Source: Mobula hypostoma (lineage: Eukaryota). Taken from it: a stretch of 64,000 nucleotides of DNA. The translations under genes were made by a program, and so were the position numbers. Numbering within the stretch: position 1 is the stretch's first letter; every line of letters begins with the position of its first letter. This document shows, in pieces, positions 1 through 64,000 of this stretch. The stretch lies in NCBI RefSeq assembly GCF_963921235.1, contig NC_086097.1:3348001-3412000 (forward strand), written 5' to 3'. The notes below the pieces were generated by a model, which searched no databases, was not told the origin of the DNA, and saw only the letters and a list, made by a program, of their open reading frames with translations.

Positions 1-425
1 CAACAGACTCACTGGTGAAGTATCGTCCTTCCAGGTTAGGCAACACTTCACCTGGGGTCAGCTACTGTATCTGGTGCTCCTGGTGTGGCCTCCCGTATAT
101 CAGTGAGACCCGCTGTAGATTGGGAGACCACTTTGCTTTGTCTGCTAAAAAAATTGGGATTCCCGGTAGTCACCCATTTCAATTCTACTTCCCATTCCCA
201 TTCCAAAATGTCAGTCCATGGCCTCCTCTATTGCTAGGATGAGGCTACACTCGAGCTGGAGGAGCAATACTTTATATTCCATCTGTGTAGCCTCCAACCT
301 GATGACATGAGTTACCCCCTCCTCTCTCCTTCACCATTCCCCATTCCTGTTTATCTCTGCTTTCTTCTCTTCTTCCCTGCCCATCAGCCCCCTTTGGTGC
401 TCTCCTCCTTTCCATTCTTCTATCC
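1..425 (+). mobile_element. Penelope-like element 3' fragment (degenerate GIY-YIG endonuclease plus pyrimidine-rich tail)
   Basis: Translation GVSYCIWCSWCGLPYISETRCRLGDHF matches the VIYC..C..C...YIGET GIY-YIG motif; similar to 3140-3495. Confidence 0.8.
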
Positions 426-534
426 TATCCTGAAGGATTGATTAAGGATAGGTTGTGTCTAACCAATCTTATAAACTTTTTCAATGATGTTACCTGGAAA
501 GTTGATGAAGGCAAGGCGGTTTGACGTTTCATTT

Positions 535-1152
535 CTGGACAAGCAGTCCTGGCAAGGGACTACAGAGGAGATCAAAAGTGGGTACTGGAAAAGATTAAGG
601 ACGAAACTTGACCTACATGTTGGGAGATTGCTCTGATGACACCTGGGGACAGCACATCGATTGCTTGAGGAGAGCAGAGTCAATTGTTAGAGCAGAAAGT
701 GGGCTTCCACCATCAAAGCCATTTCCTGCAGTCTCACGTCTCACCTACCAAGCAGAGCGACCCCTCCCCTTGTCAGGAAAGTCATTATCTCACAAGAGTA
801 AGAAATCCTCCACAATGATTAAGTCTAGGCCAGAATGTGACAATTGAAAATTTACGATGCTGTGCAGGTCTGTATACGGTAGTTGTGTTATATATGTATA
901 CGGTTGAGATGCATTCTTTATTGTGGTGGAGGTTATTGCTAAGCAGGGAGGAGTGTTGTGTATTTGATATTTTAGTAATATTTGAGAAATAGAAGCATGT
1001 ATTAAGCATTCTTGTTCATTTAAATAATTAATTATGGGTTATATGTATAAACATGTGAATTGCATATGTTATCACACTACCATGTGATACATGCATACCT
1101 TGCTTAAAGTATACACCGAATTAGAGAACATTTCTGATTCCCGAGGCTTCCT
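535..1152 (+). mobile_element. Gypsy LTR retrotransposon 3' remnant: integrase C-terminus, PPT and partial LTR
   Basis: TWGQHIDCLR (WRRHIDQL-like) and YLTRVRNPPQ (RYP.R.R.PP.RL-like) peptides; purine tract AAGCAGGGAGGAG 941-953 directly followed by TGTTG at 954. Confidence 0.75.
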
Positions 1153-1184
1153 TTTTATTCCACTTATGAAACCTAAAGCACTGT

Positions 1185-1735
1185 GCAGGCATTGATTCTA
1201 AAAGTTCTCACATCACGTTCACAACATCAGCAAAGCTCATTTTGGATGGTTTGGTTGGGGCAGTTATACACTGAAGCAAAGTTTAAACCCAATATACTGA
1301 GCAAAATTGGTATCGTTTCTCATTGTTATTTCATTAGTTCCAATCATTCAGTACACGAGTCGATTTCCTGTTGTACAATAAAATACGTAATCTTTCTGAT
1401 ATACTGTAGCCAGCCATTTCTGTTTTTTTTTTGTAAGTATTATCACCCGGTACTCACTCTATAAACCCGTAAATTCTTCGGTTTTCTGACTTATTATGAC
1501 CTTTTTTAAGGTCTTCCCTTCCAAAGAATATGCGGTGTGCTGCATTAAAAAAAACACAACTGTCTATGCATGTGCAGAGTTGTTTTTTAAATTCAGCTGC
1601 TCCTTGCTCTTTTTTTGGTTCGAACATCTCTTTGCACTTCAAAACATCAGTAGACATCTCAGGATCGTTTTAATAATAACTTATCACCAATGTTATGTTT
1701 TGTAACTTTAAAACATTAAACTAATTCAAGGGAAG
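1185..1735 (-). mobile_element. Gypsy 5' remnant: LTR end, PBS-like site, leader and degenerate gag N-terminus
   Basis: Minus strand ...CATAACA (ends 1691) then TTGGTGATAAG; ATG at 1417 (MAGY...) with NEKR/PILLS and TAPTKPSKMSFADVV gag-like peptides. Confidence 0.7.
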
Positions 1736-1754
1736 TTGATCAGCACAAGTCTTT

Positions 1755-2480
1755 AGTACTTGGCCAGGAACCCCATCAAGGCCGAATGCTTTTTGTGGGT
1801 TCACCCACCTAAAGGCTGTTCACACATTGGCCTCAGAGACTGAAATCATAGGATCATCTGGCAGTTCCTGATGTTTCCCCACGTTTTGACAGTCAAAGCG
1901 AGCATAGAGGGCAATGAGCTCATCTAGAAGTGAAACCTTGCTCGTCTACTGTATGTCACTTGATTTAACTTTATAAGAGGTGATAGTATTCAAGTCCTGC
2001 CACAACTATTGAACATCCTTCGTTGATTCAAGTTTACTCCAGAACTGCCACCTCACCCATGAGATGCCTTTCTGAAGATCGTACCTGGACCTCTTGTAAC
2101 TTTCTTGGTCACCAGATCTGAATGCCTCTGATCTGGTTCTAAGCAGATTGTGGATCTCATGGTTCATCCAAGGATTCTGGTTAGAGAAGACACTGAATAA
2201 TTTTGTAGGGACACATCCATCTATGGCTGTTTTAACATGTCCATTACAGCCATGGTGGATCCATTCAAATCTCCAGATAGGTTTCGTTTACACGGCCCAA
2301 TCCACCGAATCGAAGCGATCCAGTAGCCACTCCTCTGCCTTCTGTGACCACCTCTTTGTTGTCCTAATCTCTGGAGCTTTGCTCTTTAGCCTCTGTCTGT
2401 ATATAGGTTGGAGAAGGACAACGTAGTGATCAGATTTCTTGGAATGTGATATAGTAGCAGGCAACCCTTATCTGGGTATA
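1755..2480 (-). mobile_element. Rex1/Babar-type LINE fragment (EN-RT linker), degenerate
   Basis: Minus-strand peptides DRFDSVDW and SLLDELIALYARFD. Confidence 0.65.
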
Positions 2481-2486
2481 ACAGTA

Positions 2487-3891
2487 AACACGAGGAAATC
2501 TGCAGATGTTGCAAATTCAAGCAACACACACAAAATACTGGTGGAACGCAGCAGGCCGGGCAGCGTCTATAGGAAGAAGTACAGTTGACATTTCAGGTCG
2601 AGACCCTTCGTCAGGACGAACGGAAAAAATAGCTAGTAAGAGATTTGAAAGTGGGAGGGGGAGGGGGAGATCTGGAATGATAGAAGAAGACAGGAGGGGG
2701 AGGGATGGAGCCAAGAGCTGGACAGGTGATTGGCAAAAGGGATATGAGAGGATCATGGGACAGGAGGCCCAGGGAGAAGGAAAAGGGGAAGGGGGGGGTA
2801 AAACCCAGAGGATGGGCAAGGGGAATAGTCAGAGGGACAGAGGGAGAAAAAGGAGAGAGAGAGAAAGAACGTGTGTGTATAAATAAATGATGGATGGGAT
2901 CTGAGGGGGAGCCTCCGGGTCCAACGTATTATTCTCCGTAACTTCCACCACCTCCAACGGGATCCCACCACTAAGCACATCTTTCCCTCCCCCTCCCCTG
3001 CTTTCCGCAGGGATCGCTCCCTACGCGACTCCCATGTCCATTCGTCCCCCCCATCCCTCCCCACTGATCTCCCTCCTGGCACTTATCCTTGTAAGCGGAA
3101 CAAGTGCTACACATGCCCTTACACTTCCTCCCTTACCACCATTCAGGGCCCCAGACAGTCCTTCCAGGTGAGGCGACACTTCACCTGAGAGTCGGCTGGG
3201 GTGATATACTGCTTCTGGTGCTCTCGATGTGGCCTTCTATATATTGGCGAGACCTGACGCAGACTGGGAAATCGTTTTGCTGAACATCTACGCTCTGTCC
3301 AACAGAGAAAGCAGGATCTCCCAGTGGCCACACATTTTAATTCCACGTCCCATTCCCATTCTGATATGTCTATCCACTGCCTCCTCTACTGTAAAGATGA
3401 AGCCACACTCAGGTTGGAGGAACAACACCTTATATTCCGTCTGGGTAGCCTCCAACCTGATGGCATGAACATGGATTTCTCAAACTTCCGCTAATGCCCC
3501 ACCTCCCCCTCGTACCCCATCCGTTATTTATTTATATACACACATTCTTTCTCTCTCTCTCCTTTTTCTCCCTCTGTCCCTCTGACTATACCCCTTGCCC
3601 ATCCTCTGGGTTTCCCCCCCCCCTTTTCCTTCTCCCTGGGCCTCCTGTCCCATGATCCTCTCATATCCCTTTTGCCAATCACCTGTCCAGCTCTTGGCTC
3701 CATCCCTCCCCCTCCTGTCTTCTCCTATCATTTTGGATCTCCCCCTCTCCCTCCAACTTTCAAATCTCTTACTAGCTCTTCCTTCAGTTAGTTCTGACGA
3801 AGGGTCTCGGCCCGAAACGTGGACTGTACCTCTTCCTAGAGATGCTGCCTGGCCTGCTGTGTTCACCAGCAACTTTGATGTGTGTTGCTTG
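2487..3891 (+). mobile_element. Penelope-like element, 5'-truncated, with inverted pseudo-LTR
   Basis: GIY-YIG region GVIYCFWCSRCGLLYIGET (about 3200-3255, with stops); about 2518-2898 is a reverse-complement copy of about 3515-3891 (mirror ORFs 2506-2886 and 3528-3872). Confidence 0.9.
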
Positions 3892-4072
3892 ATTACAGCT
3901 TATTTTCTGTTGTGCATTTACGACACAGTTGAAAAGTAGACAGTATAATGCTACTGGTGTTTCATACGTGATGAGATCTCAGTGCTGCCAGGGAGTTCAG
4001 TGGTCTCACAGCTTGGCTTAAGAAGCTGTTTCCCCTCCTAATAGTTCTTGTGCTAATGCTAAGGTACCTCCT

Positions 4073-4254
4073 TGCAAGCAAGAAAAAATTTGCAGATGCT
4101 GGAAATCCAAGCAACACACACAAAATGCTGGAGGAACTCAGAAGGCCAGGCAGAATCTATGGAAAAAAGTACAGTCAACATTTCAGGTGGGTCTTTTTTC
4201 CGTAGGTGCTGCCTGACCTGCTGAGTTCCTCCAGCATTTTGTGTGTGTTGCTCT
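4073..4254. mobile_element. Fold-back mini Penelope terminus inserted in a Rex1-like fragment
   Basis: Inverted arms about 4110-4168 and 4194-4252; direct repeat GGTACCTCCT at 4063-4072 and 4255-4264. Confidence 0.85.
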
Positions 4255-5271
4255 GGTACCTCCTGCCTGATGGTAGTGGGTCAAAGTGATGGTTGGACGG
4301 ATGGGAGGGATCATTGACAATTTGCAGTGGTGATCTGTGGCTGACTTTCTTTTCCAAGATAAGGATATAAAAGGAAAAGCTGGTCACTCGTGTGCATTTA
4401 GTATCCCGTCTTTGGTAACCCTCTTTGTTAAATCTATCCAACTGCAGCTTGTGTAGTGAATTCCTATTACTGGTCTGGAATATTGCTAGTGAAACAAAAA
4501 GATACCCATACTTGAAAATGAGCTGCATATCAAGTTGGATTTTGTAAATTTCCTAAGGTTTATTTATACACCACAGCTGTCCTAACCCCATGTGGCCGTC
4601 AGCTCTCATCAATATGAGTTCCTTCATCTGACAGCAAGACAAGCCTCACCTCTGAAACAGCTGTACAAACTTTGACAGTTGACTAAGCTGAGCTCCCCGA
4701 AGAAGATGGCCGTCAATAACATGAACTGTTTTGGAATTTCAAAAACAGCAAAATTTAAAGCATTAGAATCAGTCAATAGAAGTTTTAAGGAATAAACCAA
4801 AACATTGAACATGTTTAAGTAACTAAAACTTTTAACTAAAGACCCAATTCAAACAAATACAAGTTAGCTGATAGCTACTGTCTCTCAGCTGTTCATCTTG
4901 ACTCATGTAAACAGAGTGCCTGTTTCTGCAGCAGGATTAACCCTTTGGAGGTGCTCCACATGGAGATTAATGTTCTGGCTCACGGGCAGTAAATAGTCTT
5001 GTGTCCAGCGTCACTTTATGGACATACAATCAATCGGTGTAGAGAAGCTATCTTATGTATTTATATTTATTGTGTTTTTTATTACTGTGCTCGATATCTT
5101 ATTGTGTTTTTTTTTGAGCTGCATCAGATCCAGAGTAACAATTATTTGTTCTGCTTGACACTTGTGTACTGGAAATGACATTAAACAATGTTGAAACATG
5201 AACATTGAAGAAGCTGAAGATATCAGACTTAGCATGGGAATCTTAAACCTGCTCATGGTCTAAGAAATAAG

Positions 5272-5560
5272 ACATTAGACAGACCATAAGACATGGGGCC
5301 ATTCAGCCCATCAAGTCTGCTCCACCATTCCATCATGGCTGATTTATTATCCTTCCCAACCCCACTCTCCTGCTTTCTCCCTGTGAACCTTCGACATCCT
5401 GACTGATCAAGAACCTATCAACCTCCACTTTAGATACACCCAATGACTTGATCTCCACAGCTATCTGTGACAACACATTGCACAGATTCTCCACCCTCTG
5501 GCTAAAGAGAGCCCTCATCTCCTCTGTTCTAAATGGATGCCCCTCTGTTCTGAGGCTGCA
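5272..5560 (-). mobile_element. CR1 LINE 3' end
   Basis: ALFSQRVENLCN C-terminal motif and AGACCATA-type 3' microsatellite tail. Confidence 0.8.
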
Positions 5561-5859
5561 CTTTTGCACAAATCTGCTGACATTTCCCTGCAAAAAGTGG
5601 CCCATTATAATTTTCATGTCTGATATAGTGCTAGGAAGTTATGAATAACTAGAATTTTAATGCCAATAATAGGCTGCTTTTTTCAGAGTGTTATTACATA
5701 AAATTGTTTGTTCAGGACTGAATTTCATACCCCGATAATTTTTTTTTGACATTGATACCAATGCATTACAACTTACAATGCCTTAAGGCACTCCATTATA
5801 ACAAATGGTTTCATTTGAAGTTCTCTTTCACTTTATTTATCTATCCATCTATCTGTTTA

Positions 5860-6140
5860 TTTATTTAGAGATACAGAATGTAATAGGTCTTTCAGGCTGT
5901 GCCACCAGTGACTCATCTATTTCACCCTAGTCTAATCACAGGACAATTTACAATGACTAATTAACCGACTAACTGATATGTCATTGGACTGTGGGAGGCA
6001 ACCAGAGCACCCAGAGGAAACACACACATTCTACGGGAACGTCATACCGACTCCTTACAGAGGACGTTGGAATTAAACTCCAAACTCTGTTGCCCGAGCT
6101 GTAACAGCATTGCACGAGCAGTAGTGCACCACTGTGGCAC
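5860..6140 (-). mobile_element. SINE with V-domain-like core (HE1/V-SINE-like)
   Basis: Reverse complement of the TTTCCTCTGGGTGCTCTGG..CTCCCACAGTCCAA core; related copies near 12745, 41830, 43100, 45405, 45735, 55760. Confidence 0.65.
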
Positions 6141-6149
6141 CTAATTTGT

Positions 6150-6420
6150 TTGAACTGAATTGAATTTATTTCTTACGTCCTTCACATACACGAGGAGCAA
6201 AAATCTAAATGTGTGATGTACAGTTATAGTAAATTTATAATGAATAGTATGTACAACATGGAAATACAGTTGTGTCAACATGAATTAATCAGTCTGATGG
6301 CCTGGTGGAAGAAGCTGTCTCAGAGCCTGTTCCTGGCTTTTATGGTGTGGTACCGTTTCCCGGATGGTAGCAGCAGGAACAGTTTGTGGTTAGGGTGACT
6401 CGGGTCCCCAATGATCCTTT
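6150..6420 (-). mobile_element. Rex1/Babar LINE 3' end
   Basis: Near-identical to 25175-25445; (CAATT)n-type tail. Confidence 0.75.
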
Positions 6421-6435
6421 TTGAATCATTGAACA

Positions 6436-9400
6436 CAGTGGATTCTGGTTAATTTGGCCATATTAATCAGGGGAGCTGCTAATTTGCGACAACTGTTAAA
6501 GAATAAACATTAATCGATACAAATTACAAGATCCCCTTCATTTATTTGGACACTATGCCACTTAGTTTGGATAAGATAGAACAGTTTCTAACCAGAGTCA
6601 GTCGAGTGCACATCATGTTGTTGTTAGACACTGCACCGTACTTAGAGCGAACAGTTTTTAAATAGCGCCACTGTGTTAAAAAAGCAGTGATTTTTGTCAC
6701 TGATAGTTGGCAAGAAATAAGCAGCAAGGTAATTCAGAACTTGGCTTGCTCACCGTGGTTGCAAGCATTCAGGCTTGAAGTTGCCAGAAATGGCCAGGAG
6801 TGAAAATGACCTTTTCATGACTTCAAGCAGCTTGGAACTATGAAGAGTCATGGAGAAGTACAGCACAGAAACAGGCCCTTTGGCCCATCTAGTCCATGCT
6901 GAAACAATTTAAACTTTCTAATCCCATCAACCTGCACTGGGACCATAGCCCTCCATACCCCTACTATCCAGGAACCTGTCCAAACTTCTCTGAAACATCA
7001 AAATCAAGCTCACATGCACCTTTTGTGCTGGCAGCTCATTCCACACTCTCACAACCCTCTAGGTGAAGAAATTCCCTTAATGTTCCTCTTAAACTTCTCA
7101 TCTTCCACCCTTAACCCAAGACCTCTGGTTGTAGTCCCACCAAACCTTAGTGGAAAAAGCCAGCTTGCCTTTACGCTAATCTCCTCTCAATCTTCTACGT
7201 TCTAAAGAATACAGTCCTGTCCTATTCAACCTTTCCTTACAACGTAGGTCCTCTAGACCTGGCACCATTCTTGTAAACTTTCTCTGTACTCTTTCAACCT
7301 TGTTTGCATCTTTGAAGGCAGGTAACCAAAACTGCACACAATACTCCAAATCAGGCGTCACCCACATTTATACAACTTTAGCATAGCATCCCATTTTCTG
7401 TACTCAGTACATTGATTATGAAGGCCAATGTGCCAATAGCTTTCTTTACAACCCTATCTACCTGTGAGGTCACTTTCAATAAATTATGGACGTGTATTTC
7501 CAGAACCCTTTGTTCTACCACACCCCTCAGTTCCCTACCATTCACTGTGCAAGACCTACCCTGGTTGGTCCTACTGAAGTGCAAAGCCTTGCACTTGTTT
7601 AAATTCCATCTGCCATATTTCAGCCCAATTTTCCAGCTGATGCAGATCCCTCTTCAAACCATGATAAACTTCCTCACTGTCTTCCACACACCCAATCCTG
7701 GTGTCACCTGCAAATTTGCTGATCTGGTTAACCAGATTATTATCCAGATGATTGATATAGATGACAAACAACAAAGGACCCAGTACTGATCCCTGTGGCA
7801 CACCACTAGTCACAGGCCTTCAGTCAGAGAGGCAACCCTCTACCACCACTTTCTAACTTCTTCCACAAAGCCAATGTCTAATTCAATTTACCACTTCATA
7901 ATGAATGCTGAGTGACTGAACCTTCTTGACCAGACTCCCATGTGGGATCTTGTCAAATGTTTTACTGAAGACCACGTGGACAACATCCATTGCCTTGACT
8001 TCATCTTCAAAAAACTCTCTAAGATTTGGTTAGACATGACCCACCATGCACAAAGCCATGATGACTACCCTTACTTATCCAGTCCCTTAGAATACTTTCC
8101 AATAACTTTCCCACAACTGATACCAGGTTTGCTGGCCTATAATTTCCTGGTTTCTGTTTTGAGCCTTTTTTTAAACAGCGGAACAACATTGGCCATCCTC
8201 CAATCCTCTGGTACCTCTCCTGTCACTAAGGATGATTTAAATATTTCTGCCAGGACCCCCGCAGTTTCTGCACTTGCCTCTCATAGGGTCTGAGGGGACA
8301 CCTTGTCAGGCCCTGGGGATTTATCCACCCTGATTTGTCTCAGGGTAGCAAACACCTCCTCCTCTGTTTTCTGTACAGGCTCCATGAAGTTGATGTCACT
8401 TTGCCTCACTTCTATAGGGTCTTTGTCTCCTGAGAAAATTTAGATACAAAAAAATTCAATTAAGGTATCCCCATCTCTTTTGGCTCCACACATGGATTAC
8501 CATTCTGATCTTCCAAAGGACCAATTTTGTCCCTTGCAATCCCTTTGCTCTTAACTTATCTGTAGAATCCCTCAGGATTCTCCTTCACCTCATCTGCTAG
8601 AGCAAATTCTAGCCTTCTTTCACCTTCCTGATTTCTTTCTTAAGTGTTTCCTTGCATGTCTTGTCCTCCATAAGCTCCTCATTTGTTCCTACCTGCTTAT
8701 ACCTGCTATGCACCTCCTTTTGTCTCTGAACCAGGGCCTCAATACCCTTAGAAAAACAAGATTCCCTGTACTTGTTATCTTTACCCTTTGTTCTGACAGG
8801 CACATACAAACTTTGTAGTCCCAAAATTTCATTTTTGAAGGCCTTCCACTTATCAAGTGCACCTTTGCCAGAAAACAGCCTGTCCCAATCCACACTTGAT
8901 ACCATCAAAATTGCCCTTTCTCCAATTTAGAATCTCTACGAGTAGACCAGACCCATCTTTTTGCATATTTACTTTGAAACTAATGGCATTGTGGTCATTG
9001 GATGCAAAGTGTTACCCTAGACAAATTTCTGACACCTGCACTGTCTCATTCCCTAATAGCAGATCCGACATCACACACTCTCTTGTTTGTTTTTTTACAT
9101 ACTGATGAAGGAATTTGACAAACTCTATCCCATCTAGTCCTTCTATAGTATGGGATTTCCAATCAGTATGTGGAAAGTTAAAATCATCCACTCTAACAAC
9201 TTTATGTATCTTGCAACAGTCTGCGATCTCTTTACAGATTTGTTCATCTAAACCCCTGGGACTATGGGTGGTCTGTAATAGTGGCCTATTAATGCGATTA
9301 TACATTTTGTATTTCTCAGTTCAACTCATAATGCCTCACTAGTCAAGTTCTCCAGTCTGTTCTGACGGAGGACTGTCATGTCATTTTCCCTGACTAGTAC

Positions 9401-10704
9401 TGCCACCCCTCCTGCTCTGTCGCATCTAAAACAACCAGACCCCGAAATACTGAACGGCCAGTCCTGACTCTCCTGCAACCAAGTCTCAATAATGGCCACA
9501 ACGGCATAATTCCAGGTGTTGACCCATGCCCTGAGCTCATCCGCCTTTCCTACGATACTTCTTGCATTGAAACATATGCAGCTCAGGACACTAATCGCAC
9601 CATGATCAACCTTTCGATTCCTGACTTTGTTTGTGGTCTTTCTCCACTAACGGTTCTGGCACTCTGGTTCCTACCCCCTGCAACTATAGTTCAAACCCCA
9701 CATGCAGGATTAGCAAACTTTACCATTAAGATATAAGTCTCCCTTCAGTTCAGGTGCAACTTTTTATATAGGTTTCACCCTCCCTGGAAGAGCCCAATGA
9801 TCCAAAAACCTTATGCCCTCCTTCCTACACCAGCTCCTTAGCCACGTGTTAAACTGTATGATCTTCCTAGTTCTGACCTCACTAGCATGTGGTATGGGGA
9901 GCAATCCTGAGATCACAACCCCGGAGATCCTGCTCTTCAACTTCGCACCTAACTTCCTGAATTCCCTATGCAGAACCTCACCACTCGTCCTACCCATGTC
10001 ATTGGTACTTACATGGGCCGTGGCTGTCTCGCTGTTCACCTTCACACTTAGGAATGCTGAGGACTCGATCCGAGATATCTTAGACCCTGGCACCCGAGAG
10101 GCAACATACCATCCGGGAATCTCATCCTCGCCCACAGAAGCTCCTGTTGGTTCCCCTAACTAACGAATCTGCTGTCACCACAGCGTGTCTCATCTCCCCA
10201 ATTCCATTCTGAGTGATAGAGGCAGACTCAGTGCCAGAGACGTGACCACTGTGACTTTCCTCCCCCACAACAGTATCAAAAGTGGTATACCTGTTGAAAA
10301 TTTGAGTCATCTTGAATGTTACAATAAAGATGATTATTTAGGGATGCAATTGTGGGAAGCACTTGTTTGAAGACAGTCCACTATCTGCATTATGCATCTG
10401 CACTGATTTTATTAATTTACAGTCAATCAAAGGAAAACATCAGAGTACACTGAATGAATTCCTCTGTCGATAACCATCAGGAACTAATACACAGTTTTAT
10501 AGTACTGTGGGAATGTTCTGGTAATGTTCTTATTTGTTCCGTATTTGATATAAATACTGTACATAATATGTTGCTCAGTTAAACTTTAGTTTGTCTTTTT
10601 TATACCTGTTCCACTATTTCCATGATACTTTGGCTAATTGGGCAACTGATTAATTGGGCCAAATGTACTGGCTATGATATGTCCAAATTAACTGAACTCC
10701 ACCG
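6436..10704 (+). mobile_element. Non-autonomous Tigger/pogo-like DNA transposon split by a CR1 insertion
   Basis: Imperfect TIRs CAGTGGATTCTGGTTAATTTGGCCATAT (6436) and revcomp CGGTGGAGTTCAGTTAATTTGGACATAT (ends 10704); internal AVIFVTDSWQEISSKVIQN resembles the pogo DDE_1 C-terminus. Confidence 0.7.
6845..10296 (-). mobile_element. Long degenerate CR1 LINE with ORF1 SGNH-esterase region, endonuclease and RT remnants
   Basis: AVVTADSLVRGT, HVSTNDMG and VVISGLLP (esterase); DDFNFPHTDW (EN); SGVPQGSVLGPLLF and SKFAGDT (RT). Confidence 0.85.
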
Positions 10705-11444
10705 CATGCAGTATAACTTACACTACATTTTATTCATAATGTATTCTTTAAGTAACAAAATAAAATTCTGACAATATTTAGCCAGAAACCTATCAACCTC
10801 TGCTTTAAGTATACCCACTGACATAGCCAATTTAATTGTACTTCAGTTTTCCTTGATCAGAAAACATCAACCAGTACCTCAATCATCAAGCTATGAAAAC
10901 AGAGGGGACAACTTCACTCACCTGAACAATTAACTGTTCCCACAACCTATCGACTCACTTTTAAGGACGCTTCATTTCATGATCTCAATATTTATTGATT
11001 ATTATTAATTATTATTATTATTATTATTTTGTCTTTTTTCTTTTAGTATTTGCACAGTTTGTTGTCTTTTGCACATTTGTCATTTCTCCATCTTGTGTGC
11101 AGTTTTTCATGGATTCTATTGTGTTTCTTGTATTTTCTATGAATGCCTGCAAGAAAACGAATCTCAGGTTTGTATATGTTGATATATACATATTTAGCAA
11201 TAACTTTACTTTGAATTTATGAATGGTGATCACATTGGACCAACACCTAAAACTATGTGAAAAGAAACTGATTTCCCAGTAGCTTCAAAACTGCATTATG
11301 TGGTTGGAAACTAAGGAAATGTTTGAACTATATATTGTCACTGATCCCTGCTGTATTTGAGGGATTTATCAAGGATATTAAATTGCATTTCCACAATAAT
11401 GTACTTTCACTCTCAGTACCCACCTAAATCAAAGTAAATTCACA

Positions 11445-11815
11445 GAGTCATCAAACACTCAGCACAGAAACCAGGCCCTTCAGCCCATCTAGTTTGTGCC
11501 AAACTATTAATCTACCTGGTCTCATCGACCTGCACCCCGACCACAGCCTTCCATACCCCCTCCCTTCCATGTACCTATCCGAATTTCTCTTAAACTTTGG
11601 AATCAAATCCACATTCCCTCTTCTGCTGAAAGCTTGCTCCACACTCTCATCACCCTCTGAGTCATCCATAGCCCATGACCTCTAGGTGTAGTCTCACCCA
11701 ACCTTAGTGGAAAAATATCCTTGCATTTACCCTGTCTGTACCCCTCGTAATTTTGTATACCTCTATTAAATCTCCCTCTATCTTCTACACTCCAGGAAAT
11801 AAAGTCCGAACCTAT
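11445..11815 (-). mobile_element. CR1 LINE 3' fragment
   Basis: Similar to 6845-7250; FKRNSDRYM motif. Confidence 0.75.
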
Positions 11816-12084
11816 CGCTATAATAATAAATTAAATAATTAAATAAATCAGTTTGATACTTAACCGTTGCTTGATCTAAATTATGTATGAATGCTTGAAA
11901 ACAAAATGGTTGGCAATGCTCTAAAAGCGTATGGATTTTAATGTAGGTAATTGTTTAAGTACTCACTGCACAGCTACAGCAAACATGAATTAGTCTGCTC
12001 AGTGGCGAACCTCTACATATATTTGCATGTGTGACTCATTTGCTGCAAGAGCCAATATAAAGTGAAACGTTGAAGGTTATGGTT

Positions 12085-12660
12085 CCTTGAGGTTGTTATA
12101 GCCGGGGGTGGTAATGGGAACAAGTTCCCACTACCTATTAAATGCTCCCAATGGCGTGCGCCTCAAATAGCCTCTGACAACCTAGTCCAGTTACTGGCCT
12201 TCACCTGTGATTTAGCTACTAAGCCCAGTGGAACCATTTCTACTGACAGAAAAAGAAGCAAAGACAGGTTACTGGCACCTTAAAACTATTTGCTTTGGGC
12301 AGATGGAACTTGTCAGCCGTGGTTGGCAGCTCATCTAAGAGAATAAAATCTCTGATCTCAAACCTCCGCTGCCTTGCAGCTGTACCCACTCATGGGGAAG
12401 GCTTCAAGAGTAAACCCCAAGGGAAAAATCCAGATCTGGAGTCCCTAAGGCAGTCCGACATTGAGTTCAACACTGACTGACAACTGCTGTGACACCGCTG
12501 GTGCCAAACTGTGTCAGTTCCTGTTGTTCCTTTGGATTCATGAGCTATGTGGAGAGGCCAAGCCTGCTGCCTGGGCACCAGTTTGCTCTTTGTATCGCAC
12601 TGCCCAGGCTTGCATAGACACCTAGGTTGAAACATCCATGGTCAACCCCAATCCATCAAG
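12085..12660 (+). repeat. Unclassified non-coding interspersed repeat (possibly RTE-mobilised)
   Basis: Collinear with 36695-37392; no protein motif found. Confidence 0.6.
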
Positions 12661-12744
12661 GTTAAAGTTTTCAAGAAGATGTGAAGTGACATGGAGGCTT
12701 GTTCTGTAAACCAGTCAGCTAACTTGCTTCCAGATCTAGGCATC

Positions 12745-13010
12745 AGAGTGGCATCGCTGTCAGTGTGATGCTACGGCAGCTCGGGGCATTGGAGTTCGGG
12801 GTTCAATAGGCATCCCCTATGCACCTTCTTCCCGTAAACCATGTGGCTTTCCTCTGGAAGCTCTGGTTTCCTCCCACTGTCTAAACAGATACTGGTTGGT
12901 AGGTTAATTGATCATTGTAAATTGTCCTGTGACTAGGCTAGGGTTAAGTCAGCGGGTTGTTGGGCAGTACCACTCGTTGGACCAGTTCTGCATTGTATCT
13001 CTGAATATAA
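12745..13010 (+). mobile_element. V-domain-like SINE
   Basis: Degenerate tRNA-like head (GGGTTCAAT) and TTTCCTCTGGAAGCTCTGGTTTCCTCCCAC core. Confidence 0.6.
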
Positions 13011-14317
13011 GGTTAAAGAAATTTTCTCAGTGTGTTTGAAAATTGGTGCACTATTAAAATTAAAGTTCAGAATCAGTTGAAATAAAGAGCAATAGACCTG
13101 TAGGCACAGCAGGAGGATATTTACCACTTCATACCAGTATTGCTTCTCAGACTGATCCACTAACTCCCATTTCCAAAACCTTCAAAAGGCAAAGGCCTAG
13201 AAAATTTCAGTTCTCTAATACCCTTTCCTACATCTGGGAGTGGATTAAGTTTCAACATTCAGGATTGCTTAATGTCATTTCCAGCACACAAGTGTAAAGG
13301 AAAACAAAATATTTGTTACTCTAGTTCCAAAGCAGCACAGAAAAAACACAATAAGATACAGAACACAATAATAAAAAATCACAATAAATAAGATAGCTTA
13401 TATATAAAAATATAGATTGATTATACATCCATAAAATGATGCCAGGCACAGGAGTCTGTACATAAAGTGACTCTGACAGGAAATAATAAAGACTTGGTGG
13501 TGGGGGCTTGGAGGGGTGGGTTAGTGAGTTAACGTGTTGATCAGCCTTACTGCTTGGGGAAGGTAATTGTTTTTAAGGCCATAAGACTATAAGATATGGG
13601 AGCAGAATTAGGCCACTTGGCCCATCGAGCCTGCTCCACCATTCAATCATGGGCTGATCCACTTCATCCAGTCATCCCCACACCCCTGACTTCTCCACAT
13701 ACTCTTTGATGCCCTGGTTAATCAAGAGTCAATCTATCTCTGCCTTATATACACCCAATGCCTTGGCCTCCACAGCCGCTCATGGTAACAAATTCCACAG
13801 ATTTACCACACTCTGACAAAAGTAATTTCACCGCGTCTCAGTTCTAGAAGGACATCCTTCAATCCTGAAGTTGTGCCCTCTTGTCCTAGTATCCCCTACC
13901 ATGGGAAATAACTTTGCTGTATCTAATCTGTTCAGGCGTTTTAACATTCAGAGATTCCCCCCTCATTCTCCTGAACTCCACGAATGCAGCCCAAGAGTTG
14001 CCAGATGTTCCTCATACAGTAACCCTTTTTTCCTGGAATCATTCTTGTGAAACTTCTCTGAACCCTCTCCAACGTCAGTATATCCTTTCTAAAATAAGGA
14101 GCCCAAACTGCACACAATACTCTGTGTGGTCTCACGAGTGCCTTATAGAGCCTCAACATCACATTCCTGCTCCTATACTCTATTCCTCTAGAAATGAATG
14201 CAACATTCCATGTGCCTTCTTCACCACCGACTCAATCTGGAGGTTAACCTTTAGGGTATCTTGCACAAGGATTCCTAAGTCCCTTTGGCTCTCTGCATTT
14301 TGAATTCTCTCCCCATC

Positions 14318-14515
14318 TGTTGTGTGTGTGGCCTGGTTACACAACAATGCTATTAATAAAAACGCTGGAAATGGGAGCTAAGGTTCATGGTTCTTTACTG
14401 GCAGAAACCGAACTCGGCACACACGTACAAATCAATACGTGCCTAATAGTGCATTCAATGATGTGTTACTAGAACATAAAGTAGTCCCTTATTAAACTGT
14501 AGGCTATACGGTACA
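14318..14515 (-). repeat. 3' LTR
   Basis: Direct repeat of 18066-18260; reads TGTACCG...CAACA on the minus strand. Confidence 0.95.
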
Positions 14516-14528
14516 CTCCTCCCCTTTT
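14516..14528 (-). promoter_or_regulatory. Polypurine tract
   Basis: AAAAGGGGAGGAG on the minus strand directly before the 3' LTR. Confidence 0.9.
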
Positions 14529-15089
14529 ATTTTAATAGTGTATCAATTGTTTTTTTTTTACTGGGGCACTATGCTAAACAAATATGTTTACCCTTAATGT
14601 ACAAACGTCTACCATTTGTTTACTTAGTAACTTAATAATATCAAATTATAACAAAGTAACATAATAATATCAAATTATAACAAGCCTTTTTTTCACTTTT
14701 GGTCTAAGACCCATTTATAACTCAAGTCTCTGGGGGGGGTGGGTCTTCTCTAGATTGTCTGGCATGAAGCAAATAGGTCTTCACTCTGTTGTCTGGAATA
14801 AATTAAACAATCCACAAATTGGCAGGTTTCAGCCATAAAGAGAAGTCACCTCCATCTTACAAAGATGACGAAAGCAAAGTGAAATCCATGAAAAGGTGAA
14901 TGTTATTCTTAAAAATATGTACAATCATCAAAACTGAGATGGCATTGGAAAGTGTCTTCAAATAGTGTGTTCTTCAGTCTGTCAATAAACTTGTTTGTTT
15001 TAATACAGATTTCCATATAAAAGTCATGAACAGTTGACCTCTGAGCATAGGGAGTTAAGAAGATGTGCGCCTCCAACTTGCTAAGAGTT

Positions 15090-16031
15090 CTATGCAGCAG
15101 ATCGCCTCCGTATAATGAAGACTCCTCTGTGCAGCTGTCCTAGATATACACGCATCTTTGTGCTATCACTTATCTTCCTTACCCATATCTCATTTGTTCC
15201 AACTGAGCTAATTGCACAGCCAATCTTCGTATTCTCATTAGATTCCAAATAGATAGCCTGACCTTTATGATACCACCTCTTATCATAATATAACTTTCCA
15301 TCTTCTATTCGTGCTTCATATCTTTGTGCTGGTGATTCAGCAGGAGTGCTGGGAAGATGTTCAGGAGAAGACAGAGGTGCTGGTCTTTTCGGAGATTTAA
15401 GCTTATTGAGAGTTCACAGATCTTCGATTATCTGTTCATCTGTGAACAAGTAATTTAACTGCGCAGGTGCAGGTTTTTGTCTTTTGTCTGTAATTGGAAC
15501 AGGGTCATTAGGTCTCCTCCTTAGTTTCTTAGTCATTATTGGCTTTACCTCCATAGGATCTCCTGTGAATTCCATTGTTAGCCTCTCATTCTCAATCATC
15601 TGTTTGTTTTCTTCTAACTCAATCTTTTTATCTTCCTTTTAAATTCCATCACTGCTGCTTTCTTCTCTTTAATATAATTCCTTTCCACTTGTTCTGTCTC
15701 CAGTTGCAGAAAAAAACTCTGCATTTTGTATTCTTTCCTTGTATTGTTGATCTGGTTTCTTCATCCTTTTCTGATACTCCTGCAAAGTGCCTTCCTGTAT
15801 CTGCTGTAGCTGTATTTTGAGAGATGTCAATTTCTCCTGGTACATCTGCTCTTTTACTTCCAGGTAGTCTTCATCATCCTGCTTATTGGCAATATCTGTC
15901 TCCCTTGCATCCTCTGTATCTTCATCCGAGTCGCAGCCACGGATACTGCGTTCATCCTCATCGTTGACGCTGTCTAGCTCCTCCTCATCATTGTAATAGT
16001 CGACAGTGGGTGAGAGAAGAGCTGTGGACAT
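15090..16031 (-). pseudogene. SUDS3: Processed (intronless) retrocopy of SUDS3, Sin3/HDAC corepressor component SDS3; frameshifted, with a premature stop
   Basis: [21 protein letters not shown]...DEDTEDA...[77 protein letters not shown]...RRRSAA* are collinear with vertebrate SUDS3 as I recall it, from start to stop. Confidence 0.95.
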
Positions 16032-17233
16032 CTTCCCCGCTGAGCTGCCCTCCTTTGTTAACACATCTAGTGCCTTGATGGTGTGCCAATCCAACTGGAT
16101 TTTCCTGAGCCATTCACGTCCCAGCAACGGTGGTCCTCTGTTTTTCAGTACGTAGAGGTTCAGCTGCTGTGTTTTGTCTCCGTAGGTCACTGTCACTTTA
16201 ATTTTACCTTTGGGATGCACTTTCTGTCCTGTGTAAGTCTTTAGCAGTAGTTTAGTTCGTTTCAGAGGTATGTGAGAAAACAGTTGTTTGTAGTCATGTA
16301 CAGAGATCACTGTTAAAGCTGAGCCTGTATCCAACTCCATTTTAAGTCTCACACCTGCCACTTATGGAGTGATCCTTATTACCCTTCGATCATCTGTCTC
16401 TTTCACGCTGTGAAGTTGCAGACAAGACAATTTACTTTCATCTGAGTCGTTTTCATCAGAACTGCTTTCTCCCATTTTGTGTACATTGTTGTGTTTTCCT
16501 TTCTGGGGTTTCTTGTTTCTCTGTATTTTGTCCTTTTTCTGCTGTTTACTAGCTTTGCATACTCTGCCAGTGTGGCCCTGTTTGCCACAGTTTCTGCATT
16601 CTTTGTCTTTAAACCAACAGTCACCAGGGTGATGTGACCTGTTCTCACAACAGTAACATTTCTTCCCTTCATTTCTGTTCAGTGACATTTTATACATAGC
16701 ATATTCCAGAGATTCTTGTTGTATCTCCGAAGCACCTTGTGCCACTGTTTCTAATGATATTGCAATGTTCAGTGCTTTCTCGAATGTAAGGTCTCGTTCA
16801 CACAGAAGCTTCTTCTGTGTGGCTTCACAGTGCATGTCACACACTAACCTGTCCCTCAATGTGTCCGATAGACCAGCTCCAAATTGACAATGTTCTGATC
16901 ATTTGTGCAATTCAGCACAATATTCAGAAATGCTTTCGTTTTTGTTCTGATTCCGTTTGTGAAATTTAAATCTTTCAGCTATTCAGTGGTTTGGGGTTTA
17001 AATACTGTTGGAGAGAGTCTACTATTTGCTTGGACATTTTGTCAGTGGTTTTCAGTGGTTAACAAGCTCCGTAGTAGCCGGTATGTTTTTGCTTGCATAA
17101 TACTGAGTAAGACGCTGGCTTTCTTTTCATCATTAACACCGTTAGCCTCACAATATAATTCCACTTTTTCAATGTAAGTTACCCAGTTTTCAATGCTACT
17201 ATCAAATGCTGTAATGGTTCCAAATATCGCCAT
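16032..17233 (-). pseudogene. Gypsy gag and aspartic protease, disrupted
   Basis: MAIFGTITAFD...NW..YIEK; RDRLVC; CCHC knuckles CYCCENRSHHPGDC and [22 protein letters not shown]...LLGREWL; in-frame stop at 16362-16364 and indels near 17040. Confidence 0.92.
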
Positions 17234-17422
17234 CCTTGTTATGTTAATTTAGCCCCGTTTTTCCCCGTTTTCTTTTCAGCTAGCTCCTTGCAGTCACAGC
17301 ATGTTCCACTTGACTCACGTGTCATTTTTGCTAGCGCAATGAGCGCACTCCGTCTAGATGCGTGTGTTGCTCCTTTTCATCTCCCTTCTCTCTCTTCTCC
17401 TCTGAGTGACATTATTAACTAA

Positions 17423-18006
17423 CACAAAATAATCTGCAGATGCTGGGGTCAAAGCAACACTCACAACACGCTGGAGGAACTCAGCAGGTCGGGCAGCATC
17501 AGTGGAAATGATCAGTCAATGTTAACTCAGGTTGGATCTACTGCCATGATGAGGCTAAACTCAGGTTGGAGGAGCAACACCTCATATACTGTCTGGGTAG
17601 TCTCCAGCCCCTTGGTACGAACATAGAATTCTCCAACTTCCAGTAATTCCCTCCCCCTCCCTTCCCCTATCCCTATGTCACTCTGCCCCCTCCCCCAGCT
17701 GCCTATCACCTCTCTCATGGTTCCGCCTCCTTCTACTACCCATTGTGTTTTCCCCTATTCCTTCTTCACCTTTCCTGCCTATCACCTCCCTGCCTCCCCT
17801 CCCCCACCCCTTGATCTTTCCCCTTACTGGTTTTTCACCTGGAACCTACCAGCCTTCTCCTTCCCACCCTCCCCCCACCTTCCTTATAGGGCCTCTGCCC
17901 CTTCCCTCTACAGTCCTGACGATGGGTTCCGGCCCGAAACGTTGACTGTTCATTTCCATGGATGCTGCCCGACCTGCTGAGTTCCTCCAGCGTGTTGTAA
18001 GTGTCG
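17423..18006 (+). mobile_element. Truncated Penelope-like insertion with inverted termini in the Gypsy leader
   Basis: Inverted arms about 17463-17523 and 17939-17998; TSD TTATTAACTAA at 17412-17422 and 18007-18017. Confidence 0.88.
17910..17949 (+). ncRNA. Minimal type I hammerhead ribozyme motif (Penelope pLTR)
   Basis: ACAGTC-CTGACGA-T-GGGT-TCCG-GCCC-GAAAC-GTT-GACTGT: 6-bp stem I, conserved core, 4-bp stem II, palindromic loop-less stem III, NUH site. Confidence 0.8.
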
Positions 18007-18050
18007 TTATTAACTAAAACACGGCATTCCGATAAGATGTAGGTTCATAA

Positions 18051-18062
18051 TTCTCGACGCCA
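18051..18062 (-). promoter_or_regulatory. Primer-binding site
   Basis: TGGCGTCGAGAA on the minus strand, 3 nt downstream of the 5' LTR. Confidence 0.8.
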
Positions 18063-18065
18063 ATT

Positions 18066-18260
18066 TATTGTGAATGTGGCCTGGTTACACAATGCTATAA
18101 ATAAAACTGTTGGAGCCAGGAGCTAAGGTTCATTGTTCTTTACTGGCAGAAACTGAACTCGGCACACACGTACAGATCAATACGCGCCTAATAGCACATT
18201 CAATGACGTGTTACTAAAACATAAAGTAATCCCTTATTATACTGTAGGCAAAACGGTACA
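18066..18260 (-). repeat. 5' LTR
   Basis: Direct repeat of 14318-14515. Confidence 0.95.
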
Positions 18261-19232
18261 CCATCTAAATAATAGTCTGCCCATTTATTTCTTCCACCAA
18301 AGTGCATGACCATACACTTTCCAACATTGTATTTCATTTGCCACTTCGTTGCCCATTTCCCCTAAACTATCTAAGTCTCTCTGCAGGCTCTCTGTTTCCT
18401 GAACACAGCCTGCTCCTCCACCTGTCTTTGTATCATCGGCAAATTTAGCCACAAATCCATTAATACTGTAGTCCAAATCATTGACATACATCGTAAAAAG
18501 CAGTGGTCCCAACTCTGACCCCTGTGGAACTCCACTGGTAACTGGCAGCCAACCAGAATATGATTCCTTTATTCCCACTCTCTGTTTTCTGCTGACCAGA
18601 CAATGCTCCACCCATGCTAGTAACTTCCCTGAAATTCCATGGGCTCTTATCTTGCTAAGCAGCTTCATGTGTGGCACCTTGTCAAAGGCCTTCTGAAAAT
18701 CCAAGTACACCACATCCACTGCATCTCCTTTGTCTACCCTGCTTGTAATTTCCTCAAAAAATTGCAGTAGATTAGCCAAGCAGGATTTTCCTTTCAGGAA
18801 ACCATGCTGGCTTTGTCCTATCTTGTCATATGCCTCCAGGTACTCTGTAATCTCATCCATAACAATCTATTCCAACAATTTCTCAACCACTGATGTCAGG
18901 CTAACAGGTTTATAGTTTCATTTCTGCAGCCTGCCACCCTTCTTAAATAGTGGGGTAACATTTGCAATTTTCCAGTCATCCGGTACAATGCCAGAATCCA
19001 TCGATTCTTGAAAGATCATCATTAATGCCTTCGCAATCTCTGCAGCTACTTCCTTCAAAACCCAAGGGTGCATTCCATCAGGTCCAGGAGATTTATCCAC
19101 CCTCAGACCATTAAGCTTCCTGAGCACCTTCTCAGTCGTAATTTTCACTGCACAAATTTCACTTCCCTGACACTCTTGAATATCTGGTATACTGCAGATG
19201 TCTTCCACTGTGAAGACTGATGCAAAATAATC

Positions 19233-20500
19233 CTGCACAAGGACTCCCGAGCCTCCTTTCACCTTAGATTTTTGAATTTTCTCTCCATTTAGCAAATAAT
19301 CAACCCTTTCATTTCTTCTACCAAAGTGCATGACCATACACCTCCCAACACTACATTCCATCTGCCACTTATTTACTCATTCCTTTAATCTATCCAAGTC
19401 CTCTACACTTCCTCAAAACTACCTGTCCCTCTACATATCTTTACATTATCTGCAAACATGGCCACAAAGCTATTATTTCTGCCATCCAAGTCATTGACAT
19501 ATAATGTAAAGAAAGCGGTTGCGACACAGACCCCTGTGGAACACCACTAGTCACCGGCCAGCAGCCAACCAGAAAAGGCTCCCTTTATTCCCAGTCTTTG
19601 CCTCCTGCCGATCAGGCACTGCTTTATTCATGCTAGAATCTTTCCTGTAATACCATGAGCTCGTAGCTTGTTAAGCAGCCTCATGTGTGGCACCTTGTCA
19701 AAGGCCTTCTGAAAATCCAAGCACACAACATCAACTGATTCTCTTTTGTCTATCCTGCTTGTTATTTCTTCAGAGAATTCCAACAGAATTGTCAGGCAAG
19801 ATTTTCCCTTGAGGAAACTAAGCTGAATATGGCCTATTTTATCATGTATCTCCAAGTACCATGAAACCACACCCTCAAATCCAATATCTTCCCAACCACT
19901 GAGGTCAGACTAACTGGCCTGTAATTTCCTTTCTTCTGCCTCTCTCTCTTCTTGAAGAGTGGAGTTATATTTGCAATTTTCCATTCCACTGGAACCATGC
20001 CAGAATCAATTGATTCTTCAAAGATCATTACTGTTGACTCCACAATCACTTCAGCCACCTCTTCCAGAACCCTCGGGCGTACTCCATCTGGTTCAGCTGA
20101 CTTATCTGCTGTCAGACCTTCCAGTTTCCCAAGAACTGTTTTCTCTAGTAATGGCAACTTCACACACCTCTGCCCTTGACACACTCAAACTTTCTGCACA
20201 CTACTACTGACTTCCACAGTGAAGACTGAGGCAAATACTTATTCAGTTCATCTGTCATTTCCTTGTCCCCCATTACTACGTCCCTAGTATCATTTTCCAA
20301 TGGTCCTATATCCACCCTTGCCTCTCTTTTACACTTTATATATCTGAAGAAACTCTTGTTATCCTCTTTAATATTATTGGCCAGATTACTTTCATTTTCT
20401 AACTTTTCATTAGTGACTTTAAAAGCTTTCCAATCCTCTACCTTCCCAGTAACGTTTGCTCTACAATATGCTCTCTCTTTGGTTTTAATGTTGGCTTTTG
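19233..20500 (-). mobile_element. Degenerate CR1 ORF2 fragment
   Basis: GNYRPVSLTSVVGK, LDFQKAFDKVPH. Confidence 0.85.
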
Positions 20501-20524
20501 AATCTTGTGGTCCTGTCATGGATG

Positions 20525-23500
20525 CTACATAGCTTTCTCCCCGATCAATCTCCCATGATTGATGAAGGCCAATATACCATATGCCTTCTTAACCACAGAG
20601 TCAACCTCTGCAGCAGCTCTGAGCGTCCTATGGATTCGGACCCCAAGATTCCTCTGATCCTGCACACTGCCAAGAGTCTTACCATTAATACTATGTTCTG
20701 CCATCATATTTGACCCACCAAAATGAGCCACTTCACACTTACCTGGGTTGAACTCCATCTGCCACTTATCAGCCCAGTTTTGTATCCTATCAATGTCCTG
20801 CTGCAACCTCTGACAGCCCCCCATACTATTCACAACACCCCCAACCTTTGTGTCATCAGCAAACTTACTAACACATCCCTCCACTTCCTCATCCAGGTCA
20901 TTTATAAAAATGATGAAGAGTAAGGGTCCCAGAACAGATCCCTGAGGCACTCCGCTAGTGACCAACCTCCATGCAGAATATGACCCATCTACAACTACTC
21001 TTTGCCTTCTGTGGGCAAGCCAGTTCTGGATCCACAAAGCAATGTCCCCTTGGATCCCATGCCTCCTTACTTTCTCAATAAGCCTTGCATGGGGTTCCTT
21101 ATTAAATGCCTTGCTGAAATCCATATACACTACATCTACTGCTCTTCCTTCATCAATGTGTTCAGTCACATCCTCAAAAAATTCAATCAGGCTCGTAAGG
21201 CATGACCTGCACTTGAGAAAGCCATGCTGACTAATCCTAATCATATTATACCTCTCCAAATGTTCATAAATCCTGCCTCTCAGGATCTTCTCCATCAACT
21301 TCACAACCACTGAAATAAGACTCACTGATCTATAATTTCCTGGGCTTTCTCTACTCCCTTTCTTTTCAATCTTTTTTTTATTGATTTAAAAGAATAAGGA
21401 TAAATACAAACCAGAGGGGAGGTTATCTCAAATACATATATCAATATTAGTACAAAGAAAGGAATATACACTGTCAAAATCATATATAGTATTAAGCTAA
21501 TATAAAGAGTCAAGAGAACCACTTCTCCTCTCAACAGTTCATAGAAAAAAAAGACTCAAGATTTCCTGTTATTGAGAAAAAAACCCCACTAAACTAATCT
21601 AAAACAAATAAAAGGGGAACTGGGCTAGTTTTTGAGGATACAGTTAAAAAAAAAGGGAAAATCGTTCTGATTAAATCTAAAACTTCGTGGAGAAAAAGAA
21701 ATTAACTGGAAAAGTAAAAAGAATTAGATCATATGAAAATATTGAACAAAAGGTCACCGTTTGCTCAAATTTAAAAGATGTATCAAACATCTGACTCCTT
21801 ATTTTAGACCATAAGACCATAAGACAAAGGAGCAGAAGTAGGCCATTTGGCTCATCGAGTCTGCTCCGCCATTTTCTCCAAATTTAAACAAGACATGATG
21901 GAGGAGAGCCAAAAAAATACAGTAGGTGGATTGGGATCCTTCCATTACAATAGAATAGCTCTCCTAGCCAATACAGTTGAGAAAGCTATCATGCGTTGAG
22001 CATTGAGGAACGTTTCCTGCTTCCATTGGAATAATCCCAAAGATCGCCGTAAATGAATTAGGTTGTAGGTCCAAACCTATGACTTCTGAAAACGTCCTAA
22101 AAACATCTCTCCAAAAATTATTTAACTTTATACAGGACCAAAACATATGATTTAAGGAGGCCACCTCAGTGTTGCATCTATCACAAGTAGGATTTATATT
22201 TTTAAAAAATGCGCTAGTTTATCTTTTGGCATATGCACCTTGTGCACTACCTTGAACTGAATCAAGGAGTGATGGGCATAAATAGATGAATTATTAACTA
22301 AATGAACAATTTTATTCCATTGGTTATCTGAAAGTGACTCTTGAAGTTCCAGTTCCCAAGCATGTTTAACCTTATCATTAGACATCATTCGTAAATTCAA
22401 TAGCTGTTTATATATGATGGCTATCAATCCTTTTTGGAATAGTTTAAGCTGAAAGGTAACATCTATCATATTTGGTGAATGAGCAAACGGGTAATTCGGT
22501 AACAAACTGCGCAAAAAATTCCTAACTTGTAAATACCTAAAAAATTGTGCATTAGATAAATCATATTTGTCCACTAGCTGAGAAAAAGACATTAAACAAT
22601 CCTCTAAAAACAAATCTAGACAAGTTATTATACCCTTAGTTTTACATGTTAAAAAGGCCTTATCTAAAATTGATGGTTTAAAAAAATAATTAAAATGGAT
22701 ATTACTAGAAAGAATAAAGTTATTTAAGTCAAAAGATCTGAGAAACTGAAACCAAATTTTTAATGTATGTCTAACAATGGGACTAAGATCTTGTCTACCA
22801 ATCTTAGAAAACAAAAAGGGAAGAGGAACTCCCAGCAAAGAAGCCAAAGAGAACCTCTTTACTGAGTTCTCCTCCAAGTCCAACTGTGAAGGGCAGTTCT
22901 GCACATCTATACAGTGAATCTAAAAAGTAATATAATGACTATTAATTGCCCAGTAATAGAATCTAAAGTTTGGAAAAGCCAAGCCACCATCTTTTTTTAA
23001 CTTTTGCAGTAAAGGTTTACTCAATCTAGAGCTTTCATTATTCCAGATGTATGATAAGATTATAGAATCCATTCTATCAAAAATAGTTTTCGGGACAAAG
23101 GATGGAACAGCTTGAAACATGTATAAAAATTTTGGTATAATTCTCATTTTTATAGCATTTATTTGACCAATTAACGACATCGTCATAGGCGACCATTTGG
23201 AAAGCGTTTGTTGTGTATATTCAATTAAAGGAAGAAAATTATATTTATATGTCTTTAAAATTTTTAGGACCAAGATAGATACAATAAATTTTAGCAATAT
23301 TAAAAGGTATTTGATCATATTGATCTGAATAATTATTAATAGGAAATAATTCACTTTTATGTAAATTTAACTTATATCCAGAGAAAGTACTGAATTCAGT
23401 AAATATGGATAACATAGAAGGAATAGATTTCCTAGGGTCTGAAATGTAAACTAATAAATCATCTGCATACAACGAAACCTTATGTACTTTATCCCCTCTC

Positions 23501-24792
23501 TTAATACCCTGAACAGAGTTGGAATCCCTAAGAGTGATAGCAAGTGGTTCTAAAGCCAAATTAAATAATAAAGGACTAAGAGGAAACCCTGATGGGTTCC
23601 TCTATATACTCTAAAATAAGGAGATTTTTGATGGTTAGATATAACCACAGACATTGGGGCTTGATAAATCAGTTTGATCCAGGAAATAAATCCCGGACCA
23701 AAATTAAATCTCTACAAAACCTGAAATAAATAAGGCCATTCCACCCTATCAAAGGCTTTCTCTGCAACAAGAGAGACAATACATTCAGATTCTTTAAATG
23801 AGGGAGAATAAATAATGTTTAACTATCTTCAAATATTAAAATATGAATACCTATTTTTAATAAATCCAGTTTGATCATTCGAAATAACAGTAGGCAATCT
23901 ACTCCCTTTCTTGAATAAGGGAACAACATCTGCAACCCTCCAATCCTCTGGAACCTCTCCCGTCCCTATTGATGATGCAAAGATCATCGCCAGAGGCTCA
24001 GCAATCTCCTCCCTTGCCTCCCACAGTAGCCTGGGGTACATCTCATCCCGTCCCAGCAACTTATCCAATTTGATGCTTTCCAAAAGCTCCAGCACTTCCT
24101 CTTTCTTAATATCTACATGCTCAAGCTTTTCAGTCCGCTGCAAGTCATCACTACAATCACCAAGATCCTTTTCCGTAGTGAATACTGAAGTAAAGTATTC
24201 GTTAAGTACCTTTGCTATTTCCTCCGGTTCCATAGACACTTTCCCACTGTCACACTTAATAGGTCCTATTCTTTCACGTCTTATCCTCTTGCTCTTCACA
24301 TACTTGTAGAATGCCTTGGGGTTTTCCTTAATCCTGCCCGCCAAGGCCTTCTCATGGCCCCTTCTGGCTCTCCTAATTTCCTTCTTAAGCTCCTTCCTAT
24401 TAGCCTTATAATCTTCTAGATCTCTAACATTACCTAGCTCTCTGAACTTTTGTAAGCTTATCTTTTCTTCTTGACTAGATTTACTACAGCCTTTGTACAC
24501 CACGGTTCCTGTACCCTACCATAACTTCCCTGTCTCATTGGAATGTACCTATGCAGAACTCCACAGAAATATCCCCTGAACATTTGCCACATTTCTTCCG
24601 TACCTTTCCCTGAGAACAGCTGCTCCCAATTTAAGCTTCCAAGTCCTGCCTGATAGCCCCATAATTCCCTTTACTCCAATTAAACGCTTTTCTAACCTGT
24701 CTGTTCCTATCTCTCTCCAATGCTATTGTAAAGGAGATAGAATTATGATCACTATCTCCAAAATGCCCTCCCACTGAGAGATCTGACACCTG
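20525..24792 (-). mobile_element. CR1 ORF2 fragment interrupted by an L1-clade element
   Basis: RT ORF 20525-21325 (SGVPQGSVLGP, KFADDTK) continues upstream at 23913 (DVVPLFKKG). Confidence 0.9.
21365..23897 (-). mobile_element. 5'-truncated L1/Tx1-clade LINE
   Basis: DQTGFIKNR, ALEPLAI, SLYADDLLVYI, FSGYKLNLHKS, GGLAFPNFRFYYWA, SLNHMFWSC; A-rich 3' end; 15-bp TSD TCTACTCCCTTTCTT at 21350-21364 and 23898-23912. Confidence 0.92.
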
Positions 24793-25174
24793 AAAAAATA
24801 GTCAAGTTTGATGGTCTCCTCGGTGCTCCACCAGACAGAGCTGTTGCTGACCCTGGCAGGGCTGATCTGAGGACCTCACTGAACCATCCAATCGGTAGTA
24901 GCGACGGACGGTGTGTTCAAAGGGCAGAACCTCAGAACAGAGGGACTCCTTGGTTAATGGTAGGGGTCCATGGTATAAAAAAGGATGGGAATCAATGGAA
25001 TAGAGGGGCGTCCATTTAGAAGAGAAATAAGGAGCAATTTCTTTAGCCAGATGGCATTGAATCTGTGAAATTAATTGCAATGGGCGGCTGTAGAGGCCAA
25101 GTCATTTAATGCAAAGATTGATAAGTTCTTGATTAGTCAGCATGTCAAAGGTTGCAGGGAAAAGGCAGGTGAAT

Positions 25175-26607
25175 TGAATTGAATTGACTTTATTTCTTAC
25201 ATCCTTCACATACATGAGGAGTAAAAATCTTTATGTTATGTCTCCATCTAAATGTGCAATGTGCAATTATAGTAATTTATAATATATAGAACAGTCAATG
25301 TAATATAGACTACACTCAAATCAGTGTGAGTTCATCAGTCTGATGGCCTGGTGGAAGAAGCTGTCCCGGAGCCTGTTGGTCCTGGCTTTTACGTTTCCCG
25401 GATGGTAGCAGCTGGAATAGATTGTGGTTGGGGTGACTCGGATCCCTAATGATTTTACGGACCCTTTTTACACACCTGTCCTTGTAATTGTCCCGAATCA
25501 TGGGAAGTTCACAACTACAGATGCGCTGGGCTGTCCACACCACCCTCTGCAGAGTCCTGCGATTAAGGGAGGTACAGCTCCCATACCAGGCAGTGATGCA
25601 GCCAGTCAGGATGCTCTCAATTGTGCCCCTGTAGAAAGTTCTTAGGATTTGGGGGCCCATACCAAAGTTCCTCAACCATCTGAGGTGAAAGAGGCGTTGT
25701 TGTGCCTTTTTCACCACACAGCTAGTGTGTACAGACCATGTGAGGTCCTTGGTGATGTTTATGCCGAGGAACTTAAAGGTGTTACCCTCTCACCCCAGAT
25801 TCATTAATGTCATCCCATCTCCATTCCTCCTGTAGTCCACACCCAGCTCCTTTGTTTTTGAGACATTGAGGGAGAGGTTGTTTTCTTGACATCACTGTGT
25901 CAGGGTGATGACTTCTTCCCTGTAGGCCACCTCATTATTGTTTGAGATAAGGCCAATCAATGTAGTGTTGTCGGCAAATTTAATTAGCAGATTGGAGCTA
26001 TGAGTGGCGATACAGTCATGGGTATACAGGGAGTAAAGGAGGGGACTCGGTACGCAGCCCTGAGGGGCTCCTGTATTGAGAGTCAGACGGGTGGAGGTGA
26101 GGGAGCCCACTCTTACAACCTGCTGGCGATCTGACAGGAAGTCCAGGATCCAGCTGCACAAGGCAGGGTGAAGGCCGAGGTCTCTGAGCTTCTTGTCGAG
26201 CCTGGATGGATTATGGTGTTGAATGATGAACTGTAGTCCAAGAACAGCATTCTCACATAAGCATCCTTCTTCTCCAGATGTGTAAGGACGGTACGTAGAG
26301 CAGTGGATTTTGCGTCATCTGTCGATCGGTTGTGTCGGTAGGCGACTTGTTGGGGGTCCAGTTTGGATGGCAGCAAACTGCAGATATAATCCTTGACCAG
26401 CTTCTCAAAGTGCTTGCTTATTATTGGGGTGAGTGCGACAGGACGCCAGTCGTTCAGGCGTGTTACCTTAATTCTTTTTTGGTGCAGGGACAATGTTGGA
26501 TAATTTGAGGCAGGGGGGCATTCTACACTGGGTGAGGGAGAGATTAAGAATGTCAGTAAACCCATCTGCCAGTTGTGCTGCGCACATCCTGAGTACTCGC
26601 TCTGGGA
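25175..26607 (-). mobile_element. Rex1/Babar LINE (RT to 3' tail) inserted in a plus-strand CR1 3' end (about 25000-26710)
   Basis: LNDWRPVALTP, MLFLDYSS, TGAPQGCV.SP, KFADNTT, KKAQQRLFHLR; (CAATT)n tail; TGAAT at both junctions. Confidence 0.88.
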
Positions 26608-27619
26608 TGAATGGGGTTGAGAGGGATAATAAGTCAGCCATGATGAAATGGTGCAGCAGACTCAATGGGCCAAAGGGCCTTATTCTGCTACTATGTCTTA
26701 AGGTCTTATTGAATGTTGAAGATACTATCTAAATAAGCAGTAATAGCAACTAGAAATCTATGTAACAAATTCAGGAAACAACTTACTTTACTCCCCACAC
26801 ATGGAAACAAGTTTCAGTATCTTAGAGAGTAGTTAATGGGTGAGAATCCACAAGTTTATGGTTCTTTGTACTACCTTTACGAACAGGTATATTAACAGTA
26901 GGCTATATACCCCAAGTTCAAGTTCAAGTTTAATTGTCACTTAACCATAACGTACAACAGCTAAACAACATTCGTCCGGGGCGAAGGTGCAAGAGCCCCA
27001 TACAGTCACACGTGGCACACAACACATAGCATGTACAGTCACAAAAATGAAATAATAATAATATTAATAATAGCTCAGGTGCCTGAAGAATGACAGTGCT
27101 TTGCAGTACCTTATGGAATAATTCATTTGGCCGCATATCAACATCATGCCAAATAAATGAGAGAAAATTGATTAATGCGATAAGAATGGCTTTTCCTTCT
27201 GGCTTTGACGCAGATCCTTAATGTATAGTTACATATATATATAAAGCTGAAACCATCATCGGGCAAAGTGGCATCTTAATGGCATCATTACTACAAGAAT
27301 GAATCGGTGAAGTATAGGACAATTAATAACTAATCCTATTTTTTCCTTCCCTGAGAACAAAGTTGTCCTTGGGTAACATCACAGATTTCTGTTTAAAACA
27401 CTCTCTGAGGATCACCTGTCACAAGACATCATCATCTCTTCCTTGCCACTGACTCTGAGGTTTCAGAGCTCTTTGACTCATTATTTAGTCATTCTGAAGA
27501 TATTGATCCATGACAAGGGAAACCCTGAGGATATTTGACTTCATTAGTCTAAAGAAAACATATTGTGTGCATTACACATTATTCAAACATATTTACTTGC
27601 ATGTGTTAGAGCTATATAT

Positions 27620-28060
27620 ACAGAAAGGTGCTGGAAAAAAGCCAGTAACATCTTGAAGGATCCCACTCACTCTGCTCATGAACAGTTTGATACTCTTCCA
27701 TCAGGAGGAGGCTATATAGTGTCCATGCCAGGACCAATTCAAAAACAGTTACTTTCCCCAAGTAGTAAGGCTGATCAACACCTCCACCCACTAACCCACC
27801 CCTCCACTACTTTATCATTTCCTGTCAGTCACCTTATGTTCAGACACTCCTGTACCTGGCATCATTTTATGGACATACAAACAATCTATGTGTATAAGCT
27901 GTCTTATGTATTTATATTTATTGTGTGTTTTATTATTTTTGTGTTCTTTATCTTATTGTGTTCTTTTGTGCTGCATCAGATCTGGAGTAACAATTATTTT
28001 ATTCTACTTTACACTTGTGTATTGGAAATGGCATTAAACAATCCTGAATTAAATTGAATT
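27620..28060 (+). mobile_element. Rex1/Babar-type 3' fragment
   Basis: KASNILKDPTHSAHEQFDTLPSG motif; related tails at about 5005-5200 and 13260-13575. Confidence 0.7.
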
Positions 28061-28483
28061 TTAAGTGAATTGGCCAGCAACAACAAGTGGAACACATTCA
28101 GTTAATGATGCGATGATATGATTCTGGAAGACAGCATTGAAAGCACAGAACAGCTGGAAGTCATGCACTTCATGCAATAAACATTAAACTTGCCAAAAAA
28201 TGAGGCTGCTCGCGGGCCAGTCTTACTTGACAGAAGAAGGGTACACCTCTTCCTAGCTTTCAAAAAGAATCGTTCAGCATGAGGAAGTACTTAATAATGT
28301 GCTAAATCTTTAAATCGGCCAAAGGAAAACTCTGACTTCGAACACCAACCTTTATAAGAATGCCATTTCATTGCTTCAAATTACAATTATTGCAAATTAT
28401 TTCATTTCTATTTTATTTTTATTTATTTTGACTTTCCTTCTTTGCTGAGTTGACTTTGAATAAAATGTTCCTCCTTCAGTCAC

Positions 28484-28594
28484 CTTCCTGTCGATGCAAT
28501 GTTTCTTCAGCTTGATTGGCTCAATATGTGCAGAGTTGTTTGCCCTTTCAAGTAGATCCCACATGGTGCGCAGCGCAGTGTTCTGACATTCTTC
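28484..28594 (-). other. Candidate 111-bp phase-0 exon or conserved element in non-repeat DNA
   Basis: TTTGCTCTCTAG acceptor, AAG|GTGACT donor, open frame EECQNTALRTMWDLLERANNSAHIEPIKLKKHCIDRK; protein not recognised. Confidence 0.2.
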
Positions 28595-30319
28595 CTAGAG
28601 AGCAAACTCAGGTGTAATGGCAGAGAAGACGTCTGGCCAAGCTCATGTATGAAGATTGTTGCCACTGTCTATTGATGCTAAGAATAGAATTTGGTCTGAC
28701 ATTTCTCCAGAATGGTAGAGGCTGATGGAGATTTATAAGATTATGAGAGGCACAGATGGAGCAGACAGACAGTATCTTTTTCCCAGTTCTGACAAGTCTA
28801 ATACCAGCGAGCTTGCTTTAATGTGAGAGGGGGCAGGTTCTTTACGCAGAGTGCTGGGGTCCTGGGGTGGTGGTAGAGGCAGATACATTAGGGACTTTCC
28901 AGAGATGTTCAGATAGGCACATGAATACGAGGAAAATAGAGGGATGGGAGCATTGTGCAGGCAGAAGAGATTAGTTCAGCTGCCCATTTGATTACCAATT
29001 GAATTGGGTCAGCACAACATTGTGGGCTGAAGGGCCTGTTCCTGTGCTGTACTGTTCTGTGTTCTATGTTCTATACCTACACAGTATTAACTAGAAAGTG
29101 GTAAGTAAAGTATAACCCTCTCCATTCAATAGAAAGGTGCAAAGTGTTGATAGAAACAGTTCACCTGTTCTAATAGTTACAACTTAACATATGAACACTC
29201 ACAGAATTGATATTCCAAAGTTTCAACAATAAAAATTTTAAGGATAGATTAAACACTTCCCATTTAAGATTGCGCTACTGAGAACAGGTGACAGCTTACT
29301 GGCGGTTCATAAAGCAGAAATACAACTAAATATTTTAATAACATCACTTTTTCTGTGGAAAATTGTGGTAAACGGTCACTGCAAGCAATGGCAAGGCTGA
29401 CTAGGGGCTCAATGCAAACTCGGAGCGAGGTCGAGGCATGTTCGAGGAGAAGTGGTCAGAGTGAGGTTGAGGTGTGGTCAAGATGGAACTGGAGCGAGCA
29501 GAGTGAAGAACAGTCAGAGTGGATGAGTCTCGGTGCCTGTCCACCTAAACTGAGTGTGAGGTTTGATCGATCTAAGTGCCAGGCTGATTTGGAAAGGTAG
29601 AGGCCAAAACATGGTGGCAGGGTCCGTGCCCAGAGCGTGTCGATGTGATAAAGCCCAGGTCTTACAGCGAGGAATGACCTGATGTTTGGATGATCTAAAC
29701 ACTGGGCTGGATGGATTGGAAAGGCTGGGTATCGAGACAGGAGGCGTGGGCCGTGCTTGTTCTGCTCGCTGCTCCACGATGTATACTCCGCTCTCTGTGG
29801 CACTAAGGCTGAGGCTGTGGCCCTGCTCCAGTTGTCCTGGGATCATGTCTACGGACTCATTTTCCTGGGATCGTGTCTACGGACTCACTTTAGTTCTTGC
29901 TTTATTGTCTGAAGGATTTGTGCTTTTGTTTCTCTCTCTGTGCATTGGGTGTTTGTTTGTCTATTTTTTCATGGGTTCTTTCAGGTTTTTGTTTTGTGGC
30001 TGCCTGTAAGGAGACAAATCTCAAGTTTGCATAATTCATTTCCCTGTGGACATTCATAGTAAATCCATAATGGAATAATAGCTGAAACGGATGTTAACCA
30101 GGAGAACTGTTTCCAATCAGATGTAGAACAAATAATATACAAATTAGTTTTGTGTTGCAGAGAAGTGAGGGGAGGAGTAGAGCAAATAAAAGGAATAATA
30201 ATAATAGTAACTGATTTACAGCAACACACATCAAAGTTGCTGGTGAACGCAGCAGGCCAGGCAGCATCTCTAAGAAGAGGTACAGTCGACGTTTTGGGCC
30301 GAGATCCTTTGTCGGATTT

Positions 30320-30710
30320 ACAGAACACTTTACATACAGACAATATAGTTCAAAGTGCTTTACAATGGGATACCGGTTAAAACATGAATATAAAAGACAA
30401 AAAAAATGATAGTTCAAAGCAAAGTAAACTAAGTTTTGAGCTGGTGTTTAAAAGTGTTGGCTGAGTGTGCATCCCTTATAGTTTTAGGTATTGAATTCCA
30501 CAGTTTAGGAATGTAGTTCACAAAAGCTGACCTGCTAATTATCTTTTGAGTGAATTTGTTTAAATTTAAGAGACTGGTGTAAGAAGACCTGAGAGCTCCA
30601 GAGGATTATAAAAATGAAAATGATTCTGTAATGTCCTTCAGTCCCAGACCGTTGGGAGGTTTAAAATAAGTAAGAGAACTTTAAACTCAATTCGAAGAGA
30701 TTCAGATGTC
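30320..30710 (-). mobile_element. L2 LINE 3' fragment, adjacent to a short Penelope terminus (about 30221-30318)
   Basis: IEFKVLLL motif; 3' tail shared with 38870-39068. Confidence 0.65.
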
Positions 30711-31144
30711 TCACAGAGGTCATGGCTCATTGATTGGGAAATAGTTGGATTGTTCAGCTAGTTCTGCTGTGCACAGATTTGCCTGGTTGATAGATTAGTC
30801 ATGGCTGTTAGGGACAGAGAACACACAAAGGGAAATATAATCCGATGAAAAGCAGGAAAGAGCTGTAACCAAACACAGAATGCTGGAAATGTACAGCACA
30901 TCACACTGTGTCATTGCAGAGGGGTAAAACTGAGTTAACATAACAAATATGTAACTATACAGCAGAACTGGCCAGTCCTGACACCAAGAGAATAAACACA
31001 TTATCTGAAAATGTGCAATTTGACATGCAGCCCTGAAGGCTGCTATGTGACCAAATAGATGGTAAAATGCCATTCCCCAAACTTCAATTCAATACTAAAA
31101 ATTGTTTTCAGATTTCAGATCTGCAATTTTTGTTATTTTCAAAT

Positions 31145-31246
31145 GACTGCACTCTAGCACGCTTAAGGGCTCCCCTTAATAACCCAGACGTTTTTATCAG
31201 CTGGAAAGCTTTCAATTCTCTCAATGTGCAGCTTGTTGTGGATCAG
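31145..31246 (+). pseudogene. PIF/Harbinger DDE transposase relic
   Basis: DCTLARLRAPLNNPDVFISWKAFNSLNVQLVVDQ resembles the DCTH..I.AP....Y.NRKG.HS.NVQ.V.D block of HARBI1-like nucleases. Confidence 0.7.
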
Positions 31247-31523
31247 GAAATCTTCAAGATTCCACACTGTCGGGTATTTTTAGTGGCCAGGACTGCTCAG
31301 ATAAATCATTGTTCAAGGCTTTCTTAACACAGCAACTACACAGAGATAGAACAAAAGCTGTATGTGTCCTTGGACAGTAATGTAAGATAGCATTGTCCTG
31401 CCTGAGAAGAGATTTCATTGCTTTCATCTGTTCAAGGACACCCTGAGGTCCATGCCATGGATATTCAGAAACTTCACTGAGTTTATCACATTTTCTGAAA
31501 GGAACTGCCATTTCCCACAAATA

Positions 31524-31953
31524 AGTGGTTAAGGGGTGAATCTGTTTAAAGTCAGTGGTGAAGGGGGTGAATGTGTTTGAGGTCAGTGGTGAAGGGGTGA
31601 ATGTGTTTGAAGTCAGTGGTGAAGGGGTGAATGTGTTTGAAGTCAGTGGTGAAGGGGTGAATGTGTTTAAAGTCAGTGGTGAAGGGGGTGAATGTGTTTG
31701 AGGTCAGTGGTGAAGGGGGTGAATGTGTTTGAGGTCAGTGGTGAAGGGGTGAATGTGTTTGAGGTCAGTGGTGAAGGGGTGAATGTGTTTGAAGTCAGTG
31801 GTGAAGGGGTGAATGTGTTTGAGGTCAGTGGTGAAGGGGTGAATGTGTTTGAAGTCAGTGGTGAAGGGGTGAATGTGTTTGAGGTCAGTGGTGAAGGGGT
31901 GAATGTGTTTGAAGTCAGTGGTGAAGGGGTGAATGTGTTTGAAGTCAGTGGTG
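31524..31953. repeat. 30-bp minisatellite, about 14 copies
   Basis: Unit GTGAAGGGGTGAATGTGTTTGARGTCAGTG. Confidence 0.97.
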
Positions 31954-31959
31954 GGAGAA

Positions 31960-32943
31960 TGGGGTGAGAACAGATGCGCGTGAACTGGAAGAGATGTGGT
32001 TGAGGGCACCGTTGAAGGGAAATCTATTTCTTTGAAGAAGGAGGACATCTCCTTCATCAGGAAGGAAAAGTCTCATCCTGAGAGCAGATGCAGTGGAGAC
32101 AGAGGAATTGAGAGAACGAGATGGCATTTTTACGAGTGACAGGATGGGAAGAGGTATCGTCCAGGTAGCTGTGAAAGTTTGTGGGTTTATAGTACACATC
32201 AGCAGATAAGCTGCCTCCAGAGTTAGAGACAGTGACAGATAGAGAAAGGGGAGGGAGGTGATGGAAATAGATCAGGTGGATTTGAGGGCAGGGCGGAAGT
32301 TGGAGGCAAAGTTGATAAAGTGGCGAGCTCCACATGGGTGATGCAGTCATCGATGGAGCAGAGGAACAGTGCGGCAGTATAGGCTTGGAACATTGACTTT
32401 TCCACATAACCAACAAACAGGCAGGCATAGCTGGGACCCATGCAAGTGCCCATGGCTACACCTTTTGTTTGAAGCAAGTGGGAGGAGCCAGTGGAGGAAT
32501 TATTAACAGTGAGGACAAGTTCCGCCAGGCAGAGGAGAGTGGTAGTGGAGGGGAACTGGTTGGGTCTGGTGTCCAGAAAGAAATTGAGAGCTTTGAGGCC
32601 TTCCTGGTGGTGGATGGAGGTGTAGGAACTGGACATCCATAGTGAAAATAAGATGATTGGGGCCAGGGAACTTGAAATCATTGAAAAGATCAAGAGTGTG
32701 TGAAGTGTCACAGATGTAGGGAGGAAGAGACTCCCACTTCCTTCAAAATCAAAGCCCTCCCTTCCCTCCTCACTTTCTTACTCTGACACTCCATCTTTTT
32801 TTCTCCAGTCCTGATGAAGGGTCTCGGCCCAAAATGTTGGCTGTACTTTTTTCCATAGATGCTGTCTGGCCTGCTGAGCTCCTCCAGCATTTTGTGCGCG
32901 TGATGCTTGGATTTCCAGCATCTGCAGATTTTCTCTTGTTTGT
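31960..32943 (-). mobile_element. Penelope-like RT fragment with upstream inverted pseudo-LTR (about 32757-32943)
   Basis: QTKGVAMGTCMGPSYACLFVGYVE, SIDDC, YKPTNFHSYLDDTSSHP. Confidence 0.85.
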
Positions 32944-33454
32944 CTATCAAGTGGACTGCTTTGTCCTGGATGATATCGAATTCCCTGAAAGTTATCCTTG
33001 CCTTCTGCAATCAATAATTTCTATCCCCTCAAATGGGAATTTGCCCCCATATATATCTCCCCCATCTGGTTTAGCATTCCAAGGAGAGCATTTTCTTTGC
33101 AATGTCCTGGTCCACTTTCCTGTCTCCATCACCTATTTCCCTTCTCACAACAATTGCAACAGCAACTCTCTTTCCTCTTTCCTTCCCACCAGTCGGGACC
33201 CAATAGTCCATAAGGTCATAAGACCATCAGACGTAGGAGAAGAATTAGACCATTTGGCCCATCGCGTCTCCGCCAACTTCTCCCCATAAGCTTTGACGCC
33301 CTAACTAATCAAGAACCTATCAAACTTCACCTTAAATCAGAGAATCAGATCCAGAAGGAGATGCAAACAATGAACAATGTGATCACGGGCGACATCCTCC
33401 AGACAGTTCACAAAGCTACTTCTTTCATTTCTTTTGTTCGTTCAAAAGGTGCAG

Positions 33455-35325
33455 GGGGCTGGGCATGAAAGGAAGCCAGCAAATAATATCAAAGAGGATA
33501 CTAAAAGCTTTTTCAAGTATATAAAGAGTAAGAGATGGATGAGAGTAGATATAGGGCCGATAGAAAATGATGCTGGAGAAATTATAACGGGAGATAAGGA
33601 GATGGCAGAGGAACTGAACGAGTATCTTCACTGAGGAAGACATCAGCTGTATACCGGACACTCAAGGGTGGCAGGGAAGAGAAGTGTGTGCAGTCACAAT
33701 TTCCTGAGAAAGTACTCAGAAAGCTGAATAGTCTAAGGGTAGATAAATCTCCAGGACCAGATGGAATGCACCCTCGGGTTCTGAAGGAAGTAGCTGTGGA
33801 GATTACGGAGGCATTAGCAATGATCTTTCAAAAGTTGATAGATTCTGTCATGGTTCCAGAGGACTGGAAGATTGCAAATGTCACTCCACTATTTAAGAAG
33901 GGGGCAAGGAAGCAAAAAGAAAACTATAGACTGGTTAGCTTGACATCGGTGGTTGGGAAGTTGTTGGAGTCGATTGTCAAGGATGAGGTTACGGAGTACC
34001 TGGAGGCATATGACAAGATAGGCAGAACTCAGCATGGTTTCCTTAAAAGAAAATTCTGCCTGACAAACCTATTACAATTTTTTGAGGAAATTACAAGTAA
34101 GCTAGACAAGGGAGATGCAGTGGATGTTGTATATTTGGATTTTCAGAAGGCCTTTGACAAGGTGCCACACATGAGGCTACTTAACAAGGTAGAGCCCATG
34201 GAGTTATGGGAAAGTTACATACATGGATAGAGTGTTGGCTGATTGGCAGGAAACAGAGAGTGGGAATAAAGGGATCCTATTCTGGTTGGCTGCTGGTTAC
34301 CAGTGGTGTTCCACAGGGATCTGTGTTGGGGCCGCTTCTTTTTACGTTGTACATCAACAATTTGGATTATGGAATAGATGGCTTTGTGGCTAAGTTTTCT
34401 GATGATACGAAGATAGGTGGAGGGGCCGGTAGTGCTGAGGAAACAGAGAGTCTGCAGAGAGACTTGGATAGATTGGGAGAATGGGCAAAGAAGTGGCAAA
34501 TGAAATACAATGTTGGAAAGTGTATGGTTATGCACTTTGGCAGAAGAAACAAACGGGCAGACTATTATTTAAATAGGGAGCGAATTCAAAGTTCTGAGAC
34601 GCAACAGGGCTTGGGAGTCCTCGTACAGGATACCCTTAAGGTTAACCTCCAGGTTGAGTCGGTAGTGAAGAAGGCAAATGCAATGTTGGCATTCATTTCT
34701 AGAGGAATAGAGTATAGGAGCAGGGATGTGATGTTGAGGCTCTATAAGGTGCTGGTGAGACCTCACTTGGAGTAATGTGGGCAGTTTTGGGCTCCTTATT
34801 TAAGAAAGGATGTGCTGACGTTGGAGAAGGTTCAGAGAAGATTCACTGGAATGATTCCGGGAATGAGAGGGTTAACATATGAGGAACATTTGTCCGCTCT
34901 TGGACTGTTTTCCTTGGAGTTTAGAAGAATTGGGGGGGGGGGACCTCATAGAAACATTTCGAATGTTGAATGGACAGAGTGGATGTGGCAAAGTTGTCTC
35001 CCATGATGGGGGAGTCTAGTACGAGAGGGCATGACTTAAGGATTGAAGGGCACCCATTCAGAACATAAATGCGAAGACATTTTTTTAGCCAGAGGGTGGT
35101 GAATCTATGGAATTTGTTGCCATGGGCGGCAGTGGAGGCCAAGTCATTGGGTGTATTTAAGGCAGAGATTGATAGGTATCTGAGTAGCCAGGGCATCAAA
35201 GGTTATGGTGAGAAGGCGAGGGAGTGGGACTAGATGGGAGAATGGATCAGCTCATGATAAAAAGGTAGAGCAGACTCGATGGGCCGAATGGCCGACTTCT
35301 CCTTTGTCTTATGGTCTTATGGTCT
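33455..35325 (+). mobile_element. 5'-truncated CR1 LINE, frameshifted RT
   Basis: ORFs 33688-34230 and 34206-34775 carry CR1 RT motifs; (TCTTATGG)n tail. Confidence 0.92.
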
Positions 35326-36034
35326 AAATGTGTTTATGCTACTGTTAGAGCCTGTGATATTCACTACAGTGGTGTGATTGCGCAGTCTGGCCTTTTGTTG
35401 TCTCCACGGATGTTCCGTGAGGCGTACGGCCTCAAAGCCAAGAAACATGGAGCTTACGATTCACTCAATTTCTTGCCAATTAAAATGTTGAAGAAGATTG
35501 GAAGTTGCAGAAGGTGAGTGGTGTTTAGCACAGTCTACCAGCCTCTCTCTCCAGCTGTTCCTGCAGGAAGGGGTCTATGTGTGATGGTCTGTCTCTCTCC
35601 CCCTCACTTGCCGCTGCTGCAGGAAGGTCCCTACATTCAGATGGTCTCTCTGTCTCTCTCTTTCCCTTGATGCTGTTGGAAGATGGTGTCAGAGTTCTGG
35701 GTCTTGGGCAAGGTTTGTGGGTTGAGCTCTGTAGTTCACGTTATGATGTGTTTCTGCTTTCTAGATCCTTCTTTTTTGTTGCTATTTTGGGCAATTCTGA
35801 ATCAGGCAGAAAAGAAAGACTGAGCTGAACTGAATATGCCTGGACACTTTTCGATTTTGTGTTTTTCACTTGTATTTTTGTTGCCATTTGCACCATTTGT
35901 TTTTTTTTCATGTGGGGGTTGATGTTTCTCTTTGAACAGGTTCCATGGTTTTCTTTGTTTCATGGCAGTCTGTGGGGAAGACTAATTCCAGGGTTGTATA
36001 CTGCATACATAATATATGTATTTTGATTCCTTAA

Positions 36035-36440
36035 GTAAAGCCGATGACATGACCTCTACAGCCGTATGTGGCAATGAATTCCACAGATTAACCACCTTCT
36101 CATTCAAAGAATTCCTTCTCATCTGTGTTCTAAATGGACATCCCTCTATTCTGACCCTCTGGTCCCAGACTACCCCACCACAGGAAACATTTTCTCCACA
36201 TCCACTCTATCCAGGCCTTTCAATATTCGAGATGTTTCAGTAAGCTCTCCCCTCATTCCTCAAACCTCCAGCAAGTACAGCCCCAAAGCTATCAAACGTT
36301 CTCATACGTTAACCCTTTCATTCCCAGAATCATTCACATGAACCTCCTCTGGACCCTCTCAATATCAGCACATCTTTTCTGAGACAAGGGGCCCAAAACT
36401 GCTCATAATACTTCAAGTGTGGTCTGACCAATGTCTTCCA
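36035..36440 (-). mobile_element. CR1 fragment
   Basis: Similar to the 3' ORF2 region of other CR1 copies in the window. Confidence 0.7.
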
Positions 36441-36694
36441 GATAAAACAGTGTTCCTTTGTTCAGCATATGGTGTTCACCACACGATCTCCTTTACAATG
36501 GAGAACTGAAACATTGGTCAAATGTTTAGTCTGCAGAACATAGAACAGTGTAGAATCTGCACTTCAGCCCACAATGCATGTGCCAGCCAAGCAGCCAGAT
36601 TAAATTAATCACAGCTACTTGCTCATTATCCATATCTAACTTTCCCCACCTATCCCACCCCATTCCTTGCCTGTCTAAATAAATGTTCTGCCAC

Positions 36695-37392
36695 CCAAGT
36701 CCAGCTCCTGGCCTTCATGTGTGGCTAAGCCCGATGGAACCATTTCTACTAACAGAAGGGTCAAAGGTGGGTTATTGGCACCTTAAAACCAGTTGCATTG
36801 GATAGATTGGGCTTGTCAGCCATGGTTCATCTCAGAGAAGGAAAACTCTGATCTCAAAACTCTACTGCCTAGTGGCTATACCCACCTATTGGGAAGGGTT
36901 CTGGAGTAAACCCTGAGGGAAAGATATGGAGCTGGGATCCCTAAAGCAGTCCTACATTGAGTTCAACGCTGACTGGCAACTTCCGTGCCGCTGCTGATGC
37001 CAAACTGTATCCGTCTCTGCCATTCAGATGAGAGGAGAGCCTCTCGAAGGCCACCCTGGATCTCCGTTGTGAGGGGTGGAACGGGTAAGGCTGGCCCACA
37101 GAGCTCTGGTGCAGCTGTATAGACCAAGCCCCTGCACAGTGGATGGAATGGATCACAGAAACGTTGATGAACCCCAACCATGCCATCGACTTTGGACAAT
37201 GGAGTTGGGAGGTCATCACTGGCCTATGCGCCGGTGGGAGCTAAGGGCCCAAGAGGAAGATGTGTAGAGGGAGGAGCTTGCTACGAGGGGAAAGGCTTGC
37301 TCTTCATATCGTACTCCCCTGGCTTGTGTATCTAGACAGTGAGGACACAACATCCATGGTCAACCCCGACCAACGGAGGCCTCAACTCAACT
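36695..37392 (+). repeat. Second copy of the unclassified repeat at 12085-12660, with extra internal sequence
   Basis: Shared blocks TCTGATCTCAAA, GAGTAAACCC, ACATTGAGTTCAAC, ACATCCATGGTCAACCCC; CTCAACTCAACT tail. Confidence 0.65.
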
Positions 37393-37607
37393 AAATAAAT
37401 GCCTTTTAAACACCACTATTAAACCTGCTTTCAGTTTTTTTAGGAACTGGAAAGAACATTCTAGGCATCTGCTACTGTGTAATAGATATGTTGCTGAGGC
37501 ACCCCATGTAGGCTTGGCATATGTACCTTTAAATGCTGAAGGTTTTCACTAATTGCTGTGCAGCAGGTCATAAAGAGCTGTGCTAAACTGGGCGAGGTCC
37601 TGCCCAA

Positions 37608-38561
37608 TCACAAACAAGAGAAAAACTGCAGATGCTGGAAATCTAAGCAACAGGCACAAAATGCTGGAGGAACTCAGCAGGTCAGGCAGCATCCATGGAA
37701 AAGAGTACTATTGATGTTTCGGGCCGAAACAGTTCGGCAGGACTGGAGAAGAAAAGGTGAGGAGTGGACAGAAGGTGGGGGGAGGGGAGAGAGATACACA
37801 AGGTGATAGGTTAAAGTGGGAGGGACAGGGATGAAGTAAAGAGCTGGGAAGTTGATTGGTGAAAGAGATACAGGGCTGGAGAAGGGGGAATCTGATAGGA
37901 GAGGACAGAAGGCCATGGAAGAAAGAAAAGGTGGAGGCACACCAAAGGGCAGCCAAGGAGATGAGGTACATTGTTGAGACCTGACGTAGATTGGGAGTCT
38001 GCTTTGCTGAGCACTTATGCTCCATTCGCCAGAAGAAGTGGGATTTCCCAGTGGCCTCTCATTTTAATTCCATTTCTCATTCTGATGTGGCAGTCCATGG
38101 CCTCCTCTACTGTAAAGATGAAGCCACACTCAGGTTGGAGGAACAACACCTTATATTCCATCTGGGCAGCCTCCAACCAGATGGTAACGACATCGATTTC
38201 TCGAACTTCCGGTAATGTCACCTTCCCCCTTCACCATTCCCCATCCCCTTTTCCCCATCTCACCTATCTCCTTGCTGACCCTTCATCTTCCTCAGGGGCT
38301 CCTCCTCCCTTTTCTTTTTTCCATGGCCTTCTGTCCTCTCCTATTCGATTCTTCCCCAGCCCTGTATCTCTTTTACCAATCAATTTGCTAGCTTTTACTT
38401 CACCCCCTCCCCTCTCGGTTTCTTCCTCCCCTCTCCCCACCTTTTAAATCTACCCCTCAGCTTTTTTTCTCCAGTGACGCTGAAGTGTCTTGGCTCAAAA
38501 TGTCGATGGTACTCTATTCCATAATTGCTGCCTGGCCTGCTGAGTTCCTGCAGCATCTTGT
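37608..38561 (+). mobile_element. Penelope-like 3' fragment with inverted 5' pseudo-LTR
   Basis: FAEHL..IR..KWDFPVASHFN...RLEEQHLIF; inverted ends; imperfect TSD GAGGTCCTGYCYAA at 37594-37607 and 38562-38575. Confidence 0.85.
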
Positions 38562-38869
38562 GAGGTCCTGTCTAAAATCGTATGAATGACATTTTAACGT
38601 TCGGTGTAAACCAGTCTAAAGCTGTTTCACACTGTATTTCGCCAATTTTGGAATCATGTTTGTTGCAGTAGGAACCAATTCTTCTGCTGTTAAATGTGGG
38701 ATATTCATTTGGTTGCTGAAGTGAGGAATCGGACACATTTGTATCTGAAATCTTTGCCTCATACAAGCTGTTAGTGTTGTACTTGATATTCCCCCACCCC
38801 ATTGAAATGAATGTGACCACCCACTTTGACTGAAACGTGAAACTCCACACCTAAAACTGTAAGGGATGC

Positions 38870-39068
38870 AGACACTGTTGACACTTTTAAACACCAGCTC
38901 AAAACCTATTTATTTAACCTTGCTTTTAACTGACATCTTTTTGTGTTTTACTTTCGTGTTTATTTTTATTATGATTTTTTATTTCATTTCCATGTTTTCA
39001 TTTTATCCCATTGGAAAGCTCTTTGAACCCCATCATCTGTATGACCAATGCTCTATAAATAAATTATT
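38870..39068 (+). mobile_element. L2 LINE 3' tail
   Basis: ACACTTTTAAACACCAGCTCAAAAC shared, as reverse complement, with 30434-30458. Confidence 0.6.
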
Positions 39069-39994
39069 ATGCAGCAACTTGTATTTCTGGAGATGCTTGG
39101 TCTGAAAAGATGACATTAAGTTCAATCTTTATTTCAAATTTAACTCTGCCACCATTTTTATAACTATCCTTTTGAACAGACTGTAAATGTACTAAAGCCC
39201 TATTTCTCAATCTTACTTGTATACATTCGTGCATTAGTTCTCAATATTGGCTATTTTTGATTACAATTTGAAATGCACAGATTGGGGGGAATACTTTTTA
39301 CTTATGGTGTCACACTGAATATATTGCTGGGTAAAATTACTGTTGCAAAGTCCACAAATGAGTATATGTGCAGTAGATAGTATTAGACATTTTTTGCTAA
39401 AAAGAACAATGGGATGTAATATCTCATGAGTACTTGAGATGCCCCTTTAACGGCCTGGCAAACGAAATCAGTATTATCTATCATGGCCCGGCAAATGAAA
39501 ACTCTGCCGCAGTTCATCTCAATCCATTATTCCCCCTAGCTTTCCTTTCTGGGTAAATTATTCTTATGCAAAGCATTACTTTTGTGCATCATAACAATTC
39601 AGTGATAATACTGCTTTAATCTACCTTTCTGAAGTGGGATTTGACTTCAAAAGCCTTGCAGCTGTAGTAATTTTGTTATGTAACTGGCAGGGCATTTCCT
39701 ATTTCAGAGTTCTATTCATGTCATTGCTTGAATTGTTCGTTACAGAGGTTCATGGTCAAGGAAATGCTTTCAGATGATGGTGGCGGTGCTGAGAACTTGA
39801 CAATAATCCAAACGTTGAGTTGTTGGAAATGGACAGAAATTCAAAGCAGATCCATTAATTCCCATTAAGCTATTTTTTCCAAAAAGCTATGTGAAATTTT
39901 TTAATACATTTACTTAACATACTTTAAGAGCTGAACCCATTGATTACAAAGCTTTTAGTATAATTTTCAGATGTCATTCAAAGAATTCTAAGGC

Positions 39995-41620
39995 CTGAAG
40001 CAGAATTAGTCCATTCAGCCCATCAAGTCTGCTCTGCCGTTCCATCATGGCTGAAAATCCCTCTCAACCTCCTTCTGCCTTCTCCCTGTAACCTTTGACA
40101 GAGATTAAGACCATAAGACAAAGGAGCAGAAGTCAGCCATTCGGCCCATCGAGTCTGCTCTACCATTTTATCATGAGCTGATCCATTCTTCCAATTAGTC
40201 CCACTTCCCTGCCTTCTCACCATAACCTTTGATACCCTGGCTACTCAGATACCTATCAATCTCTGCCTTAAATACACCCAATGACTTGGCCTCCAGTGTC
40301 GCCCGTGGCAACAAATTCCATAGATTCACCACCCTCTGACTAAAAAAATTTCTTCACATCTCTGTTCTGAATGGGCACTCTTCAATCCTTAAGTCATGCC
40401 CTCTCGTACTAGACTCTCCCATCATGGGAAACAACTTTGCCACATCTACTCTGTCCATGCCTTTCAACATTCGAAATGTTTCTATGAGGTCCCCCCTCAT
40501 TCTTCTAAACTCCAGGGAATACAGTCCAAGAGCGGACAAACATTCCTCATATGTTAACCCTCTCATTCCAAGAATCATTCTAGTGAATCTTCTCTGTACT
40601 CTCTCCAACATCAGCACATCCTTTCTTAAATAAAGAGACCAAAACTGCCCACAGTACTCCAAGTGAGGTCTCACCAGCGCCTTATAGAGCCTCAACATCA
40701 CATCCCTGCTCCTATACTCTATTCCTCTAGAAATGAATGCCAACATTGCATTCGCCTTCTTCACTACTGACTCAACCTGGAGGTTAATCTTAGGATATCC
40801 TGCACGAGAACTCCCAAGTCCCGTTGCATCTCAGAACTTTGAATTCTCTCCCCATTTAAATAATAGTCTGCCCATTTATTTCTTGTGCCAAAGTGCATAA
40901 CTGTACACTTTCCAACATTGTATTTCATTTGCCACTTCTTTGCCCGTTCTTCCAATCTATCCAAGTCTCTCTGCAGACTCTCTGTTTCCTCAGCACTACC
41001 AGCCCCTCCACCTATCTTCGTATCATCAGCAAACTTAGCCACAAAGCCATCTATTCCATAATCCAAATTGTTGATGTACAACGTAAAAAGAGGTGACCCC
41101 TGTGGAACACCACTGGTAACTGGCAGCCAACCAGAATAGGATCCCTTTATTCCCACTCTCTGTTTCCTGCCAATCCGCCAATGCTCTATCCACGTATGTA
41201 ACTTTCCCGTAATTCCATGGGCTCTTACTTTGTTAAGCAGCCTCATATGTGGCACCTTGTCAAAGGCCTTCTGAAAATCCAAATATACAACATCCACTGA
41301 ATCTCCCTTGTCTAGCCTATTTGTAATTTCCTCAAAAAATTGCAATAGGTTTGTCAGGTAGGATTTTCCTTTCTGATTAATCAAGAATTTATCAACTTCT
41401 GCTCTAAATACTCAGTGACCTGGCCTCCACAGCTGCCTGTGGCAATGAATTCCACAGATTCACTGCCCTCTGGCTAAAGAAATTCCTTCTCATCTGTTTT
41501 AAACAGGTGTCCCTCTATTCTGAGGCTGTGCCCTCTGGCCCTAGATTCCCCCACTACAGGAAACATCCCCTCCACGTCCACTGTATCTAGGCTTTCAATG
41601 TTCAATAGGTTTCAATGAGA
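39995..41620 (-). mobile_element. CR1 (about 40108-41372) nested in an older CR1 3' end
   Basis: RT ORFs 40354-41384; AGACCATA tail at 40108; the flanks rejoin as a CR1 3' region; GATTAA at both junctions. Confidence 0.85.
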
Positions 41621-41984
41621 TTGTTTCAGTGAGAGTCATTTGTGACCAAACACCATGATGCTTGAGCCAAGAGTAGAGAGATGAAAAGGAATAAAAATGG
41701 AGTACTATTTTCTTAATGAAACTACCTGTGTTTCATGAATGAGGTTCAGTCACTGGGTAGGATTTGCATGAGAAATCCTATCACCTGCTTGTGAAGTAGC
41801 TGACATAAATTCGGGATGGTTTGGTCTCCTGCACTGCGATGTAAATCCTAATCTATAAGGAATTTTGATGTCCTCCCTGTGACTATGTGAGGCTTCTCTG
41901 AGTACTCTGGTCTGCCCCCACAGTCGAAAGACATACGGGTTATGGTTAATAAGTTACGTATATTTTTATTCATTAGTTTATTGA

Positions 41985-43096
41985 GAACCCTGCCCAATAG
42001 GCAACGGAGTAAAGCAAGGCTGCGTCCTTGCACCGACTCTCTTCACCATCTTTTTCAGCATGATGCTCGAAAGGGCCACAGAAGACCTTGATGACGAGGA
42101 CGGTGTCTACAACCGATACCGCACCGATGGCAGCCTGTTCAACCTGAGGCGATTACAGTCCCACACCAAGACACTGGAGCAGCTTATCCGAGAGCTACTC
42201 TTCACAGACGATGCTGCCCTTGTTGCCCACACAGAGACAGCCCTGCAGCGTATAACATCCTGCTTCGCAGAGGCTGCCGAGCTCTTCAGACTGGAAGTCA
42301 GCTTGAAGAAGACAAAAGTCCTCCATCAGCCCGCACCTCAGGAAGATTACCTCCCTCCCTGCACCACCATCGGCAAAGGCAAACAGCGCGTTCGGCAGGC
42401 TGTACGAAAGAGTCTGGAACAACAAGCATTTGAAGAAAGGCACAAAGATCAGCGTGTACAGAGCTGTTGTACTGACCACCCTGCTGTACAGCTCCGAGTC
42501 GTGGGTCACCTACCGTCACCACCTACGACTCCTTGAGCGCTTCCACCAGCGCTGCCTCCACACCATCCTCAACATCCACTGGAGTGACTTCATCACCAAC
42601 ATCGAAGTCCTCGAACAGGCGGAGGTCACCAGCATCGAGGCCATGCTGTTGCAGACACAGCTGCGCTGGGCAGGGCACGTCTCCAGGATGGAGGATCATC
42701 GCCTGCCCAAGATTGTGCTGTATGGTGAACTCTCCACTGGCCACCGTGACAGAGGGGCACCGAAGAAGAGGTACAAGGACTCTCTAAAGGAATCCTTTGG
42801 TGCCTGTCACATTGACCATCGCCAGTGGTCTAATCTAGCCTCCGATCGCGAGGCCTGGCAACACACCATTCACCAGTCTGTCTCCTCCTTCGAGGACGCA
42901 CACAGGGTTGGCATTGAGGACAAAAGGAGAAGGAGGAAGAACCGTGACACAGCAGCACTAAACCCAGAACAGAATTTCCCTTGCAGCCACTGTGGCCGGA
43001 CCTGCCTGTCCCGTATTGGCCTCGTCAGCCCCCAGCGAGCCTGCAGCAGATGTGGGCAGCCCCCTTCCTAAATCTTCGTTCACAAAGCCAAGCCAC
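41985..43096 (+). mobile_element. RTE-clade LINE 3' portion with an internal deletion near 42375
   Basis: LLFTDDAALVAH..LQ, VSLKKT, KISVYRAVVLTTLLY, LRWAGHVSRM..RLPK..LYGEL, CSHCGR zinc-finger-like motif; GCCAAGCCA tail. Confidence 0.9.
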
Positions 43097-43902
43097 GATT
43101 GAGACACAGCGTGAAGTAGGTCCTCCCAGCCCTTCGAGCCGCACCGCACTGCCCAGCAATTACCCAATTTAATTCTAATCTAGTCATGGGGCAATTTACA
43201 ATGACCAATGAACCTACCGACTGGTATGTCTTTGGACTGTGGGAGGAAATCAGGCCACCCAGAGGAAACCTACGCGGTCACGGAGCGAACGTACAAACTC
43301 CTTACAGGTGCCTGCGGGAATGGCACTGCACACGTGGGCTGCCCCAGTACCATCCTGATGTGAATGAACCATTTCACTGTATGCTTCAATGTACATGTGA
43401 CAAATAACGCTAATCTTTACAAACAGGAGATGCATCTAATGTAACTCCACACTAGAAGCAGTTATTGAAGGGGGAAAAAAAAAATCACTTGTTCTTACCC
43501 AATCACTTATCTGAGAGTTTAGGATCAGGGAAATCTTTTTAATTAAACAACAGTAGTAATCAGTAGTAAATTTGATCTGATAAGAACATTATGAATTCTC
43601 TATAAAGTTCATTAATTTTCATGGTTCTTTGAATTTCCTGCTGTGAATTCAAAAGACTGGGTATATTTTTTTTATTCTGGCATACCTTGGAATAAATGTG
43701 GAATTTGTTGGACAAGACTGATACCACCATCCTGAAGAACAATGGCTGTGCAGGAAGGATAAAACTTAACAGGCTTGGCCTCTGCCAAGCAGAGGTCTGG
43801 ACAGCTGACATACTGAAGTCACATTCTGGCGCACCATAGTTTGAGATGGGAAGGGGAACTTCATGTTACTGCCTGCATAATTCACAAGGGGAGTGTTCAC
43901 CA

Positions 43903-44400
43903 ACACACAAGGGATTCCGCAGATGCCACAAAATACTGGAGTAACTGAACAGGTCAGCCAGCATCTATGAAGCAGAAAAAATAGTTGATGTTTTGGGCCG
44001 AGACCCTTCATCAAAACTGGAAAGAAGCCAGAATAAGAAGGTGGGCTGAGGGGGAATGCAGCTAGAAAGTCGGGGGGGCCGTTATGAATTAAGAAGCTGG
44101 GGAGTGATAGGAGGAAAAGGTAAAGAGCTGGAGAAGAAGGATTCTGATAGTAGAGGACAGAGGACCATGGCGAAAACGATGGAGGAAGGGCACCAGGGGG
44201 ACGTGAGAGGCAGGTGTGGAGAAGGGGTAAGAGGCCAGAGTGTGGATTAGAAGAAGAGGGAAGAGGAAAGGGAGAAAAATGTTAGAAGTTGGAGAAATCG
44301 AGTTTCATGTCATCAGGTTGGAGGCTACTCAGATGGAATATGAGGTGTTGCTCCTCCAACCTGGTGGCAGAAGCGGAGGCCTTGGACTGACATGTTAGAA
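43903..44400 (-). mobile_element. Penelope-like 3' fragment
   Basis: Reverse complement of the pLTR, including a degenerate CTGATGA..GAAA motif. Confidence 0.75.
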
Positions 44401-44918
44401 TAGGAGTACATTGCACAACCTTGCTCTGCGGGAAGAACTGTCTATTGACATAGCAGATGAAACTGAGTGAGTGTCACCGTAGCAAATGTGGTGACTGATT
44501 GTGACATTGCTTGATAAAATGCTTTGTGGAGTATTTTGGTGTAAAATTAATGGAGGTGAAGCACATCAGTTAGCAGTAAATCAATGCTCCCAATGTCTGC
44601 AATATTGCAGTTTATAGGATGAAATGTTTTATGCAGCAGTTATTCCTGAAATGATACCAAATCATGTTATAATAAACCAGCCATGATGGAATGGGGGAGC
44701 AGGCTTGATGAGCCGAATGGCCTAATTCTGCTCCTATATCTGATGGTCTTACAGTAATGTTAAATGAACACATCTGATGATTACAAAGTAATTTATAAGT
44801 AAGTTATAAAGTAATTTTCATCTTTACTCTCATTTGAATTAAGTTGAGAATGGACCACAAGTAGATTTGAGAATGGTGCATCTGACTATAAACTAGATTT
44901 GGACTGTAAATTGTGATG

Positions 44919-45040
44919 GGAGAAACATCTGGTAGGGTCATTTCAGAATCAGCTGAATGTTGTGAAATATGTTATTAGGAGAAACATCCAGTAGGGTCAT
45001 TTCAGAATCAGCTGAATGTCGTGGAATTTGTTATTAGGAG
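44919..45040. repeat. 59-bp tandem duplication (2 copies)
   Basis: GGAGAAACATC..GTAGGGTCATTTCAGAATCAGCTGAATGT.GTG.AAT.TGTTATTA twice. Confidence 0.9.
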
Positions 45041-45404
45041 TTTGTATGTGCTGCCTGTGACCACACGAGTTTGCTCTGCGCTTTCAATCTTATTGACATC
45101 TTTCCTGCAGGTAGGTGACCAGAATTGCAGAGAGTGAAAAATAAATCATTATATATACCTGTTCTTATAAATTCAGCAACAGCAAAATAAAATTAGAATT
45201 ATGAGACAAACATTGCTTACATCAATATTTACCAATGTTACTAATGGCCACTGGTCTGGTCAGCAACTGGTTTTAATACATTGAGGCCACATTAAATACA
45301 GCACAAAGTTTGAAAGTTCTTTCTAGAATCTAATTCATTTCCGTACCCTTGTGCCACCTAATCCCTACTCAGTCTTTTCTAGAGATATTCATCTTGTACC
45401 TCCT

Positions 45405-46008
45405 TCTGACTGTGTGGGTTTCCTCCAGGTGCTCCAGTTTTCTCCCACGGTGCAAAGATATACTGGTTAGCAGGTCAATTTGTCATTGTAAATTGTCCTG
45501 TGACTAGGCTGGGGTCAATTGGGGATTGCTGGGGGGCACAGCTTGAATAGCTGGAAGGCCTGTTCTACACTGTTTCTCAATATAAACAATAAAAAAATAA
45601 AAATTATAAATTAGAATAAGAATACATAATGAGAGCAAAAATAATAGTGAGGCAGTGTTCTTATCGTTCCCACCAGACCCCACCCCACCCGTCAGTATTA
45701 ATTTGTGTTTTCCAGAAGTGTGAATCAAGTGTGGGCGTCACAGTAGATTAGCGATTGGAGTTTGAAGTTCATTTCCGGCGTCCTCTGTAAGCAAGATTGT
45801 ACATTCTCCCTGTGACCCTGTGGGTTTCCTCTGGGTGCTCTGGTTTCCTCCCACAGTCCAAAGACGTACTGGTCAGTAGGTTAATCAGTGATTATAAATC
45901 GTCCTGTGATTAGGCATGGATAGATATGTGGGTTGCTGGGTGGTGCAGTTCGCCGGGCAGGAAGGATCTGTTCTATGCTGTATCTCCAAATGGAAAAAAA
46001 TAAATAAA
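45405..46008 (+). mobile_element. Two V-domain-like SINE copies (about 45405-45590 and 45735-46008)
   Basis: GTGGGTTTCCTC.GGGTGCTC.GGTTT.CTCCCAC core; AATAAA-rich tails. Confidence 0.7.
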
Positions 46009-46429
46009 CTTGACCTTGGACTGCAACTTGTGATGAGAGAAACATCCAGTGAGGTCATCTATCTTTCCCATTAAACCCCCTCTTTTCTTCGATCCAGCCA
46101 GTGTTACCTTGTGTCTTCAGTAAGTGTGAATCATATGTTGCATGTGTAATTCACTGTGATGATAAAGAAGGCAAGGCAACTTCCACTGACTTGGGAAAAC
46201 TCTGTTAAAATACTTAATTGTGGCCACATTCATTTCCCTGCATGGGGACAGAGACAGCCATGGTAATATTGTATAGTTAGTTGAGTTCCTTGGGATAGTT
46301 TGTTGTGGCATCAGAGAAATCCTCTGCAGTGGATGGTTGACAATCCCAGTAGTGCACAGACTGTTAACACCGCAATTGCTTTTCCATGGAATGAGGGGAA
46401 AAAACACAAGGTATGATTGAAGGGACCAA

Positions 46430-47030
46430 TCATACCTTGTAAATTGGGGGACCACTTTGTTGAGCACCTCCACTCCATCCACCAAAAGCAGAATTTCCCA
46501 GTGACCAAACATTTTAAATCCTATTCCCATTCCCATTACACCATGTCAGTCCATAGCCTCCTCTTGTGCCAAGATGAGGCCACCCTCAGGGTGGAGGAAC
46601 AACACCATATGTTCTGTCTGGGTAGCCTCCAACCTCATGGCATGAACATTGATTTCTCCTTCCAGTAATTTTTTTCTCTTCCCCTTTTCCTCTTCTTCAT
46701 TTCCTCACTCTTGCCTCTTACCTTTTCTCCTCAATTGCCTATCACTTCCTCCTTCCCTTTCTCCCATGGCGCACTCTCCTCACTGATCAGATTCCTTCTT
46801 CTCCAGCCTTTTACCTCTTCCACCTATCATCTCACCACTTCATCCCACACTCCCCCACCCACTGGGCTTCATCTGTCACCTTCCAGCTCGTCGTCCTTCC
46901 CTTCCCCCAACCTTTTTATTCTGGCTTCTTCTCCCTTCCTTTCCAGTCCTGATGAAGGGTCTTGGCCTGAAGAGTTGACTGTTCATTCATTTCTATAAAT
47001 GCTGCCTGATCTGCTGAGTTTCCGGTGTTC
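46430..47030 (+). mobile_element. Penelope-like 3' fragment
   Basis: LGDHFVEHL...RVEEQH; pLTR with CAGTCCTGATGAAGGG. Confidence 0.8.
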
Positions 47031-47430
47031 TGTGTAAGGCCAGTGATGTTGTGGGGATGGAACTGGACTCTCTCACGGTGGTATCTGAAAAGAGGATGCT
47101 GTCCAAGTTGCATGCCATCTTGGACAATGTCTCCCATCCACTACATAATGTACTGGTTGGGCACAGGAGTACATTCAGCCAGAGACTCATTCCTCCGAGA
47201 TGCAACACAGAGCATCATAGGAAGTCATTCCTGCCTGTGGCCATCAAACTTTACAACTCCTCCCTTGGAGGGTCAGACACCCTGAGCCAATAGGCTGGTC
47301 CTGGACTTATTTCCTGGCATAATTTATGTATTACTATTTAAGTATTTATGGTTTTATTACTATTTATTAATTATGGTGCAACTGTAACGAAAACCAATTT
47401 CCCCTGGGATCAGTAAAGTATGACTATGAC
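47031..47430 (+). mobile_element. Rex1/Babar-type 3' end
   Basis: ILDNVSHPLH..RLIPPRC.TE..RKSFLPVAIKLYN; (ATGACT)n tail. Confidence 0.75.
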
Positions 47431-47648
47431 AGCACTAGTCTGGATTTCCAGCATCCACAGAATCCCTGTTGTTCAGGTTTGACACACTTGGTCACCCTTG
47501 TTCAGTCCCAGACTATGTTACAGTGGTAATTTCTCAGGAAACTCAATTTATGGTAGTGGTCCAAGGCATAAAAAAGGTTGGGAACCCCTGCGGTAAAGGG
47601 AGGTTTAATAACAATGGAGGTGTGAAATAATGGTACGTCACCAAAGAC

Positions 47649-47922
47649 GCAAACACGAGGAATTCTACAGATGCTGCAAATTCAAGCAACACACATCAAA
47701 GTTGCTGGTGAACGCAGCAGGCCAGGCAGCATCTCCAGGAAGAGGTACAGTCGACGTTTCGGGCCGAGACCCTTCGTTAGGACTAACTGAAGGAAGGGCT
47801 AGTAAGAGATTTGAAAGTGGGAGGGGGAGGGTCCTGACGAAGGGTCTTGGCCCGAAACGTCAACTGTACCTCTTCCTAGAGATGCTGCCTGGCCTGCTGC
47901 ATTCACCGGAAACTTTGATGTG
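47649..47922. mobile_element. Fold-back mini Penelope element inside a Rex1-type fragment (about 47630-48425)
   Basis: ~92-bp inverted arms 47692-47783 and 47831-47922; exact 13-bp TSD CGTCACCAAAGAC at 47636-47648 and 47923-47935. Confidence 0.92.
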
Positions 47923-48682
47923 CGTCACCAAAGACTCTAGCACATTTATACAAACATACCATGGAGAAGATCCTAACTGGTTACGTGGCTGTGTGGTACG
48001 GAGGGGCCACTGCAGAGCATCAGAAAAAGCTGCAGAAACTCGGCCAGCTCCATCATGGGCTCTGGGCTCCCCAGCATCGAGGACACCTTCAAAAAGCAAT
48101 GCCTCAAAGAGGACCCCCGTCACCCAGGACATGCCCTCTTCTCATTGCTACCATTAGGGAGGGGCTACAGGAGCCTGAAGACACACACTCAGAGTTTCAG
48201 GAACAGCTTCTTCCCCTCTGCCATCAGATTTCTGAATGGACAATGGAACCATGAACACTACCTCACCACATTTTTTTCACTCTCTTTTTGCACTTACTTA
48301 ATTTTTATATTATATTTCCTGATGTACAATAATTTATATATTTTTATTATGTATTGCAATGTACTGCCACTGTAAAACAATGAATTTCATGACATATGCC
48401 AGTGATATTAAACCTGATTCTGAAATAAGGGGTTAATAACTGAAACTCATGACACTGTAACCCAGAAAAATAAACACAATGAAAATTCAATTTGGAGATT
48501 TTCAAATCTGTCAGGGCCAACTGTGAATTATTAATCTAGCACCACAGGAGCTACTATATCAGGGCCACACTTCATAAATAAATATTTTGATATAATCCCT
48601 TGTACTGCCACTTTTAATTTCATAATTGTTTCTGACCAGTAAAAGATCATTCCTGTGCGAAACTCAGTCTATTTGCTTCTGT

Positions 48683-49195
48683 TTAGAAACCATAGAAACC
48701 ATAGAAAAAGTACAGCCTTTTGGCCCTTCTTGGCTGTGCCGAACCATTTTCTGCCTAGTCCCACTGACCTGCACACAGACCATATCCTTCCATACACCTC
48801 CCATCCATGTATCTGTCCAATTTATTCTTAAATGTTAAAAAAGAACCCGCATTTACCACCTCGTCTGGCAGCTCATTCCATACTCCCACCACTCTCTGTG
48901 TGAAGAAGCCCCCCCTAATGTTCCCTTTAAACTTTTCCCCCCCTCAACCTTAACCCATGTCCTCTGGTTTTTTTTCTCCCCTTGCCTCAGTGGAAAAAGC
49001 CTGCTTGCATTCACTCTATCTATACCCATCATAATTTTATATACCTCTATCAAATCTCCCCTCATTCTTCTACGCTCCAGGGAATGAAGTCCCAACCTAT
49101 TCAACCTTTCTCTGTAACTGAGTTTCCCAAGTCTCGGCAACATCCTTGTAAACCTTCTCTGCAGTCCCGGCAACATCCTTGTAAACCTTCTCTAC
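48683..49195 (-). mobile_element. CR1 3' fragment with a ~30-bp duplication at its 5' junction
   Basis: LERRRMRGDLIEVYKI; CGGCAACATCCTTGTAAACCTTCTCT occurs twice (about 49136-49193). Confidence 0.85.
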
Positions 49196-49464
49196 ATTTT
49201 AGATATAAGTTTGTCAAAGAATCATACAACACAAAGAGAGGCTTTTAGGCCCACTGTGTTTGAGGTGTCTATCCAGTGCCTGTTTACACTAATCCAATAC
49301 TAACTCTATTTAATTATTCCCTCCATAACCTCAGTAACTCCTGCCCTCCAGATTCTTTAGCTAACTTATGCACTGGGGACTGTCTGCAATGGCCAATTAA
49401 CCTTTCACCTTCACATCTTTGGGACATAGGCAGAAATTAGCGTGCCTGGAGCAAACCTACTTGC

Positions 49465-49945
49465 AGAAAAAGTTGACAAGGATGTTACCAGGATTACAGA
49501 ACCTGAGTTACGGGGAAAAGTTGAACAGGTTTGGACTTCATTCCCTGGAGTGTAGAAGAATGGGGCGGGGGGTGAAATTTGATCGGGGTATACAAAATTA
49601 TGAAGGGCCCAGGGTAAATGCAAGCACGCTTGTTTCCACTGAGATGGGATGAGCCCACAACTAGTGGTTATGCGTTAAGAGTGGAAGTTGAAAAAATGTA
49701 AGAACATGAGGGGAAATTTCTTCACTCAGAGGGTGGTGAGAGAGTGGAACAAGCTGCCAGCAGCAGTGGTGGATGCAAGCTTGATTTCAATACTTATGAG
49801 ATATTTGGACAGGTATGTGGATAGGAGGGGTATGGAGGGCTATGATCCTGGTGCACCTCGAGGGGACAAAGCAGATTAATAGGTCGGCATAGCCTAGGTG
49901 GGCTGTAGGGCCTGATCCATGCTGTAGTGTCCTATGACTCTATTG
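49465..49945 (+). mobile_element. CR1 3' fragment
   Basis: NFFTQRVVREWNKLP. Confidence 0.8.
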
Positions 49946-50604
49946 TCAGTGGGAGAACATGCCAATGCCAGACCCAGTATCCAAGGTCAGGATTAGACCC
50001 AGACTGCTAGAGCTATCAATGATCAGTTTGACTGGCACTTTCTGGCATCAGATGTAATTCTGGAAATGGACTGTGTGAAGAACTAAAAGTGAGATTACAC
50101 TAACTCCCGGTCAAGTGTGCTGTAGTACCTCCGTTGCAATGCTTTTGGGTCCTTACCACTACCCTTGTGTTCCCTCGAGATAGTACATCAACAATCAACA
50201 GTATCGATCACACACTGAGGAGCTGTGTAATGTCATTGGTTTCTAAAGGCAATCAGTATCATCAGATAGTCATTTCAAAGTCATTTTGCAGTGGACTTGC
50301 AAAATTTCTACTCTTTCATCTACAATATGGGAAACATCGGAACTGTCCTCTCAGCCTGAGATAACTGCACCAAACATGAAGCCAAAGTAAATGAGATCTG
50401 CCTGGATCCATCCATTTGCATAGACAATTACCTGATAATCCCTTTTACTGTTGGTTTTACTTTTACTCCTGTTTCATAGACAGGTATATATCTTAAAGCC
50501 TCTTAGATGCCACTATTGTATTTTTTTCCACCACTAAATATGGCAGTCTGTTCCAAACACCTACCAATTTTTTTACTCCGTGTAAAAAAAAATAACCTAC
50601 CTGC

Positions 50605-51005
50605 ACATTTTCCCCTCCTCCTTCTCTCTTCTTCAATTCCTCACTTTGGCCCCCCTGCTTTTGCCTCTTCTCCTCACCTGCCTATCACATCCCCCTCGTG
50701 CCCCTCCTCCTTCCCTTTCTCCCATCGTCCACTGTCCTCTCCTATCAGATTCCTTCCTCTCCAGCCCTTAGCCTTTTGCACCTGTCACTTCCCAGCTTCT
50801 CACTTCATCCCCTCTCCCCAACCCTCCTGGCTTCACCAATCACCTTCCAGCTTTACCTCCTTCCCCTCCTCCCATCTTCTCATTCTGGTATTTCCCCTCT
50901 TCCTTTTCTGCCCTGCTGAAGAGTCTCAACCAGAAACGTCGTCTGTTTATTCATTTCCATAGATGCTGCCTGACCTCCTAAGTTCCTCCAGCATTTTGTA
51001 TATGA
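50605..51005 (+). mobile_element. Penelope pLTR fragment
   Basis: Pyrimidine-rich tail plus CATAGATGCTGCCTGACC..GTTCCTCCAGCATTTTG. Confidence 0.7.
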
Positions 51006-51504
51006 CTTACCCTGCTCATCTCTTTTAAATATTCCCTCTTACACTAAATGATTGCCCTCTAGTACTTGAAGGTGTATACAGTATATGGGTATAGTATGAT
51101 GGATATGATTAATATTAATTGCAACCTAAACTATGACACATTGTCTCATTATTATTCAGCCCAACCACTGTTTCCTCTGAGCTGCACAGGTGCATGGCCA
51201 CGCAGTAACAGAAATGCTCCCATGCACGTAGCCTTTGTTGCCGTGCATCTGGAATTTTCTTTTATATAATGTTTTAATAAAGCTAAATGCTGTTTTCAGG
51301 CTATGTACAAAATTCCTGCTCAGAGCAATAGCTGGTCCGTGCAGCTGTAAAAATAAATGAGAGGGAATGTTGAATCTAATTCAGGTAAAACAAGTAATGC
51401 GGGCTGTGAAAATGTATCTTCATTTCTTGAAAAACTGGAAATGCTCAAAAACTAACTCATATATATAGATAGTTTCTTGGGCTTTTTTATTTGAATATCA
51501 GTAA

Positions 51505-51915
51505 AATCTCATTGGAGTTTATAAGAATGGGTGGGATCTCACGGAAACCTATCGAATACTGAAAGGCCTAGATAGGGAGGAAGTTTCCGAGAGTGGGAGA
51601 GTCAAGGACCAGAGGACAAGGTATCAGAATAGAGGGATATCCATTTAGAACAGAGATGAGGAAGAATTTCTTTAGCAAGAGGGTGATGAATCTGTGGAAT
51701 TCATTGCCACATATGGCCGTGGAGACCAAGTTATTGGCTATATTTGAAGTGGAGGTTGGTTGATTTTTGATTAGACAGCACGTCGAAGGTTATGGAGAGA
51801 AGCAGGAGAATGGGGTTGAGAGGGTTAATAAATCAGCCATGATGGAATGGCGGAGCAGACTCGATATACTGAACGGCCTAATCCTGGTCACAGTATGTCT
51901 TTTGGTCTGATGGTC
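51505..51915 (+). mobile_element. CR1 3' fragment
   Basis: GATGAGGAAGAATTTCTTTAGC..GAGGGTG motif; TGGTCT-type tail. Confidence 0.8.
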
Positions 51916-52814
51916 TAAACTAGAAACAGAGACAGGCACCCAGAGGCTATAGTTGTAAATTAGACGGGATAAATTTGCTCCAGCAAGGAATCAAACAGTA
52001 TGTGTGCTGCTTCTTGCACATATTTTCCACACAAAAAGGCAAGAATTATTGAAAGCCATAGTTGATGATCCCATAATTTGCAATAGGACCTCTGGACCGT
52101 GAGCAAATGGAGTAGTTGTCCGTGTTTATCCTGAACGTCTGACCCACACTTCCATTTACAGTGATTAACAATGAGCGTCTAACGAGAAGCCGCCCCACCA
52201 GGTTCAGGAACAGTTATTACCCTTTAAACATCAGGCTCCTGAACTTCACTCACCCCAGCATTGACGCCACCACCTGTGGTCTCACTTTGAAGGTCTCTTC
52301 GTCTCATGTTCTAGATATTTATTGCTTATGTATTTATTGTTATTATTTTAATTTTTTTTAATGTTTCTGCTGTATTTGCAAAGTGTGTTGTCTTTTGCAT
52401 ATTGGTTGTTTGACCGTCTTTGTTCTGTGTGATATTTCATTGATCCTATTGTGTTTCTTTGTTTTTACAGTCTATCAGAATTGGGTTTAGTATCCCAGCA
52501 TATGTTGTGAAGTTTGTTACTTTTGCAGTAGCCGTACAATGATAGCCCATAGAAAAAGAAAACTGTCAATTACAGTAAGTATATATTATATTAAATAGTC
52601 AAATTAAGTAAGTAGTGCAAAAAAAACCAAAAGTAGTGATGTAGTATTTGTGGGATCAATGTCCATTTAGGAATCGGATGGCAGAAGGAGAGAAGCTGTT
52701 CCTGAATCGCTGAGTGTGTGCCATCTGGCTTCTGTACCTCCTACCTGATGGTAACAGTGAGAAAAGGGCATGTCCTGGGTGTGGAGGTCCTTACTTATGG
52801 AGGTGGAGGTCCTT

Positions 52815-53472
52815 AAGGAGGAGGAGAAGATGGCGGCGTGACGCAGCTTGCGTAGCCTCTCCAGTGAATGATATCTGTAATCCGTCAAGTAGGGTGCCAT
52901 GCACAATCCTGATTTGATGGAAACTGATGTGAGAGAACAGAGGAACATCTGGAGAAACTTCTGAAATGCCTTTTTCACTGCCGCTGTTGATGTGTGGTCT
53001 GGAATCTCCGGAGGGGAAGGCCCCGAGTCCTCGGCTTTGCTTGTTGCTCGGCAGCCGGGACGAGGTCGAAGCGCTCAGCAGAGGATGGTGGTCGGAGGCT
53101 CGAAGTTTTCAGACGTACTCAGAGTCAGCTGTGGTCGGGTGCTTCCAATGCATCGACAATTTTTAGTGCCTGGTGATTATTTATGGCAGAGAGTTTCTCC
53201 CATCTGCCACCTGCTATCGGGGACTATTGGGAGTCAATAGGAACTTTGAGACTTTTTTTTACTGTTCCCATAGTCTGCTCTTTATCAAATTATGGTATTG
53301 CTTTGCGATGCTGTAAGTATATGTTATAATTATGTGGTCTTGTCAGTATTAGTCTTTGGTTTGTCTTGTTTTTTTGTGATTATCACTCTGGAAGAACATT
53401 GTATCATTTCTTAATGCATGCATTTCTCAATGACAATAGACGAGGACTGAGTGTCCCCATAATCTAATCTAA
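52815..53472 (+). mobile_element. Non-coding retroposon-like insert (GC-rich head AAGATGGCGGCG, (AATCT)n tail) in a minus-strand Rex1 fragment
   Basis: Abrupt compositional change; ends ATAATCTAATCTAA; Rex1-type sequence on both sides. Confidence 0.55.
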
Positions 53473-54219
53473 CCTTTTTGGGTCATTGCTTCTTAAAGAT
53501 GACCTGGATACTACGGAGGCTAGTTCCTGTGATGGAGCTGGCTGATTGAATACTCACGAGCAAATGAATCTCATGATGGCATGTAATGACGTATATGTAC
53601 ATTGATAACAATTTTACTTTGAAACTTAACTGTAAATTATATCTTAGAGTTTACGTGTAATTAATACTTCCTTGCGATGGGAAGACCTTATATAAGGAAT
53701 GTAAGTGTAATCTTAAAATGGAGAACTTGATTGAAGGATTACACTCAATACTGAAAAGAGAGGGAGTAGTTATTTATCGTTTCATCTTTCAGAATGTTGT
53801 TGACACATTCATTTCCCAGCCCTGAATTGTGCTCCAGTTGCTAGTGGCAGTGCATTTCACTCGGAAAGCCCAGCAGAGATTGTTCTTCCTACGCCAGCTC
53901 AGGAAATGTAACATCTCAGGGTGTATCCTGATGAATTGTTACTCAGCCATCATTGACAGTGTTGTGGCCACCTCTATCACCGATTGGTTTCCCGCCACCT
54001 CCTCCCTCTCCACGTCCAGGTTTCGGCGAGAAGAAAAGAGCTGGAATAATTACTGCCTACTCCTAGCTGTCACCTATTTACCAAATTGGCATCTGGGAGA
54101 CACTACACCAGGACTACATGTCATCTCCAAAGCTTCTTTATTGCAGCTGAGGTGCACCACTGTTGATCATCAGCGCGGAGGATATGTTATCACCAGTCCA
54201 CACAGTCTATCACCTGGGA

Positions 54220-54640
54220 CTGTACTCACTGGAATTCAGAAGAGTGAGAGGAGATCTTATAGAAACATATAAAATCAAGAAAGGGATAGATACAACATAG
54301 GCAGGAAAGTTATTTCCACTGGTAGGTGAGACTAGAACTAGAGGACATAGCCTCAAGATTAGGGGGGAGTAGATTTAGGATGGAGATGAGGAGGAACTGC
54401 TTTTCCCAGAGAGTGGTGAATCTGTGGAATTCTCTGCCCAATGAAGCAGTGGAGGGTACCTCAGTAAATATAGTTAAGACAAATTTGGATAGATTTTTGC
54501 ATAGTAGGAGAACTAAGGGTTATGGGGAAAAGGCAGGTAGGTGGAGATGAGTCCATGGCTAGATCAGCCATGATCTTATCGAGTGGCAGAGCAGGCTTGA
54601 TGGACTAGACGGCCTGCTCCTGCTCCTGGTTCTTATGTTC
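54220..54640 (+). mobile_element. CR1 3' fragment
   Basis: RRNCFSQRVVNLWNSLP. Confidence 0.8.
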
Positions 54641-55930
54641 TTGTATTTATTTATTTCGAGATACAGTGTGAAATAGACTGCTCTGGCCTTTTGAGCCACA
54701 TCATCCAACAACCCCCTACTTAACCATAGTCCAATCACGGGACAATTTACAATGACCAATTAACCTACTAACCAGTATATCATTGAAAGTCACTTTGTAC
54801 ATCACCTAAACAGAAAACAAGTGGAATATGGTTTTAGTTTAACAGAATGCTACACTCAGATGCATATTGAATAAATTAAAGCCTTTTTTACACTGGACTC
54901 CATTTGCCTTTGAAGTCAAAGGTAGAAATGCATTGGGTAGAAAAAGAACACATCAGTCACTTTGGTAAAGAAACTCTACTGACTCAACAATAATTCATTT
55001 GAAAACCGTACAATTAGATTAAAATGGCACAAACTGGAAATAAAGTTAATTGAAACTTTATTTAGAATGTTCTACTAAATGAAAAAAAAGGCAAATCAAA
55101 CAATACAAGGCTTTAGAAAAAGGTGGGATGAAGGTTATCATTCTGAATAATTGTATTGAACCTGTTCTGCCAATAATATTCATTACATAAAGATTATGTG
55201 CAAAGTTCAACAATTTAGTACAGTACATTGAAAGAAGAGAATACTATTCTAGCAAAGAACATCAGAATCAAAATTAAAGTACTGAGCCTCGAGCCTAATC
55301 TGACCCATACACACAATGACCAAGGAAAAAAAGTCGAATTAGTGGCTTGAAGGGTGTTTTGGGGAATTCAATTTCCAGAACCCCAGAACTAAGACTGAAA
55401 AGAGGTTGAGAGAGGTGGAGAGGGAAGGGGAGGGAGAAATTGAGAATGAATCATTTGGGACATACTCTAGATACACCAGAGTTCTGAAAGGTCTCAGCCC
55501 AAAACATCGACTGTTTAATTCATTTCCATAGATGTTGCCTCTGTTCCTTCAGCATTTTGTGTGAGTTGCTTTGAATTTCCAGCATCTGCAGATTTTCTTG
55601 TCTTTATGACGTATTCATTCCAGTGTCTGAGGACATTTAATCATCTGTGATGGGGATAGGGGTGGTTCTTAGCTATATCTTAAAAAAAGAGGGACAGCGA
55701 GGATTTGCATTAGAGTAAAGTTTCATATAATTTTAAATTTAGAACTGTAATCGACCTCTGTGGATCAACAAGGCTATTCTGCCCAATTACACCTATGTGT
55801 CCAATTAACCGAGTATCCGTATATCTTCTTTGGAATGTGGGAGGAAACCAGAGCACCCAGAGGAAACTCACAGTCATGGGAAAAACATTCAAACTCCTTA
55901 CAGACAGCGGCAGGCATTGAACTCTGGCCA

Positions 55931-56670
55931 ACTACCACTCTACCACACGGCCCCCAATATCTACCACACGGCCCCCCAATTCCTACCACACGGCCCCCCA
56001 ATTCCTACCACACAGCCCAATTCCTACCATACAGCCCCCAATTCCTACCATACAGCCCCCCAATTCCTACCACACGGCCCCCAATATCTACCACACAGCC
56101 CCCCAATTCCTACCATACAGCCCCCAATTCCTACCATACAGCCCCCCAATTCCTACCACACGGCCCCCAATATCTACCACACGGCCCCCCAATTCCTACC
56201 ACACGGCCCCCAATATCTACCACACGGCCCCCCAATTCCTACCACACGGCCCCCAATATCTACCACACGGCCCCCCAATTCCTACCACACGGCCCCCCAA
56301 TTCCTACCACACAGCCCCCAATATCTACCACACGGCCCCCCAATTCCTACCACACGGCCCCCCAATTCCTACCACACAGCCCCCAATTCCTACCATACTC
56401 TCCCAATTTCTACCATACGGCCCTCCCAATTCCTACCACACAGCCCCCCTAATTTCAAACCAAATAGCCCCCTAACATCTAACACACAGCCCCCTAATAT
56501 CTACCACACAGCCCCCTAATTCCTACCATACAGCCCCCAACATCTACCATACAGCCCCCATACAGCCCTCTAACATCTACCATACGGCCCCCCAATTTCT
56601 ACCATACGGCCCCCTAATTCCTACCATACGGCCCCCCGATTTCTACCATACGACCCCCTAATTTCTACCT
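55931..56670. repeat. 21-22-bp C-rich minisatellite, more than 30 copies
   Basis: Units AATTCCTACCACACGGCCCCCC and AATATCTACCACACGGCCCCCC with variants. Confidence 0.97.
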
Positions 56671-56753
56671 ATAAAAGGGAAGGTGAAGGGAACCGAGTGA
56701 AAGAGCACTTTGTGTGATGATAAGCAGAGTGTGGTTGTAAGTTTATGCTAGTT

Positions 56754-58605
56754 TAGAAACATAGAAACATAGGAAATAGGTGCAGGAGTAGGCCATTCGG
56801 CCCTTCGAGCCTGCACCGCCATTTATTATGATCATGGCTGATCATCCAACTCAGAACCCCGCACCAGCCTTCCCTCCATACCCCCTGACCCCTGTAGCCA
56901 CAAGGGCCATATCTAACTCCCTCTTAAACATAGCCAATGAACTGGCCTCAACAGTTTCCTGTGGCAGAGAATTCCACAGATTCACCACTCTCTGTGTGAA
57001 GAAGTTTTTCCTAATCTCGGTCCTAAAAGGCTTCCCCTCTATCCTCAAACTGTGACCCCTCGTTCTGGACTTCCCCAACATCGGGAACAATCTTCCTGCA
57101 TCTAGCCTGTCCAATCCCTTTAGGATCTTATACGTTTCAATCAGATCCCCCCTCAATCTTCTAAATTCCAACGAGTACAAGCCCAATTCATCCAGTCTTT
57201 CTTCATATGAAAGTCCTGCCATCCCAGGAATCAATCTGGTGAACCTTCTTTGTACTCCCTCTATGGCAAAGATGTCTTTCCTCAGATTAGGGGACCAAAA
57301 CTGCACACAATACTCCAGGTGTGGTCTCACCAAGGCCTTGTACAACTGCAGTAGTACCTCCCTGCTCCTGTACTCGAATCCTCTCGCTATAAATGCCAGC
57401 ATACCATTTGCCTTTTTCACCGCCTGCTGTACCTGCATGCCCACTTTCAATGACTGGTGTATAATGACACCCAGGTCTCGTTGCACCTCCCCTTTTCCTA
57501 ATTGGCCACCATTCAGATAATAATCTGTTTTCCTATTTTTGCCACCAAAGTGGATAACTTCACATTTATCCACATTAAATTGCATCTGCCATGAATTTGC
57601 CCACTCACCCAACCTATCCAAGTCACCCTGCATCCTCTTAGCATCCTCCTCACAGCTAATACTGCCACCCAGCTTCGTGTCATCCGCAAACTTGGAGATG
57701 CTGCATTTAATTCCCTCATCCAAGTCATTAATATATATTGTAAACAACTGGGGTCCCAGCACTGAGCCTTGCGGTACCCCACTAGTCACCGCCTGCCATT
57801 CTGAAAAGGTCCCGTTTATTCCCACCCTTTGCTTCCTGTCTGCTAACCAATTCTCCACCCACACCAATACCTTACCCCCAATACCGTGTGCTTTAAGTTT
57901 GCACACTAATCTCCTGTGTGGGACCTTGTCAAAAGCCTTTTGAAAATCCAAATATACCACATCCACTGGTTCTCCCCTATCCACTCTACTAGTTACATCC
58001 TCAAAAAATTCTATGAGATTCGTCAGACATGATTTTCCTTTCACAAATCCATGCTGACTTTGTCCGATCATTTCACCGCTTTCCAAATGTGCTGTTATCA
58101 CATCCTTGATAACTGACTCCAGCAGTTTCCCCACCACCGACGTTAGGCTAACCGGTCTATAATTCCCCGGTTTCTCTCTCCCTCCTTTTTTAAAAAGTGG
58201 GGTTACATTAGCCACCCTCCAATCCTCAGGAACTAGTCCAGAATCTAACGAGTTTTGAAAAATTATCACTAATGCATCCACTATTTCTTGGGCTACTTCT
58301 TTAAGCACTCTAGGATGCAGACCATCTGGCCCTGGGGATTTATCTGCCTTTAATCCCTTCAATTTACCTAACACCACTTCCCTACTAACATGTATTTCGC
58401 TCAGTTCCTCCATCTCACTGGACCCTCTGTCCCTTACTATTTCTGGAAGATTATTTATGTCCTCCTTAGTGAAGACAGAACCAAAGTAATTATTCAATTG
58501 GTCTGCCATGTCCTTGCTCCCCATAATCAATTCACCTGTTTCTGTCTGCAGGGGACCTACATTTGTCTTTACCAGTCTTTTCCTTTTTACATATCTATAA
58601 AAGCT
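56754..58605 (-). mobile_element. Young 5'-truncated CR1 LINE
   Basis: Uninterrupted ORF2 frame and (TTTCTATG)n tail. Confidence 0.95.
56851..58530 (-). CDS. CR1 ORF2 reverse transcriptase domain and C-terminus, 559 aa, lacking the endonuclease
   Basis: KSPGPDG, NYRPVSLTS, YLDFQKAFDKV, GVPQGSVLGP, KFADDTK with no stops; expression not shown. Confidence 0.85.
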   Translation of the reverse strand: MIMGSKDMADQLNNYFGSVFTKEDINNLPEIVRDRGSSEMEELSEIHVSREVVLGKLKGLKADKSPGPDGLHPRVLKEVAQEIVDALVIIFQNSLDSGLVPEDWRVANVTPLFKKGGREKPGNYRPVSLTSVVGKLLESVIKDVITAHLESGEMIGQSQHGFVKGKSCLTNLIEFFEDVTSRVDRGEPVDVVYLDFQKAFDKVPHRRLVCKLKAHGIGGKVLVWVENWLADRKQRVGINGTFSEWQAVTSGVPQGSVLGPQLFTIYINDLDEGIKCSISKFADDTKLGGSISCEEDAKRMQGDLDRLGEWANSWQMQFNVDKCEVIHFGGKNRKTDYYLNGGQLGKGEVQRDLGVIIHQSLKVGMQVQQAVKKANGMLAFIARGFEYRSREVLLQLYKALVRPHLEYCVQFWSPNLRKDIFAIEGVQRRFTRLIPGMAGLSYEERLDELGLYSLEFRRLRGDLIETYKILKGLDRLDAGRLFPMLGKSRTRGHSLRIEGKPFRTEIRKNFFTQRVVNLWNSLPQETVEASSLAMFKRELDMALVATGVRGYGGKAGAGF

Positions 58606-59104
58606 TATGTAAAGCTTATAAAAGCTTTAGTAGCATTTACAAGACAGAAGACCTGTTGGCAGCAACACATGGCCAAGACTTTGTGGTTAGCTCTGATAAC
58701 TGATGACATAGAGCCACTGGGGAGGAATAATTAGAACCATACAGCTCTTCAGCCCACAGTATTGTGCCAGACCAATGTGAGAGAAAATTCCTACAAGAAG
58801 GGTGGAGTATTGCATTGATTAATAACAGCTACATTGATCACATACATCATTTTGATAATCTTTTTCAACATTTTATCACAAAGATTATATAAATATGTTG
58901 CAGGCGGGACAGACATACGTTGTTCACATAGACTAGACAATTCAAACTGGAGAAGTTCAAATTTGCAACACGATGGGAACAGGACTTTGAGATGTAGATT
59001 GGATTAGTGATCTCATCATTGAGGTTTCTCTGGAAGAAATTGATCAGAATAAGAGTGAACTTGATGTTGATTTGAAAACAGACAAAAACCAAAAATGGAA
59101 ATAA

Positions 59105-59640
59105 AAATTACACACAAGAGATTTTGCAAATGCTGGAAATTCAGAGCAACATATGCAAAATGCTGGAGGGACTCAGCAGATCAGACAGCATTGATGAAGA
59201 TAAATAAACCGTCGACCTTTCGAGCTGAGATAGCTTTTCAATATTGGACTGGAATGGGGGAGAAGCCAGGTTACTTAGTGCAGGTACTGCGGTTAGTTAA
59301 GCAGGCAGATAGTGCTTGGCTGGGATGTGGGTGCTTTACAGAAGGGAAGTTTTGAAAACACAAGAGATTCTGCAAACGCTGGAAATCCAGAGCAACACAC
59401 CCAAAATGCTGGAGGAACTTAGCAAGACAGACAGCATCTATGGACATTAATAAACAGTCGTCATTTTGGGCTGAGACTGGGAAGGGAATAAAGCACCAGA
59501 ATAAAAAGTTATGGGGAGTGGGGAGGCGGACCAGTTAGAAGTATAAGATGATAGTTGAAGCCAGGTGGGTGGGAAAGGTAAAGAGCTTGGGTTAAATGAA
59601 TCTAATAGGAGAGGAGAGTGGATTATGGGAGAAAGAAAAG
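59105..59640 (-). mobile_element. Two degenerate Penelope pLTR ends
   Basis: ACACAAGAGATT.TGCAAA.GCTGGAAAT.CAGAGCAACA at about 59110 and 59359. Confidence 0.7.
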
Positions 59641-59719
59641 GAAAAAGATATGAGCTGGTTCAGATGCATTGGGAAAATAGTTTACTGTAAATGAACAATA
59701 GCAAACCCTTATAGAAATA

Positions 59720-60296
59720 TTTCACAATTTTTGTAGTTATATAGGACCCTGGTCAGACCCCACTTGGAGTACTGTGCTCATTTCTGGTCACCTCAGTATA
59801 GGAAGGATGTGGAAACCATAGAAAGGATGCAGAGGTGATTTACAAGGATGTTGCCTAGATTGGGGAGCATTCCTTATGAGAATAGGTTGAATGAACTCGG
59901 CCTTTTTTCCTTGGAGCGACGGAAGATGAGAGGTGACCTGATAGAGGTGTACAAGATAATGAGGCATTGATCATGTGGATAGTCAGAGGGTTTTCCCCAG
60001 GGCTGAAATAGCTAGCACGAGAGGGCACAGTTCTAAAGTGCTTGGAAGTAAGTACAAAGGAGATGTCAGGGGTAACTTTTTACGCAGAGAGCGGTGGGTG
60101 TGTGGAATGGGCTGCTGGCGATGGTGGTGGAGATGGATTCGATAGGGTCTTTTAAGAGACTCCTGGATAGGTACATGGAGCTTAGAAAAATAGAGGGCTA
60201 TGGGTAACCCTAGGTAATTGCTAAGGTAAGGACATGTTTGGCACAGCATTGTGGGCCGAAGGGCCTGTATTGTGCTGTGGGTTTTCTATGTTTCTA
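59720..60296 (+). mobile_element. CR1 3' fragment
   Basis: LVRPHLEYC-coding sequence; TTTCTATGTTTCTA tail. Confidence 0.85.
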
Positions 60297-60455
60297 ATTC
60301 TTCATGACCATCCACTTAGTGCAAATGAATTCTGTAGGAAAGGTGATCACTCCATCGTGAATCTGATGTTAAAAGGCTATAGCGAGGGAATGAACAAACT
60401 TGAAGATTTTAAAGAATTCAGTAAAGGATTGACTAACCAATGGGGGGGCGGGGAA

Positions 60456-60672
60456 CGTCGACTCAGACCATGAGAGGCCTGCGTCGGGCATTTTCATGCC
60501 TTACAAGGCGCAGATTGGAAGTCTGTGTGGGGCACCACTCCTCACACAGACACTAGAGCAATGTGTGATTAAGTGTCTTGCTCAAGGACACAAACACGGT
60601 GCCACAGTTCAGGCTCCAACTAGCGACCTTGAAATCACTAGACGAACGCCTTAACCACTTGGCCACGTCCCC
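60456..60672 (-). mobile_element. tRNA-derived SINE
   Basis: A box TGGCCAAGTGG, degenerate B box AGTTGGAGCC, followed by GTGTCCTTGAGCAAGACACTTAA core. Confidence 0.8.
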
Positions 60673-61039
60673 ACAACCAATGGAGAGGAAGATGGAAAAT
60701 GGCATTATTGTGATATAGAAAAGTAAAACTACATAAAGTGTGAACATAATTGTGAGATCCCAGAAGAGGAGACATTGCTAAATGAAGTAAGGACATTTTT
60801 AAGGCCTTTCAGCCAATGTATGCCTTTTATAGAAAATGCAGGAAATTTACCAGTAATATTGGACAAACAGGATTCCGATGAGACTGAAAATTTAGAGCAA
60901 TTGGAAAAATTAGAAGATTAAATGTTTTAAAAAATGCTTTGAATCTAATGGCCTGAAATTGTGGCATTCCAAAAGAGGTTGCTATGGTAGCAGCTGATTC
61001 ATTAATGGTGTTTTAAGGCTCTTAACAAGTACCCGGACT

Positions 61040-61237
61040 GCAGAAATTGTTATTGGAAGGGATGACAGAAGGAAAGAGGGAAAGAGGAAGGCAGCGAACC
61101 ACTTGGTACGATAATGTGAGGCAATGGACTGGGCTGAGATACGCTGAGGCCAGGAAAAGAGCGCGAGATCGAAGAAGATGGAGGTGCACAGCCGCCAACC
61201 CCGGATTCGGGACAGCACTAACCGACTGACTGACTGA
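61040..61237 (+). mobile_element. RTE-type LINE extreme 3' end
   Basis: EGKRERGRQRTTWYDNV...ARDRRRWR; (GACT)n tail. Confidence 0.75.
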
Positions 61238-62532
61238 AGGTTCTCAAACATGCTCACCAACCGGGAAGAAGGAAAAATGTATTCATGAAAGAAGTGAGAG
61301 AGATGGGAAGCAATTGGAAATCCATTGGCCTGCAAATTGCAAGGCCAGCTAACTACTGTCTTGTTGTGTGTGGTTTTTCATTGATTCTAGTACACTATAT
61401 TTTTCTGTACTTACTGTGAATCCCTGCAAGAAAACCAATCTCAGGGTTGCATATGTACTTTGATAATAAATTCACTTGAACCTTGAACTATTAATGAGGA
61501 CATTGTTATAAAGAAATCAAATTAGACGGAGGCCAATGTTTTACTGAAATTAACCAGGTCTGATAAGTCTAATGATTCTTTATAATGATATGGCAGGGCA
61601 GATTAATAGGGGAGCTGTGAATGTCATAAAACATTTGAAATGATAACACACCTGTCCATCTGCAGGTCAATAGGACAAAGTAAATTAATGGTTTGACACA
61701 GCCTAGATGGGCTGAAGGGCCTATTTTTGTGCTGTAGCCTTCTATAACTCTATTGATGTTAATAAAACGTTATAAAATAATTGGTGAACAGAAAAGGAAG
61801 AATGTTCAGACTGGCAAACGATTATTGCGCTGGTTAGTGAGCCGGCAATCAGTACTGAGTCCTCTGCCATGTTCAGTTAACATTATTGATTTGGATGAAA
61901 TGATAGGGAGTACTGACTATACTCTGAAGAAAGGACACTCCTGCCTGATACCAGTGCGGAAGAGATTGACAAGATTAATTTCTGGGATGTGGGTTGTTCC
62001 ATGAGGATAGACAGAAAAGACTGACGCATTCTCATTGCATTCAAACAAATCAGAGGTGATTCCATTGAAGAACATGAGGTGAGAAATCGACATGATGTGA
62101 ACTGAGAAGCTGCTTCTTCTGGTTGGAGAGTTGAGAACTAGAGGGAATTGTTTCAGGGGAAGTGGTCAGCAAACTTGGACTGCGGGGACATTTTTACATG
62201 AAGGATGTGCTGAAACTCCCATGCTTAGAGATCAGATATATTCTATGCAAAGACCTTAAGCCTTTGACTAGCTAACTAGCTGCACAGAGAAATTGGGAAA
62301 GTAAAACTGAGAGGATCAGCTACTGATTTAATTGAATGAACTGGGGGGGGGGCCTGGAGTATTCTAAGTGGTTGCATCACTGTCTGGTATGGAGGGAGGG
62401 GCCACTGCACAGGATCAGAGACAGCTGTAGAAAGTTGCAAACTCAGCCAGCCCCATCCTGGATCATGGGCACTGGTCTCCCCAGCATCCAAGACATCTTC
62501 AAAAGGTGATGCCTCAGAAAGGTGGAACACTC

Positions 62533-63159
62533 AACAAGGGGAATTGAGTATAGGAGCAAAGAGGTCCTTCTGCAGCTGTACAGGGCCCTGGTGAGACCAC
62601 ACCTGGAGTACTGTGTGCAGTTTTGCTCTCCAAATTTGAGGAAGGACATTCTTGCTATTGAGGGAGTACAGCGTAGGTTCACAAGGTTAATTCCCGGGAT
62701 GGTGGGACTGTCATATGTCGAAAGATTGGAGCGACTGGGCTTGTGTACACTGGAATTTAGAAGGCTGAGAGGGGATCTTATTGAAACATATAAGATTATT
62801 AAGGGATTGGACACGCTGCAGGCAGGAAGCATGTTCCCGCTGATGGGTGAGTCCAGAACCAGAGGCCACACTTTAAGAATAAGGGGTAGTCCATTTAGAA
62901 CGGAGTTGAGGAAAAACTTTTTCACCCAGAGAGTGGTGGATATATGGAATGCTCTGCCCCAGAAGGCAGTGGAGGCCAAGTCTCTGGATGCTTTCAAGAA
63001 AGAGATGGATAGAGCTCTTAAAGATAGCAGAATCAAAGGTTATGGGGATAAGGCAGGAACTGGATACTGATTGTGGATGATCAGCCATGATCACAATGAA
63101 TGGCGATGCTGGCTCGAAGGGCTGAATGGCCTACTCCTGCACCTATTGTCTATTGTCTA
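62533..63159 (+). mobile_element. Young CR1 3' fragment nested in a Rex1-type fragment (about 62355-63440)
   Basis: Open frame RGIEYRSKEV...GYGDKAG; (CTATTGT)n tail; Rex1 sequence resumes at GAAGGATCCTCATCAC. Confidence 0.88.
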
Positions 63160-64000
63160 TGAAGGATCCTCATCACCTTGTCATTGAGAAGGATGCCCTC
63201 TTCTCAATGCTACCATCAAGCAGCCATTTCAGGAACAGCTTCTTCCCCTCCACCATCAGATTTCTGAACGGACAATGAACACTATCTCAGTATTTTCCTC
63301 TCTTTTTGCACTAGCATTTAATTATATATATTTCTCATTGTAATTTATATATTTTTTCTTATTATGTATTGCAATGTACTGCTGCCATAAAACAACAAAT
63401 TTCGTGATATTTGCCAATGATATTAAACCTGATTCTGATTACCTAGAAATTACAAGCTATCTGGACTGTTGTACACGATGATGATGATTAACTCTCAGTG
63501 CACTTCATCTATACATCTACCATGCTTGATGTTAACACTGCATGTAACTTGGAGGTGGATGTGCCTGTGGAGAGATAGTGAGGGCAAGCAGCCTGTAGCC
63601 AGAGCAGGAGCCAAGATAACTCAGACAGATGCCTGTGTATCAGAGCCTCATGAGAATATGCCAGTGATATTAAGCCTGGTTCTGATTCAGATTCTGAGTG
63701 AGAGAAAGCCTTAGACCATATGGTTTAATAATTCATTTATTTCATACTTATTATATAGAAAATAAACATGTTGAAGAATAAAGCCCATGGCCTGGTCTTT
63801 AAGGGAAAAATAGTATTTTACTGATTTGTAATTTTGATAAAACTCTTTATTGTGATTTAAAACAACTACAGACTTGCCAGTGTAGAAAAGGCTTTATCAG
63901 TTAAATCATGACATGCCAACAAAGAATTAAAAAAAGCACCTATTTGTAAAGTCATTCTCAAAACGTAACTGGCTATGTGTTTTGAAAGGATGAGTACACT

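Follow-up and report, generated by a model that had tools for sequence, protein, structure and literature searches.

The window analysed here is a 64,000-nucleotide stretch of the Mobula hypostoma genome, and all positions are counted from its first letter. It contains an LTR element of 3,943 bp on the minus strand (18260-14318). The 5' LTR (18066-18260, minus strand; 195 bp) begins with TG and ends with TA, where the 3' LTR (14318-14515, minus strand; 198 bp) has the termini TG...CA, and the pair is identical at 172 of 195 aligned positions (88%; K2P 0.13). Three further features could be read directly from the minus strand. The target-site duplication GATGG (CCATC on the plus strand) stands upstream at 18261-18265 and downstream at 14313-14317, a clear polypurine tract, AAAATAAAAGGGGAGGAG, adjoins the 3' LTR at 14516-14533, and a TGG-initiated stretch, TGGCGTCGAG..., occupies 18042-18062 and starts 3 nt past the 5' LTR. 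We call this last stretch PBS-like; at position 18057, nearly all contigs of the family carry another base. An earlier reading made from the sequence only had placed LTRs, PBS, gag, protease, SUDS3, polypurine tract and target-site duplication on the minus strand, and each was present where it had been placed, the PBS as a PBS-like stretch only.

The flanks of the element form a single LINE reverse-transcriptase ORF (Pfam RVT_1, 2.4e-19), whose upstream half lies at 18266-18866 on the minus strand and which resumes at 14312 and below. Insertion-free relatives of this LINE cross the site uninterrupted in four sequencing runs (12, 7, 19 and 16 contigs). Their joint 14312->18261 omits 3948 bp, that is, the 3943 bp of the element plus 5, with 6 letters fitting both sides, and it bears out the earlier claim that the host LINE rejoins cleanly around a CCATC duplication. 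The leader of the element has itself received a secondary insertion of 598 bp (17401-17998, no strand assigned), a highly abundant repeat bounded by 67-bp inverted termini and foreign to the original element. Identity between its inverted arms (18004-17938 and 17457-17523) is 92.5%, and the window contains 22 additional matches to it. Other copies of the family do not have it, as their contigs skip from 17400 to 17999 (598 bp; two contigs in run X16 and one in X5).

The coding part of the element opens with a decayed gag carrying a CCHC zinc knuckle (16365-17233, minus strand). Its frame is shifted near 17056 and near 16983 and is interrupted by a stop at 16901; tblastn with the K02A2.6-like polyproteins P0228, P0229 and P0230 recovered it as three pieces in three frames. 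An aspartic protease with the motif LDTGS follows (16062-16364, minus strand), with an in-frame TAA just before it at 16364-16362, bringing the lesions of gag-protease in the window copy to two frameshifts and two in-frame stops. The protease matched the Pfam families gag-asp_proteas (25.7 bits), Asp_protease_2 and RVP, all under the curated cut-offs, and is 86% identical to P0123, an intact gag-PR-RT fragment. Against full polyproteins, gag-protease showed 58-60% identity over 266 residues. Relatives of gag-protease numbered 123 proteins at E<=0.001 among 1672 candidates, and the best full-length ones carry PF13975, PF00078, PF17917/17919, PF17921 and PF00665. The domain order PR-RT-RNaseH-IN is taken from the polyproteins of these relatives, which their source records name 'K02A2.6-like' or 'Gypsy retrotransposon integrase-like', not from the window element.

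In tblastn, residues 1 to ~400 of the ~1315-aa Gypsy polyproteins matched 17242-16041, and residues 400-1315, which hold RT, RNase H and integrase, gave no alignment within 18260-14318. The loss of these three domains, as read earlier from the sequence, was thereby confirmed. The autonomous fish Ty3/Gypsy 'K02A2.6-like' elements (P0228, P0229 and P0230; 1311-1318 aa) thus resemble the window element in gag and protease and keep RT, RNase H and integrase, whereas the window element has nothing past residue ~400. Judged by these alignments, it is a non-autonomous Ty3/Gypsy derivative of the "K02A2.6-like" lineage.

Behind the protease lies an intronless SUDS3 coding sequence (15090-16031, minus strand), with its ATG at 16031 and a TAG at 15092-15090. 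All 327 residues of the Mobula birostris SDS3 (P0005, residues 1-327) aligned collinearly with 16031-15093, and the C-terminal 169 residues of the segment are 87-89% identical to chondrichthyan SDS3. The segment also matched the PDB SDS3 7sxi (1.8e-39) and Pfam Sds3 (26 bits; cut-off 25.4). Introns are absent at two exon boundaries deduced from ray gene models, KRP|ASP and LNK|LKSP, where the P0005 and P0049 models have insertions; the small exon lying between the two is missing from P0124. With indels scored against a parent-like transcript contig, the coding sequence carries +1 nt near 15710 and +5 nt near 15636, in addition to an in-frame TGA at 15416-15414. It further has a family-wide in-frame deletion of 24 nt (KENLIAEL) at ~15615.

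The SUDS3 copy at the window locus is a pseudogene. Its span from ATG to stop (16031-15090) was given correctly in the sequence-only reading, but the frame is not uninterrupted, being broken by the frameshifts and the TGA. We regard it as extremely unlikely that this copy is a functional retrogene, whether as a Gag-PR-SUDS3 fusion or standing alone. The fusion is in frame through the junction, and full-length 311-aa ORFs are annotated in some Mobula copies (P0130 and P0131); against this, the two frameshifts and the early stop that break the SUDS3 frame, together with two frameshifts and two stops in gag-pro, refute a functional gene at the window locus, and the long terminal branches of the protein tree presented below are consistent with neutral decay.

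At the 5' junction zone (16041-16055, minus strand), the Gypsy protease/RT boundary passes into the SUDS3 5'UTR with the reading frame continuing, and a 230-aa ORF crosses the protease-SUDS3 junction in the window. The zone was delimited by comparison at the protein level, the autonomous P0123 reading IKALFVSARENSEATPP and the bamboo-shark upstream read-through P0003 reading GEGGLAGKM; the overlap seen at the junction, E-G/N-S/G, is a protein-level one only.

Past the stop codon, ~325 bp of captured proximal SUDS3 3'UTR follow (14765-15089, minus strand), truncated and without poly(A). The presence of a 3'UTR had been presumed correctly from the sequence, but its length had been put at ~340 bp and its end lies near 14765. 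The 3' junction rests on one 1674-nt parent-like contig (X16 record 12), from a run whose RNA status is guessed and with the strand convention checked on X9 records 24 and 30. It aligns from 15381 to 14765 with 32 mismatches and no gaps, and runs ~1057 nt beyond 14765 with no likeness to the window in the listed alignment pieces. No contig among those listed crosses 14765 with at least 31 letters per side. That some copies do cross this position is seen only from contigs in which one more C follows 14764 (10 in X1, 6 in X5 and 8 in X9), and the summed depth of the bin 14770-14923 is several-fold below that of the coding-sequence bins. Some copies, or whole subfamilies, may differ in their 3' part. 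The remaining internal sequence (14534-14764, minus strand; ~250 bp when counted to the 3' LTR) lies past the end of the parent alignment; within it, at 14626-14683, a 29-bp unit is duplicated in tandem. In other copies, contigs connect this non-SUDS3 region with the 3' LTR (X1 record 1; X16 records 10 and 11), and it probably derives from the untranslated 3' end of the Gypsy retrotransposon.

The SUDS3 segment is enclosed by two parts of a single Gypsy element that are not contiguous with each other, the protease on one side and the polypurine tract and LTR on the other. We looked for marks of retroposition of its own. Poly(A) is lacking at the SUDS3 3' junction, where the sequence after 14765 reads TGCCAGACAATC and the nearest runs of at least six A are 72 and 206 nt on, and there is no AATAAA just upstream of 14765. 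Nor does a target-site duplication surround the SUDS3 segment: no word common to the surroundings of both junctions is longer than 5 nt, a length reached in 970 of 1000 shuffles. Junction scan, shuffles and gene-model boundaries agree with the earlier description of a SUDS3 copy without introns, poly(A) or target-site duplication of its own.

These features bear on whether a LINE could have placed a processed SUDS3 pseudogene inside the Gypsy pol, with the rest of pol, the poly(A) and the target-site duplication deleted later. The genome abounds in LINE reverse transcriptases, and CR1 and Tx1 LINEs are credited with non-mammalian retrocopies in a 2026 preprint (10.64898/2026.06.26.734816). This route nevertheless appears quite improbable. 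The junction lacks poly(A) and the segment lacks flanking direct repeats; the 3'UTR stops internally, as the parent-like contig extends ~1 kb further and AATAAA is missing just upstream; and no remnant of pol is found on either side of SUDS3. Moreover, the chimera stayed mobile and its junction recurs unchanged in several species, so that this route presupposes no fewer than three exact deletions, all of them before the family amplified. Sequence comparison instead supports an LTR-mediated rather than a LINE-mediated SUDS3 retrocopy, as first proposed, each structural prediction being borne out (flanking Gypsy parts, a truncated 3'UTR, and no poly(A), target-site duplication or pol).

The chimera is not confined to the window. 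A search for other chimeric copies, suggested by the sequence-only reading, found the protease-SUDS3 junction of the window again in the gene models P0094 (Mobula hypostoma, QALDVSAKEGSLVGKISTALLSP) and P0348 (Hemitrygon akajei), and three contigs from DNA runs bridge it (X1 record 3; X9 records 25 and 26). An assembly artefact would mean that a Gypsy copy had been mis-joined to SUDS3-derived reads, and every run matched at most half of the sampled words of the locus. However, the junction also occurs in independent RefSeq models of other species and in contigs from differently labelled organisms, and we give such an assembly artefact virtually no probability. Misassembly as the source of the chimeric architecture is excluded because the same junction recurs in other assemblies and runs.

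The deletion in SUDS3 provides a second marker of the family. The eight-residue segment KENLIAEL is present in 211 of 220 parsable SDS3-type proteins and missing in nine, a count that leaves out ten further SDS3-type proteins whose motif region was unparsable. All nine proteins lacking it are ray 'SDS3-like' proteins, and they make up all nine parsable proteins of that kind. At the nucleotide level, the deleted 24 nt are present in the parent-like transcript contig and absent from every DNA-run contig covering the site. In the protein tree, ten ray SDS3-like proteins and the window copy are set apart from the other sequences by one branch (support 87/92, present in 86% of bootstrap trees), and this clade is star-like inside, with long terminal branches. 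With moderate branch support, the sequences point to a single origin of the ray chimeric family. Annotated SDS3-like copies occur on contigs of five or more different lengths within M. hypostoma alone and at 12 or more loci across four ray species, and each listed variable site of the SUDS3 coding sequence was covered by 16-55 contigs in X1, 13-53 in X5 and 19-63 in X9.

The window insertion almost certainly stems from a family that was by then chimeric and amplified, and is a secondary transposition, not the capture itself. The evidence for secondary retroposition consists of the 5' junction and the deletion marker, with the 3' junction known from the window copy. Of the original proposal, the LTR-mediated chimera stands, but the window locus does not represent the capture event.

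We consider it likely that the locus belongs to a non-autonomous Ty3/Gypsy family whose founder exchanged RT, RNase H and integrase for a spliced SUDS3, the window holding a decayed secondary copy. The most likely origin would be LTR-mediated retroposition within a virus-like particle. During minus-strand synthesis, reverse transcriptase would first have copied the Gypsy RNA at its 3' end, jumped to a co-packaged SUDS3 mRNA within its 3'UTR, copied nearly to the 5' end of that mRNA, and resumed on the Gypsy RNA where protease and RT adjoin. The mRNA segment captured by the founder would then comprise ~12-17 nt of 5'UTR, the whole coding sequence and the first ~325 nt of the 3'UTR. The product would keep both LTRs, PBS, polypurine tract, gag and protease, SUDS3 following the protease in frame, and should therefore have been transcribable, packageable and re-insertable, autonomous relatives providing reverse transcriptase and integrase in trans. 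The chimera multiplied in myliobatiform rays, the window copy almost certainly arising by secondary insertion into a LINE and later acquiring the nested repeat and disabling mutations. The double template switch, mobilisation in trans and the single origin of the family are inferred.

A capture in the manner of retroviral oncogenes would need a single switch, at the 3' junction only, following a Gypsy insertion in or upstream of SUDS3 and splicing of a chimeric read-through or deletion transcript. The 5' junction, in frame and just ~12-17 nt before the SUDS3 ATG, fits a DNA- or transcript-level junction, and the final product would be indistinguishable from the window element. We nonetheless think this course unlikely, since a Gypsy copy would have had to land at the parent locus and the protease/RT boundary would have had to be hit precisely by a deletion or by aberrant processing, whereas the double switch involves fewer events and is documented for metazoan LTR retrocopies (PMC5131818). 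The double switch with mobilisation in trans is thus the origin that we prefer.

The chimera can be compared with three known systems. In acutely transforming retroviruses, spliced host cDNA, joined in frame to gag-derived sequence, replaces replication genes, replication relies on a helper, and at least one junction is ascribed to non-homologous template switching. The SUDS3 element differs in having no env and not being infectious; its spread is germ-line and intragenomic. Unlike in gag-onc retroviruses, its passenger is a subunit of a chromatin co-repressor (Sin3-HDAC), with no evidence of selection or phenotype. Among LTR retrotransposons, this architecture has been described for metazoan LTR retrocopies by Tan et al. 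(2016, Genome Res; PMC5131818), who report 3' truncation, absence of poly(A) and target-site duplication, secondary retroposition, and microsimilarity at many junctions. As in those retrocopies, a spliced host mRNA is flanked on its two sides by portions of the same LTR retrotransposon that are not contiguous. The window element differs in holding a complete coding sequence in frame behind gag-protease, together with both LTRs, a PBS-like stretch and a polypurine tract, and the SUDS3 chimera is apparently present in many copies across several ray genera, where the loci described in that study are single or few in copy number (PMC5131818). The maize element Bs1 (Elrouby and Bureau, as cited in PMC5131818) is likewise an LTR retrotransposon with internal sequence swapped for host exons, but it is described there as holding partial exons of three genes and as having 1-5 copies in Zea; the SUDS3 element holds one complete animal coding sequence, at 12 or more annotated loci in four ray species and with tens of contigs per site. 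The capture mechanism has thus already been described, and the window locus is a striking, rarely so well-preserved example.

What is new is that the window locus is one copy of a chimeric family with a shared junction and a shared eight-residue deletion, the window copy being a pseudogene. The locus retains all the parts needed to read a vertebrate host-gene capture: LTRs, target-site duplication, gag-pro, both junctions, a coding sequence of intact length and a truncated UTR. SUDS3 is listed among the five most retrocopied parental genes in cartilaginous fishes in the preprint cited above (10.64898/2026.06.26.734816), which explains such lists by expression in the germline and by retention under selection. 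If most SUDS3 copies ride one non-autonomous Gypsy family, however, the number would count one capture and would say nothing about selection on SUDS3. For rays, we somewhat favour a single LTR-vector capture over repeated LINE retroposition as the explanation of the SUDS3 retrocopy excess of cartilaginous fishes. It is conceivable, though very unlikely, that the founder's in-frame Gag-protease-SUDS3 fusion, with its eight-residue deletion in the coiled-coil region, was non-neutral and, through binding or titration of Sin3-HDAC, weakened silencing or steered integration, so that the chimera outgrew its autonomous partner and drove the number of SUDS3 retrocopies. Retrocopy surveys would be affected if SUDS3 copies are mostly hitch-hikers in one Gypsy family, and the chimeric family offers annotators a reason for the many "SDS3-like" models in rays.

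A complete 3,943-bp LTR element can be read directly from the minus strand, from 18260 to 14318. Its 5' LTR (18260-18066, minus strand, 195 bp) and 3' LTR (14515-14318, minus strand, 198 bp) are identical at 172 of 195 aligned positions (K2P 0.13). A PBS-like stretch initiated by TGG starts 3 nt past the 5' LTR, and the purine tract AAAATAAAAGGGGAGGAG adjoins the 3' LTR. On either side of the element stands the 5-bp sequence GATGG, which is CCATC on the plus strand; the LTR pair and the target-site duplication (TSD) described in the sequence-only reading are both present. The flanks are the two parts of a split LINE reverse-transcriptase ORF (Pfam RVT_1, 2.4e-19). Related LINE copies without the insertion cross the site through the joint 14312->18261, which omits 3948 bp (3943 + 5), has 6 letters that fit both sides, and occurs in 12, 7, 19 and 16 contigs of the public sequencing runs X1, X16, X5 and X9, respectively. 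Because these copies are contiguous across the joint, the clean rejoining of the host LINE, also claimed in that reading, is real. Pfam RVT_1 matched further open frames at 20525-21385, 26113-26661, 33598-34775, 40764-41411 and 56851-58626; LINE-derived repeats abound in the window, with no host gene recognised among the 12 longest open frames tested. A 598-bp repeat at 17401-17998 is nested in the leader of the element. It has 67-bp inverted termini (92.5% identical) and near-duplicate flanks of about 20 bp, one per side (GTTTTAGTTAATAACGACAC and GTGTTAGTTAATAATGTCAC). The window contains another 22 matches to it, and in each of the four runs no other part of the window has a higher summed contig depth; other copies of the chimeric family do not have it.

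Of 1672 candidate proteins, 123 matched our query for the Gypsy part, P0226 (the translation of 16859-16062, with X at one stop), at E<=0.001. Among the full-length matches, the best were polyproteins of 1311-1318 aa in a single ORF, 58-60% identical and named "K02A2.6-like" or "Gypsy retrotransposon integrase-like" at source, whose precomputed Pfam domains comprise protease, RT, RNase H and integrase. By tblastn, polyprotein residues 1 to ~400 map to 17242-16041 in three frames, and residues 400-1315 gave no match inside 18260-14318. The element is therefore a Ty3/Gypsy derivative with gag and protease and, as had been read from the sequence alone, with no RT, RNase H or integrase left. Its gag-pro is dead: the frame shifts twice, near 17056 and near 16983, and is interrupted by stop codons at 16901 and 16364. 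The protease is identified through its homologues, its Pfam match falling under the curated cut-off (25.7 bits vs 28.2). P0123, a 303-aa protein from an ENA record, is more closely related: its identity is 86% in the protease, and it extends into the start of RT. It is taken here to represent, as a fragment, the autonomous partner lineage. Outside the element, weak tblastn matches to K02A2.6-like polyproteins at 528-827 (plus strand, C-terminal end) and 1136-1282 (minus strand, gag part) are probably small pieces of related Gypsy elements.

Downstream of the protease, a SUDS3 CDS runs on the minus strand from an ATG at 16031 to a TAG at 15092-15090, identified by Pfam (Sds3, 26 bits vs a cut-off of 25.4), PDB chains of SDS3 (7sxi, 1.8e-39; 2n2h, 8.2e-07) and protein homologues. 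Of 672 candidate proteins, 514 matched at E<=0.001. The top matches were chondrichthyan SDS3 proteins with 87-89% identity across the C-terminal 169 residues, and residues 1-327 of the 327 in Mobula birostris SDS3 (P0005) aligned to the window copy. Vertebrate SUDS3 has about a dozen exons. The window copy is continuous at the exon boundaries indicated by ray gene models, where spurious insertions in P0005 and P0049 mark KRP|ASP and LNK|LKSP as boundaries and P0124 omits the small exon between them; at these inferred boundaries the copy is intronless, as proposed. It is a pseudogene, carrying +1 nt within a T-run near 15710, +5 nt near 15636 with the frame restored, and a TGA in frame at 15416-15414. 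It has also lost, in frame, 24 nt encoding KENLIAEL.

The 3' end of the SUDS3 segment was placed with run X16, whose RNA status is a guess. A 1674-nt contig of this run (depth 94.9) gives a sense alignment from 15381 to 14765 (617 nt, 32 mismatches, 0 gaps) and continues for ~1057 nt beyond 14765 without a match to the window. Its alignment starts at the exon boundary KRP|ASP, as would be expected of a last-exon contig of the parent SUDS3 gene. Another contig of X16, 298 nt long and at depth 239.6, spans 15560-15839. It is parent-like, having the 24 nt lost from the window and being without the +5 and +1 insertions. Given that the longer contig goes ~1057 nt past 14765, the captured 3'UTR would be about 325 nt of a far longer UTR; capture of SUDS3 3'UTR was thus read correctly, its length being about 325 nt vs the ~340 bp claimed. 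This placement comes from one contig, possibly with a second, unlisted alignment piece, and the strand convention was verified on X9 records (contigs) 24 and 30, whose unaligned tails lie on the insertion side. No contig among those listed spans 14765 with at least 31 letters per side, and the sequence at 14764-14534 is presumably of Gypsy origin.

A LINE-type origin would imply a poly(A) tail and a TSD belonging to the SUDS3 segment. The sequence just past the 3' joint, TGCCAGACAATC, has no A-run. The nearest runs of at least 6 A (14693-14687 and 14559-14550) begin 72 and 206 nt past the joint, where parent homology ends, and were rejected as poly(A) remnants for that distance. The longest word common to both junction neighbourhoods is 5 nt, a length reached in 970 of 1000 shuffles. 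With no A-run at the joint and no shared word above 5 nt, a LINE-type origin is not supported, and the segment is without poly(A) or TSD of its own, as first described. The anatomy and the loss of pol, together with these absences, support the earlier view of an LTR-mediated rather than LINE-mediated retrocopy.

Several features of the 3' region were observed in passing. The 8-nt word CCAGACAA occurs at 14796-14789, in the captured 3'UTR, and again at 14762-14755, 2 nt beyond the last base with parent homology; this recurrence may be a remnant of slippage or microhomology at the 3' switch, or may have arisen by chance. Within the non-SUDS3 3' internal region, a 29-bp unit is tandemly duplicated at 14626-14683 (96% match). 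Across 14770-14923, summed contig depth is several-fold below that of the SUDS3 CDS in three DNA runs, and no listed contig joins across; given this low depth, family members or subfamilies with an altered or deleted part of the 3'UTR may exist.

The 5' junction was compared by eye on protein sequences, a MAFFT alignment in which chimeric and non-chimeric proteins were combined being uninformative. Here the autonomous fragment P0123 reads ...IQLDWSTIKALFVSARENSEATPPRLSQ, and the bamboo-shark SDS3 model P0003, reading through its upstream region, gives ...GEGGLAGKMSATLLS. In the window, Gypsy homology ends at about KEGS and SUDS3 homology begins by about (L/S)AGKM, which places the joint within 16055-16041, so that just ~12-17 nt of SUDS3 5'UTR are left. 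The frame is open across the junction (a 230-aa ORF), and the founder would therefore have encoded a Gag-protease-SUDS3 fusion. Gag-onc transducing retroviruses, an analogue of LTR capture of host genes, offer a possible parallel to the window element.

NCBI "SDS3-like" models of rays have the peculiarities of the window copy in common: six in Mobula hypostoma (P0010, P0094, P0126, P0128, P0132 and P0195, on five different contig sizes), three in M. birostris (P0013, P0130 and P0131) and two in Hypanus sabinus (P0129 and P0133). The 8-residue segment is present in 211 of 220 parsable SDS3-type proteins (10 more fell outside the parsing pattern), and all nine proteins without it are ray SDS3-like copies. 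The 24-nt deletion was accordingly rejected as a common splice isoform. Ray copies further read PITDKR and HKGQ vs PIPDKR and HKSQ in orthologues. Other gag-pro-SUDS3 copies, for which the sequence-only reading had proposed a search, were found as regards the 5' junction. P0094 holds the identical junction, QALDVSAKEGSLVGKISTALLSP, and three listed DNA-run contigs (X1 record 3, X9 records 25 and 26) bridge it at ~87-90% identity. Another protease-SUDS3 chimera, P0348 from Hemitrygon akajei (XP_072884955.1), came from the best 150 of 4502 representative-library matches. Named "Y-box-binding protein 1-like", it joins a gag N-terminus, protease end, junction and SUDS3 N-terminus to a cold-shock/Y-box protein; either the gene model is an artefact spanning adjacent repeats, or this copy carries another host gene as a second passenger. 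Among the matches listed, P0359 and P0376, which also reach beyond the junction, are plain Gypsy proteins; these two and P0348 were the library rows read, leaving out P0371, P0396, P0407, P0415 and P0432, which likewise reach past it.

Each listed variable CDS site is covered by 16-55 (X1), 13-53 (X5) and 19-63 (X9) contigs, and nearly all contigs differ from the window at most of these sites; the window-specific bases are private mutations of the window copy. Summed contig depths of the SUDS3 bins exceed those of the low-depth contigs listed one by one by a factor of several hundred, a rough hint of hundreds of family copies from a measure that is not a copy number. A protein tree was built from hand-picked rows, 10 orthologues and 11 copies, without P0129 (too short) and P0114 (one of two Callorhinchus models). 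A branch with support 87/92, present in 86% of bootstrap trees, separates the window copy and the ten ray copies from the rest. The copy group is star-like inside, with terminal branches of 0.02-0.16, and is placed among batoid orthologues. Together, the shared junction, the deletion marker and the tree point to one capture and, after it, a burst of secondary retroposition among myliobatiform rays, from one of which the window itself probably derives. The proposed swap of SUDS3 for pol stands as a real chimeric element, of which the window locus is a decayed secondary copy within an amplified family.

LTR-mediated capture by template switching is the most likely origin of the chimera. At ~14765, the first switch would have carried synthesis out of the Gypsy 3' region and into the SUDS3 3'UTR; close to the 5' end of the SUDS3 mRNA, the second would have returned it to Gypsy RNA at the protease/RT boundary (~16047). 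The 5' joint may alternatively derive from a read-through transcript at the parent SUDS3 locus, as proposed for retroviral oncogene capture. Since the LTRs, PBS, PPT and gag-pro were kept, the product of template switching could be mobilised in trans, with RT and integrase presumably given by a partner. As described by Tan et al. in 2016 (PMC5131818), reverse transcription in LTR-mediated retrocopies begins on element RNA, jumps to a co-packaged cellular mRNA and jumps back; the resulting chimeras contain truncated mRNAs, have neither poly(A) nor a TSD of their own, and are able to act as non-autonomous LTR elements. The metazoan LTR-mediated retrocopies of that account, and maize Bs1, with 1-5 copies having common switch points, are of the same kind as the window element (PMC5131818).

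This kind of element is therefore already known. The present one is unusual in that a complete CDS was captured in frame with the vector fully preserved, and in an amplification apparently spread over several ray genera. No description of a SUDS3-carrying LTR element was found in the open-access literature searched, and SUDS3 is absent from the VGP Phase I paper. A 2026 preprint, whose main text does not contain the words Gypsy, chimeric or template switch, places SUDS3 in its top five of retrocopied parental genes for cartilaginous fishes and also lists MIPOL1, SDF2L1, SLU7 and ZNF276 as top genes (10.64898/2026.06.26.734816); these four other genes might also be passengers of mobile vectors. 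The window element is a textbook-quality vertebrate example of LTR gene capture, and the chimeric family is a candidate explanation for the excess of SUDS3 retrocopies in cartilaginous fishes.

Follow-up and report, generated by a model that had tools for sequence, protein, structure and literature searches.

In acutely transforming retroviruses, a spliced host cDNA replaces the replication genes, the captured oncogene is fused in frame to Gag, and propagation depends on a helper; the 3′ join is made by illegitimate recombination during reverse transcription. Among LTR elements with cellular cargo, Bs1 combines fragments of three genes and is low in copy number, and FAM8A1 is represented by one locus. 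Other LTR elements are non-autonomous and are moved by a partner, as ETn is by MusD. The gene considered here, SUDS3, encodes a subunit of a histone deacetylase complex that silences chromatin.

The formation of retrocopies by LTR elements has already been published as a mechanism in animals (Tan et al. 2016, Genome Res, PMC5131818). The portions of that paper drawn on here cite maize Bs1 and human HERV-K/FAM8A1 as LTR elements with captured cellular gene sequence, name MaLR, which is moved by MERVL, as a non-autonomous element, and include no cartilaginous fish among the species treated.

How does a SUDS3-carrying element of the ray Mobula hypostoma compare with these systems? Like the cases set out in those portions of PMC5131818, it carries, between two LTRs, an intronless host cDNA where part of the internal ORF would otherwise be; both fusion points show microsimilarity, and the cDNA is truncated at its 3′ end and has no poly(A). 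Those cases are present in single or few copies, whereas the SUDS3 element has at least 313. Unlike them, it also carries the whole CDS as an in-frame fusion with Gag-protease, and it has a second 3′ join that would stem from later recombination with its partner. Neither Bs1 nor FAM8A1 is a family of hundreds of copies with a whole CDS. In contrast to the acutely transforming retroviruses, the element is a Gypsy retrotransposon without env, transmitted through the germ line, fixed and decayed, and its cargo is a co-repressor subunit with no sign of gained function. It resembles MaLR/MERVL and ETn/MusD in sharing LTRs, PBS, and PPT with a partner, in lacking RT and integrase, and in its high copy number, but its internal part is an identifiable host mRNA whose parent gene is still in the genome. 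Unusual, set against the published mechanism, are the size of the family, a design in which Gag-protease and SUDS3 share one frame, and a connection to a retrocopy census of 2026.

Results

The window analysed is a 64,000-nt stretch of M. hypostoma DNA, in which the element occupies 14318–18260 on the minus strand, in the order LTR, PBS-like site, gag, protease, intronless SUDS3 cDNA, PPT, and LTR. On rereading the sequence, we found every feature of the original prediction at the coordinates given for it. The 5′ LTR (18066–18260, 195 nt) and the 3′ LTR (14318–14515, 198 nt) both run from TG to CA and differ at 23 of 196 aligned bases, with identity blocks of 88% and 85%; the 3′ LTR is ~80–84% identical to the LTRs of two autonomous copies. 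The element is flanked by the target-site duplication GATGG, at 18261–18265 on its 5′ side and with the same five bases at 14313–14317 on its 3′ side. The host site is a CR1-type LINE, whose reverse transcriptase ORF lies at 18285–18866 on the minus strand (RVT_1, PF00078, E 2e-19). As had been predicted from the flanks, this LINE rejoins cleanly: an uninterrupted paralogous CR1 copy, in locus L021, has both flanks side by side.

Downstream of the 5′ LTR, a leader (17234–18065) contains the PBS-like sequence TGGCGTCGAG at 18062–18053, its TGGCG beginning 3 nt past the LTR end, and is interrupted by a nested inverted-repeat element (17457–18004) recognised by repeat comparison. The gag region (16362–17233, ATG at 17233), which has a CCHC zinc knuckle and was delimited from the sequence and its relatives, is broken. 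It is followed by the aspartic protease and the start of the protease-RT linker (16051–16361). The Pfam stretch of the protease spans ~16104–16355, with matches to PF13975 (E 1.7e-5) and RVP (E 4e-3) that both fall under the curated cut-offs. Over 279 aa, gag plus protease share 61% identity with Gypsy polyproteins ~1,310 aa long.

At this point, the Gypsy sequence gives way to SUDS3. The GGGCAGC at 16044–16050 belongs alike to the Gypsy linker and to the SUDS3 5′UTR, and the next 12 nt (16032–16043) match parental exon 1 (locus L066), not the autonomous element. The intronless SUDS3 CDS (15090–16031) runs from the predicted ATG at 16031 to the stop at 15092–15090, as established by profile and parent comparison; it matches Pfam Sds3 (E 1.1e-5) and has 91% identity to annotated ray SDS3. 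The ~340 bp of presumed 3′UTR proved to be the first 338 nt of the SUDS3 3′UTR (14752–15089), 95% identical to the parental last exon. The 3′ join, AGA at 14749–14751, was placed by alignment to autonomous copies, and beyond it are the final Gypsy pol codons (14715–14751; ..RRPPQRLEL, stop), identified by alignment with two autonomous copies and the C-terminus of the related polyprotein P0002. These codons are all that survives of pol past the linker; no RT, RNase H, or integrase core was found between the window LTRs, in agreement with the original prediction. A Gypsy 3′ untranslated stretch common to autonomous copies (14529–14714), with a 29-nt tandem duplication (14626–14683, by repeat comparison), leads to the PPT AAAAGGGGAGGAG (14516–14528), which adjoins the 3′ LTR and shows few changes across the 20 copies aligned there.

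The window element is not alone. A 28-mer across the protease–SUDS3 join gave 313 genome matches, compared with 0 for its reversed control; these counts, made with 28- and 41-mers at up to 3 mismatches, are floors, and complete sequences were read for 21 of the more than 300 copies. The SUDS3 CDS was covered at 92–100% in all 40 scored genome matches, the order gag-protease-SUDS3-LTR recurred in 19 of 19 further loci, and the 5′ join was common to all 21 sequences. Flanks differed in each of the 15 elements examined, nine of which had perfect 5-bp duplications and two more had four of the five bases, with four unclear. Sister copies with different target-site duplications, as sought by the original prediction, are thus present, and the 313 join matches, together with duplications that differ between copies, exclude a misassembly. 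Many copies at different sites with integrase-size duplications are what a non-autonomous LTR family looks like. The window copy is thus not the original event; the chimera had a single origin, after which it spread as a non-autonomous element.

We located the intron-bearing SUDS3 parent on contig C78, where it spans ~60 kb, with exon 1 at ~8.44 Mb. Exon 1 ends ..GATGAAG|GTAACT, an internal exon is flanked by ..ttgcag| and |gtgtgt, and the last exon is preceded by a polypyrimidine tract and AG. All four parental exon boundaries, read directly on C78, are precisely closed in the element, at window positions 15919/15920, 15697/15698, 15559/15560, and 15188/15189. This bears out the expected intron-containing parent with precise intron loss and rules out an intronless one. 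Exon 1 was missed by a DNA query, a 41-mer (286 matches, 100 of them listed), a base-excluding pattern, and a 111-mer (self-match only), the pattern failing because the parental 5′UTR is G-rich like the Gypsy linker; it was found with 5′UTR letters from contigs of public sequencing runs. Such contigs are collinear with window 14765–16050 except for 24 nt. In one run (X1), the summed depth over 15652–15907 was very high, the type of sequencing run being only a guess. Past the 3′ join of the element, the parental 3′UTR extends over more than 1 kb further, and the similarity between element and parent stops beyond 14749.

The 24 nt, which encode KENLIAEL, are missing from the window SUDS3 CDS and occur once in the genome, in the parent. 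An alternative splice donor was rejected as the cause, as the 24 nt sit inside one exon, between TGAGTT repeats; the loss is an internal slippage deletion. In contig 22 of public run X2, the 24 nt of the parent are present and the match also extends 74 nt into the protease; since the parent holds the sole occurrence of the 24-mer in this genome, we treated the contig as either joined in assembly or a form from another species.

We identified the autonomous Gypsy partner of the chimera, with at least 202 join matches in the genome. The two share LTRs, the leader/PBS region, the PPT, and the 3′ end; protease DNA is 89–93% identical in 17 of 20 autonomous copies, which diverge from the chimera at 16044–16046. 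Genome copies match P0002 across residues 1–1318. This relative and a second one, P0003, carry the Pfam families RVT_1, RT_RNaseH, Integrase_H2C2, and rve, and in P0002 the integrase motifs come after RT, giving the pol order protease-RT-RNase H-integrase of Ty3/Gypsy (Metaviridae). The nearest relatives found, single-ORF Gypsy elements of ~1,310 aa on contigs of ~4.2–4.6 kb, have no env domain among their Pfam families, and a transducing retrovirus with an env-bearing helper was set aside on this ground.

Alignment to the autonomous copies, as the original prediction had proposed, mapped all joins, each with microhomology. The 5′ join lies 12 nt upstream of the SUDS3 ATG, at the 7-nt GGGCAGC, and adjoins a pol codon. 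Two alternative 3′ joins, A and B, fall inside the SUDS3 3′UTR: A has 2–3 nt of microhomology (GA/AGA), its reading hinging on one base (CTGGA in the present parent, CTAGA in the copies), and B has 5 nt (CAGAC). Relative to A, variant B has an extra 20 nt of pol and a 3′UTR that is 227 nt shorter; some of the matches counted for B are autonomous copies (at least 11 among the 100 matches listed). A simple deletion of A to give B was rejected, since B has 20 nt of pol that are absent from A. A tree of 21 copies mixes A and B and therefore cannot tell which came first. Between the LTRs of one element, pol is wholly replaced by the cDNA from the protease-RT linker to its last codons. No poly(A) tail was present at either 3′ join, and no LINE-type duplication was seen around the SUDS3 cDNA.

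The chimera copies are old: their LTR pairs differ by 7–13%, and the SUDS3 frame is broken in 19 of 21 and open in two, about the chance level. In the window copy, a TAA at 16361–16359, shared only with the copy in L021, separates gag from protease; gag has further breaks, and SUDS3 has two frameshifting insertions (+1 and +5) and one in-frame TGA. The window element is one dead, decayed copy of a non-autonomous Ty3/Gypsy family.

Discussion

Our main reading, to which we give a probability of roughly 85%, is that a Ty3/Gypsy element became a non-autonomous family when, through template switching, a spliced SUDS3 mRNA took the place of its RT, RNase H, and integrase. In a virus-like particle, the reverse transcriptase would have copied Gypsy RNA from its 3′ end, jumped into a co-packaged SUDS3 mRNA within the 3′UTR, copied it up to 12 nt above the ATG, and returned to Gypsy RNA just past the protease, at the shared GGGCAGC. 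The product would have retained the LTRs, PBS, leader, gag, protease, last pol codons, and PPT, and its founder would have read as a single Gag-protease-SUDS3 frame. The enzymes of the autonomous partner would then have copied and integrated it to at least 313 copies, recombination with the partner during the spread giving the second 3′ join, with decay since. Mobilisation in trans is what we infer, given that the chimera has the ends of the partner but not its enzymes, and SUDS3 was probably passive cargo. Template switching, which would have taken place inside particles, is suggested by the sequences of the joins, which carry the microhomology that it predicts; microhomology would also fit DNA-level end joining. 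At variant A, with 2–3 nt, this support is thinner. The double switch and LTR-mediated origin of the original prediction are thus supported by the joins, while their placement at this locus did not stand, the window copy being a descendant.

Could the cDNA have entered a Gypsy copy as a processed pseudogene made by a CR1 LINE, pol then being deleted and the product multiplied? CR1-type LINEs are abundant in the window, and short A-runs lie in the 3′ part of the element (14550–14560 and 14685–14692), but both runs are in sequence common to autonomous copies, away from the cDNA end. The cDNA itself stops in mid-3′UTR, with no A-tail at the join and parental 3′UTR running more than 1 kb further, and without a flanking duplication; both of its ends adjoin pol, with microhomology, and variant B is beyond any single insertion plus deletion. 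We regard the LINE route as very improbable. Intron loss, replacement of an internal part, joins with microhomology, and the lack of poly(A) and of a LINE duplication make the element an LTR-mediated retrocopy, as had been predicted. A route by classical transduction is easier to entertain, being the textbook path of oncogene capture by retroviruses, for which the portions of PMC5131818 considered here name the Swain and Coffin model. A Gypsy element upstream of or in SUDS3 would have had its protease joined to the 5′UTR by deletion or read-through, in the DNA or in the transcript, the chimeric transcript spliced, and a template switch needed only at the 3′ join. RNA-level and DNA-level 5′ joins look alike in the present data. 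On the other hand, the 7-nt microhomology at the 5′ join resembles the median of 6 bp for switch points in those portions of PMC5131818, and 140 nt upstream of the parental 5′UTR match, a very short stretch, are free of Gypsy (blastn against L066, exon 1 match only). We therefore consider this route unlikely.

Template switching followed by passive spread also has to be weighed against a useful cargo, in which the Gag-protease-SDS3 fusion raised the success of the element, for example by interfering with Sin3/HDAC silencing. The common form keeps the whole SUDS3 CDS in frame with Gag-protease, all five fixed differences from the parent are synonymous (211 coding nt), and the chimera has 313 join matches to the 202 of the partner. 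However, selection on the parent alone can give the whole synonymous bias. A sub-lineage with the gag/protease stop still inserted at two different sites (the window and L021), another (L024 and L036) spread two SUDS3 amino-acid changes, and differences among copies are near-even over codon positions (non-CpG, 49/46/67 and 57/48/58), with SUDS3 frames open, at about chance, in just two of 21. A benefit from the cargo is, accordingly, quite improbable. Its specific form, that the founding polyprotein engaged or titrated the Sin3/HDAC co-repressor and the chimera so escaped silencing and out-multiplied its partner (at least 313 join matches to at least 202), is equally a long shot; if true, a transposon would have stolen a repressor subunit from its host and used it to counter repression by that host. 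The idea is worth testing because the cargo is a subunit of a chromatin-silencing histone deacetylase complex.

In the available text of a 2026 preprint on 244 vertebrate genomes (10.64898/2026.06.26.734816), SUDS3 is among the five top retrocopy parents in cartilaginous fishes, with MIPOL1, SDF2L1, SLU7, and ZNF276, and such lists are framed by germline expression and selective filtering. Our literature searches returned no SUDS3-carrying LTR element, and the supplements of the preprint may hold per-species SUDS3 counts. The high rank of SUDS3 in cartilaginous fishes is probably explained by one capture and transposon amplification, as in this genome. Since the SUDS3 excess here comes from one amplified capture, retrocopy censuses must separate cargo copies, and the retrocopies of MIPOL1, SDF2L1, SLU7, and ZNF276 merit the same scrutiny. 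The "SDS3-like" proteins of Mobula hypostoma, M. birostris, and Hypanus sabinus carry the marker deletion of the family and, judged by that sequence mark, are transposon cargo in these three rays, not paralogues. With a living parent and partner for comparison, the single 5′ join, the two 3′ joins, and the 24-nt slippage deletion are all legible, and as a set they record natural template switching by reverse transcriptase in a vertebrate with unusual completeness.

Anatomy of the Element

Read from its sequence, the stretch from window position 18260 to 14318 on the minus strand is a complete LTR element. Its 5' LTR (18260–18066, minus strand) and 3' LTR (14515–14318, minus strand), both TG..CA, show 23 differences over 196 aligned bases (alignment blocks of 88% and 85%) and are bordered by a GATGG duplication. 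A primer-binding-like site (TGGCG..) lies 3 nt past the 5' LTR, and the tract AAAAGGGGAGGAG adjoins the 3' LTR. The start of gag is at 17233 (minus strand). The gag-protease translation, with X at its one stop, aligns over its full 279 residues, at 61% identity, to ~1,310-aa Gypsy polyproteins whose domains include RT, RNase H and integrase. The protease ORF then continues into SUDS3 without a stop; in one 230-aa frame, Pfam placed a gag-type aspartic protease at residues 3–86 and Sds3 at residues 164–215, and the SUDS3 part shares 91% identity with the annotated ray protein, SDS3. Neither ORF reading nor the Pfam scan found RT- or integrase-like sequence between the LTRs. The surrounding host sequence is a CR1-type LINE (RVT_1, E 2e-19), and in a paralogous CR1 copy at another fetched locus, L021, the two flanks are adjacent (7426–7544 and 7541–7658). 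The original prediction had the coordinates (14318–18260) and this anatomy right, from the LTRs, GATGG, gag, protease and SUDS3 to the missing RT/integrase and the CR1 host.

The leader of the window copy, and of this copy only, contains a nested ~550-bp element (17457–18004) with 67-nt inverted ends (93% complementary), bordered by a 22-nt near-repeat (17405–17426 and 18000–18021). Pieces of it recur in many other fetched loci, which marks it as an abundant repeat of this genome. A second open stretch (18918–19376), LINE reverse transcriptase-like by appearance, lies just upstream of the host CR1 copy.

SUDS3 Chimeras Form a Family

The window copy is one member of a family of SUDS3 chimeras rather than a one-off. 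With the SUDS3 CDS as query, the genome gave 475 first-look candidates, and all 40 scored matches showed 92–100% identity over nearly the whole 942 nt. The order of gag, protease, SUDS3 and 3' LTR was identical in all 19 other loci cut out, and the protease-SUDS3 join was identical in 21 of 21 (the window copy and 20 copies fetched with wider flanks). A 28-mer across this join had 313 genome matches (≤3 mismatches; reversed control, 0), and a 41-mer at the SUDS3 ATG had 286. Among 15 elements with both ends, the 5-bp duplication was perfect in nine, matched at four of five bases in two and was unclear in four; all 15 flanks differ. The duplications and differing flanks indicate that the copies are separate integrations; the search proposed at the outset for further copies with different target sites thus had a positive outcome.

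LTRs (L023, L027, L033, L036, L040 and other loci) come in two lengths, ~198 and ~222–224 nt, sometimes unequal within one copy. A 29-nt tandem duplication in the 3' untranslated part (window 14626–14683) is present in most copies and single in L021, L023 and L034; the two full autonomous copies carry other AT-rich repeats at this site.

The Intron-Bearing Parent

The parent gene was sought through the SRRM_C domain, on the basis of the human neighbourhood, where SUDS3 lies near SRRM4. This domain had two genome matches, one at 7.37 Mb of contig C78, and one SUDS3 3'-end match lies at C78:8.38 Mb. The latter locus matches only window 15190–14749 (95% identity); a polypyrimidine tract and AG come before the match, and beyond 14749 the locus continues for >1 kb as unrelated 3'UTR. 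Contigs from four public runs of unrecorded kind fit window 14765–16050 and diverge past both ends; the parental 5'UTR letters that they supplied have a single genome match (C78:8,439,659). Parental exon 1 has the sequence ..GGGCAGCTCGGCGGGGAAG ATG.., with 112 coding nt before its end at GATGAAG|GTAACT, and a third exon lies at C78:8,400,1xx between ..ttgcag| and |gtgtgt, so that the gene spans ~60 kb. The element joins the flanking exons exactly at four parental intron positions (15919/15920, 15697/15698, 15559/15560 and 15188/15189), which bears out the predicted intron-containing parent and precise intron loss. In run X1, summed contig depth over window 15652–15907 was 4,600–6,400 versus 33 for the parental 3'UTR contig, figures that, the run kind being unrecorded, are not readable as expression or copy number.

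The Joins and Their Origin

The autonomous Gypsy partner was located with the related 1,318-aa polyprotein P0002, which found many genome copies, all with stops. When the protease-RT region was cut out of 20 of these, 17 showed 89–93% DNA identity to the window protease, and all 17 diverge from the window at 16044–16046, continuing AAGGCTACATCTGAG.. toward RT. A 28-mer across this protease-RT link had 202 genome matches. Two full autonomous copies share with the chimera the LTRs (~80–84%), leader, gag start and 3' end. The 5' join is ..GGAGGGCAGC|TCGGCGGGGAAGATG, at which seven bases, GGGCAGC, are common to the Gypsy linker and the parental SUDS3 5'UTR; only 12 nt of 5'UTR follow.

The 3' join has two forms. 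In form A (seen in the window and in 6 of 20 other copies; 115 genome matches), 3'UTR ..CAATCT meets pol AGAGAAGACC.. with a 2–3-nt overlap; in form B (12 of 20 copies; up to 184 genome matches, autonomous copies among them), 3'UTR ..TTGACAGAC meets pol GTTACCCGGAG.., with CAGAC common to both sides. Relative to form A, form B has 20 additional nt of pol and lacks 227 nt of 3'UTR, so neither can have come from the other by deletion. The last pol codons (..RRPPQRLEL, stop) survive in both, and neither join has a poly(A) tail.

Alignment to the autonomous Gypsy thus mapped the 5' and both 3' switch points, with microhomology at each. The joins most likely reflect a double template switch of the type reported for LTR-mediated retroposition (PMC5131818), as originally proposed. 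Minus-strand synthesis would have started on Gypsy RNA, moved to a co-packaged SUDS3 mRNA within its 3'UTR, and returned to Gypsy RNA at GGGCAGC.

Forms A and B are intermixed on a star-like tree of copies, on which the closest pair is one B and one A copy (3.9%), and per-site variability in gag is about double that in SUDS3 (~8% vs. ~4% minor letters, L021–L040). From this interleaving and gag variability, we infer repeated recombination among co-packaged RNAs. The excess in gag is not expected from post-insertion decay alone; it may stem from recombination with diverse partner copies.

Was SUDS3 a Useful Cargo?

Could SUDS3 have been useful to the element? The common form is in frame (Gag-protease-SUDS3), and over 211 coding nt the family has five fixed differences relative to the parent, every one synonymous. 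However, differences among copies are spread nearly evenly over codon positions, a stop between gag and protease did not keep one lineage from inserting twice (window and L021), and another lineage spread two amino-acid changes, so that a benefit appears very improbable.

All element copies lack 24 parental nt (KENLIAEL), which occur once in the genome. A splice form as the source is ruled out, as these nt lie within an exon, between TGAGTT repeats; judged by sequence context, they were lost by slippage early in the family's history. Annotated "SDS3-like" proteins of Mobula hypostoma, M. birostris and Hypanus sabinus (P0087, P0089–P0095, P0166 and P0203) likewise lack KENLIAEL wherever they reach the site, and P0203 (M. 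birostris) includes the protease-SUDS3 join itself, with a frameshift in the reading. These proteins look like cargo ORFs of the chimera family rather than host paralogues. Contig 22 of public run X2 (window 15492–16117) has the parent-only 24 nt, yet its match reaches 74 nt into protease; the contig represents an assembly join or else, in another species, an older form of the chimera.

Age and Significance

LTR pairs of 13 copies differ by 7–13% (median, 10%), and copies differ pairwise by ~7% in the protease-SUDS3 part, with CpG decay accounting for many changes. The whole Gag-protease-SUDS3 frame is intact in none of 21 copies, and the SUDS3 frame is open in two. LTR divergence, CpG decay and broken frames indicate that the burst is old, likely on the order of tens of millions of years.

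Literature searches found no published report of a SUDS3-carrying LTR element. In the parts consulted, a 2026 preprint (10.64898/2026.06.26.734816) names SUDS3 as one of the top retrocopy parents in cartilaginous fishes and contains no LTR-cargo explanation. The kind is already known, as LTR-mediated retrocopies (Tan et al. 2016, PMC5131818, which cites Bs1 and HERV-K/FAM8A1 as cases); the SUDS3 family stands out for the number of its copies, the in-frame design and joins that could be mapped in full.

Follow-up and report, generated by a model that had tools for sequence, protein, structure and literature searches.

In acutely transforming retroviruses, a host cDNA occupies the place of pol in frame with Gag, and the resulting Gag-Onc genomes are defective and depend on helpers. 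The chimeric frame of the maize element Bs1, on which Elrouby and Bureau published in 2001 and 2010, reportedly begins in gag. Bs1 is an LTR retrotransposon that contains transduced host exon sequence in its internal region (PMC5131818, PMC7264820), as does the retrotransposon family described here. The layout of LTR-mediated retrocopies of animals and the template-switch mechanism that produces them have been described by Tan et al. (2016, Genome Res, PMC5131818), whose text also cites the capture of host genes by retroviruses through microhomology-guided template switching. In cartilaginous fishes, SUDS3 belongs to the five most retrocopied parental genes, according to main-text passages of a survey of vertebrate processed pseudogenes (bioRxiv, 10.64898/2026.06.26.734816). 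Our search of the literature on SUDS3 in connection with LTR retrotransposons and on families produced by LTR-mediated retroposition found no description of a SUDS3-carrying family.

The window analysed here is a 64,000-nucleotide stretch of the genome of the ray Mobula hypostoma. One dead element in it, on the minus strand from 18260 to 14318, belongs to a non-autonomous family of LTR retrotransposons of the Ty3/gypsy type. The family is large, old and dead and consists of LTR-mediated retrocopies of SUDS3, of which the window copy is a decayed member. It is very probable that SUDS3 was captured once, by template switching, that microhomology placed the captured sequence in phase, that the hybrid multiplied in a burst and then decayed, and that the resulting fusion of reading frames was a by-product of the capture.

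Structure of the retrotransposon copy in the window

The features of the copy are listed in Table 1. Its LTRs of about 198 bases with TG...CA ends and its short target duplication are those of an LTR element of the Ty3/gypsy type. The CCHC knuckles of Gag and the D-T/S-G motif of the retropepsin were both recognised by direct reading of the sequence. The two LTRs are 87% identical, with 22 mismatches in 193 aligned bases (88% when scored as repeat D3). In most copies, the LTR is followed by AATTGGCGACGA. The foreign insertion in the leader of the window copy carries inverted repeats of about 38 bases at its termini, and a direct duplication of about 20 bases flanks it. It is absent from the other copies of the family, and pol-bearing relatives of the element align across it. 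The gag gene of the window copy is damaged by 2-base deletions near 17049 and 16983, by a stop at about 16901-16899, and by the TAA at 16364-16362. The host DNA around the copy is a single interrupted reading frame of a LINE reverse transcriptase.

Table 1 Features of the SUDS3-carrying retrotransposon copy in the window, from the 5′ to the 3′ end of the element
Feature	Positions	Strand	Basis or remark
5′ target-site duplication GATGG	18261..18265	-	identical 5 bases beside both LTR ends
5′ LTR, starts TGTACC, end slightly eroded in the window copy	18068..18260	-	repeat pair
Putative primer-binding site TGGCGTCGAG, just inside the 5′ LTR	18053..18062	-	TGG-initiated motif
Foreign insertion of ~580 bp in the leader, ends approximate	17426..18006	-	private to the window copy
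gag, ATG at 17233, CCHC knuckles 16658..16557	16362..17233	-	homologous to Gag of P0001 and P0124
Retropepsin and first residues of the PR-RT linker; DTGS at 16331..16320, LLGREWL motif	16051..16361	-	Pfam; aligns with 12 relatives that contain pol
5′ switch point, 7-base microhomology GGGCAGC	16044..16050	-	common to the element PR-RT linker and the SUDS3 5′UTR
SUDS3 5′UTR, 12 bases, translated as SAGK (four codons) in phase with gag-PR	16032..16043	-	ungapped in 279 places
Spliced SUDS3 coding sequence, 11 of 11 introns absent	15090..16031	-	comparison with the parental gene
SUDS3 3′UTR, 338 bases, ends within the UTR, no poly(A)	14752..15089	-	parental UTR runs on in the genome
3′ internal region of the element itself, from the 3′ switch point	14516..14751	-	~80% identity to two pol-bearing relatives from 14751
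Polypurine tract AAAAGGGGAGGAG	14528..14516	-	in nearly all copies
3′ LTR, TG...CA	14318..14515	-	repeat pair
3′ target-site duplication GATGG	14313..14317	-	matches the 5′ side

The first-pass annotation of this DNA described a protease frame that runs directly into MSTALLSP, the start of SUDS3, and a Gag in the same frame, separated from the protease by one TAA. The sequence agrees with this description. A stop-to-stop frame of 230 residues (15669..16361, minus strand) starts in the retropepsin and continues without a stop into MSTALLSP, with the SUDS3 start codon at 16031. The preceding frame of 178 residues (16362..16898, minus strand) contains two C-X2-C-X4-H-X4-C knuckles, is in the same phase, and is parted from the 230-residue frame by one TAA at 16364..16362. 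In a Pfam search, residues 164-215 of the 230-residue frame matched Sds3 (PF08598; E 1.1e-05, 26 bits, cut-off 25.4). Residues 3-86 matched gag-asp_proteas (E 1.7e-05) with 25.7 bits, which is below the cut-off of 28.2, and all scores of aspartyl protease families in the window copy were below their cut-offs. Five further pieces of the window searched against Pfam gave no family at E<=0.01. Past 15669, the SUDS3 reading continues in other frames only, and the window copy is therefore broken. Relative to the parental gene, its SUDS3 contains insertions of 1 base and 5 bases and one in-frame stop, at parental codon 212.

Origin of the SUDS3 insert

True SDS3 proteins of rays contain the peptide KENLIAEL, which is absent from the window and from all SDS3-like proteins examined. 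A degenerate pattern for KENLIAEL has a single match in the genome, located in an intron-containing SUDS3 gene (G000:C78, ~8380296-8439661, minus strand). This parental gene has 12 coding exons with a total of 960 bases encoding 319 residues. One exon is a microexon of 20 bases, and one intron has the ends ATATCC...AC. The insert in the element is colinear with all 12 exons, including the microexon, and retains no intron, as is characteristic of a copy of a spliced mRNA.

The SUDS3 sequence of all 20 copies that were analysed individually has an in-frame deletion of 24 bases, corresponding to 8 residues. Alternative splicing was considered as the source of the missing residues and rejected, because the 24 bases lie within one parental exon; the deletion thus belongs to the element lineage and does not represent a splice variant. 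In run X1, which is guessed to be RNA, one contig represents the parental sequence in spliced form and includes the 24 bases missing from the family. Apart from the deletion, the family differs from the parental gene by 10 synonymous and 3 non-synonymous fixed differences. The replacements S43R, P187T and S263G preceded the burst and affect sites that are invariant among ray orthologues. The parental protein is identical to three ray orthologues at 303/303, 319/319 and 318/319 residues; since it is nearly invariant, the three replacements and the deletion must have arisen in the element lineage. The synonymous distance from parent to founder is 0.134 - 0.063 = 0.071, about as much as would build up in the parental lineage by itself since the burst, which indicates that the stem was short and apparently unconstrained. 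Judged from these sequence differences, the replacements and the 8-residue deletion before the burst look like relaxed constraint on the cargo.

Relatives of the element that still contain pol were located with a peptide taken from the beginning of the P0001 RT region, which is found in at least 150 places in the genome. In all 12 relatives examined, DNA homology to the window (83-91% identity) extends from gag to exactly position 16044. The homology of the window to the 5′UTR of the parental gene starts at about 16053, so that the two overlap. With the junction marked by a slash, the element reads ...AAAGGAGGGCAGC/AAGGCT..., the parental gene reads ...GGCGGGCAGC/TCGGCGGGGAAGATG, and the chimera reads ...AAAGGAGGGCAGC/TCAGCGGGGAAGATG. 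The probability that at least 7 bases are shared by chance, as they are in GGGCAGC (16050..16044), is 0.0007, as determined from random junction pairs of the two sequences. The switch is in phase and is followed by 12 bases of 5′UTR before the ATG, which means that the fusion frame arose with the capture. The possibility raised in the first-pass annotation, that the junction lies inside the SUDS3 5′UTR and that a later indel created the frame, is correct in its first part and wrong in its second, as no later indel made the frame. The loose end of the X1 contig indicates that the parental 5′UTR reaches at least 37 bases further upstream than the switch point, which places the switch in the interior of the mRNA.

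At the 3′ junction (14752/14751), homology to the parental 3′UTR stops and homology to the element resumes, with a microhomology of at most 2-3 bases. Neither poly(A) nor a LINE-type target duplication was found at the ends of the SUDS3 insert, and the parental UTR continues past the end of the insert. About 2676 bases of pol have been exchanged for 1292 bases of SUDS3. In two of the relatives, the replaced stretch encodes, downstream of PR and in this order, RVT_1 (4e-13), RT_RNaseH_2 (1.7e-36) and rve (6e-14). The relative P0124 has one continuous gag-pol frame of 1311 residues with the same order of domains, and PF13975 is on record for the relative P0001. The 12 pol-bearing relatives examined are all broken in gag-PR. 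The replacement of internal element sequence and the microsimilarity at the switch points are those of template switching, although the short match at the 3′ junction leaves only one of the two switches individually convincing.

Based on these junctions, a mechanism of the capture can be proposed. While an autonomous element was being reverse transcribed, the enzyme would have left the element RNA and continued within the 3′UTR of a co-packaged, spliced SUDS3 mRNA. It would then have copied the whole SUDS3 coding sequence and returned to the element RNA at the 7-base microhomology, 12 bases upstream of the ATG. By this exchange, SUDS3 would have taken the place of the approximately 2.7 kb that encode RT, RNaseH and integrase. 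The lineage has a continuous gag-pol frame and the switch fell in phase, and the founder therefore most likely had a single frame. The hybrid retained the LTRs, the putative primer site, the polypurine tract, gag and protease. The LTRs and ends that it shares with pol-bearing relatives suggest that these relatives mobilised it in trans. In a single short burst the hybrid reached at least 279 places, and all copies then decayed.

Copies of the family and the founder frame

Positions 15000-17300 were used as a query against the 3.48-Gb assembly that includes the window. Forty of 2026 first-look candidates were scored and yielded 47 matches. The 40 scored matches have identities of 84-95%, and the long ones, which cover gag, PR and SUDS3 together, are 90-94% identical to the query. 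A 30-base word spanning the junction occurs 279 times in the genome without gaps and with at most 3 mismatches, whereas the reversed control has no occurrence; the in-phase geometry is thus common to the whole family. Counted in the same way, the native PR-RT site of the relatives with pol has 203 occurrences. The single copy for which the first-pass annotation would have regarded the frame as coincidental is not what the genome contains, as the family has at least 279 members. Its reminder that any junction has a 1-in-3 chance of being in frame is valid for a single event, but the shared junction word excludes an accident of the window copy.

Lesions, trees, dN/dS and target duplications were studied in 20 of the at least 279 copies. 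Exact 5-bp target duplications of their own flank 12 of them, 3 more have duplications matching in 4 of 5 bases, and the other 5 have a truncated or shared LTR. Homology among the copies stops at the tips of the LTRs, and the flank of the window copy has no second match in the assembly. Because the copies have target duplications of their own, they are independent integrations and not segmental duplicates. A copy on C21 has nearly the same coordinate number as the window copy on C1, and was considered as an allelic or duplicated locus; the uniqueness of the window flank rules this out. The tree of the 20 copies has the shape of a star, its internal branches contributing 5% of the total length, and a 225-base deletion in the 3′UTR, present in about half of the 20 copies, does not mark a clade. 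The LTR pairs of 12 copies differ by a median of 0.099 (range 0.064-0.151). The shape of the tree and the divergence of the LTRs point to one old and short burst, after which the copies decayed.

The SUDS3 part of individual copies contains 0-4 stops and 0-3 frameshifts, with means of 2.15 and 1.0 among the 20 copies. None of the stops is present in more than 5 of the 20 copies, and all those found in at least 3 copies are located at parental CGA codons. The 398 codons of gag-PR contain a sole frequent stop, at a CGA/TGA/CAA site, which affects 10 of the 20 chimeric copies and 9 of the 12 relatives. The TAA at 16364..16362 is limited to the window copy and one other (L002) among the 20 chimeric copies and is absent from the 12 relatives. 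It divides the frame in the window, as the first-pass annotation recognised, but it is a mutation and not the native terminator of Gag. A native Gag stop with read-through was rejected for the same reason. The founder was most likely a single open frame of 398+4+311 = 713 codons encoding Gag, protease, linker and SUDS3 without the 8 residues, as reconstructed from the copies. The earlier suggestion that the element could have encoded Gag-PR-SUDS3 when it was formed is thus borne out by the in-phase junction 12 bases before the ATG and by the presence of each stop and frameshift in a minority of copies.

Alternative explanations and known systems

The position of the microhomology most likely accounts for the in-frame fusion, which would then be a by-product and not a selected feature. 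Alternatively, the fusion could have been functional for the element. Gag-PR-SUDS3, or SUDS3 released from it by the protease, would interfere with Sin3-HDAC silencing or redirect it, and would thereby help the hybrid multiply more than its relatives. In favour of such a function, the captured stretch starts in phase 12 bases upstream of the ATG and includes the entire coding sequence, the 24-base deletion is likewise in frame, the 713-codon frame of the founder was probably open, and chimeric junctions are more numerous than native PR-RT sites. Two observations on sequence evolution point in the same direction. The copy-to-copy dN/dS of gag is 0.478 in the true frame, compared with 0.709 and 0.661 in the shifted frames. 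Furthermore, non-CpG variants found in at least two copies were compared with singletons for their ratio of synonymous to non-synonymous changes, which was 79:144 for shared variants and 242:640 for singletons in gag, PR and SUDS3 pooled (p=0.021). This enrichment of synonymous changes among shared variants is a weak signal against pure neutrality. For gag separately, the ratios were 39:70 and 89:254 (p=0.051), and PR gave p=0.83.

The values for the cargo itself count against a function. The dN/dS of SUDS3 is 0.556 in the true frame and 0.628 and 0.647 in the shifted frames, and its shared and singleton variants have ratios of 29:57 and 104:301 (p=0.14). The corresponding dN/dS values of PR are 0.474 in the true frame and 0.456 and 0.840 in the shifted ones. 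None of the 20 copies is intact; gag-PR is unbroken in one of them and SUDS3 in none. Since the tree is star-like, nearly all of the change represents decay after insertion, and tests of selection are nearly powerless; the trends are weak and mostly non-significant. The open frame and purifying selection on the cargo that are expected of a functional retrogene were not found in the 20 copies, for which the star-like tree provides low power. The three replacements and the deletion that preceded the burst have the appearance of relaxed constraint. The excess of chimeric junctions does not require a useful cargo either, as non-autonomous derivatives commonly outnumber their helpers irrespective of what they carry. 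We regard a fusion that was functional for the element as very unlikely.

Contigs from runs X3, X4 and X9 bridge the junction with at least 31 bases on each side. These runs are guessed to be RNA, and contigs of a high-copy repeat would equally be obtained from DNA, so that the bridging contigs do not show transcription. A function of the fusion protein is unsupported, and so are the cleavage of SUDS3 from it by the protease and an influence on silencing, both of which the first-pass annotation had put forward as speculation. That the fusion protein mattered at all is likewise unsupported, as there is no positive evidence and the data have little power. We nevertheless speculate, while considering it decidedly unlikely, that the SUDS3 cargo could have been a weapon. 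Sds3 with the deletion, tethered to Gag or released by the protease, would have acted as a decoy subunit of the Sin3-HDAC corepressor in cells expressing the element and loosened chromatin silencing, so that the hybrid out-multiplied its helpers (279 and 203 sites). If true, this would be a counter-silencing factor borne by a retrotransposon in a vertebrate, with a layout comparable to that of a Gag-Onc fusion.

A further possibility is that the host took over one or more copies as a new SDS3-like gene, for which the retrotransposon was merely the vehicle. The annotations of two ray genera include full-length SDS3-like proteins that lack the same 8 residues (P0009, P0010 with 311 residues, and P0011 with 321 residues), and two gene models, P0007 and P0121, read through the junction region. 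However, the mean numbers of stops and frameshifts per copy predict that about 4% of the copies, or roughly 10 of 279, have an open SUDS3 frame by chance, and open frames of 311 residues are therefore expected among annotated proteins. Moreover, the SDS3-like proteins differ by many replacements from a parent that is otherwise invariant among rays. A takeover by the host is thus very unlikely.

It is extremely improbable that a SUDS3 processed pseudogene made by a LINE landed in a gypsy copy and was spread with it by segmental duplication: LINEs are abundant in the genome, one of them harbours the element itself, and passages of the pseudogene survey (10.64898/2026.06.26.734816) credit the retrocopies of cartilaginous fishes, with SUDS3 among the most retrocopied genes, generally to non-LTR elements, but the insert ends without poly(A) and without a target duplication, pol is replaced and not interrupted, homology among copies ends at LTR tips with 5-bp duplications private to each copy, and the flank of the window copy is unique in the assembly.

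The capture by template switching explains, at least in this genome, the high rank of SUDS3 in the list of retrocopied genes of cartilaginous fishes, since the copies are cargo of a retrotransposon and did not arise independently as retrocopies. It is therefore misleading to count each of them as a gene duplication or to annotate them as SDS3-like genes. In its main-text passages, supplements aside, the survey (10.64898/2026.06.26.734816) ties the abundance of retrocopies to non-LTR elements and contains no LTR vehicle, junction or fusion frame.

The SUDS3 family shares several properties with the LTR-mediated retrocopies reported in the text of Tan et al. (PMC5131818). In both, an internal retrocopy without poly(A) replaces part of the retrotransposon frames, the chimeras behave as non-autonomous LTR elements that can be retroposed again, and the longest frames, often in the cases of Tan et al., are in frame with the parental protein. 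The microsimilarity at switch points has a median of 6 bp in their cases and is 7 bp at the 5′ switch of the SUDS3 family. The cases in the same text are single or few copies, often of partial mRNAs, whereas the SUDS3 family carries a complete coding sequence and its junction is present at least 279 times. Its host is a cartilaginous fish, a group outside the sampling given in that text (PMC5131818). Bs1, as portrayed there, carries pieces of three genes and is present in Zea with a copy number of 1-5 (PMC5131818), whereas the SUDS3 family has one whole coding sequence in hundreds of copies. LTR-mediated retroposition, which in animals is mostly known from single young retrocopies, can thus launch a family of hundreds of elements with a complete host coding sequence.

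Similarly to the Gag-Onc retroviruses, the SUDS3 family has a host cDNA in place of pol, an in-frame fusion to Gag, and a defective genome that would depend on a helper. In contrast to them, it is an endogenous, gypsy-type element without env that was amplified in the germline, it has kept its protease, its cargo is a corepressor subunit, and there is no evidence of a phenotype. The in-frame layout of Gag, protease and SUDS3 is a natural and testable analogue of the retroviral Gag-Onc fusions, with a chromatin corepressor as the cargo.

Recurrent stops and deletions among family copies

Every stop codon that is repeated in several copies of the SUDS3-carrying family is located at a CGA codon (sites in the table). 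The same stops are found in several copies because of CpG decay at these codons, and not because of common ancestry. The captured SUDS3 3'UTR contains a stretch of approximately 225 bases (window 14752-14977) that is absent from about half of the copies. The copies lacking it do not form a clade in the family tree. Therefore, the deletion either arose repeatedly or was passed between copies.

Features of the window copy, its relatives and the parental gene
Feature	Location	Strand	Remark
Stop sites repeated among copies	window 16286-16284; parental codons 102, 191, 212, 247, 316		CGA codons
Inserted repeat, ~580 bp	window ~17426-18006	minus	only in window copy
LINE reverse-transcriptase frame	window 18285-20184 and 13941-14377		interrupted by element
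Family copy	G000:C21:3363091-3365356	as window copy on C1	
Parental SUDS3 microexon, 20 bases	G000:C78:8402395-8402376		
Parental SUDS3 intron	G000:C78, between 8398854 and 8395736		ends ATATCC...AC

LTRs of the family

The LTRs of the family occur in two sizes, of approximately 198 and 223 bases, as observed in the copies at loci L003, L006, L016 and others. Some single copies carry one LTR of each size, which is unexpected, since the two LTRs of an element are identical at insertion. The copy at locus L008 contains the polypurine-tract-like sequence AAAGAGGAGGAG immediately before its 5' LTR (position ~949 of the oriented copy), and this locus seems to hold a tandem pair of family members with one LTR in common.

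Insertions in and around the window copy

The leader of the window copy is interrupted by a foreign repeat, which is bounded by terminal inverted repeats of approximately 38 bases, beginning ACAACACGCTGGAGGAACTCAGCAGG, and flanked on both sides by an imperfect direct duplication of approximately 20 bases. Comparison of loci showed that pieces of this repeat are also present elsewhere. The element itself lies within a LINE, the reverse-transcriptase frame of which reads on across the target duplication of the element. The direct repeats D1, D2, D4 and D5, spaced at 1 kb, are fragments of LINEs nearby.

By an odd coincidence, the family copy on contig C21 almost matches the window copy on C1 in its coordinate number, and also in strand. 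The two copies are only 90% identical and their flanks are not in common.

Structure of the parental SUDS3 gene

The stretch of the parental gene concerned comprises loci L023 and L024 (G000:C78:8395736-8402395), and includes both the microexon and the intron listed in the table. The ends of this intron resemble those of a U12-type AT-AC intron.
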